Part shown: positions 1 through 36,180 of the stretch, one piece after another
How positions within the stretch are numbered: the first letter of the stretch is position 1
How the letters are laid out: every line of letters starts with the position of its first letter
Source of the DNA: Planctomycetota bacterium
Lineage (GTDB): Bacteria > Planctomycetota > UBA1135 > UBA2386
Direction of reading: 5' to 3'
Assembly: GCA_947501605.1 (NCBI GenBank)
Contig: CANMWZ010000042.1
Span: forward strand, 1 to 36,180
DNA length: 36,180 bases
Position numbers and translations under genes: made by a program
Notes under the pieces: generated by a model
Databases searched by the model: none
Told to the model about the DNA's origin: nothing
What the model saw: the letters and a program-made list of their open reading frames with translations, nothing else

Positions 1-348
1 CAACTGTCAGCTGCCAAGGCCGGCAAGACGCCGACCACGAAGCCGCCCGAACTGACGGCAGCCACGCTGCAAGAACTCGACGCGCTGCTGCTGCGGATCA
101 AGACGCTGCGAAACGAGTCCGTGACGGCCCGCGCCGGTAGTTCGGACAACCAGACCGCGCGCGCGAAAATGGGTGAGGCCTACAAACTGTGCGAGGAGTG
201 GCAGCAGAAGATCGATGCGCCGCTGCGTTGGCAGGAGAATGCGCAAATGGAAGACTGGGCGCAGCCGGCTGAGTATGTGACCCTGGAAAAGATGTTTGCG
301 ACGTTTCAGAAGCTCAACAACGAGGTCCGCAAGGGCGGTGGCGGCTGA
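1..348 (+). CDS. hypothetical protein, 5'-truncated by window edge
   Basis: Frame 1 is open from base 1 (QLSAAKAGKTPTTKPPEL...) to TGA at 346-348, with codon usage like neighbouring genes and helical composition. Confidence 0.7.
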   Translation, partial: QLSAAKAGKTPTTKPPELTAATLQELDALLLRIKTLRNESVTARAGSSDNQTARAKMGEAYKLCEEWQQKIDAPLRWQENAQMEDWAQPAEYVTLEKMFATFQKLNNEVRKGGGG

Positions 349-359
349 GCCGAAGCAAC

Positions 360-1178
360 GTGCGCCTCGGCTACAACACGAACGGGCTGCAAAACCACCG
401 CCTCGACGACGCGCTGCGGCTGCTGGCCGACTGCGGCTTCGAAGCAGTTGCGATCACGCCCGATGTCAGCCACCTCGATCCTTTCCACTGCACGCCCGCC
501 GAGGTTGCAGCGATTGCAGCTCTGCTCGAAAGGCTCTCTCTCACCTGCTCGATCGAAACCGGCGCGCGCTACCTGCTTGATCCGGCGCGCAAGCACGAGC
601 CGACGTTGATGACCGCCGATTCCGATGCGCGGCGACGGCGCATCGACTTCACCGGGCGCGCGGCGAGCATTGGCCGCGATCTCGGGGCCCGCGTGGTGTC
701 GTTTTGGAGTGGCATCGATCCCTCCCCGGGTCCGGAGTCAGAAGCGCGTCTGCTCGACGGTGTGCGGTCCGCATGTGCCGCGGTGCGCCATTACGGTCTG
801 CAGCCGGCGCTGGAGCCCGAGCCCGGCATGGCCGTAGCCACCGTTGCGCAGTGGCGGGCGGTGCGGGATGCGCTCGGCAATGACGCACCGGCGATGACCC
901 TCGACGTCGGCCACCTCTACGCCGAATGGGAAGGCGACCCGGTGGCGATCTGCCGGGCCCACGCTCACGAGGTCGTACAAGTGCACCTGGAGGACATGCG
1001 GCGCGGGGTGCACGAGCACCTCTTGCCGGGGGAGGGGGAGGTCGATTTCACGGGCACCCTTGGGGCACTGCAGGCGGGCGGTTACGGCGGGCCGGTCTGT
1101 TTTGAACTGTCGCGCCACAGCCACATGGCGCCTCAGGCACTGGCCGCATGTCGGCAGGTGTGGCTCTCGCGGCGTTGA
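360..1178 (+). CDS. sugar phosphate isomerase/epimerase (xylose isomerase-like TIM barrel)
   Basis: Metal-binding motifs ALEPEPG, TLDVGH, VHLED, HLLPGEGEVDF, FEL. Confidence 0.88.
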   Translation: MRLGYNTNGLQNHRLDDALRLLADCGFEAVAITPDVSHLDPFHCTPAEVAAIAALLERLSLTCSIETGARYLLDPARKHEPTLMTADSDARRRRIDFTGRAASIGRDLGARVVSFWSGIDPSPGPESEARLLDGVRSACAAVRHYGLQPALEPEPGMAVATVAQWRAVRDALGNDAPAMTLDVGHLYAEWEGDPVAICRAHAHEVVQVHLEDMRRGVHEHLLPGEGEVDFTGTLGALQAGGYGGPVCFELSRHSHMAPQALAACRQVWLSRR

Positions 1179-1202
1179 CCGGGATGCCGGTCCGCCTATC
1201 CT
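1175..1202 (+). promoter_or_regulatory. putative sigma70-type promoter for the 1275 ORF
   Basis: TTGACC (1175-1180), 16 nt spacer, TATCCT (1197-1202). Confidence 0.45.
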
Positions 1203-1274
1203 CTGCCCCCCCCCCCGGGTGCCGGGGACACGAGCACTCGCTCGCGCCACGCCCCCACATTCCTTGGTTCCAGC

Positions 1275-1622
1275 ATGCGCGACTGTCCCACCATCGATGG
1301 CTCGTCGATCCCGCTGATCATCCACCGCATCGGGGTGAGCAGTTGCCTCGAGCGACAGAGCTGCAACTACCACAAGTGCCATCGCTGCGTGTACCGCGGC
1401 CAAGCTGCCAACTGGGAGCCCCAGGGTTCGCCGGACGATCTGCCGCGTGGGCTCGCACCGCGCACTGCCGAGCGGGCGGTGCCAAGCAAGCTCGTCGCAG
1501 TGCCGCGGCCGGCGGCAAACAAGCACACCGCCGCCAAGGAAGCGAGTAAGCCCAGTTCGCAGCGCGAGCAGCAAGGCGAGCACAAGACTGCGACCAAGAC
1601 TGCCGCGCGGCCGCGCAACTAA
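1275..1622 (+). CDS. small Cys/His-rich hypothetical protein with basic low-complexity tail
   Basis: N-terminal CLERQSCNYHKCHRC cluster, C-ending codon bias, promoter-like motif upstream; fills the gap between genes. Confidence 0.6.
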   Translation: MRDCPTIDGSSIPLIIHRIGVSSCLERQSCNYHKCHRCVYRGQAANWEPQGSPDDLPRGLAPRTAERAVPSKLVAVPRPAANKHTAAKEASKPSSQREQQGEHKTATKTAARPRN

Positions 1623-1724
1623 CCGCCTGTAGACGCACGCCTTTGGTGTGCGTGCGGGGTAGATGGTCGGATCGTGGCGGCGTGCGACCGGACTCGAGAG
1701 CTTGGCTTCGGCGCAGTTGGCCGG

Positions 1725-2087
1725 TCAGTGGGCGTAGCGCTGCCGGATCGCTTCCAGGGCGCGGCGGGCTTCGTCAAAGCAGGCGCTCATCTGCGGCGCC
1801 AGCTGCTTGGTCGTGGACATATCGTGGCCGCGGCTCGCGACCTGCATCTCCTCGCAGGCGTACTGGAGGCGGCGGGCGCCGAGATTGCCCGAGGAGCCTT
1901 TCAGCGAGTGGGCGGCACGTTCGATCTGCTCCAGATCGCCCGAGCCCAGCCCTTCGACAATCGAACTGAGCTTGGTGGGCCCGTCCGCAAGGAACATCCC
2001 AATCAGATCGAGCAAGAGCTCCGGGTCTCCGTCATCAGACAGCGACAGGAGTTCTTCGATCACGGTCATGTCGAGCACGTCGGTCAC
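1725..2087 (-). CDS. stand-alone Hpt (histidine phosphotransfer) domain protein
   Basis: Canonical AAHSLKGSSGNLGA motif in a 120 aa helical protein. Confidence 0.93.
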   Translation of the reverse strand: MTDVLDMTVIEELLSLSDDGDPELLLDLIGMFLADGPTKLSSIVEGLGSGDLEQIERAAHSLKGSSGNLGARRLQYACEEMQVASRGHDMSTTKQLAPQMSACFDEARRALEAIRQRYAH

Positions 2088-2094
2088 GCAGCGC

Positions 2095-2122
2095 TGATCG
2101 GCGTGCCTGCGCGATGACTTGA
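2095..2122 (-). promoter_or_regulatory. putative sigma28 (FliA)-type promoter of the Hpt gene
   Basis: Minus strand TCAAGTCA-N12-GCCGATCA versus consensus TAAAGTTT-N11-GCCGATAA, ending 7 nt before the GTG start. Confidence 0.55.
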
Positions 2123-2162
2123 CGCCTAGGTTTGCGAAAGCCAGAAGCGAGACGCGCCGTCG

Positions 2163-3386
2163 TCAGTCCGCACTCGCAACGGCGCGAATCTCGGCATCGG
2201 TCAGCAATCGCTTGCTCGTCTTGCCGGCGGCAAGGACGGCTTGCACGCGAGCCTCGGTCGGTTCGATGCCGAGCTTCTCCAGCACGAAGGTGGCGTTTGA
2301 TTTGCCGCTCATCGGACCTACTGCGATCGTCTGTTCCAGGCCGACCATGTGGGCTGGCACGCCAGAATAGACCGCATCCGCAAGCAGGACATCGCCCTTG
2401 CGGAAGGCCTTGATGACGGCGCTCGCGTGCACACCGGTGCCGGTCTCGAAGGCATCGCGTCCGAGCACGGGGTAGTTGTGCGGGATGTCGACCTCGAGTG
2501 CCTTGGCAGCCGCCGCGACGTACGCCGGCATGGCGGTAAGGTCGTTATCGATCCAACCTTGCAGGCGGCAGTTGACGAGCAGCAGGTCCATCGGCGCATT
2601 GCCGGCGCGTTCGCCCACGCCGAGTGCGGTGCCGTGGATTCGGTCGGCCCCGGCTTCGATCGCGGCGAGGCAGTTGGCGATCCCGAGATCGCGGTCGCGA
2701 TGACCGTGCCAGTCCACGCCGATGGTCTTGTCGTGTTGGTCGGCAAGTTCGCGAACAAAGCGCACCACTGCCCGCGTGCCTTGCGGCGTGGCGTGGCCGA
2801 CGGTGTCGCACACGCAGAGGCGGCGGGCGCCGAGTTCGATCGCCAGGCTGTAGAGCGCCGTGATGGTCTCTGGCCGCGCTCGTGTGGTGTCCTCGGTGAC
2901 GTACATGACCGGCAGGTTCTGCGTGCGGGCAAAGCTCAGTGCTTTGCGCGTGTTGTCGAGCATCATCTCGAGCGTCCAGTCCTCGGCGAACTGGCGGATG
3001 TAGCTGCTGCCGATGAAGGCGCAGACCTCGATGGGCATGCCGGCCTTCTGGGTGATCTCGGCTACCGGCTCGATGTCGGTGACCACCGTGCGGCAGGCGA
3101 CGTTGGCCCCGATCTTCAGCTTGTTGCGCACGATGTGTTGCGCCATCGACAGAATGTCCTGACGCGGCCGACCGCCGGCGCCGGGCAGGCCCAGATTGGC
3201 GGTGTGGATGCCGAGCTTGTCCATCCACCCGAGCAGTTCGAGCTTCTTGTCGAGCGTCGGGTCGCTGACGGCCGGCGACTGTAGGCCATCGCGCAGCGTC
3301 TCGTCGTCGAACTGCAGCGGCCGGGCAGGCTTGAAGCGATTGCCTTGGACGTTCCAGTCGTGGATCAGATCGTCGATACGCGTCAT
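2163..3386 (-). CDS. LeuA-family DRE-TIM metallolyase (2-isopropylmalate/homocitrate/citramalate synthase type), no C-terminal regulatory domain
   Basis: DETLRDGLQ, CDTVG, HGHRD, GVGERAGN, GVHA motifs; ATG at 3386 (MTRIDDLIHDWN) is the likely start. Confidence 0.88.
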   Translation of the reverse strand: MTRIDDLIHDWNVQGNRFKPARPLQFDDETLRDGLQSPAVSDPTLDKKLELLGWMDKLGIHTANLGLPGAGGRPRQDILSMAQHIVRNKLKIGANVACRTVVTDIEPVAEITQKAGMPIEVCAFIGSSYIRQFAEDWTLEMMLDNTRKALSFARTQNLPVMYVTEDTTRARPETITALYSLAIELGARRLCVCDTVGHATPQGTRAVVRFVRELADQHDKTIGVDWHGHRDRDLGIANCLAAIEAGADRIHGTALGVGERAGNAPMDLLLVNCRLQGWIDNDLTAMPAYVAAAAKALEVDIPHNYPVLGRDAFETGTGVHASAVIKAFRKGDVLLADAVYSGVPAHMVGLEQTIAVGPMSGKSNATFVLEKLGIEPTEARVQAVLAAGKTSKRLLTDAEIRAVASAD

Positions 3387-3470
3387 AGGATCATCATGCC
3401 GCAAGGCCTGGGCAGGCGTCACGCCTTGGCCATGCGCTGGCCTCGGCGGTTGCGTGCCGGGACGCTGGCT

Positions 3471-4601
3471 TCAGGCGTCAAGGTCGCGGAAGAAGCCGTC
3501 GCTGCCGTCGAGATCGGCCAAGTACTGGTGCCAGCGCATTCGCTCGTCGGTTCGGATGTTCGTGGCGACGCCGCCGTCATCGAGCAGCTTGGCAACCACC
3601 CAGTCGTCAAGGCGCGCCTCGGCCGTGAGTTCACGATTCTCGACAAACGGCTCCAGCACGACGATCTGGGCCTTCTGCAACGGCGCGTCTTTGTGGAATA
3701 GGGAGCGAGCCCGAAGCAGCGAGGCGTCATCGGTGCTCACGAGGCGCATCAACTCGGCCACGTCGCTGTGCGGGTCGCCGGTGTAAATCTCCTGAAACAG
3801 CAGGTGCACAACGACCATGGTCTCGGCATCGCCCAGCTTGTGCTCGCGCACGAGGCTCAGCAGCGGGAATGTCGCGCTGGGCTCGCTGCGCAGGATGCGC
3901 GTCCTGACCTCGCCCCACAGTTCGTCGATGCGCTTTTGCAGGCTCGGCAGGGTCTCCGTCTGCGGGTGCAAACTGCGCCACCGCTCGGGCTCGAACAGCA
4001 ACTCGCTGCGGCGCCGGTAGTGGTTGTGCAGCATGCGCAGATCCAGCAGCAGTTCGCGCTGGGTGCGGTAGCCATTCACATTCTCGGCGCGGTGACGCGG
4101 CAGGCGGCGGCCGGCGACTTCTTCGCGCATCGCCTGGAGCGCCAGGTCCGACAGACGAAACCGCGTCTCCAGTACATCGATGCCCAATGGCTGATCCGTA
4201 GCGACGCGCACTAGACCGCTGGTGCGCAAGCGGGCATCCTCCGCCAGTAGATGAAGGCCCGAGAGAACGCCGAACGACGAATCAAAGATGCTGCCGAGGA
4301 TGAGTCGACCTTCGATCTCTGGCTCCTCGGCGCGAACGGCGCGCTGCAACAGCACGGCCAGCACCTCGAACTCTGCGGCGTCGAGCCGGTGCTTGCGCAG
4401 CAGGCTGCCCAAGGGGCCGCGGCCGCGGTAGGCGGTCAGCTGACGCGACAGGCTCAGCTGTTGACGTTGCGTCTGCCGGCGGAGCCGCTCCCGCTCGTCG
4501 CGCCCGGTGGTCGGGTCGGCGATGCGGCTGCGGATCCGCTGCAACTCATCGCAGAGATCGAGCATGCGTCCAAACGGGATGGCGCGAGGGGTCTTTTTCA
4601 T
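3471..4601 (-). CDS. hypothetical protein with two copies of a winged-helix-like module
   Basis: Probable start MKKTPRAIPF at 4601; internal repeat (L..KH.L..AE..V...L ... A.L....LV) occurs twice; no Walker A motif. Confidence 0.75.
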   Translation of the reverse strand: MKKTPRAIPFGRMLDLCDELQRIRSRIADPTTGRDERERLRRQTQRQQLSLSRQLTAYRGRGPLGSLLRKHRLDAAEFEVLAVLLQRAVRAEEPEIEGRLILGSIFDSSFGVLSGLHLLAEDARLRTSGLVRVATDQPLGIDVLETRFRLSDLALQAMREEVAGRRLPRHRAENVNGYRTQRELLLDLRMLHNHYRRRSELLFEPERWRSLHPQTETLPSLQKRIDELWGEVRTRILRSEPSATFPLLSLVREHKLGDAETMVVVHLLFQEIYTGDPHSDVAELMRLVSTDDASLLRARSLFHKDAPLQKAQIVVLEPFVENRELTAEARLDDWVVAKLLDDGGVATNIRTDERMRWHQYLADLDGSDGFFRDLDA

Positions 4602-4610
4602 AGTGGCAGT

Positions 4611-4627
4611 CAGGTCCCCGGGACCTG
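4611..4627. promoter_or_regulatory. perfect inverted repeat, candidate operator
   Basis: CAGGTCCC-C-GGGACCTG in the divergent intergenic region, about 10 nt upstream of the 4601 start. Confidence 0.35.
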
Positions 4628-4831
4628 GATCACGGGGCTCCAAGCAAGCCCACTTAGAGCGACCCGACGACCGCCGCAACCGGCTCCATTTTCGCGAGGA
4701 CGCAATAGGTTTGGGTCGCGGGCCTCGCCGCGTTCCCAACCCCTGACAGGGCAAGGCATACCCTGTGGAATCCCCTGCTCCAGTACGGGGGGAGTCAGCA
4801 ATCTTTCCCCACTCCTTGGGGGACTCTCTGC

Positions 4832-6094
4832 ATGAAGGCCCTGCTTCGGGAGGCGGTGGCGGTGGCGGTGGTGTCCGGGCTCGTGTTCCAGTCGCTGCGG
4901 CACTGGGTCGCTGACCGCTACGTCGTGCCGTCGAACAGCATGCAGCCATGCCTGTTCGGCGCCGATCGCGGCGGCGATGTCGTGCTCGTCAACAAGCTCG
5001 CGCGTGTAGACGACTTGCGTCGCTACGACCTCGGTGTGTTCCGCCAGGAGGGCACGACCACCGACTTGGTCAAACGCGTGGCCTCGCTCGGCGGCGAGTG
5101 GGTCGAGGTGCGCGACGGCGACCTGTGGTGTGGACCGTCGCCGCAGCAACTCGAGCGCGCCATGAAGCACCCGCTCGAGTGCCGCGACCTGCGCGTTCGC
5201 TGGCTGCAATGGCCGCCTGAGGCCGGAGCGCCCGCAGAGCCGCTCGAGCCGTTCATGGTCGCGCCCCGATCTGCCGACGGCCTACTGCAGCTACCGGCGT
5301 TTGCAGCGGCGGCGGACGCGCGACGGGAATGCACCGAACTGCGGCGGCGGGCGGCGCGTGAACGCGATGAGGCCGCGGCGGGGGACTCGCCGCTGTGGTT
5401 GTCCACCGCGCGAGTGATCGATGCCACCTACCTCGACGCGCAGTCTTGCCGCGGCACGGAAGGCCAGAGCATCGTCGTCGACGACTTCGGCGCCGACCTC
5501 TGGTTCGCGCCCGCTCGGTCGACGGCACTGCTCCTGGCCATCGACCTCCGCCCCGACAGCTGGTTGCTCTACTGGGAGCTGCGCACCGGTCGCAGAGAAC
5601 TGTGGCGCAACGGCGAGACGGTGGCCACGTGCGCCGTGCCGGTCGCGGCTCTCGCCGTTGGCAGCGGTCCGGTGCGGGTCGAGTTCGGTCATCTCGATGG
5701 CCGCTTCTTCCACGCGGTCTCCGGCGACAGCGACGGCCTGTGGACGGTGCCGATGCGCAGCGAGTGGTTGACTGCCGATCCAGGCCCGACGGCGTGGCCG
5801 CTGCAGAAGAACCGCTTTGCCGCGGCGGTCGTCGGGCCGGAGGCCGCTGCGCTCACGAAGCTACTGCTGTTTCGCGACCTCCACTGGTTTCGGCCCCAGC
5901 TCGAGATCGGCATGCCGACCTCTCAGTTCGTGGCGGCCAAGCACGTTCCTGAGGGTTCCGTCTATCTGCTCGGTGACAACTCGGTCGACTCGCGTGACAG
6001 CCGCATGTTCGGTCCCATGCAAAAGCGCTCGTTCGTGGGGCGCCCACATGCAGTGCTCGGACCTTGGCCGCGCAGCCGAGTACTGCCTCGATGA
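4832..6094 (+). CDS. lepB: signal peptidase I (S26) with large insertion
   Basis: N-terminal TM segment, box B VPSNSMQP (Ser), box D LVKRV (Lys), box E LLGDNSVDSRDSRMFG. Confidence 0.9.
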   Translation: MKALLREAVAVAVVSGLVFQSLRHWVADRYVVPSNSMQPCLFGADRGGDVVLVNKLARVDDLRRYDLGVFRQEGTTTDLVKRVASLGGEWVEVRDGDLWCGPSPQQLERAMKHPLECRDLRVRWLQWPPEAGAPAEPLEPFMVAPRSADGLLQLPAFAAAADARRECTELRRRAARERDEAAAGDSPLWLSTARVIDATYLDAQSCRGTEGQSIVVDDFGADLWFAPARSTALLLAIDLRPDSWLLYWELRTGRRELWRNGETVATCAVPVAALAVGSGPVRVEFGHLDGRFFHAVSGDSDGLWTVPMRSEWLTADPGPTAWPLQKNRFAAAVVGPEAAALTKLLLFRDLHWFRPQLEIGMPTSQFVAAKHVPEGSVYLLGDNSVDSRDSRMFGPMQKRSFVGRPHAVLGPWPRSRVLPR

Positions 6095-6666
6095 GCGGCG
6101 CTAAGGACGGACAGCCACCGCCGCCACCGCAGCTGGAATCCGCGGCGGCCATCGTCGCCGCGTTCGCAGTCTACCTCGTGGTCTTCCTCGTCGCGGTCGT
6201 CTGGCTGGTGGTCGCGGATCGCACTGCAGAACTCCCGCCGCTCGCATTTGGCACCAGCGAGCCCTGGGTCGCGATGACGGTTGGGCTGGTGGCGACCGCG
6301 GTCGGCGTGCCGTTTTGCTGGCTCTGCTCGCGGTCGGCAAGGTCGGTGCGCCACTGCGAATCCAGACTCGCAGAACTGCTCGGCACGCCGCGGGACGGAG
6401 TCGTCGTCATGCTCCCGGTCACCGCGGCGATTGCGGAAGAACTGCTCTTCCGCTGCGTGCTCCAGGGCGCGTTTGGACCGTGGCGCGCGGTTGCCCTCCA
6501 GGTCGGCATGAGTATAGGCCCAGGTTTCTGGGGCTGGTGGCCGATCGCTGCCGGACTCGGGGCCCTGTCGGCATGGCTGGTGGATGCTGGTTACGGGCTC
6601 GCCTCCGCGACGTTGGCGCACGCGCTGATCAACTATCTGACTCTGCGTAGGATCCTCTCCAAGTGA
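6091..6666 (+). CDS. CPBP/Abi family intramembrane glutamic endopeptidase
   Basis: Multiple TM segments, AEELLFR and HALIN motifs; ATGA overlap with lepB. Confidence 0.8.
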   Translation: MSGAKDGQPPPPPQLESAAAIVAAFAVYLVVFLVAVVWLVVADRTAELPPLAFGTSEPWVAMTVGLVATAVGVPFCWLCSRSARSVRHCESRLAELLGTPRDGVVVMLPVTAAIAEELLFRCVLQGAFGPWRAVALQVGMSIGPGFWGWWPIAAGLGALSAWLVDAGYGLASATLAHALINYLTLRRILSK

Positions 6667-8489
6667 ACGCATTCCCGCTGCTGCTCGTGGTGTCTCTGAC
6701 TCACGCTGCGACCCACGCGCAGGTCCCTGCTCCGCAACCGCAGGATCCCAACGCGATCGATCCGGACCAAGCAAGAACATCGCTGCCCCTGCCGGTCGGC
6801 TTTGTGTGTAGTCGCGGCACCCGCGCAATCGAGATCGACGGCTCGCTGGTCGATTGGCCTGAGTTGCCTGGTGTGGACTTGCAAGACCTTCGCTTGCTGT
6901 CGGGCACGAGCAATGGCGCATGGCGCTCGCGTGCCGACTGCTCCGCCGCCGCCTTCTTCATGTGGGACGAGGAGTTCGTCTACTTCGCCGCGACTGTGAA
7001 GGACGAATGGCATCGCGCTCTCGACACCGAGAGCATTGCGACGTCAGAGACGCCAGTCGCGGACTCTGTGCTGCTGTCGTTCGATCCGCTGCGCAACACG
7101 CGGGCAATGGGACCCGATCCAGGGCGTGCCGATGACATGGAGCTGTGGCTGTCCGAGGAGTCGTCACACGAAGTGATGCGCTGGGATCGCTACCGCGGTA
7201 CGGCTCGCGTGCTCGACACGGCTCGCGTCGTCGTCAGTCACGACAAAGAACTCAGCGTCACGACCTACGAAGTCAAAGTGCCGTGGGCAGAGATTCTGCC
7301 ACTGGGGCAAAAACCGGCGGCCGGACTCGCGCTCGACGTGCAGATCGTCGTCAACGACTTTGACGAGAGCACCGACCCGATGCCCCAGACGCGCATTGGT
7401 TGGACCTTTGGTTGTGGCGTCGTCGCCGATCCAGCCCTTTTTGGCACCGTCATGTTGCTTGCCGATACCGGCGAGTTGAAGGGCGAGTTGCCGCAGATGC
7501 CCGAACGACGGGTCATCGAAGTCGACGCTCGATTGCGGCCTGAGTTCTGGGCCACCATCTCGCGACAGTTGCGCGCAGAACCAGCGAAGGTACACGACGG
7601 CAAGGAGGCACCCGAGGCTGCAGGCGGGCTTGCGCGCTACGAAGCGTTACAGCGCCTTGACCACGAGATCGCGCGCTTCCCGCGAGTTGACTACGTCGAG
7701 TTTTGTCAGCGCATCCAACGACGAATGGTGCGCGAGGTGGCAGCGGCCGAGCAGAGCAGCGTGCCGATGTTCTGGGACGCGCGCATGCGCGACCTACTCG
7801 TCGATCTCGAAGCCACGCCGATCAAGTCCGGCTGTGAGATCGCGCGCTTGCCGCAGGGCGGTTGGCTCGTTCGTAGCGAGAAGCAGTCATTCTTGGTCGA
7901 TCCGGCCGGCGCTGATGTGGCAACGCGACTGTGGGGACATGCGGACTTCGCACTGTTGACCGAGCCGGTAGACATGACGCGACGCAACGACCAACTACTG
8001 CTGCGCATGGTCGAGGCCACACCCCAACGGCCGTTCTTTGCGCACATCGCCTTCCATTTGCCAAAGCTCCTGATGGCCGACATGCCGTTGATCATGCCCG
8101 GCGCAGTCAAGCTGCAGAGCGATGGCGCAGAGGTCGCTGCCCTGGGCGAGGTGCGCGACGATGGCCGCGTTGCCTATGGAATGGGCTATCGGATCGACTT
8201 GCCGGGGCCTTTGCGCATCCTCTTTGCCGGACCGACTCTTCGCGTGCAGGACCTACCAAAGGGTCGGTGCGATGCCTTGGTGCTGTCTCCTCGAAACCCT
8301 GAGTGCCTCGACATTGCCGTTGCCGCTGCTCCAGGTCTGACGATTCTCGACGACGCGTTTCTCTGCTTTTGTCTGCCCAACGTTGCGCGGGTGGATCTCC
8401 GCACCGTGCATCAACTACAGAAAGCCCTGCTGCCCCTGCCGTCGTTGCTGTTGGCGCCTGGCGAACGTTGGTCGCTGCCTCGGCGTTGA
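6663..8489 (+). CDS. exported protein: CBM9/DOMON-like sugar-binding domain plus degenerate metallo-beta-lactamase-like region
   Basis: Signal peptide; IEIDGSLVDW, WDEEFVYFAATVKD and YEVKVPW are CBM9-like; later GWLVR..FLVDP and GYRI..ILFAG resemble MBL strands; GTGA overlap with the upstream gene. Confidence 0.7.
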   Translation: MNAFPLLLVVSLTHAATHAQVPAPQPQDPNAIDPDQARTSLPLPVGFVCSRGTRAIEIDGSLVDWPELPGVDLQDLRLLSGTSNGAWRSRADCSAAAFFMWDEEFVYFAATVKDEWHRALDTESIATSETPVADSVLLSFDPLRNTRAMGPDPGRADDMELWLSEESSHEVMRWDRYRGTARVLDTARVVVSHDKELSVTTYEVKVPWAEILPLGQKPAAGLALDVQIVVNDFDESTDPMPQTRIGWTFGCGVVADPALFGTVMLLADTGELKGELPQMPERRVIEVDARLRPEFWATISRQLRAEPAKVHDGKEAPEAAGGLARYEALQRLDHEIARFPRVDYVEFCQRIQRRMVREVAAAEQSSVPMFWDARMRDLLVDLEATPIKSGCEIARLPQGGWLVRSEKQSFLVDPAGADVATRLWGHADFALLTEPVDMTRRNDQLLLRMVEATPQRPFFAHIAFHLPKLLMADMPLIMPGAVKLQSDGAEVAALGEVRDDGRVAYGMGYRIDLPGPLRILFAGPTLRVQDLPKGRCDALVLSPRNPECLDIAVAAAPGLTILDDAFLCFCLPNVARVDLRTVHQLQKALLPLPSLLLAPGERWSLPRR

Positions 8490-8599
8490 AGACAATCAAC
8501 AGTCGAATATCTGCTAGTCGTCGCTTGCATCACTGCGGATAGGGCTGCATCTTCTGCGCCCGCTACCTTCCACCAGATCCCGCAAAAGCAGATACCAAA

Positions 8600-9031
8600 A
8601 TGGCAGCCAAGAAAGACACGTCGGCGATGGACTTCATCCTCGCGTTCCTCCGCAAGAGCAAGAAGGCCAGCTATGCGGAAGTGAAGGCCGCGGCGGCAGA
8701 GAAGCAGCTCAACATTTATCCGATCATGTACGGCCGCGCCCAGGCGCTGCTGGGTTACGTGGAGATGAGGCCGCGCGGGCAGGGCAAGGCAGCGGTCGCG
8801 AGAGCTGCAAAGGTAGCCGGCTCGGTTTCGGCTGCACCCGCGGCTCCTGCTGCAGTGAAGCGTGGCCCCGGCCGTCCGCCGAAGAGCGCCCAGGCCAATA
8901 CGGGCGGCGGCATCGATGTCAGCTCGCTCGACGGCATCATTTCGGCCGTTCGCAACTCGGAACATGCCAAGACTCGCTATCGCAGCGCGCTGGAGAAGAT
9001 CCAGTCGATCCTCGGCGAAGCTATCGGCTGA
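8600..9031 (+). CDS. small basic protein with AT-hook-like motif, putative DNA-binding
   Basis: Lys/Ala-rich, KRGPGRPPK motif, helical N- and C-terminal segments. Confidence 0.8.
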   Translation: MAAKKDTSAMDFILAFLRKSKKASYAEVKAAAAEKQLNIYPIMYGRAQALLGYVEMRPRGQGKAAVARAAKVAGSVSAAPAAPAAVKRGPGRPPKSAQANTGGGIDVSSLDGIISAVRNSEHAKTRYRSALEKIQSILGEAIG

Positions 9032-9082
9032 CCCAGTAGTCAGGTGCTCTTGATAGTCAGGTCAGCCTGATTGTCGGAGCTA

Positions 9083-9122
9083 CGAGAGCGCCGCTGGCGT
9101 CACACGGTGACCGGCGCTCTCG
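9083..9122. terminator. hairpin between convergent genes
   Basis: CGAGAGCGCCG (9083-9093) pairs with CGGCGCTCTCG (9112-9122), with inner GTCAC/GTGAC stem; no U-tract. Confidence 0.45.
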
Positions 9123-9170
9123 CCGCATACGCAGCGTGCGTGACGAGCTTGATTGCCGCCAAAGCCGCGC

Positions 9171-10073
9171 TCAATGCGCCATCGCAGCCAAAGCACGAGC
9201 CTGCGGGTCGTCGACGTCGCGCGCGCGCGCATCGCACCATTTGCTGAACTCGCCGCCGATCACCGCGATCTTGTTGGTCGCCTCGTTGTGCGGCAGTTCG
9301 CGGCCGTCGAGATGCGTGACGAGCGCAGCATCGCGCAGGGTGCTGGTCGTGAACACCGCGTCGGCACCCTCGACGTCCTCGCGCCGAAGATCGCGTTCGA
9401 CGACGCGCTCGCCACGCTGGCGCAGAAAGGTGAGCAGCAACGCGCGCGTGACGCCGGCGAGAATGCCGGAGCGCAGCGTCGGCGTGCACCATGTCCCGCC
9501 CGAGAGCACGAACACGTTGCTGGTCGACGCTTCCGTCACGTGGCCTTCGCCATTGAGCAGCAGACAATCCGTCGCGCCGGCGCGCTTGGCCTCGGCGAGG
9601 CCGAGCACGTTGTTGAGGTAGTTGCCGCTCTTGATCGCGGGGTCGAGGGCGCGGCGGTCGGTGCGCAGGCGGTCGACGATGCACAGGCGCACGTCTGCTG
9701 GGCCTTGCGGCAGCGGTCTTGCCAAGATCACCCAGCGCAGCGGGCCCGTCGCGCAGGCCAGGTCGATGCTCGGCGCGGTTCCGGTGCCGCGGGTAACGAT
9801 GAGGCGGACGTAGTGCTCGGGGTTGCCGGCCGCCGCCATCGTCGCGAACACGCGGCGCAGAATCGCGCCGTCGTCGAGGTCGAGCGTCATCGCTAGCGCC
9901 GTGCCGGAGAGTCGCATCCGTTCGAAGTGCTCGCGCCAAGCGAACAACTGGCCGTTGCGCGTGCGCACCACCTCGTAGATCGAGTCGCCAAACAAGAAGC
10001 CGCGGTCGAGCACGGGCACCACGGCCTCGGCTTCGGGGACGATCGTGCCGTCGAGGTTGCAGTAGCTCGGCAT
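9171..10073 (-). CDS. class IV PLP aminotransferase (branched-chain/D-amino-acid/ADC lyase family)
   Basis: LDRGFLFGDSIYE, HFERM, IKSGNY (PLP Lys), EASTSNVF, ILAGVTR, TSTLR; likely start MPSYCNLDG at 10073. Confidence 0.92.
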   Translation of the reverse strand: MPSYCNLDGTIVPEAEAVVPVLDRGFLFGDSIYEVVRTRNGQLFAWREHFERMRLSGTALAMTLDLDDGAILRRVFATMAAAGNPEHYVRLIVTRGTGTAPSIDLACATGPLRWVILARPLPQGPADVRLCIVDRLRTDRRALDPAIKSGNYLNNVLGLAEAKRAGATDCLLLNGEGHVTEASTSNVFVLSGGTWCTPTLRSGILAGVTRALLLTFLRQRGERVVERDLRREDVEGADAVFTTSTLRDAALVTHLDGRELPHNEATNKIAVIGGEFSKWCDARARDVDDPQARALAAMAH

Positions 10074-10188
10074 GGGATGCCTGAGCATCCGCAAGAAGGT
10101 CGCGAGCGCAACGCCGCCGTGGGCAGACTTGGTGAGGCTGCAGGTGGAGATGCGGGCGCGCCGTCCCCTCGCTACACTCGCGCGCCCA

Positions 10189-11643
10189 ATGTGCGGCTTC
10201 ATCTCGATCTTCGGTCCCGCCGGCTCCGACGTCATCCAGGACGTCCTGACCGGTCTTCTCGCGATTCAGCACCGCGGCCAGGATGCAGCGGGCATCGTCA
10301 GCTTCAACGAGAAGTTCCAGGCCAAGAAGGGCCTCGGGCTCGTGCGCGAGGTGTTCCAGGAGAAGCATCTGTCTCGACTGAGCGGGTCGATGTCGGTCGG
10401 TCACGTGCGCTATCCGACCGTCGGCCAGAACGAAGTCGGTGACGTGCAGCCGTTCTGGATCGACTTCCCGCTCGGCGTGGCCATGGCGCACAACGGCAAC
10501 GTCACCAACTTCCACGAACTCAAGAAGGACTACTTTGCGGGCCGCAACGTGCGCCTTGCTAGCAACTGCGATCTGGAGGCCGTGCTCTATGTGTTTGCCG
10601 ACCGCCTGATGCTTCGCAAGGGGGACGCTGTGACGGCCGAGGACGTGGTCGCCGCAACGCACGAGACCTTCGAACGTGTGAAGGGTGCCTACTCAGTGGT
10701 GGGGATCATCGCCGGCGTCGGCATGTATGCGTTCCGCGATCCATTTGGAATCAAGCCGTGCATCTTTGGCCGCAAGCAGACGGACGCTGGCTATCAGTAT
10801 GCAGTCGCCAGCGAGTCGGTGGTTCTCGACGTCGCCGGCTACGAGATCGTGCGCGACCTGAAGGCGGGCGAACTGCTGTGGATCGGCATGGACCGCAAGC
10901 CGCAGTTCTTCCAGGTGGGGAACAAACCGCATCGCCCGTGCATCTTCGAATACATCTACTTCGCGCGCCCGGACTCCTTCCTCGACGGCGCTTCGGTCTA
11001 CGCGGCGCGGCTCGAACTCGGCACCAAGCTGGGCGAACAGTGGAAGCAGACGGGCATCGAAGTCGACGTCGTGATCCCGGTGCCAGAATCGGCGCGGACC
11101 GCGGCGCAGACGATGGCCGAAGTGCTGGGCGTTCCGTATCGCGAGGGCTTCGTCAAGAATCGCTACGTCGGCCGCACGTTCATCATGCCGAACGACAAAG
11201 CGCGGCAGTCGACGATCCGGCACAAGCTCAATCCCATCCGCGTCGAGTTCGAAGGCAAGCGCGTGTTGATCCTGGATGACTCGATCGTCCGCGGTAACAC
11301 CAGCAGGCAAATAGTGAAGATCGCGCGGCAGATGGGCGCTGCCAAGGTCTATCTCGCCAGCTACTCGCCGCCGCTCGTCAATCCGTGTCTCTACGGAATC
11401 GATATGTCGACCAAGCGCGAGTTCGTCGCGCGCGGTCGGACGATGGCGGAGATCGCCACGGAACTCGGCGCCGACCACGTCATCTACCAGACGATCGAGG
11501 ACATGGTCGCAGCGGTGCAGAAGGTCGGCCCCAATCGTCAGTTCTGCAAGGCATGCTTCGACGGCAACTACCCGACGGGGGATATCACCGAGCGCATGCT
11601 GAGTGATATCGAAACGGATCGGCTCGAAGCGACCAAGTCGTGA
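10189..11643 (+). CDS. purF: amidophosphoribosyltransferase
   Basis: N-terminal MCG nucleophile, QHRGQDAAG, GHVRYPT, AHNGN, CIFEYIYFARPDS, PRPP loop LDDSIVRGNTS, YGIDM. Confidence 0.97.
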   Translation: MCGFISIFGPAGSDVIQDVLTGLLAIQHRGQDAAGIVSFNEKFQAKKGLGLVREVFQEKHLSRLSGSMSVGHVRYPTVGQNEVGDVQPFWIDFPLGVAMAHNGNVTNFHELKKDYFAGRNVRLASNCDLEAVLYVFADRLMLRKGDAVTAEDVVAATHETFERVKGAYSVVGIIAGVGMYAFRDPFGIKPCIFGRKQTDAGYQYAVASESVVLDVAGYEIVRDLKAGELLWIGMDRKPQFFQVGNKPHRPCIFEYIYFARPDSFLDGASVYAARLELGTKLGEQWKQTGIEVDVVIPVPESARTAAQTMAEVLGVPYREGFVKNRYVGRTFIMPNDKARQSTIRHKLNPIRVEFEGKRVLILDDSIVRGNTSRQIVKIARQMGAAKVYLASYSPPLVNPCLYGIDMSTKREFVARGRTMAEIATELGADHVIYQTIEDMVAAVQKVGPNRQFCKACFDGNYPTGDITERMLSDIETDRLEATKS

Positions 11644-11689
11644 TTTCGATCTCGTCAGCAGCTGCGAACTGAGAGCACTCTCAAGGGCG

Positions 11690-12583
11690 TCACTGTCGCC
11701 GCCGCTTCACTCGAAACCGCAGCTTTGGCACCAGCACGATCGCCTCCCGCGCCACGCCTCCACTCATCTTCGACTTGCCGACCTCGCGGTCGACGAAGTG
11801 GATCGGTACTTCGCGCACCCGGAACCCCGCGCGCACCATCCGGAACGCCATTTCGATCTGGAACGCATAGCCCTGCGCCGCGACTGCCGCCAGATCGAGT
11901 TGCTGCAGCGCACTGGTATGAAAGCAGCGGAAGCCAGCCGTGTTGTCGCGAATGCCCGACGACAGCCACATACGCGCATACAGATTGGCCCCGCGTGACA
12001 GCATGCGCCGGCGGAAGTCCCAACCCACCGTGCAGCTGCCTTTCACGTAGCGGCTGCCGATGACCAGTTCGGCGTCTTGCGATGCATGGACCAGCCGCGG
12101 CAGGTCCCACGGCGCGTGACTGAAGTCGCAATCCATCTCGCAGACGCGTTCATAGCCGTGCACGAAAGCGTCGGCGAAGCCCGCGAGGTAGGCCGTGCCC
12201 AGCCCTTGCTTGCCCGTTCGATGCAGCACTCGCACGCGCGGATCGCGCGCCGCCAGGCGGTCGGCGATCACCCCGGTGCCGTCCGGCGAGCCGTCGTCGA
12301 CCACCAGGACGTCGGTGTCGAGGTAGGAGTGGATCGCCTGCAGCATCGGCTCCAGGTTGTCCTTCTCGTTGTAGGTCGGCAGCACGACCAGCGTGCGCCA
12401 CGGCGCTCGATGCGGGTGCGACGGCAGCGGGCCGCGGTTGGCAGCCACGCCGGCGGTTGCCGCCGCGAGAGCCGCATTGCGATCCTGTCCATTCAGCACC
12501 ACGAGCTGCGAACTGCTGGTGCCCGAACGCACCGCCTGCTCGGCGGCGACGAAGTCGGCAACGACCACGAGTTCCTGGGACAT
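11690..12583 (-). CDS. polyprenol monophosphomannose synthase-like GT2 glycosyltransferase
   Basis: VVLPTYNE, VVDDGSPDGTG, GLGTAY, EMDCDFSH, IGSRY, GYAFQIEM, REVPIHFVDR; start uncertain (MSQELVV at 12583 gives a ~60 aa N-terminal extension). Confidence 0.9.
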   Translation of the reverse strand: MSQELVVVADFVAAEQAVRSGTSSSQLVVLNGQDRNAALAAATAGVAANRGPLPSHPHRAPWRTLVVLPTYNEKDNLEPMLQAIHSYLDTDVLVVDDGSPDGTGVIADRLAARDPRVRVLHRTGKQGLGTAYLAGFADAFVHGYERVCEMDCDFSHAPWDLPRLVHASQDAELVIGSRYVKGSCTVGWDFRRRMLSRGANLYARMWLSSGIRDNTAGFRCFHTSALQQLDLAAVAAQGYAFQIEMAFRMVRAGFRVREVPIHFVDREVGKSKMSGGVAREAIVLVPKLRFRVKRRRQ

Positions 12584-12685
12584 CGAGCGGGGCGAAGTGG
12601 AGGTCGGACCGGGCGGGGCAGCGTTCTGCACCGCGATAGCCGCGCTCCTTGGAAAACCCGGAGCGAGACCGTTATCCATGAGCGT

Positions 12686-13252
12686 GTGACTAGACACTTC
12701 GACCCTGCTGCTGCCAAGCAGCGTCTGCTGCAGCTCGTTCGCGAGAAGGCCTACCGCGACGGCATCGACATCACTCTCGCCTCCGGCAAGAAGTCGAACT
12801 TCTACATCAACGGCAAGAAGGTCTCCCTGCATCCCGAGGGCCTCTGGCTGATCGCGCGCCTGATGCTTGATGCGCTGCGTCGCTATCCCGACGTGACGGC
12901 GGTCGGCGGCCTCACGCTCGGTGCCGATCCGATCGCCAGTGCGATCGCGGCGCTGTCGTTCGAGACCGGCCAGAACCTGCCCGCGTTCCTCGTGCGCAAG
13001 GAGGCCAAGGGCCACGGCACCGGTTCGCGCATCGAAGGCGATCTCGTGGCCGGCCAGAAGGTCGCGATCATCGAGGACACCGTCACGACCGGCGGTTCGG
13101 CGCGCAAGGCGATCGAGGCCGTGCTCGAAGTCGGCGCGATCCCGGTCGTGGTGCTGACGATCGCCGATCGCGAGGACCCCGATGCAGCGCCGTTCCGCAA
13201 GGAATTCGACGTCGTGCCGTTGGTGACGTTGTCGGAGATCCGCGCGCGATGA
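12686..13252 (+). CDS. pyrE: orotate phosphoribosyltransferase
   Basis: TLASGKKSNFYI, GGLTLGADP, VRKEAKGHGT, IIEDTVTTGGS; GTG start at 12686 is inferred. Confidence 0.93.
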   Translation: MTRHFDPAAAKQRLLQLVREKAYRDGIDITLASGKKSNFYINGKKVSLHPEGLWLIARLMLDALRRYPDVTAVGGLTLGADPIASAIAALSFETGQNLPAFLVRKEAKGHGTGSRIEGDLVAGQKVAIIEDTVTTGGSARKAIEAVLEVGAIPVVVLTIADREDPDAAPFRKEFDVVPLVTLSEIRAR

Positions 13253-13734
13253 GCGACGACGCGGTTCGCGCCGGCATCTCGCGCGCCCTGTCGCGGTTGC
13301 CGAGCGGGCTGTTCGTGCTGACCGCCGGCCGCGGCGACAGTGCCACCGGCATGCTCGCGAGCTTCGCGCAGCAGGTCGGCTTCGAGCCGCCCACCGTGAT
13401 CGTCGCCCTCAAGAAGGGCCGCCCCATCGAAGCGCTCGTGCGCAGCGAAGGCGCCTTCTGCCTCGCCGTGATCGACGAGCGCAGCAAAGGCCTGATGGGT
13501 CATTTCGCGCGCGGGTTCGAACCCTCGCAGCCGGCGTTTGTCGGCATCGACATCGGTCACAGTGCTCACGGCGTGCCGTTCCCCAAGACCGCGCTCGGCC
13601 ATCTCGAGTGTCGCGTGCGCGGCATCGTCGACGACTGGACCGACCACGTCGTCGTCTGCGGCGAAGTCCTCGCCGGCGATGCGCGCAGCGAGCCGCCGAT
13701 GGTGCACGTTCGCAAGAACGGCTTCTCGTACTAG
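13249..13734 (+). CDS. flavin reductase family protein (split barrel)
   Basis: LSRLPSGLFVLTA, ASFAQQVGFEPP, LECRV, DHVVVCGEV; ATGA overlap with pyrE. Confidence 0.92.
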   Translation: MSDDAVRAGISRALSRLPSGLFVLTAGRGDSATGMLASFAQQVGFEPPTVIVALKKGRPIEALVRSEGAFCLAVIDERSKGLMGHFARGFEPSQPAFVGIDIGHSAHGVPFPKTALGHLECRVRGIVDDWTDHVVVCGEVLAGDARSEPPMVHVRKNGFSY

Positions 13735-13740
13735 TACTCG

Positions 13741-15096
13741 ATGACCATCGTCGCGATCGTTCCTGCAGCCGGCAAAGGGCGGCGCATGGGCAGAGACAAG
13801 GCGTTCCTCGATCTCGGCGGCACCACCGCGATCGAACGCATCGCGCATTCGCTGCTGGCGGCCGGCGTCGACGAACTGCTCGTCGTGCGTAGCCACGGCG
13901 CTGCGCCGTTGCCGAGTCTCGCGATTGCGCACCGCATCGTCCTGGTGACCGGCGAGGGCGACATGGCCGACAGCCTGCGCGCCGCCGAGAGCCAACTCGA
14001 CGCGTCGTGTGCGACCGTCGTCGTGCTGCCGGTCGATCACGCGTTGGTCGAGGCCGACACCATCGCCGCCGTCGCCGCCCAAGCGATGCGAACGGGCACT
14101 GCGATCGCGCGGCCGACGTTTCGCGGCAAGCCGGGTCATCCGGTGGCGATGCGGCGCGAGGCCTTCGCGGCCATCCGTTCGCCCGGGATCGTGCTGCGCG
14201 ACCTTGTGCGCATGGACTGGTCCAAGGTGCGCGACGTCCCGACGGCCAATGCCTGGGTGCTCGCCGACCTCGACACACCGCAGGACCTCGAGTCCGCGCG
14301 CGCGGCACTCGCCGCCACCCCGGGCAGCGTGGTGGAGCACATGCGCCGTCATCGCAGCCGGCGTTCGTACTCGCCGGCGCCGCTCATGCCCGGCCAACTC
14401 GACCGGCTCGTCGATGCTGCTCGCTACGCCTCGACCTCGAGCTTCATCCAGGCCTACGCCGTGGTCGCGGTCGAGGACCCCGTTCGCAAACGCGAGGTCA
14501 GCAAGCTGTGCGCCGACCAGAAGCACGTCCTGGAAGCGCCGGTGTTTGTCGCGATCTGTGCGGACCTGCACAAGATTGCCGCCGCTTGCTCTCAGCACGG
14601 TCAGACGGTGCAGGCGCAGAGCTTCGAACTGTTCTTGCAGGCCACGATCGATGCTGCACTGCTCGGTCAGAACTTGGCGCTCGCATGCGAGTCCGAAGGT
14701 CTTGGCATCTGCATGATCGGGGCGGCCCGTAACCACCCAATCGAACTTGCACGGCTGTTGCAGCTGCCGGCGAGTTGCTACGTCGCGTTTGGCATGACGA
14801 TCGGCACGCCCACCGACGAGCCGCTGACGCGGGGGCGCATGCCACTCGCCGGCGTTCTGCACCGCGAGGTCTACGAGGCAGCAAGAACGGCCACCGTGCT
14901 CGTGGGCGCCGATGTTTCGATGCGCGACTGGGCGGCTCGCTGCAACGAGCAAGGCGGCTACCAGGGCCGGCTCGTCAACCTCGACAAGGGCTGGACCGAC
15001 CGCATGGCCCAACTCTGGGGTGAACGCAGTAGCTACGTCGCCGCGCGCGCAAACCTGGTTGCCGAACTGAAGTCGCTAGGCTTCGATCTTCGATGA
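13741..15096 (+). CDS. fusion of MocA/MobA-like NTP transferase and NfsA/Frp-like nitroreductase
   Basis: N-terminal VPAAGKGRRMG..KA, LPVD, GHPV, DLDTPQD; C-terminal HRSRRSY, STSSFIQ, IDAALLGQN, GLGICMIGAARN; one uninterrupted ORF. Confidence 0.88.
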   Translation: MTIVAIVPAAGKGRRMGRDKAFLDLGGTTAIERIAHSLLAAGVDELLVVRSHGAAPLPSLAIAHRIVLVTGEGDMADSLRAAESQLDASCATVVVLPVDHALVEADTIAAVAAQAMRTGTAIARPTFRGKPGHPVAMRREAFAAIRSPGIVLRDLVRMDWSKVRDVPTANAWVLADLDTPQDLESARAALAATPGSVVEHMRRHRSRRSYSPAPLMPGQLDRLVDAARYASTSSFIQAYAVVAVEDPVRKREVSKLCADQKHVLEAPVFVAICADLHKIAAACSQHGQTVQAQSFELFLQATIDAALLGQNLALACESEGLGICMIGAARNHPIELARLLQLPASCYVAFGMTIGTPTDEPLTRGRMPLAGVLHREVYEAARTATVLVGADVSMRDWAARCNEQGGYQGRLVNLDKGWTDRMAQLWGERSSYVAARANLVAELKSLGFDLR

Positions 15097-15179
15097 TGGC
15101 CCCATGGCATCGCGCGGTGCTCGCCGCACGTATCGCTGTGATAGAAGAGCTCCTCCCCTCGACCCCGAGCGTTTTCCCT

Positions 15180-15947
15180 ATGCGCACTCGCACGCTGATC
15201 CCCGCCCTTCTTGCGCTCCCGTTCATGACCAGCTGCATCCCGACCGGCCGTGCCTACGTCGGTGCCGCGTTCATGAAGGTCGCCGGCGATGTCGCGTTGC
15301 AGAACGCCGGCGGCTCGTTGAACCTGGACGCCTCGCAGAGCGACATCGAAGACGACCTCGGCGCCGGCGGCTCGGATTCCAGCCCGTATGCGCGCGCCGA
15401 GGCAGACTGGGGCCCGCATCGCGTGCGCGTCAGTGGCTTTGGCCATAGTTCGGGTGGCACGGGCACCTTGACCAATGCGTATGGCGACCTGGCTGCGAGC
15501 ACCGCGGTCGGCACCGATCTCGAGATCATCAACGTCACCGGCGCCTACACCTTTGACCTGTTGCCGACATCGATGTTTCGGCTCGGCATCGGCGCACAAC
15601 TCGGCTACAGCTCGATCGACTTGACCGTGCGCCAAACCAGCGGCATTGGCTTCGAACGCGTGCGCACTGACAACTATGTGCCGATGCCGGTGGTCGATGC
15701 CGAGGTCGATCTCGGCGTCGTCGCGTTCGGCGGCAGCCTTGGCGGCTTCGAAGTGGACCTCGGCGATGCCGACGGTCGCTACTGGGATGGCGAGCTGTTT
15801 GTTCGCGCCGCGCCGTGGTCGCTGGTCGAACTCATCGGTGGCTATCGCTACCTGAGTTTTGATTCGAGCGGTGAGGCCGACAATCGCGACTTCAACGCCG
15901 ACCTCGAGTTGACGGGTTGGTTCATCGGCGGCGGCATCAAGTTCTGA
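15180..15947 (+). CDS. outer-membrane beta-barrel protein, possibly lipidated
   Basis: Signal peptide ending MTSC, alternating amphipathic strands, GGYRY, C-terminal GWFIGGGIKF (terminal Phe, BAM beta-signal). Confidence 0.8.
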   Translation: MRTRTLIPALLALPFMTSCIPTGRAYVGAAFMKVAGDVALQNAGGSLNLDASQSDIEDDLGAGGSDSSPYARAEADWGPHRVRVSGFGHSSGGTGTLTNAYGDLAASTAVGTDLEIINVTGAYTFDLLPTSMFRLGIGAQLGYSSIDLTVRQTSGIGFERVRTDNYVPMPVVDAEVDLGVVAFGGSLGGFEVDLGDADGRYWDGELFVRAAPWSLVELIGGYRYLSFDSSGEADNRDFNADLELTGWFIGGGIKF

Positions 15948-15955
15948 TTGCTGCT

Positions 15956-15980
15956 GGCCAGGGGCCGCCTGCCCCTGGCC
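15956..15980. terminator. GC-rich hairpin between convergent genes
   Basis: GGCCAGGGGC, 5 nt loop, GCCCCTGGCC; no U-tract. Confidence 0.5.
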
Positions 15981-16049
15981 GTTGCGCGGCGGCGGCCGCG
16001 CCAAAGCACGACCACCGCCGCAGGTGCACCCGACATTGGGCGAGCGCGT

Positions 16050-17000
16050 TCAGTGAACGCAGACCCGCTGGTCGGCCAGCACCAACTCACCGCTCGACAC
16101 GCCATCGCGGATCTCGGCAGCAGCGCCGCCGGGAACTCCACGAGTAACGAGCCACAGCGGCACTCCCGCGGGGTAACTCCCGCGAGCAAACGCTGCCACG
16201 CTGGGCAGCGTGCCGTCAATCGACAGCACTCGCACGTTTGCGCCCGCCGGTTGCGCCGCGAGGTGGACGAGCGCGATCGCACTTGGATCGCGAACAACCG
16301 CCTCGAACGCCGCCGTCGTCGAATCGACACCCTGAGCCGTCACCGTGAGGCGGCGACCCGGAGCGACGACGCGCATGGCGCGCTCGCACGTGGCTGTGTC
16401 CGATGGCAACAGCAATCGGATCGGGCCGGTGCCCGAACTGATCTGCCGCCAGTCCACAGCCGTGCCATCGAGCACGTCTCGGATTTCCTCCAGCCGCACA
16501 TTGTGTAGCGGTGAGGACTCACTGACTACGAACCCGAACAACTCGACTCCGAGGAGCATGGACGTCAACCCGGATTGCGCTTCGCGCATTGAGGGCGACA
16601 CGGTTGAGACTGCGCAGTCGGTCTTCCCGAGCAGCAGCAGTTCGATCGTGTCGCGATCCTCGTGGACGGACGCGACCAGACGCGATTGTGCGACACCCTG
16701 CGAGTCCGGAAAGGACCCACCGAGGATCGCGTTCGCGTTCCTACCGAGAGCGAGCAGTTGGGCGGACACCGACGGTTGCATGCCGAGCATGCGTTCCGCC
16801 AGTGGTGCAGATGGCGTATCGAAGGACGATCCGACCTTGAGGTCGACGCAGACCGGCTCCAGATCGGAGTCGGACTGGCGCCGAGCGAAACCACCGCTTT
16901 GCGGCGGCGGCAGCTCGGCACTGCAGGAGGCTAGGAGTGCCATCACGGCAAGCCGTGCAGCACTTGCGCCCCCTACCGTTGTGTTCTTCGACATTCCCAT
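16050..17000 (-). CDS. PstS-like substrate-binding lipoprotein (divergent)
   Basis: Lipobox LASC; LKVGSS, FGFVV..SPL..V.LEEIRDVLDG...DWRQI, V..DPSAIA, LSIDG.LPS, GSYP match the PBP/PstS layout. Confidence 0.75.
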   Translation of the reverse strand: MGMSKNTTVGGASAARLAVMALLASCSAELPPPQSGGFARRQSDSDLEPVCVDLKVGSSFDTPSAPLAERMLGMQPSVSAQLLALGRNANAILGGSFPDSQGVAQSRLVASVHEDRDTIELLLLGKTDCAVSTVSPSMREAQSGLTSMLLGVELFGFVVSESSPLHNVRLEEIRDVLDGTAVDWRQISSGTGPIRLLLPSDTATCERAMRVVAPGRRLTVTAQGVDSTTAAFEAVVRDPSAIALVHLAAQPAGANVRVLSIDGTLPSVAAFARGSYPAGVPLWLVTRGVPGGAAAEIRDGVSSGELVLADQRVCVH

Positions 17001-17015
17001 AACTGCGTTGAGGAG

Positions 17016-17043
17016 TTATCGAACGGTTGAGTCCTCGCATTGA
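17016..17043 (-). promoter_or_regulatory. possible sigma28-type promoter of the PstS-like gene
   Basis: Minus strand TCAATGCG-N12-TTCGATAA, same spacing as the Hpt promoter motif. Confidence 0.35.
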
Positions 17044-17524
17044 GTCCACTGTCGCGTTCTTGGACGGTCGCTGCGTGATGGGGCCGTGGCATGGGCGCGC
17101 TGCGTCACCAGATTGCGGCCGTATTCGTGGGCGCACCTGCTCGACCGACGCATCGAGAGTGGTGTCTGTGCGTGCGTGCGGCCGGCGCGCGGCGCCAACA
17201 ACGTGGCTCGAGCCATGCTGCCGCTGAGGCGCGTGGCTCGGAGGACATACAGCACAAGGAGCATGAGACGCTGCGGGCGTCGATCAGGCCGAGCTGGTCA
17301 CTCGTAGCCGCCGAGGCAAGCACAGCGATCGCGCCGTTCTACTACAGCGGCCAAGGCTCTGCGGTCAGCGCTCACCCCGCGTGCTCGCGCGCCATGGACG
17401 GTCGCCTGCCGGGTTTTGCGGCGCGAACGCGCCAGCGCCAGCGGCCGATCCGCGACGAGCTACGGCTGCAAGGGCGAGCGACCGATCACGCGAGGGCAAG
17501 AAACCGCATTCGCCGAGAACCCAT

Positions 17525-19363
17525 ATGGTCCACAGCCTTCGTCCAACGGCAGCGTGCCTCGCTGGCCTCGCCATCGCGCTCGCCGCGTGCACCGGCAGCA
17601 GCAGCAACAACGCCGCTCCTCGTTTCACTGCCATCCCAGCCCAATCGGTCGCGGGTGGCACGACGTTCACGTTTGATCTGGAGAGCTACGTCTCCGATCG
17701 CGAAGAGGCGGACACGGCGCTGACGTTCTCGGTCGTCTCCGGTGGGGGTGCAATCGCCTTTGGCACGCCGTCGGGCGGGGTGACCCCGGTCGAATACACC
17801 AACGACTTCGACACGATGGGGACCTATGAGGTCGTGATCCGCGCTGTGGACACGGCGGGCAAGCAGACCGACACGACGCTCGCAGTCGTGGTCACGTCGG
17901 CGCGCCTTGCCGCGGTTCGACAGAACACCTCGGGCCTGCTGCTGCTCGACATCGACACCAATGCGACGGTGCAGGTTGTCGCTGGCGGCAACCAGCCGAC
18001 CTTCGCTGGCGGAACGTCGACCTGCTGCGCGGTCTATCAACTGGGCGTCGGCTCGACCAAACAACTCTGGGTCTACAACCTCGCGACGCGCTCCACCACG
18101 CGCATTGCCGCGGACAAGACGCATGTGACGTATGTCGACCAGACCACCACGGGTCGCATCGTCTACACGACGGGTCCGAGCACGGACACCGACCTGTGGG
18201 TCTACAACCTGAGCACCGGCTTCACGACCGAGATCTCGGCGCAGAGTGGTGAGATCGACGGCAGTGCGCTCGTCACGTCAGCCGACCTGGTGTTCTACGA
18301 ACGCGGCACGAGCGGCCAGTCGGACATCTATTACTTCGACCCGGCCCTGGGCACGTCGACAGCCGTGGCAACGGCCTCGTCGAACGAAGTTCTGCGCGCC
18401 GAAGCCGACAGCGGCGCGGTGATCTTCACGCGCATTGGCACCGGCGGAGAAACGGACCTGTTCTGGTTCTCGATCGGCACCAGCACGGTGGAGATCGGCA
18501 GCGATCTTGGCTCGACCGAGCAGAGCCAGAGCAAGACCTGGACGGGCACCACGAGCGACGACATGGTGGTGTTCGAGCTGACGGCAACGCTCGGCGTGGA
18601 CCTCTACATGTGGAACTCCGCGACCGGCACGACGCGCACGCTCGCGAGCGCTGGCGGCAATGAACGCTTCGAAGGCATCACGCAGACGGATGGTGTGGTC
18701 TATCGGTTGGTCAACTCGGGCACCGACAGCGACCTGTTCGTCTACACGTGGACCGGCAATGCATCGGCGACGATTGCGGCGACGGGTGACGACGAGAACT
18801 ACCTGGCCTCGTTGAGCAATGGCGACGTCGTCTATGAACGGACCTCGACGGGCGACGGCTCGCTCGACCTGTTGCTCTACTCGATCACTGGTGCGAGCAG
18901 CGCGACGATCGGTGCGACCGGCGCCGACGACTTCACGTTCCGCGCGGTGCTCGACAACGACAACATCGTCTACACGCACGACGCCACAACGCCGCTGCTG
19001 CGACTGTACGACACGGGCTTGGCGACCTCGGCGACGGTTGCGACGGGTGCGGCGCCGACGTTTGCCGGCGAGACGACTGGTGGCGACTTTGTGTTTGAGC
19101 AGACGACCACTGGCAACACCGATGTGTTCTTGTGGGACGACTCCGGCACGACCGTCACGACGATCGGCAATGCGGCTGGCGACGAGGCGTTCATGGCCTG
19201 GACGCTGGCGAGCACCGTGCTGTTCACGCGCGTGACGACGGGTGAGACCAACTCGGATCTGTTCGTGTGGAATGGAACGACGGCGGTGCAGGTGACCGAC
19301 GAGGACACTGCCGGGCAGCGCTTTGACCACGCCGTCGTGGGCCAGTTCGGCGCCAGCAACTGA
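17525..19363 (+). CDS. lipoprotein with Ig/cadherin-like domain and about 11 beta-propeller-like repeats
   Basis: Lipobox LAAC; NAAPRFT..DL.SYVSD.E...LTF Ig-like start; ~43 aa repeats with VVY/VF...DL(F/W/Y)x(W/Y) signature; Thr/Ser/Gly-rich. Confidence 0.85.
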   Translation: MVHSLRPTAACLAGLAIALAACTGSSSNNAAPRFTAIPAQSVAGGTTFTFDLESYVSDREEADTALTFSVVSGGGAIAFGTPSGGVTPVEYTNDFDTMGTYEVVIRAVDTAGKQTDTTLAVVVTSARLAAVRQNTSGLLLLDIDTNATVQVVAGGNQPTFAGGTSTCCAVYQLGVGSTKQLWVYNLATRSTTRIAADKTHVTYVDQTTTGRIVYTTGPSTDTDLWVYNLSTGFTTEISAQSGEIDGSALVTSADLVFYERGTSGQSDIYYFDPALGTSTAVATASSNEVLRAEADSGAVIFTRIGTGGETDLFWFSIGTSTVEIGSDLGSTEQSQSKTWTGTTSDDMVVFELTATLGVDLYMWNSATGTTRTLASAGGNERFEGITQTDGVVYRLVNSGTDSDLFVYTWTGNASATIAATGDDENYLASLSNGDVVYERTSTGDGSLDLLLYSITGASSATIGATGADDFTFRAVLDNDNIVYTHDATTPLLRLYDTGLATSATVATGAAPTFAGETTGGDFVFEQTTTGNTDVFLWDDSGTTVTTIGNAAGDEAFMAWTLASTVLFTRVTTGETNSDLFVWNGTTAVQVTDEDTAGQRFDHAVVGQFGASN

Positions 19364-19561
19364 GCCGCGGCGGAGAGGGTGTTTGAAGCGAGTCGTCGAC
19401 CGCGAAGGTGGTCGGTGGCTCGCTTTGGGTTTTGGGGGATCGTGTTTGCTGGTGTAGGCGCCCCCCCCCAACCCCCAACACCTTGACACCCCCGCCGCGC
19501 CCTCGTCTCCTTCTCCCGTCCGCCTGCCCAACTCGTCCCCCTCTCTCCCACGAGGTCTCCC

Positions 19562-22500
19562 ATGCAATGCCGCCCGGCTTCGGCCTTCGGCTTCTCGCTG
19601 GCGTTGGTCGCCAGCTTCTTGGTTGCGCAAAAGCCGCAGCTAGATCCGCAGGTCGCAGCGCAGCAGCGCGCGCAACTGGCACTTCCTGATCGCGGGTTCG
19701 ACGCGCAGATGCAAGCCACCAACCTCGCGTGGCAGCAGTTCGTGCAGCAAGCAGGCGGCCGCTGGATGAGCCAGTGGAACCGCGCGACCAACACGCCGAG
19801 CGCGATCTGGGGCACGGGCCTGCCGCTCGCCGACTGGCGCGGCAACACCCAAGAAGAGGCGCGTCGTCAGGCGCTCCGACTGCTGCAGGAGCGCAGTGAC
19901 CTGCTGGGACTTGGGCAGAGCGAGTTCCGCGAGACCATCGCGGCTCGCATCGGCAGCAACTGGTCGTTTGTCTATGACCAGTTCTTTGCTGGCATCCCTG
20001 TCCTTGATGGCCGCGCCGACGTGCGGGTTCATAGGACCGGTAAGGTGTCGATGTTCGGCAGCGTCGCGTTTGCGATCCCGGCGGGCTTCTCCACGGTGCC
20101 GCAGCTCGACGAGCTGAGCGCGACGTTCCTTGCGTGGCAGGCCCTTGGCCTCGAGCCGCCGACCGTGCGCCAGCCCAATGACAAGCGCCTTGCGCGCCTC
20201 GTCATCCTGGGTGATGCCAATGCCGCAAAGTCGTCGCCGGTCGAGTTGGCGTGGGAGATCCCCGTCAGCGCCGTCGACCAAGAGGGCAAGGGCCCCGTGG
20301 GTCGCTACCTGATCGATGCGCAGCGCGGTCGCGTGCTGCGTTACGAGAACGACAAACACGAATGCGCCCTCGCAGGCTGCCGCGCGCCGCACCGTGGCTT
20401 TACCGCCGCTGGTGAAGGTTCGACCCAGCCCGCTTCGGCGCTGCCCGTCGTCACCGGCACCGTGCTCGGCTGGACGCGCCTGGGAACGGGTGCCACGTCG
20501 GCCTTGGCCAACATCCCGCTCGCTGGCGTCCAGATCAACGTCCCTGGCGCGGGCGTGGTCGTCACCGACAGCAACGGCAACTTCACCGCCAACGTCAACG
20601 TCGTTACCAATGTGACGGCGACGCTCGATGGCATCCATTCGCAGCTGATCGCCGGCGGTCTCGCGCCATCGGTCAATGCGACCCTGACGCCCGGCGTGCC
20701 AGCCACGATCCAGTTCTTGACCAACGCGGCGAGCCAAGAAGACGCGGCGCACACGTCGACCTATCACTGGACCTACGCGGTCAATGAGTTCTTGCGCGGC
20801 ATCCTCGGCAACTCGCCAGAGTTGGCGGCGGCTGACAACGTGCTGCCCACGGTCAACATCGCGTCGACGTGCAATGCCTACTACACCGGCAACACGATCA
20901 ACTTCTATGCAACCGGCGGTAGCTGCAACAACACGGCGTTCTCGAGCGTCGTCGCCCACGAATGGGGCCACGGCATCGACGATCGCTACGGCGGCATCTC
21001 GCAGACCAACGGTCTGAGCGAAGGCTGGGGCGACATCTGCTCGATCTACCTGCTCGACTTCCCGACCGTCGGCGAGAACTTCTTCACCAACGGCGGCTTC
21101 ATCCGCACCGGCACCAACAATCGCCAGTATCCGACCGGCAGCGGTGTGCATGCTCAGGGTGAATCGTGGATGGGTTTTGCGTGGAAGCTGCGCGAAGGCC
21201 TCGCCGTCTCGCTCGGCAATCGCGCGCAGGCAATCGCGATCACCAATGACATCGTGCTCGGCACGTTGCCCGCGGACGCGACCAATCAGCGCGACGCCGT
21301 CCGCGAGGTGTTCCTCGCCGACGACAATGACGCCGATCTGACCAACGGCACGCCGAACTCCGTTCAGTTGCTGGCCGCGTGCGCGCTGCACAACCTGCCC
21401 GACCCGAGCCAACCTGGTCCGGCCAACGACGAATGCGCCGGCGCCATCCAGGTCTTTGCCGGCGCCAATGGCCCGTTCGACACGTCGCTCTCGAGCTCGT
21501 CGTCGCAACCGTGGCCGTGCGCGGGTGGCGGATCGGACCTCTGGTACCGCTTCACCGCGCTGGGCTCCGGTTCGATGACCGTCGATACCTGCGCCTCGGC
21601 CAACTACGACAGCGCGTTGGAGATCTTCTCCGGCAGCTGCGGCGCGCTGGTCAGCCTCGCGTGCAACGACGACACCTGCGGTTTGTCTTCGTCGGTCACG
21701 GTCAACGTCCTCGCCGGCCAGACCTACTACATCCGCCTCGGCGGTTATGCGGGCGCGGCCGGTTCGTCGGGGCTCAACATCAGCGCGCCTACGGGCGGGT
21801 TCCCGGCCTCTGTGGCCAGCTACGGCACCGGTTGCTACCAAACGTCGCGCTCGTTCTATGAGCTGTTCCCCGCGGCTTCGGCAATGGACCTCACGGGCCT
21901 CAGCATGACGCTCGCCTGGACCGGCTCGAGCTATGTCGCACTGCCGCTCGGCAGCTACGTCGCGCCGAGCCCAGCAGCGACCGCGCTCGTGCTCGCTGAC
22001 GACACGTTCACCGCAGTCCCGCTGTCGGGCACGCTGTCGTATCCCGGCGGCACGACCACGGCGCTCGAGGTGTGCTCCAACGGCTTCGTCTCGGCGGCCA
22101 GCGGCAACGGCGTTGGTTACGTGCCGAGCGCCAGCGGATGGCTTGGCAGCGTGGCAGCGCGCTGGGGCTTGGTGCATGACTTCTACCCCGGCACTGTCGG
22201 CGTCGTGAAGCGCGAGCAGGTCGGCTCGGTGCTCTACATCACGTGGGACAACGTGCGCGACTTCTCGGGCACGGCGACCAGCACGTGGCAACTCCAGTTC
22301 GACCTGGCGTCCAACAACGTCACCTACGTCTGGCAGTCGATGAGCACGGGCGGCAACGCCTATCTCGCCGGCTTCACGGCGGCGGCGCCCAACAACGACC
22401 TTGGATCGCTCAACCTGTCGGCGGCGATCCCTGGCGGATTCACCACCGGATCCGCCAATTCGCTCGGCCTCGCGCAGGTGTCGTCGGTGCCGGTCATCGG

Positions 22501-22816
22501 CACGCAGTTGACCATCACGACGACCAACTACACGGCGCCGGTCTCGGTCGGCTTCGTCTGCTTCGGCGTTACGGGCTACAACCCCGGCATCGACATGGGG
22601 CAGTTCGGCGCCGCTGGTTGTGCCATTCACGTCAACACGGACTTCAACTACCTGGTGGTCTCCGCCGCCGGGCAGTCGGTCCTCAACCTGCAGATCCCCA
22701 ACGATCCAGCCTTCCAGGCTGCCGTGCTCAACACGCAGACGTTTGCGCTCTCCAGTGGCGCCAACCAGCTCGGTGTAACGTCGTCAAACGGCGTTGCACT
22801 GACGTTCGGCTACTGA
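19562..22816 (+). CDS. secreted thermolysin/fungalysin-like (M4/M36 clan) zinc metallopeptidase, multidomain
   Basis: Signal peptide, FTP/PepSY-like propeptide, CNAYY, VVAHEWGHG (HEXXH), third ligand LSEGWGD, GVH; followed by a PPC-like domain (ANDEC..DLWYRF..CNDD..YYIRLGGY) and further C-terminal domains. Confidence 0.9.
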   Translation: MQCRPASAFGFSLALVASFLVAQKPQLDPQVAAQQRAQLALPDRGFDAQMQATNLAWQQFVQQAGGRWMSQWNRATNTPSAIWGTGLPLADWRGNTQEEARRQALRLLQERSDLLGLGQSEFRETIAARIGSNWSFVYDQFFAGIPVLDGRADVRVHRTGKVSMFGSVAFAIPAGFSTVPQLDELSATFLAWQALGLEPPTVRQPNDKRLARLVILGDANAAKSSPVELAWEIPVSAVDQEGKGPVGRYLIDAQRGRVLRYENDKHECALAGCRAPHRGFTAAGEGSTQPASALPVVTGTVLGWTRLGTGATSALANIPLAGVQINVPGAGVVVTDSNGNFTANVNVVTNVTATLDGIHSQLIAGGLAPSVNATLTPGVPATIQFLTNAASQEDAAHTSTYHWTYAVNEFLRGILGNSPELAAADNVLPTVNIASTCNAYYTGNTINFYATGGSCNNTAFSSVVAHEWGHGIDDRYGGISQTNGLSEGWGDICSIYLLDFPTVGENFFTNGGFIRTGTNNRQYPTGSGVHAQGESWMGFAWKLREGLAVSLGNRAQAIAITNDIVLGTLPADATNQRDAVREVFLADDNDADLTNGTPNSVQLLAACALHNLPDPSQPGPANDECAGAIQVFAGANGPFDTSLSSSSSQPWPCAGGGSDLWYRFTALGSGSMTVDTCASANYDSALEIFSGSCGALVSLACNDDTCGLSSSVTVNVLAGQTYYIRLGGYAGAAGSSGLNISAPTGGFPASVASYGTGCYQTSRSFYELFPAASAMDLTGLSMTLAWTGSSYVALPLGSYVAPSPAATALVLADDTFTAVPLSGTLSYPGGTTTALEVCSNGFVSAASGNGVGYVPSASGWLGSVAARWGLVHDFYPGTVGVVKREQVGSVLYITWDNVRDFSGTATSTWQLQFDLASNNVTYVWQSMSTGGNAYLAGFTAAAPNNDLGSLNLSAAIPGGFTTGSANSLGLAQVSSVPVIGTQLTITTTNYTAPVSVGFVCFGVTGYNPGIDMGQFGAAGCAIHVNTDFNYLVVSAAGQSVLNLQIPNDPAFQAAVLNTQTFALSSGANQLGVTSSNGVALTFGY

Positions 22817-22944
22817 AGCCAATTGGAGCGAGCCGCGACGCGCCGATACCATGGCGCGATCGCGGCGGTAGTCCGGTGAGCGGACGATCTTCTTCGCTCG
22901 CTCACCCGCATACGCCGTCAGGTCCGATATCGTGGCTCGCGACG

Positions 22945-24408
22945 ATGCCAACGATCGAGTTCGAGGCCCTGGACTACCGCGCGGACCAGACGTTCGCACC
23001 GGCTCGCTACCGCTATGACGGTGACGAGCAGACGGGATGGCGCATCGACCGCGACGGCGTGCTGTTGCTCGAACTGGGCAAGGGCTTCCGCCTACTGCGG
23101 GTCGCGAGCTGTGGCGTCTGCTCTACAGATCTCGCGCGGCACTTCCTGCCCTTCCCGTTGCCCCAAGTGATCGGCCACGAGGTCGTCGCCAGGAGCGACA
23201 ACGGCACGCGCTACGTCGTCGAGATCAACGCCTCGCACGCAGCGCGCGGCGTTGCTGACGAATGCGCGTTCTGTCGCGCCGGGCTGCCGACGCATTGCCC
23301 GTCGCGCGTGACGCTCGGAATCCACGATCTTCCGGGCGGCTTCGGCGCCTACATCCTTGCGCCGGTGGCTGCCTGCGTCGAAGTGCCAGCGTCCGTGCCC
23401 GACAGTGCCGCCGTTCTGGTCGAGCCGTTTGCGGCGGCGCTGCATGGCGTGCAGACGGTGGCGCCCAAGGCCGGTGAACGCATTGCGGTGCTCGGACCGC
23501 GTCGCCTTGGCATGCTGGTCGTAGCTGCGCTCGCCGGAGTGCGGGCTCGCATGGTCGAAGCAGGGCGCGACTTCGCGATCGCCGCGCTCGTGCGCGATCC
23601 GGCGTTGCTGCCGCTGGCGCGCACCTTTGGCGCCACCGAGGCGTTGCAAGTCGGCGGCGATGCTCGGTTGCCGGATGCCTCGTTCGATGTCGTCATCGAC
23701 ACCACCGGCAGCCCCGACGGCTTTGATCTTGCAGTGCAGCTCGCGCGCCGCGAAGTGCACCTGAAGTCCACCCACGGACGTCCGGCTGCCGGGCTGCGGC
23801 ACCTTACCGAGCTCGTCGTCGACGAACTCGCGATCGGGCGCTTCCCGTTCTCCGAGCCCAAACCGGGAGAGGGACCATGGGACCGATTGCGCACTGGCTC
23901 GCGCCCGCGCGTTGCGTGGCTCGCATCGACGATGCCGCCGGCGTGGCTCACGGCGCGCGCCGAAGTGCGTCGCGGCGCAGCGGCCGAGTTGGCAGCGCAG
24001 TACGACAGTGCAGAGGATGGTCTGCCTCGCGCCGACGTCGCCGTGGTCGATTCTGCTGCGAAGATCGACTTGGCCATCCGTCCTCGCGATGGTCGGGAGG
24101 AGGCGTTGATCCGCCCACGCGGTGAGATCCTCGTCCTTCCGAGTGCCGTTACCTATGGGTCCTCGTTGCTCTCGGCGGTCGTCGCGCGCGACCTGCGATT
24201 GTCGAGTTCGCGCTGCGGCGACTTTCGTCCCGCACTCGACCTGTTGGCGAGCAACGGCGAACTCGCGCGCATCGGCGAACGACTCGTGACACATCGCTTT
24301 GCCGCCAACGACCTCGCCTGCGCGTTTGCGACGGCACGATCGCGCGGTTGCATCAAGGCCGTCGTCGAGCACGGCACGGCGATCCGAGCCGGGGGAGAGC
24401 GCACATGA
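22945..24408 (+). CDS. atypical Zn-dependent alcohol dehydrogenase (MDR family)
   Basis: CGVCSTDL, IGHE, CAFC...HC, LVEPFAAALH, VLGPRRLG, DVVIDTTG, IKAVV; likely start MPTIEFEAL at 22945. Confidence 0.88.
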   Translation: MPTIEFEALDYRADQTFAPARYRYDGDEQTGWRIDRDGVLLLELGKGFRLLRVASCGVCSTDLARHFLPFPLPQVIGHEVVARSDNGTRYVVEINASHAARGVADECAFCRAGLPTHCPSRVTLGIHDLPGGFGAYILAPVAACVEVPASVPDSAAVLVEPFAAALHGVQTVAPKAGERIAVLGPRRLGMLVVAALAGVRARMVEAGRDFAIAALVRDPALLPLARTFGATEALQVGGDARLPDASFDVVIDTTGSPDGFDLAVQLARREVHLKSTHGRPAAGLRHLTELVVDELAIGRFPFSEPKPGEGPWDRLRTGSRPRVAWLASTMPPAWLTARAEVRRGAAAELAAQYDSAEDGLPRADVAVVDSAAKIDLAIRPRDGREEALIRPRGEILVLPSAVTYGSSLLSAVVARDLRLSSSRCGDFRPALDLLASNGELARIGERLVTHRFAANDLACAFATARSRGCIKAVVEHGTAIRAGGERT

Positions 24409-26840
24409 GCGGCAATCGGCGCGAACTGCCGACGTCGATCGGGCCGCCGCTCGTGTTCGACGGCACGGTCTGGTCGATCGACGTTGGTTCCGTGCCGACG
24501 CTGCACGGCTTGTCGGTGTTGTCGCGGGCGCTGGCGGAGATGGTCGTGGCGCAGGCGCGAACCGACCGACTCGATGTCGCCGTCGAGCGGCGGCTGCGCG
24601 AACGCGAGAACCCTGAGCTTGCTGGCATGTTTGGGATCGAGTCCGTGCGTCTCGCGGCGGATCCGACCGTGCTCGATGGCATTGCGCGTGCACCCGAGGT
24701 GTTCGAACAACGTCTGCGAGCGGTGCTCGGCAGCTTGCAGCGTCAGCGCTACCGCGATGCGCTGCTACCGCTCGACCGCGCCGAGTCGCGTGCTCTGGTC
24801 GCCGAGTTCGTGGATGGCGAACCACAGCTATTCGTACTGGAACACCTGTCGGGTCGACGCGATCCGAGCCGCGGCGCCTTCCGCATCACGGTGGAGGGCA
24901 CAACCGGTCGGCGCCTCGATCTCGCGGTCATCCCACACGTTCGCATCGCCGATGTTGCCGATCGCAGCTTCATCGCTGGCAGCACGCGCATCGCCCAAAC
25001 CTGGGCCGAAGCGCTACGGCGTGAGGCGGAACGCGGTCGCCGCACGTTTGCCGAGCAGCGGTCGCCGCACAGTCACCTGTTCAAGCAACTCGATCAGGCG
25101 GGGCTGACAATGCTCCAACGCGTGTCGCTGCAATGGTCCGAGGCGGCGCAGACGTTCTTGCTGGAGAGTGATCCGGCCGAGGTGAGCGCCTTGCTCAAGC
25201 GCGTGCTGCTCGCGTGCGAGGATCGCCAGCTGCGCCAGCTCGTCGCCGAACGCGCGGTCGTGCGCGTCGATGCCGGTTCGATGCCGATCTATCTCGACGT
25301 GTCTCAACTGGGACGCGTTCTCGAGCTGTCGATGGGGCACCGACGCGAGCGCTCGCACGCCGAGTCGTTCTTGCAGCGAACCGTGCGCATGGCGGCGATC
25401 ACAGGCTCGGTTGCGCCGGCGCAGCCGCTCGCCGGAGTCCGCGTGTTCTTGGTGCATCACATGACGGCCGAGGTGGTGGCGCTGATCGCGGCGCTGCGGC
25501 GCCTTGGTTGCCGCGACCTGGTGACGTTGTTCGTGACCTACTCCGGCGAGCCGCCTGCCAGTTATCTCGACGCGGTGCTCGACCTTCCGCCGGACGAGTT
25601 TCGAGCGCTCGCGCTAGTCAATGTGCCGACGCCGGGGCACGTCGAGGGTCACTATCGGTTGTCGCAGCACTATTCGCAGTTGAGCGAGGCGCCGGCGATT
25701 GCGGCTGCGCTGAATGGCCGCGACCGCGAGTATCTATCGGCCATGCGGGCGACGGCCATCGTGCCCTTCATGGCGCAACTGCAACGCGCCGAGGCTGCTG
25801 GCGAGCGCTGTTTGCTGATCGAAGACGGCGGCTATCTCGGGCCCGTCGTGCAGGACGCGCTGCTGCGCAGCATGACAACCGCCGCGTTTGCGGCGGAACT
25901 CGGCCACGTGACCGGCGATTCGCGGCCGCTGGCAGCGACTGCGGGCACCCTGCTGCTCGGAACCGTGGAGCACACGCGCAACGGCTTCGATCGCCTCGAC
26001 GCGGTCGAGAAGCGACACGGCAGGCTCGCATTGCCGTCCTATTCCATCGCGATCTCGAAGTTGAAACGAGAGGTCGAATCGCGCGAGGTCGCTGCTTCGG
26101 TGTTGTCCGCGGTAGAGACCGTGTTGCACGCCGAGGGCCGCATCCTGTCGCGACGATCGTGCCTCGTGCTCGGCTCCTGCGGTGCGATCGGCGGCGAACT
26201 CGTCCGTTCGCTACGCGCGCGCCTCGACACACCAGAACGCGCGCTGCATGGGATCGACTTGCGCATCGGCGACCTCGCGCCATCGCTCACAGCGGAGGCT
26301 CGCACGCTCGCGGAGTTGCCGACGGAGCGCTGGCTCGACACCGATCTCGTGCTCGGCGTGACCGGTGACAGTGTGCTCAAGGCTGCCGATCTCGAGCGCT
26401 GGCTTTGCGACGGCACGCGCGACACGTTGGTCCTTGCCAGCGGATCGACCAAGAAGGTCGAGTTCCGCGACGCGATGCTCTGGTTCGACCGCCTTTGCAA
26501 CGAGGCGGCTCCCATGGTCAATGGCCGCGCGATCACGGTGCGCAGCGAAGAGCTGCTCGATCCGCGAACGACTCGTCTCTACGGCCATCGATGGCAGTTC
26601 ACGTTTGCTGACGGCCGGCACCGGACGATTCTCGCGCTTGGCCATCTCACGCCGATCAACTTCCTGTTCTACGGCGTAGCCACCGAGTTGATCGACGAGG
26701 TGCTGGCGCAGTTGCTGACGGTGTCGCTGGGCGCAGTGCGCAATGCGCACAGCGGCGTGCGCCCGCTGCGTTTGTGCGCCGTCGATCGGGAGTGCGACGC
26801 CCACGCGAGCTTGTGCCAAGTGACACCGAACCGCTCCTGA
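24405..26840 (+). CDS. large protein: unknown N-terminal ~320 aa plus divergent S-adenosylhomocysteine hydrolase-like domain
   Basis: PLAGVRVFLVHHMTAE, IEDGGY, GTVEHTRNG, SKLKREVE, VLGSCGAIG, GVTG, TPINF occur in SAHH motif order; ATGA overlap with the ADH gene and GGAG upstream. Confidence 0.75.
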   Translation: MSGNRRELPTSIGPPLVFDGTVWSIDVGSVPTLHGLSVLSRALAEMVVAQARTDRLDVAVERRLRERENPELAGMFGIESVRLAADPTVLDGIARAPEVFEQRLRAVLGSLQRQRYRDALLPLDRAESRALVAEFVDGEPQLFVLEHLSGRRDPSRGAFRITVEGTTGRRLDLAVIPHVRIADVADRSFIAGSTRIAQTWAEALRREAERGRRTFAEQRSPHSHLFKQLDQAGLTMLQRVSLQWSEAAQTFLLESDPAEVSALLKRVLLACEDRQLRQLVAERAVVRVDAGSMPIYLDVSQLGRVLELSMGHRRERSHAESFLQRTVRMAAITGSVAPAQPLAGVRVFLVHHMTAEVVALIAALRRLGCRDLVTLFVTYSGEPPASYLDAVLDLPPDEFRALALVNVPTPGHVEGHYRLSQHYSQLSEAPAIAAALNGRDREYLSAMRATAIVPFMAQLQRAEAAGERCLLIEDGGYLGPVVQDALLRSMTTAAFAAELGHVTGDSRPLAATAGTLLLGTVEHTRNGFDRLDAVEKRHGRLALPSYSIAISKLKREVESREVAASVLSAVETVLHAEGRILSRRSCLVLGSCGAIGGELVRSLRARLDTPERALHGIDLRIGDLAPSLTAEARTLAELPTERWLDTDLVLGVTGDSVLKAADLERWLCDGTRDTLVLASGSTKKVEFRDAMLWFDRLCNEAAPMVNGRAITVRSEELLDPRTTRLYGHRWQFTFADGRHRTILALGHLTPINFLFYGVATELIDEVLAQLLTVSLGAVRNAHSGVRPLRLCAVDRECDAHASLCQVTPNRS

Positions 26841-27043
26841 CTACGACCGCATCGGGAGAGGATTCTACGTCCTACCTGACCAAGTGCGTAGGGCGACGGC
26901 GGCGACCCTCGGCGGCATCGAAACGCCGATGGCAGTGGGGCGTTGGTTTTGCCGAGCACCAAGACGGCGCTATCTGCGAACCGATCTGCAGAGGGGCACG
27001 GTCGCACTAAAGCGCAAACGGACGATGTTCCGAAGGCGATGCG

Positions 27044-29380
27044 ATGCCGACCTCACTTATCGGCACGACCCCACATCGATCCTCTATGCACTCGACAACC
27101 AACACGCAGAGACCCCTGACGGCTCGGGCCCTTCAGGCGTTCTCGAATCTACCTGTAGCTCGCAAGCTGCAGCTCATCATGGCGATGAGTCTGTGCGGCC
27201 TTGCTATGTTGTTCGTACTCAGCTTGCGGTCCGCGAGCGCGATCGGAAGCGAGTTGTCCGTGGTCGGACGTCAGCAGTTGCCAGCCGTGCGCAACATGAC
27301 GCTCATCGACATGATGCACGACGGCATTCGTGCCGGTCTATTCGGCATCCTGCTCGCGAGCCACAAGGATGACGCAGCGGGCATGGAAGCGGCGGAGGTC
27401 GAGCTGAAGGACCTCTGTTCCAACTTGCGCGAGTATGCGGCAAATCTCGAGAAGCTCGAGTTGGCGCCGTCGACGCGCGTGGCCGTGAACGAGGCCAAGC
27501 CGGCGATGATCGAGTATGTCGACGGCGCCCTGTTGATCGGCGCCAACGTCCGCGCCAAGCAGGCGGGCGACCTCGACCAGTCGATGGCCAAGTTTGGCGA
27601 GCAGTTCGAAGCGTTGGAGGCCTGCCTTGAGCATCTTGGCGAGTTGATCGCGAAGGACGCCGACGCTGCCGTTGCGCGTGGCGAATCGGCAGCGACCAGT
27701 GCGCTGTGGCAGATGATCGTGACGCTGCTTTGCGTCGGCAGCATTGCGATTGCGTTCTCGATGTTCGTCGGCCGTTCAATCACCACGCCGCTCGGCGCCG
27801 CCGTCGAAGTGCTCGAGTCTGGCGACCTCAGCAAGCTCGCGAACGTGCAGTCCGAGGACGAGATCGGTCGCATGGCTCGCGCGGTGACGACAACTGTCGC
27901 CAACATCGAGCGCCAGAAGGGCGAGATGGCGCGCGTTGTGTCCATGATGGAGAACGCCCCGATCAACATGCTGTACGCCGATCCAGATGGCCGCGTGCAG
28001 TATCAAAATCCTGCTTCGAAGACGAGCGTTGACAAGATCGCAACCGCACTCGGCTTTGGTGCCGAAGCCGTCGTCGGTGCGCCGATCCAGAGCTTCTTGC
28101 GTACGTGCAGCCAGCAACCAACAGGCTTGCAGGACGGCACGGGACTGCCGTTCCGCGCGACTGCCGAGCTAGGGGACGAGGTGGTCGAGCTACTGGTCAC
28201 CGCGTTGCGGGAACACCAGGGCACGTATCTTGGCCCGATGCTGACGTGGGAACTCAAGACCGAACAGGTCCGGATGCAGCGGCAGAACGAGGCGATGGCT
28301 GAAGGCTCCCGCCGCCAAGCGGAGGCCGAGCAGCGCCGGGCCATGGAGCAGGCAGAGCGCGATCGCGTCACTTCGGAACGCGAGCGGCAGCGAATCGCCA
28401 ACCAGGCGGATGGCGAGCGTCGGGCCGCCGAGGAGCTGCAGCAGAAGATCGACATCCTGCTCAAGGCGGTCGACGAGGCTGCGAAGGGCGACCTGAGGCA
28501 GAAGGTGACGGTCGATGGTACCGACGCGGTCAGCAAGGTGGGTGGTGCGCTCGACACGCTGTTTACCGACCTGCGGCAGAGCATCGCCGAAATTGCGCGC
28601 AACGCCGACCAACTGGCTGCTTCATCGAGCGGCCTGCGGCAGAGCAGCACGAGCATGCACAACGCGGCGGAGACCACTTCGATGGAGCTGAGCGCCGTTT
28701 CCGCGGCCAGCGAAGAAGTCAGCAAGAGCGTCCAAGGCGTCTCGATCGCAACGGGCGAAATGAGCGAGCGCATTCGGCAGATCGCCACGAGTGCGGCGGA
28801 AGCGACGCGGGTGGCCGCCAGCGCCGTGGAAGCGGCGGGGGTGACGGAAACGACGATGGCTCGCCTGAGCGAGTCGAGTCAGAAGATCGGCGAGGTCGTC
28901 AAGCTCATCCACACGATTGCGCAACAGACCAACCTGCTGGCCCTCAATGCAACGATCGAGGCAGCGCGCGCCGGAGAGGCGGGTCGCGGCTTTGCGGTCG
29001 TCGCCAACGAGGTCAAAGAACTGGCAAACGCGACCTCGAAGGCCACGGGTGAGATCAGCCAGCGGATCGATGCCATCCAGGGTGACGCCAAGCAAGCGCG
29101 TACGGCCATCGGCCGCATCGGTCACATCGTTCACCAGATCAGCGACCTGCAGACGACGATCGCCGCGTCGGTGGAAGAGCAGACATCAATGACCAAGGGT
29201 ATTGCGCAAACGCTGTCCGAAGCCGCCGAGGGCACCAACGAAATCGTCGGCACGATTGCGCGCGTGACCCAGTGCGCGAGCGAGACTTCGATCGGCGCCC
29301 AGAGCTCCCTCGAATCGGCCGAGGCGCTGTCGAAGATGGCCGGCGACCTGAGCAAGCTCGTCGGCGCGTTCCGCTACTGA
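27044..29380 (+). CDS. methyl-accepting chemotaxis protein (TM, four-helix sensor, TM, HAMP, PAS, HAMP, signalling domain)
   Basis: Two TM segments, DEIGRMARA HAMP, NAPINMLYAD..QYQN PAS, hallmark IAQQTNLLALNATIEAARAGEAGRGFAVVANEVKELA; exact start uncertain. Confidence 0.96.
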   Translation: MPTSLIGTTPHRSSMHSTTNTQRPLTARALQAFSNLPVARKLQLIMAMSLCGLAMLFVLSLRSASAIGSELSVVGRQQLPAVRNMTLIDMMHDGIRAGLFGILLASHKDDAAGMEAAEVELKDLCSNLREYAANLEKLELAPSTRVAVNEAKPAMIEYVDGALLIGANVRAKQAGDLDQSMAKFGEQFEALEACLEHLGELIAKDADAAVARGESAATSALWQMIVTLLCVGSIAIAFSMFVGRSITTPLGAAVEVLESGDLSKLANVQSEDEIGRMARAVTTTVANIERQKGEMARVVSMMENAPINMLYADPDGRVQYQNPASKTSVDKIATALGFGAEAVVGAPIQSFLRTCSQQPTGLQDGTGLPFRATAELGDEVVELLVTALREHQGTYLGPMLTWELKTEQVRMQRQNEAMAEGSRRQAEAEQRRAMEQAERDRVTSERERQRIANQADGERRAAEELQQKIDILLKAVDEAAKGDLRQKVTVDGTDAVSKVGGALDTLFTDLRQSIAEIARNADQLAASSSGLRQSSTSMHNAAETTSMELSAVSAASEEVSKSVQGVSIATGEMSERIRQIATSAAEATRVAASAVEAAGVTETTMARLSESSQKIGEVVKLIHTIAQQTNLLALNATIEAARAGEAGRGFAVVANEVKELANATSKATGEISQRIDAIQGDAKQARTAIGRIGHIVHQISDLQTTIAASVEEQTSMTKGIAQTLSEAAEGTNEIVGTIARVTQCASETSIGAQSSLESAEALSKMAGDLSKLVGAFRY

Positions 29381-29450
29381 GCAGCTCGTCAGAACGGGGC
29401 GCGGCGCCGGCCGCCCCCGGTGCAGTCTGAGGCAGCCGTGCGGTCTCGGA

Positions 29451-30638
29451 TCAGTTGGTCGCAATGATGCTCGACAGGATCTCGTCGAGGAACCCGACCC
29501 AGAACAGATCGCATGCGGTCGGTCCTCTGACCACGAACATCTCCCCTTGCTGGTCGAGCAGGCAGGTGAGATAGCTCTTGGTTGCGACGTCTCTGGCATC
29601 CTGCACGCCGAGCAGTGCGATCGGGCGGTGACTGGCGAAGAACTCGGCGGCGCTCTTGCCCTGGTTCATGATCATCGCGCCGAGATTGCGCTGGCCGAAA
29701 GCCTCGCGATCCGACCAGTCTGCATCCTTCAAGAAGTAGAGCGGCGCAGTCTGGTTCTTCTGGTCGATGAAGACCTCGGGCACATCGAACGGGATGAGCG
29801 GCAGGGGCACATGGATCACGCGCCCGGCGATCTGCTGCACGATGCCGAGACCCTTCTGCATTCGCTCGCGACCAAAGTCGTGGTCCTCTTGCGTGGCCGG
29901 GACCCAGTGCACGAACTTCTGCATGCCTTGGTAGTCCTCGCTCGCCGGTCGATCGCGCAAGTAGTAGTAGACCGCGAGGCTGTTGCGGCGGCGGTCCGGC
30001 GGACACGTGAGCGGGTGCGGGTGACCGTGCAGCGAGCGCGTGCCAGCATTGAAGAGCACGGCGCGGTTGGCGGCGGGCAAGAACCGGTGCACCGGCTGGC
30101 GCTTGTCGTCCCACAGTTCGAGATGGCCACCGTACTCCTCCTTCCAACCCGGGTTGAGGTAGACGATCAGGTTCAGATACTGATGCATCTGGTTGCCGAG
30201 CGGATGGCGGTTGACGTCGGTGTGCATCATCAATCGCCCACCTGGGCCAGTGCTGTGCATACCGCAGTGATTGTAGGACGCGTCAGGGATGATCCCTCTG
30301 GTGCCGCACAGCTTCTCGAGGAAGGACAAGAAGATGCCCGAGTTGAGCTGGCCCATGAAGTGACGCGTGAAGTCGCCAAACTTGGTCTCGTCACTGGTGC
30401 CGAGCTTGGCGATGTTCTTGTCGCGGGCCCACTGTGTGCGTCCTGGCCCGTGCAACTGCCAGTCGATGTCGTGTGGTCCAGGAAACTCGCGCACCAGCAG
30501 GTCGAACACATCCTGGGGCAGGAAGTCGTCGAACACGCAGTGTTGGAAGGGCTGCGCCGAACGGAACGACTCACCCTTTTGCTCGCACAAACGGGCGAGG
30601 GCGTCGCGGTCGAAGTAGAAGGCCGGGATCTGCTTCAT
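29451..30638 (-). CDS. 2OG-Fe(II) oxygenase with C-terminal extension
   Basis: AQPFQH.VFDDFL, MHTD (HxD), LNLIVYLN..W..EYGGHLELW, LHGH, RNS; likely start MKQIPAFY at 30638. Confidence 0.9.
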   Translation of the reverse strand: MKQIPAFYFDRDALARLCEQKGESFRSAQPFQHCVFDDFLPQDVFDLLVREFPGPHDIDWQLHGPGRTQWARDKNIAKLGTSDETKFGDFTRHFMGQLNSGIFLSFLEKLCGTRGIIPDASYNHCGMHSTGPGGRLMMHTDVNRHPLGNQMHQYLNLIVYLNPGWKEEYGGHLELWDDKRQPVHRFLPAANRAVLFNAGTRSLHGHPHPLTCPPDRRRNSLAVYYYLRDRPASEDYQGMQKFVHWVPATQEDHDFGRERMQKGLGIVQQIAGRVIHVPLPLIPFDVPEVFIDQKNQTAPLYFLKDADWSDREAFGQRNLGAMIMNQGKSAAEFFASHRPIALLGVQDARDVATKSYLTCLLDQQGEMFVVRGPTACDLFWVGFLDEILSSIIATN

Positions 30639-30738
30639 GGTCGTGCTCCTCGGGAGCCGTGGGGATACCACAGCGAGGGCGTCGAGACCAAGGTCCCGCG
30701 GCAGACGCTGGCGCGCGGTCGCGCGCCAGCATCGCCAA

Positions 30739-31698
30739 TCAGCGGATCACCAGCGTGACGGCGTTGGTCGTGACCAGCGGCAGCGAGGCGCCGCTCGCGG
30801 TGTCAAAGCACGCGACCTGGAGGGCGACAAAGCCACCGACGAGGCCCGGATCGTTAGGGATCGACAGGCTGTAGCGCACGTGACCAGCCGCCGTCGGGCC
30901 GCGCACATTGCTGGTGCCGGTGAACGCGAAGTACGAGTCGAACACGTCGGTGTTCTGCGTGCACCCGGGCGGCAGGATCGCCAGCGGTACGACCGGGAAG
31001 CCCGGGATCACGCCGAGCGCCATGAGCGCCGCTTGGCCTGGCAGGAAGCCCGAGGCCTCGATCGAAAACTGCGTGTTGGCGATCGTCGGCTCGTAGTTGG
31101 TGAAGGCCGTGGCATAGGCCCCGTTGGTGCCAAGGCACGGGCCGCCGTTGTTGCCAACCCCGAGGTCGTCCAGAAGGTTGCAGAACAGACGGACCTTGGG
31201 CGCCGTGTTCGTGACCGCCGTCCAGGTGACGCCGCTGCGCGTCGCCGTCAGCAGCGTGAGGCCGCCTGACTCAACCGGGATCTCGCTGAAGCCCGGATCG
31301 ATCCACACGACCCAGATCTTGGTGTTCGGGTTGACGGCAATGCTCTGGTCGAGGTTTGCGCCCTGCCAACGAAGCGGCATCGTCTGGTCGATCTTCCAGG
31401 TGCCGCCGCCGAGCCGCGCGCCTGGCAGGTTGTTGACGTCGCTCCAGATCTCGACGGTCATATAGCGATCGCCGGACAGCGTCGAGTTGCCCGTGAACAG
31501 GCGCACGCTTTGGATCGTGTAGGTGTTGGTCGGGACCACTTGCCATGCGCGCGTGTTGGGACCGCCGAAGCCGAAGGCGGACAATGCGCCAGAAGTCGTC
31601 GAGGTGGTGTCGTTGAACGACTCGCAGGGCGGCGTCTGAGCCGACAGGCTCGAAGCCAGCAAGACGCTGAACAGAGCAATGCGGTGTAGGTAAGACAT
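30739..31698 (-). CDS. secreted hypothetical protein with beta-sandwich N domain and shared C-terminal domain
   Basis: Signal peptide MSYLHRIALFSVLLASSLSA-Q; C-terminus resembles that of the 19562 peptidase. Confidence 0.85.
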   Translation of the reverse strand: MSYLHRIALFSVLLASSLSAQTPPCESFNDTTSTTSGALSAFGFGGPNTRAWQVVPTNTYTIQSVRLFTGNSTLSGDRYMTVEIWSDVNNLPGARLGGGTWKIDQTMPLRWQGANLDQSIAVNPNTKIWVVWIDPGFSEIPVESGGLTLLTATRSGVTWTAVTNTAPKVRLFCNLLDDLGVGNNGGPCLGTNGAYATAFTNYEPTIANTQFSIEASGFLPGQAALMALGVIPGFPVVPLAILPPGCTQNTDVFDSYFAFTGTSNVRGPTAAGHVRYSLSIPNDPGLVGGFVALQVACFDTASGASLPLVTTNAVTLVIR

Positions 31699-31844
31699 AG
31701 CGGCTGACTGGAACTTCAGAGGAACAGGTGGATGGGGACGATCGCCACTGTGCGCTGCCGTTTCGCGATTGGCAACGGCCGGCGGGATGCGGTCTCTGCC
31801 GCCGCACCTTTGTGCCGCCACGATCCCCGCTTTATGTAGCGATC

Positions 31845-32606
31845 ATGCAACAACGTCGTCACCGCTGGCTTGGCACTCTCCTGGTCGTGGTTGCGACCGC
31901 GATGGTGTCGTGCAGCAAGCCTGGCCCCGCTCCTGTGACGGTGTTTGCCGCCGCGTCGCTCGCCGCGCCGTTCAGCGCCCTTGCGACCGCGTTTGAGACC
32001 AGTCCTGGTGGCTGCCAAGTGCGACTGCACACCGATGGCTCGCAGAACCTGGTGCTGCAGCTCCGCGAAGGTGCAAGTGCGGACGTGTTTGCCGTTGCCG
32101 ACGAACGCACCATGCAGCGCGTCGTCGATCTCGGCCGGGTCTACGGTGCGCCGCGCGTGTTTGCGCGCAACAGCCTCGCCATCATGGTCGAGGTCGGCAA
32201 CCAGCATCACATCCAAGGCCTCGCCGACCTTGCGCGCTCGGACCTGAAGGTTGCGCTGTGTGGTCCGACCGTTCCCGTCGGCAACTATGCGCGCAAGGCG
32301 CTCGAGACGGCCGGCGTCACAGTGCATTCCGTTTCGGACGAGACCAGTGTGAAGGCGCTCGTCGGCAAAGTGCAGCTTGGCGAAGTCGACGCTGTCATCG
32401 CCTACCAAACCGATGTCCGCACAGGTCTGGAGGCGATTGCGATCCCGCCCGAGCACAACGTGATCGCGAGCTATCCGATCGCGGTGCTCACGGCGCGAAC
32501 CGTCGATGGCAACCACGATCGTGCGGCGGCAGAGGCCTTCGTCGCCTTCGTGCTCTCGCCAGCAGGGCGTGCGGTGCTGCAAGAACACGGCTTCGCGTTG
32601 CCATGA
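31845..32606 (+). CDS. modA: molybdate ABC transporter substrate-binding lipoprotein
   Basis: Lipobox MVSC, VFAAASL, GS..L..Q...GA.ADVF, FARNSL, VPVGNYA, GEVDA..AYQTD, YPIAVL, FVLS..G..VL..HGF. Confidence 0.93.
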   Translation: MQQRRHRWLGTLLVVVATAMVSCSKPGPAPVTVFAAASLAAPFSALATAFETSPGGCQVRLHTDGSQNLVLQLREGASADVFAVADERTMQRVVDLGRVYGAPRVFARNSLAIMVEVGNQHHIQGLADLARSDLKVALCGPTVPVGNYARKALETAGVTVHSVSDETSVKALVGKVQLGEVDAVIAYQTDVRTGLEAIAIPPEHNVIASYPIAVLTARTVDGNHDRAAAEAFVAFVLSPAGRAVLQEHGFALP

Positions 32607-32658
32607 CGACCTGGGCTTCGAGCTACTCTTGTGCGTCCGCCGGCATGGTCCGGCCGGA

Positions 32659-33723
32659 ATGCGCATGACCGAGATCCGCCGCGACGACCTGCTCCGCCTG
32701 CTGGCTGCCATACCGGCGCCAGACGTCTACAACGAAGTCATCCTGCGGCCCGATGGCGACGTGCCGCTGGCGATGCTGCGGCCCGCCGGCCAACCGCCGC
32801 GCGCATTCGTGCTGCAGGACGGCGCTGCCGTCGAACTCTTGCCGGAGAACGATCCCGATCTCCCGGCCAGCAAGCTCTTCGGCAAGAAGTCGCGCATGCT
32901 GCGCGCGCTGCAACCGCTGCTGGGGCCGGTCGAAGAACCGAAGCTCGTGGCGTGGCGTCCGGGCAAGCGCGCCGTCGTGCGCGTGAAGCTCGGCGATGGC
33001 GCGCTGTTCGTGAAGTTCCTCGACCGGAAGACCTACCGGCGCGCGGCGGGGGTGTTCGAGGCGCTGCCGATGGCTGTGCCGCCGATGGAGTTCGCGCGCG
33101 CGACGCAGTTGCTGGGGGAGCTCTGTGCCTATGTGGCGCCAGCCGCGCCGGGCGTGTGCCTGCGGGAGATCCTCGCCAAGGGGGAGAGGCCGTCGTGGGC
33201 GCTGCTCGACGACGCGATCCGCGCCCTCGCAGCGACGCCGGTGCACGCGGGGATGCCGGTGGTGGACTTCGCGACGGCGAAAGACGCGGGCGTTCGCATG
33301 CTGCAGAAGGGCGCGGTGATGGTGCCGGAGCTAGCAGCGCGGGCGGAACGGCTGGCGGCGTTGGGTTCGCCTTCGAGTGTCAGACGGGGGTTCGTCCACG
33401 GGGACTTTCATGACCGACAGGTGTTCTTGACGCACGATCGTGTGCATCTGATCGACCTGGAGACGGTGGGGTCGGGCGACGCGAACTTCGATCTGATCAA
33501 CATGGCGGAGCAGGTTCGACTGCGGTCGCTGCAGCAGAACGGGAGCGACGATGGCACGGGGGCGGCGTTGCTGGAGCGGTTCGGGGTGGAGGAGGATGTG
33601 CGGTGGCGGTGGGGCGTGTGTGTGCGGGCGCGGCTGTGCGGGGTGTATGCGTTGCGGCCGCGGTGGGCGGAGTTGGTGCGGCGGTTGTTGGGGGAAGTGG
33701 ATGCGATGCTCGCGCGGGGGTGA
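32659..33723 (+). CDS. aminoglycoside phosphotransferase (APH)/kinase-like family protein
   Basis: WRPGKRAVVR, FVKF, Brenner-like FVHGDFHDRQV, LIDLE, FDLIN; start at 32659 or 32665. Confidence 0.85.
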   Translation: MRMTEIRRDDLLRLLAAIPAPDVYNEVILRPDGDVPLAMLRPAGQPPRAFVLQDGAAVELLPENDPDLPASKLFGKKSRMLRALQPLLGPVEEPKLVAWRPGKRAVVRVKLGDGALFVKFLDRKTYRRAAGVFEALPMAVPPMEFARATQLLGELCAYVAPAAPGVCLREILAKGERPSWALLDDAIRALAATPVHAGMPVVDFATAKDAGVRMLQKGAVMVPELAARAERLAALGSPSSVRRGFVHGDFHDRQVFLTHDRVHLIDLETVGSGDANFDLINMAEQVRLRSLQQNGSDDGTGAALLERFGVEEDVRWRWGVCVRARLCGVYALRPRWAELVRRLLGEVDAMLARG

Positions 33724-33725
33724 CG
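33497..33725 (+). repeat. direct repeat copy 1 (3' end of the phosphotransferase gene)
   Basis: Ungapped alignment to 35952-36180 with 8 mismatches in 229 nt. Confidence 0.97.
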
Positions 33726-33840
33726 AGGGTGCCGACCGAGGTCTCGTTCGTGGTGGGCCCGCGTCAGGAGCTCAGCGGGGCGCGGCAGGCTGAGATGGCA
33801 ATCTGCAAGTGCTCTGGCATTTGCACGGGGCCAACCAGTG

Positions 33841-35442
33841 TCACTTCCGCGGAAAGGTTATGACGAACTTAGCTGGCCCGGTCTCACACTCAAATGTCGC
33901 GTCGACCGTGCTTCGATCCCCGAGCATGGCCTTCACGTCGACTCGGCCCTTCGTGACCCAGCCTACGATCTTCTCGGGCTTAGCGCTTCGCAGGACATCG
34001 ACCATATTGCCGCTGGTGACCTGTAAGGCAGCATGCGCAGGGATGGTGCCGTCCTCATACTGAACGCGAAACTCCGCTAGGACGAGGTCCGCGACGAGTT
34101 GCACCTCTGCAACGACCGACTTACCGGCCTCGACGGTCGCTCGCTGAGGCTTGAGGTCCTTCAGCGACCCCTTGGGAAGAAAAGGCCGCAGGACGTACTC
34201 GCCAGGAGCAATCGAACTTGCCGCATCCCCGCTGCTGATCACTGCCGCCGTATCCCCATCCGTGCGGTTGACGAAGATCTCTACACCGCGGATCTCTTCG
34301 CCGGAGGGACCGCGCACGTGAACCTCGAGGTAAGTGCCTTGTTCCGCCCGATCCACCAATACGTCTTGCACGGCGAGCGAATCCAGAGATTGGAGAGAGA
34401 CTATTGCTTCGACGGGCTTGCCTGCGGCGCTGTCGAAGGACACAGGGATCTCGTGACTCCGCAGCCGATCGATCAAGGCGCGTGTACCGGCGAGCAGGAT
34501 CCGGCACTCGGCCCCAAACCTTGCACGCGCCGAATCGCGGGCCTCCACCGCCTCCTCTGCGTGCAATGGAGCAAGAGCCGCGGGGTAGTGCTTGATGCTC
34601 AGAGATGGGGGACTGCTGGGATTGAAGCGAACCACTGCCAGAACGATCCCTGCCACCACGACTCTCGAAGCGACTCTGTCTGGACCCCGGATCTCGACCG
34701 TTCCGCCTGACCCCATCTCCGCGATAGATGGGTCTAAGAAGTCGTGACGGTAGATGCCCGGCTGCAGACGGAAGGTCAGGCGGTTTCCTGATCCTGCTGC
34801 CGGCCACACTCCCGCGTTGGTGGGCTCGTTGTTCTCGGTCTTGATGGACCTCGTCTCGGCGCGTTGCATCTCTAGTGCCACACCGAGCGCCGGTGACCCG
34901 TTCATGTCGACTAGCTCCACTTCGTAGTCGAAGGCTGGAGCCATCCGGCAATCGTAGGTACCCCCCGTCGCCACCATCGCCGTGACGTCCAATGGGAAGT
35001 ACCCGGGGGCGTGGATGCAGAGGCGTTTGGGAGTGGTTCTCGGGCGCTCCGCAACCACGAGCGAGCCTTCTTGGAAATCGTGAAGTACGGAAGTGCGTTG
35101 AATGCCCTCCGTGGTCCATTCGCCGAGCGCGGCCCCTGGCACTGTGCTGTCCCCGGAATCCCGGATGGGACGTACAACGAGCCATTCTCCTGTTGCTGCA
35201 GGAGCGGTTCGTGCCTCGGCGGTCGCAGCGGTTGGTGTAACGATTGGCCGGTCTTGACCCACTGCAACGCGAGCTTCGACCTGCGAGTCGGCCTCATGCA
35301 CCGGCGCCGGAACGGAACCACTACGTGACAGCAGGGCTACGCCCAGCGCAATCACGGTTAGAAGACCGGCGACAACGTGCCTGGTGTGCTTCCGGGCTGA
35401 TGGCCGCCCAGTGGAAATCATTGGATCTGGTAGCACTTGCAT
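33841..35442 (-). CDS. membrane-anchored hypothetical protein with repeated beta-sandwich (carboxypeptidase-regulatory-like) modules
   Basis: Long ORF in a lower-GC region, N-terminal TM anchor, Ala/Pro linker, recurring APGY/PGxY and VxxxDG.P motifs. Confidence 0.8.
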   Translation of the reverse strand: MQVLPDPMISTGRPSARKHTRHVVAGLLTVIALGVALLSRSGSVPAPVHEADSQVEARVAVGQDRPIVTPTAATAEARTAPAATGEWLVVRPIRDSGDSTVPGAALGEWTTEGIQRTSVLHDFQEGSLVVAERPRTTPKRLCIHAPGYFPLDVTAMVATGGTYDCRMAPAFDYEVELVDMNGSPALGVALEMQRAETRSIKTENNEPTNAGVWPAAGSGNRLTFRLQPGIYRHDFLDPSIAEMGSGGTVEIRGPDRVASRVVVAGIVLAVVRFNPSSPPSLSIKHYPAALAPLHAEEAVEARDSARARFGAECRILLAGTRALIDRLRSHEIPVSFDSAAGKPVEAIVSLQSLDSLAVQDVLVDRAEQGTYLEVHVRGPSGEEIRGVEIFVNRTDGDTAAVISSGDAASSIAPGEYVLRPFLPKGSLKDLKPQRATVEAGKSVVAEVQLVADLVLAEFRVQYEDGTIPAHAALQVTSGNMVDVLRSAKPEKIVGWVTKGRVDVKAMLGDRSTVDATFECETGPAKFVITFPRK

Positions 35443-35493
35443 GGATCCGAGTTGTAGTCAAAGAAAAGAGAGTCCGTCTTGTCAAGGCACCAG

Positions 35494-35799
35494 CTAGTGC
35501 AGCAGACATCCTCGCATGTCAAGTGCGAGAGCGGTGACGAGAGTTAAAGCAATCCGGAGCATTAGCCCTGCGATCAAGGCGACAGCAGTCACGGTTTCTA
35601 GAGCGACCACTCCGTACAGAACAAAGTCCTGATCGCCACTGATGTTACCCGTCGAGGCCTTCGCCGCCGCGAGAAGAGCCAGGGCAATAGTGATCCGGGA
35701 TGAAAGCGCTCGCTGGACGTAGAAGAGACGCAAGGGGACCCAGTTAGGGAATCCCCCGAGCTTCTCGCCTTGGGTCGCCTCTTCCCGTGTCTCAGCCAT
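35494..35799 (-). CDS. small hydrophobic membrane protein, possibly a truncated DoxX/MauE-like gene
   Basis: Hydrophobic segments IALALLAAAK and VVALETVTAVALIAG; ends abruptly; start uncertain. Confidence 0.4.
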   Translation of the reverse strand: MAETREEATQGEKLGGFPNWVPLRLFYVQRALSSRITIALALLAAAKASTGNISGDQDFVLYGVVALETVTAVALIAGLMLRIALTLVTALALDMRGCLLH

Positions 35800-35951
35800 G
35801 CCGAGTAGGTTAGCGACGCCCCCCCTCATGTGAGCCTTGTCCCAAGAAAAGTCTCGACTTTGGGAGGGCTGCAGCTCGGCCTCTGGATAGCCCGCACTTC
35901 CCAATAGCCTAGCCGCAGGACGCACCGGGGCAGGGTCGCGCAGAGGTGACG

Positions 35952-36180
35952 TCAACATGGCGGAGCAGGTTCGGCTGCGGTCGCTGCAGCAGAACGGGAG
36001 CGACGATGGCACGGGGGCGGCGTTGTTGGAGCGGTTCGGGGTGGAGGAGGATGTGCGGTGGCGGTGGGGCGTGTGTGTGCGGGCGCGGCTGTGCGGGGTG
36101 TATGCGTTGCGGCCGCGGTGGGCGGAGTTGGTGCAGCGGTTGTTGTCTGAAGTGGACGGGATGCTCGCGCGGGGGTGACG
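35952..36180 (+). repeat. direct repeat copy 2: orphan 3' fragment of the phosphotransferase gene (73 aa ORF 35957-36178)
   Basis: 221/229 identical to 33497-33725; runs to the window edge, so its true right end is unknown. Confidence 0.97.

Follow-up and report, generated by a model that had tools for sequence, protein, structure and literature searches.

The question raised by this locus is how the 3' end of a protein-coding gene came to be present twice, once in an intact phosphotransferase gene and once as an orphan beyond a short block of cargo. The window, meaning the whole stretch of DNA analysed (36,180 nt), is one entire contig (C42) from the 4.65-Mb assembly of a freshwater planctomycete, and it stops within the second repeat copy, at a strain branch point in lake-run contigs. 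A sequence-only reading had described a gap-free 229-nt repeat (33497-33725 and 35952-36180) with 8 substitutions and a spacing of 2455 nt, and the same values were obtained here; the copies are 96.5% identical. The genome-wide copy count that it proposed gave just two copies across the assembly. Public contigs carry the repeat to the equivalent of 33732, so it is longer than 229 nt, and in strains with G at 33496 it begins one base sooner, giving a full repeat of about 236-237 nt. The features are collected in Table 1.

Table 1. Positions of the gene, repeat and cargo features within the window
Feature	Position	Strand	Basis or remark
APH-family phosphotransferase (kinase-like) gene, 352 aa, intact target	32665..33723	+	Pfam PF01636, E 6e-8
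Repeat copy 1: final 75 codons of the gene, stop and 9 nt past it	33497..33732	+	Window comparison; end at 33732 from run contigs
C-rich, G-poor, unstructured tract, candidate Rho utilization site	33533..33730	-	110 nt behind cargo stop; inferred
Cargo gene 1, 526-533 aa, hydrophobic helix at the N terminus followed by CarboxypepD_reg-like repeats, predicted membrane-anchored surface protein	33841..35442	-	Atlas, Pfam, hydropathy
Cargo gene 2, membrane protein resembling MauE/DoxX; 111 aa in the truncated form of this strain, 155 aa in others	35494..35829	-	MauE match, CGCFG motif
Joint; about 556 extra nt in other strains	35519..35520		Joint in X3, X6; record lengths in X3, X7
Repeat copy 2, orphaned tail of the gene with an open frame of 73 aa at 35957-36178	35952..36180	+	Cut by contig end

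Public contigs encoding the orphan-tail protein number 7, 19 and 2 for its three alleles. Differences of Q/R, S/G and G/A occur in full-length as well as orphan alleles, and an orphan of copy-1 type also exists (P0027). Because the copy differences segregate among strains, the old end and the newcomer copy are indistinguishable. Sequence to the right of copy 2 is absent from the organism's own assembly and was not found in GTDB or viral contigs. Contig C41 was considered as the continuation and found unsupported; although it has the ancestral neighbour at C41:1364, two other genes come before that neighbour and a tail copy is lacking.

The sequence-only reading had named strain-chimeric assembly as a possible source of error, and contigs from seven independent lake runs were compared with the locus. 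The left junction is bridged in 5/7 runs and the right junction in 6/7, so both recur across independent studies, and one 2121-nt contig (run X4) spans most of the cargo into copy 2. Public contigs of equal length (87-90 kb) are listed for the proteins of the gene, the cargo and the orphan alike, and the longest run identical between the copies, 108 nt, is shorter than the assembly overlap of 149 nt. Several strains are indeed present together in the runs, and the contig breaks off where their paths diverge, but with both junctions recovered in this way a chimera is extremely improbable. The seven runs together show two left contexts, two right contexts, one cargo and at most two repeat copies, and the right flank is identical in 5/7. 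In runs X1 and X6, short loose ends within the repeat match over about 33 nt at low depth and were attributed to other organisms. Runs X1 and X9 give hints of a possible empty-site allele. Neither a donor nor an allele of this species with an empty site was seen, and the metagenome scan did not find the conspecific locus.

Orthologues of the phosphotransferase are 68-70% identical in four congener genomes. Five congener loci (about 70% protein identity, different neighbour) have one gene end each and no cassette, and there a deoxyhypusine-synthase-like gene lies 95-107 nt after the gene end. Another 10 aph loci showed no gene-end duplication.

The cargo is about 2.2 kb here and about 2.8 kb in fuller alleles, and about 556 nt were likely deleted in this strain. 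As had been noted, it is lower in GC (0.616 compared with 0.659 upstream in the window), both of its genes lie on the opposite strand, and it carries no integrase or transposase, the large gene being without a match to any recombinase family. The GC3 values of the two genes, 0.68 and 0.65, are at or below the genome's 0.04th percentile. Cargo gene 1 has an Atlas feature score of 0.93 with 188 shared features and PF13620 clusters, a weak Pfam match (E 0.089) and a hydropathy peak at residue 23; its single-sequence structure prediction has a pLDDT of 35. A sequence search with it returned nothing beyond its own 99% cluster, and the protein is 99-100% identical among 11 aligned cluster members. 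The MauE match of cargo gene 2 (P0004; E 8e-4) is under the cut-off. This protein has the CGCFG motif in common with a MauE/DoxX protein on contig C52, and pairwise BLASTP of the truncated form against the C52 protein gave no match. Its full-length form is found in 6 protein members. The search for tRNA, Rfam, plasmid or meaningful viral matches at the locus gave none.

The same arrangement is found elsewhere in the genome. Five further 3'-end duplications enclose integrase-free cargo, at argS, tex, a DUF5666 gene, a Ser/Thr kinase gene and a small gene, making six duplications at six unrelated genes, with the orphan always downstream of its gene; one decayed 5' case was found besides. This count leaves out the repeats on C52, C55, C39 and part of C66, which are multi-copy element ends, and also those of the 43 rows examined that are paralogues in tandem or repeats within a gene. 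Start-to-start distances range over 2356-3752 nt. A vehicle of fixed size was considered, as five units measure 2356-2756 nt, and rejected, as the sixth measures 3752 nt, the fuller window allele about 3.0 kb and units in relatives 1249 and 4906 nt. At argS the orphan is followed by one gene and then apt, which follows argS in congeners. The tex orphan carries an internal deletion. On contig C53, orphans of two opposite genes (the kinase and the small gene) lie 24 nt apart between two cargos; these two genes are not adjacent in the short loci of 8 relatives, and that C53 holds two alleles of one spot is unconfirmed.

Among relatives, the same anatomy occurs in G004 (ugd, 43 nt) and G061 (46 nt), and their contiguous DNA contains 1 case in the 1.59 Mb examined. 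Gene-end duplication was seen at 0/20 MauE neighbourhoods (379 kb) and 0/29 short DUF5666 loci, with no further same-contig pair among 45 for DUF5666. The single tex locus flagged among 80 is a paralogue pair, so none is duplicated. Two argS end matches occur in 2/77 genomes, and outside the present genome they lie on separate contigs; the second argS end in G010 matches the neighbourhood in G063 and may reflect bin mixing. A 93-nt repeat behind argS in G061 belongs to a multi-copy element and is not a gene-end duplication.

The phosphotransferase gene end has the lowest synonymous-site C content among 2288 genes. This depletion makes the opposite strand C-rich and unstructured directly behind the cargo stop codon. 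The minus-strand tract has a C:G ratio of 3.2-3.3 in three 78-nt windows and a minimum free energy of -35 kcal/mol, compared with -82.6 +/- 9.4 kcal/mol for 150 control gene ends. No intrinsic terminator was found on the minus strand, and Rho matches are present in the genome. As untranslated RNA after a stop codon that is C-rich, G-poor and unstructured, the tract has the sequence features of a rut site, and it is possibly a putative Rho terminator for the cargo. Convergent neighbours were rejected as the sole cause of the skew, since 4/8 of the most C-depleted ends are convergent against a background of 32%. The skew is older than the duplication, a hint that the spot may have been variable for a long time. 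A wider scheme, which we regard as doubtful, is that gene ends beside long-lived insertion spots have been synonymously recoded as antisense Rho terminators. The tail would then be both homology anchor and terminator, the cassette would move between strains self-insulated, and strand-specific C depletion at 3' ends would mark such spots genome-wide.

We favour, with modest confidence, the explanation that the duplicated tail and cassette are the scar of ordinary host recombination that used the tail as homology. The donor would have been conspecific or nearly so, and natural transformation may have brought in its DNA; the genome encodes ComEC and DprA, but so do most control genomes, and their presence does not show competence. 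The event could have been a single homology-anchored illegitimate join or the single-crossover entry of a circle, and the present data fit both. Homology-facilitated illegitimate recombination was reportedly described by de Vries and Wackernagel and by Prudhomme et al., both in 2002. Later recombination among strains or copies may have reshuffled the eight differences. The gene tail would serve as passive homology, with no dedicated attachment site. In 6/6 loci the shared sequence stops at the stop codon (about -3 to +12 nt from it), and the left edges are spread between 59 and about 480 nt before the stop. A fixed right edge and a variable left edge would be expected if homology ended where the neighbours of donor and recipient differ. 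The scheme covers transfer of the cassette and leaves its acquisition by the first donor unexplained.

An unlikely alternative is a site-specific integrative element that brought a replacement 3' end, of the type of e14 or phage 21 at icd, whose integrase was later lost or acted in trans. Repeats ending at the stop are equally expected of such an element, e14 being flanked by icd and the C-terminal pseudogene icdC with a few substitutions (PMC13626634). The genome has eight tyrosine-recombinase matches, and units do suffer deletions, as with the 556 nt here and within the tex orphan. However, the contigs that hold these loci contain none of those matches, serine recombinases gave no match in the genome, and six target genes would require six integrases, each cleanly gone. 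The cargo proteins scanned contain no recombinase remnant, the junctions inspected by eye share no motif, about 80 family genomes show no second use of the argS or DUF5666 end as a target, and viral contigs and plasmids gave no match. The C53 arrangement is also hard to obtain from a single site-specific element.

Similarly improbable is a fork- or break-repair event in which foreign DNA bridged sister chromatids through an illegitimate joint at either end, with copies born identical that later diverged through exchange with other strains. The segregation of the copy differences as alleles in the species, including the P0027 orphan, the 7-mer GGTGACG at the end of the copy 1 stop region and again just before copy 2, and the far from native codon use of the cargo would suit such an origin. 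Against this, the right edge would be expected anywhere in the spacer, yet it lies at the stop codon in every locus; no comparable short repeat was seen at the other loci, and Ku was not found in this genome, which is 91% complete. ISCR elements mobilise neighbouring DNA as circles that re-enter through homology, and an IS91-family rolling-circle element might have moved gene end and cargo in this way. Transposase matches (n=3) occur on C10, C55 and C85, none of them contigs of these loci, and multi-copy end-like repeats on C52 bracket a similar cassette of peptide, CarboxypepD and MauE. At the DNA level, however, the window cargo resembles nothing else in the genome, C52-type repeats included, and this origin is very unlikely. 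The sequence-only reading had proposed the gene end as a possible accretion site, which in its strong form would actively build a tandem array of variable cassettes with a tail copy at the end of each. The flank past copy 2, missing from the assembly, could hold more cargo, and the age of the synonymous skew would suit a spot that has long been variable. Among the loose ends listed for the seven runs, neither a left context beyond the two nor another cargo appears; together with the right flank shared by 5/7 runs and the near-identical cargo protein, this makes an array a slim prospect. The insertion itself stands, as integrase-free cargo within a duplicated coding 3' end that left the gene intact, is absent from five congener loci and recurs at five other genes; a tandem array or variable cargo at this site finds no support in the seven runs.

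Scars of this kind, at a density of about one per megabase in this uncultured planctomycete, imply a general route by host recombination that adds genes behind essential and non-essential genes while leaving those unbroken. Integrase-based island finders cannot see such islets. If selection for a terminator, or repeated exchange, lies behind the synonymous C depletion, insertion spots could be marked from a single genome.

Unconventional circularizable structures hold recombinase-free cargo between long direct repeats and can in principle loop out; here the repeats are a coding gene end and the cargo is not a resistance gene. Displacement arrays of polymorphic toxins (Rhs, CDI, T6SS) differ from this locus, which has a near-identical tail, a phosphotransferase gene and two copies. 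In the part of Kirchberger et al. (2017; PMC5361080) drawn on here, a homologous anchor and an illegitimate joint add genes behind a conserved gene and strand an orphan; those orphans are variable toxin tips or immunity genes in arrays, whereas here a non-toxin tail is present in two copies only. The e14 prophage at icd is alike in having an intact gene at one end and a slightly diverged C-terminal copy at the other, but it measures 15 kb and has site-specific recombination of its own (PMC13626634); the unit here is 2.5-3 kb without any. Neither C42 nor any of the five other loci has an integrase, as would be expected between attL and attR, and no gene is reused by related elements in the loci examined.

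Insertion with long target duplication was reportedly described by Nobusato et al. in 2000. In the sections considered of Furuta, Abe and Kobayashi (2010; PMC2853133), the insert is below 20 kb and has no other mobile genes, the imperfect direct repeats are longer than 30 bp and reach about 420 bp, they often span a start or stop so that the gene survives, and the species are mostly competent. Our repeat of 229-237 nt (96.5%) and our insert, 2.2 kb here with no match to a recombinase family and about 2.8 kb in fuller alleles, lie within these limits. The pattern, including repeats across stop codons, is already published there and is not a new gene-capture machine. Unlike the cases in those sections, the host belongs to the Planctomycetota and the cargo consists of CarboxypepD-like and MauE-like genes instead of restriction-modification genes, so the role proposed for the element's own DNA cleavage is inapplicable here. 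Our study extends insertion with long target duplication beyond restriction-modification genes to ordinary accessory cargo.

The repeat described in the sequence-only reading was confirmed: a gap-free 229-nt match, carrying the eight substitutions noted there and no others, between the end of the phosphotransferase gene aph (copy 1) and a detached, orphan copy of that end (copy 2). The changed codons are three synonymous and three residue-altering (R/Q, G/S, A/G). The whole-genome count stood at two, with no third copy in the 4.65-Mb, 91% complete assembly. The window makes up all of contig C42, which breaks off inside copy 2. The 7-mer GGTGACG covers copy 1's stop codon and recurs immediately 5' of copy 2, and no equivalent short repeat was found at the other duplicated-end loci of this genome.

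A strain-chimeric assembly had been named as an explanation that would undo this picture. Seven public lake runs from six studies, one of which may be the source sample, were compared with the locus. Contigs listed for five of the seven runs (X1, X3, X4, X8 and X9) span the left junction and those for six (X1, X3, X4, X6, X7 and X8) span the right one, which argues against chimerism. A single 2121-nt contig in X4 spans most of the cargo and runs into copy 2, and the listed contigs of X1, X6, X7, X8 and X9 share the sequence 3' of the repeat, which there reaches the equivalent of 33732. The assembly overlap is 149 nt, compared with 108 nt for the longest identical stretch within the repeat. Among the entries listed in a protein collection, Aph, the orphan and both cargo proteins are recorded on contigs of equal length (57-90 kb), which are taken to be the same contigs. 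The duplication with its cargo is real, recurrent and integrase-free.

In four congener genomes and on one metagenome contig the gene end is single. A deoxyhypusine-synthase-like gene, which is relocated in our genome, follows it there after 95-107 nt, and the duplicated end is also absent at the five more distant aph loci viewed. The single end in relatives thus agreed with the earlier proposal, but the tandem array and variable cargo that it envisaged are not seen at the aph end: the cargo protein is 99-100% identical across 11 aligned members, and the loose ends listed in seven runs lead into no more than two contexts on the left and two on the right. The gene upstream of aph is modA-like, whereas in the congeners this position is taken by genes for a 204-aa protein and a membrane protein, so this side has changed too. 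The C-terminal alleles of aph are mosaic within the species, and run contigs show that the left junction of the cargo differs among strains; the locus therefore recombines. Since full-length and orphan forms each occur in copy-1 and copy-2 types, old and new ends are not assignable. In X9, one contig enters the repeat from upstream, passes through a copy-2-type end and then branches into both of the right contexts; no joint of cargo to repeat is among the records listed for this run. The contig may represent an empty allele, a shortened allele or a filtered record.

Self-comparison of the genome gave 43 same-contig direct repeats. Once multi-copy element ends, paralogues and intragenic repeats were set aside, there remained six orphan 3' ends downstream of an intact gene, those of aph, argS, DUF5666, tex, a Ser/Thr kinase gene and a 132-aa gene; a protein-level scan recovered three of them, and one decayed duplication concerns the 5' part of a gene. 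At all six loci the common sequence stops about -3 to +12 nt from the stop codon and the left edge is variable. CarboxypepD-like genes occur in three of the six cargos. As had been claimed for the window cargo, no integrase or transposase accompanies these units: the contigs of the six loci have no match to a tyrosine recombinase, a serine recombinase or an IS91 transposase. The genome has matches to ComEC and DprA and two matches to Rho, and none to Ku at 91% completeness. The same gene-cargo-orphan anatomy was found in the relatives G004 and G061. In G004, a ugd-like end occurs in two copies, one on each side of a foreign membrane-anchored gene of the opposite strand, and the contig again breaks within the orphan; loci of this kind may frequently go missing where contigs end. 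The duplicated genes are not reused as targets in the relatives surveyed. Of 77 genomes, 2 have a double match to the argS end, and in the one besides ours the two matches are on separate contigs; the DUF5666 end gave no further same-contig pair among 45, and the tex end none in 80 diverse loci.

Some further arrangements were observed elsewhere in the genome. On C53, the orphan tails of a Ser/Thr kinase gene and of a 132-aa convergent gene are crossed, with 24 nt between them and a cargo on either side, as would result from a tandem joining of two alleles of a single variable spot. The FG-GAP cargo 3' of tex has a 69% identical paralogue on a different contig. A multi-copy element of 130-370 nt, found close to fragments of IS91 transposase, occurs as direct repeats on both sides of accessory cassettes and is possibly a set of non-autonomous rolling-circle ends. 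A 22.6-kb island with multiheme-cytochrome-like genes on C21, a contig with no integrase match, is bordered by a gene for an RNA pseudouridine synthase and by a copy of the 5' part of that gene that carries a deletion.

Coordinates and sizes of the window features and of related loci (C, contigs; L, loci)
Feature	Location	Strand	Detail
Copy 1	33497-33725
Copy 2	35952-36180
GGTGACG	33719-33725; 35945-35951
modA-like gene	31728-32606
Large cargo frame	33841-35442	-	N-terminal hydrophobic helix
Small cargo frame	35494-35829	-	MauE/DoxX-like
argS end			223 nt
DUF5666 end			130 nt
tex end			223+63 nt; orphan internally deleted
Ser/Thr kinase end			59 nt
132-aa gene end			124 nt, 85%
Crossed tails, C53	L043:7764-14247
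FG-GAP cargo	L038:6600-8180
FG-GAP paralogue	C38:13289-15013
ugd-like end, G004	L136:6339-7630
Multi-copy element	L039:890-6578; L040; L041:5607-7517; L045		C52; C55; C66; C39
Island, C21	L046:4354-4773; L047:6964-7144
Rho RNA-binding-domain matches	C7:116696; C3:249793
G-rich-strand sites (examples)	C36:701-3150; C64:7801-9650; C4:147751-150450; C6:152801-154150

The 2.2 kb between the copies is lower in GC, as first read (0.616 versus 0.659), and GC3 of both cargo genes is among the lowest in the genome. Searches for tRNA genes and Rfam families gave no match. The large protein resembles Planctomycetota CarboxypepD_reg repeat proteins by language-model features (0.93), and a sequence search with it yielded, out of 7999 scored candidates, just its own cluster. 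The small protein has 111 aa, compared with 155 aa in six database members, because about 556 nt are absent at 35519/35520 in the window strain; these are present in X3, X6 and X7. A comparable cassette on C52 encodes a Cys-rich small protein, a CarboxypepD-like protein and MauE/DoxX.

In the last 100 codons of aph, the share of C at four-fold sites is the lowest of 2288 genes (0.07 versus 0.45 +/- 0.09). The depletion is graded, rising toward the cargo, and congener orthologues are flat. In comparisons with five congeners, C-to-G differences number 15-22 and G-to-C differences 2-3 in the last 150 codons, and the first 150 are roughly balanced, which indicates that the shift predates the duplication. 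The minus strand of the repeat, 110 nt past the cargo stop codon, is rich in C, poor in G and less structured than any of the 150 control ends, and no intrinsic terminator was found on it. Rho is known for suppression of antisense transcription and for silencing of acquired DNA (PMC12360218; see also PMC6797219), and this role makes a selected terminator at the aph end plausible. The skew might alternatively be a mutational footprint of repeated exchange, an explanation weakened because T, though up at two-fold sites, does not increase at four-fold ones. DNA of the least native decile is faced by 17 of the 42 most C-depleted ends versus 5 of an equal number at the C-rich extreme (p 1e-7), and 5' ends show no such effect. 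Several results count against generality: the mean effect beside foreign DNA is small (p 0.05), gene orientation does not predict the depletion, four relatives gave only 8 of 33 where about 3 were expected, and among five duplicated ends tested only aph and argS are skewed. Across the genome, G-rich strands tend to point toward foreign-looking DNA (108 of 173 skew peaks, Wilcoxon p 5e-5), in several places on both of its flanks. Searches of the openly accessible literature listed no description of a link between 3'-end C depletion and insertion spots or terminators. The recoded gene end is the aspect worth following.

The many targets, the lack of a recombinase, homology ending at the stop codon and the mosaic alleles together favour host recombination with homology on one side only, and we lean towards this as the origin of the duplicated ends, with its steps inferred. 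A relative's fragment bearing the gene end and cargo would pair inside aph; its far end would then join illegitimately at 33497, or the fragment would circularise and enter via a single crossover. Both routes would yield the order gene, cargo, tail. We consider descent from an e14-type element that has since lost its integrase unlikely. The tail that e14 leaves at icd is comparable to the orphan, but e14 has an integrase system, unlike the window unit (PMC13626634). It is also improbable that the duplication was born identical during repair.

Comparable insertions have been described. Furuta et al. 2010 (PMC2853133) define insertion with long target duplication, in which inserts are below 20 kb, repeats exceed 30 bp and often cover a start or stop codon, and other mobile genes are lacking. 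Kirchberger et al. 2017 (PMC5361080) attribute orphan arrays to homology-facilitated illegitimate recombination. The window locus fits the features given by Furuta et al., save for their restriction-modification cargo, and is a variant of a described class.
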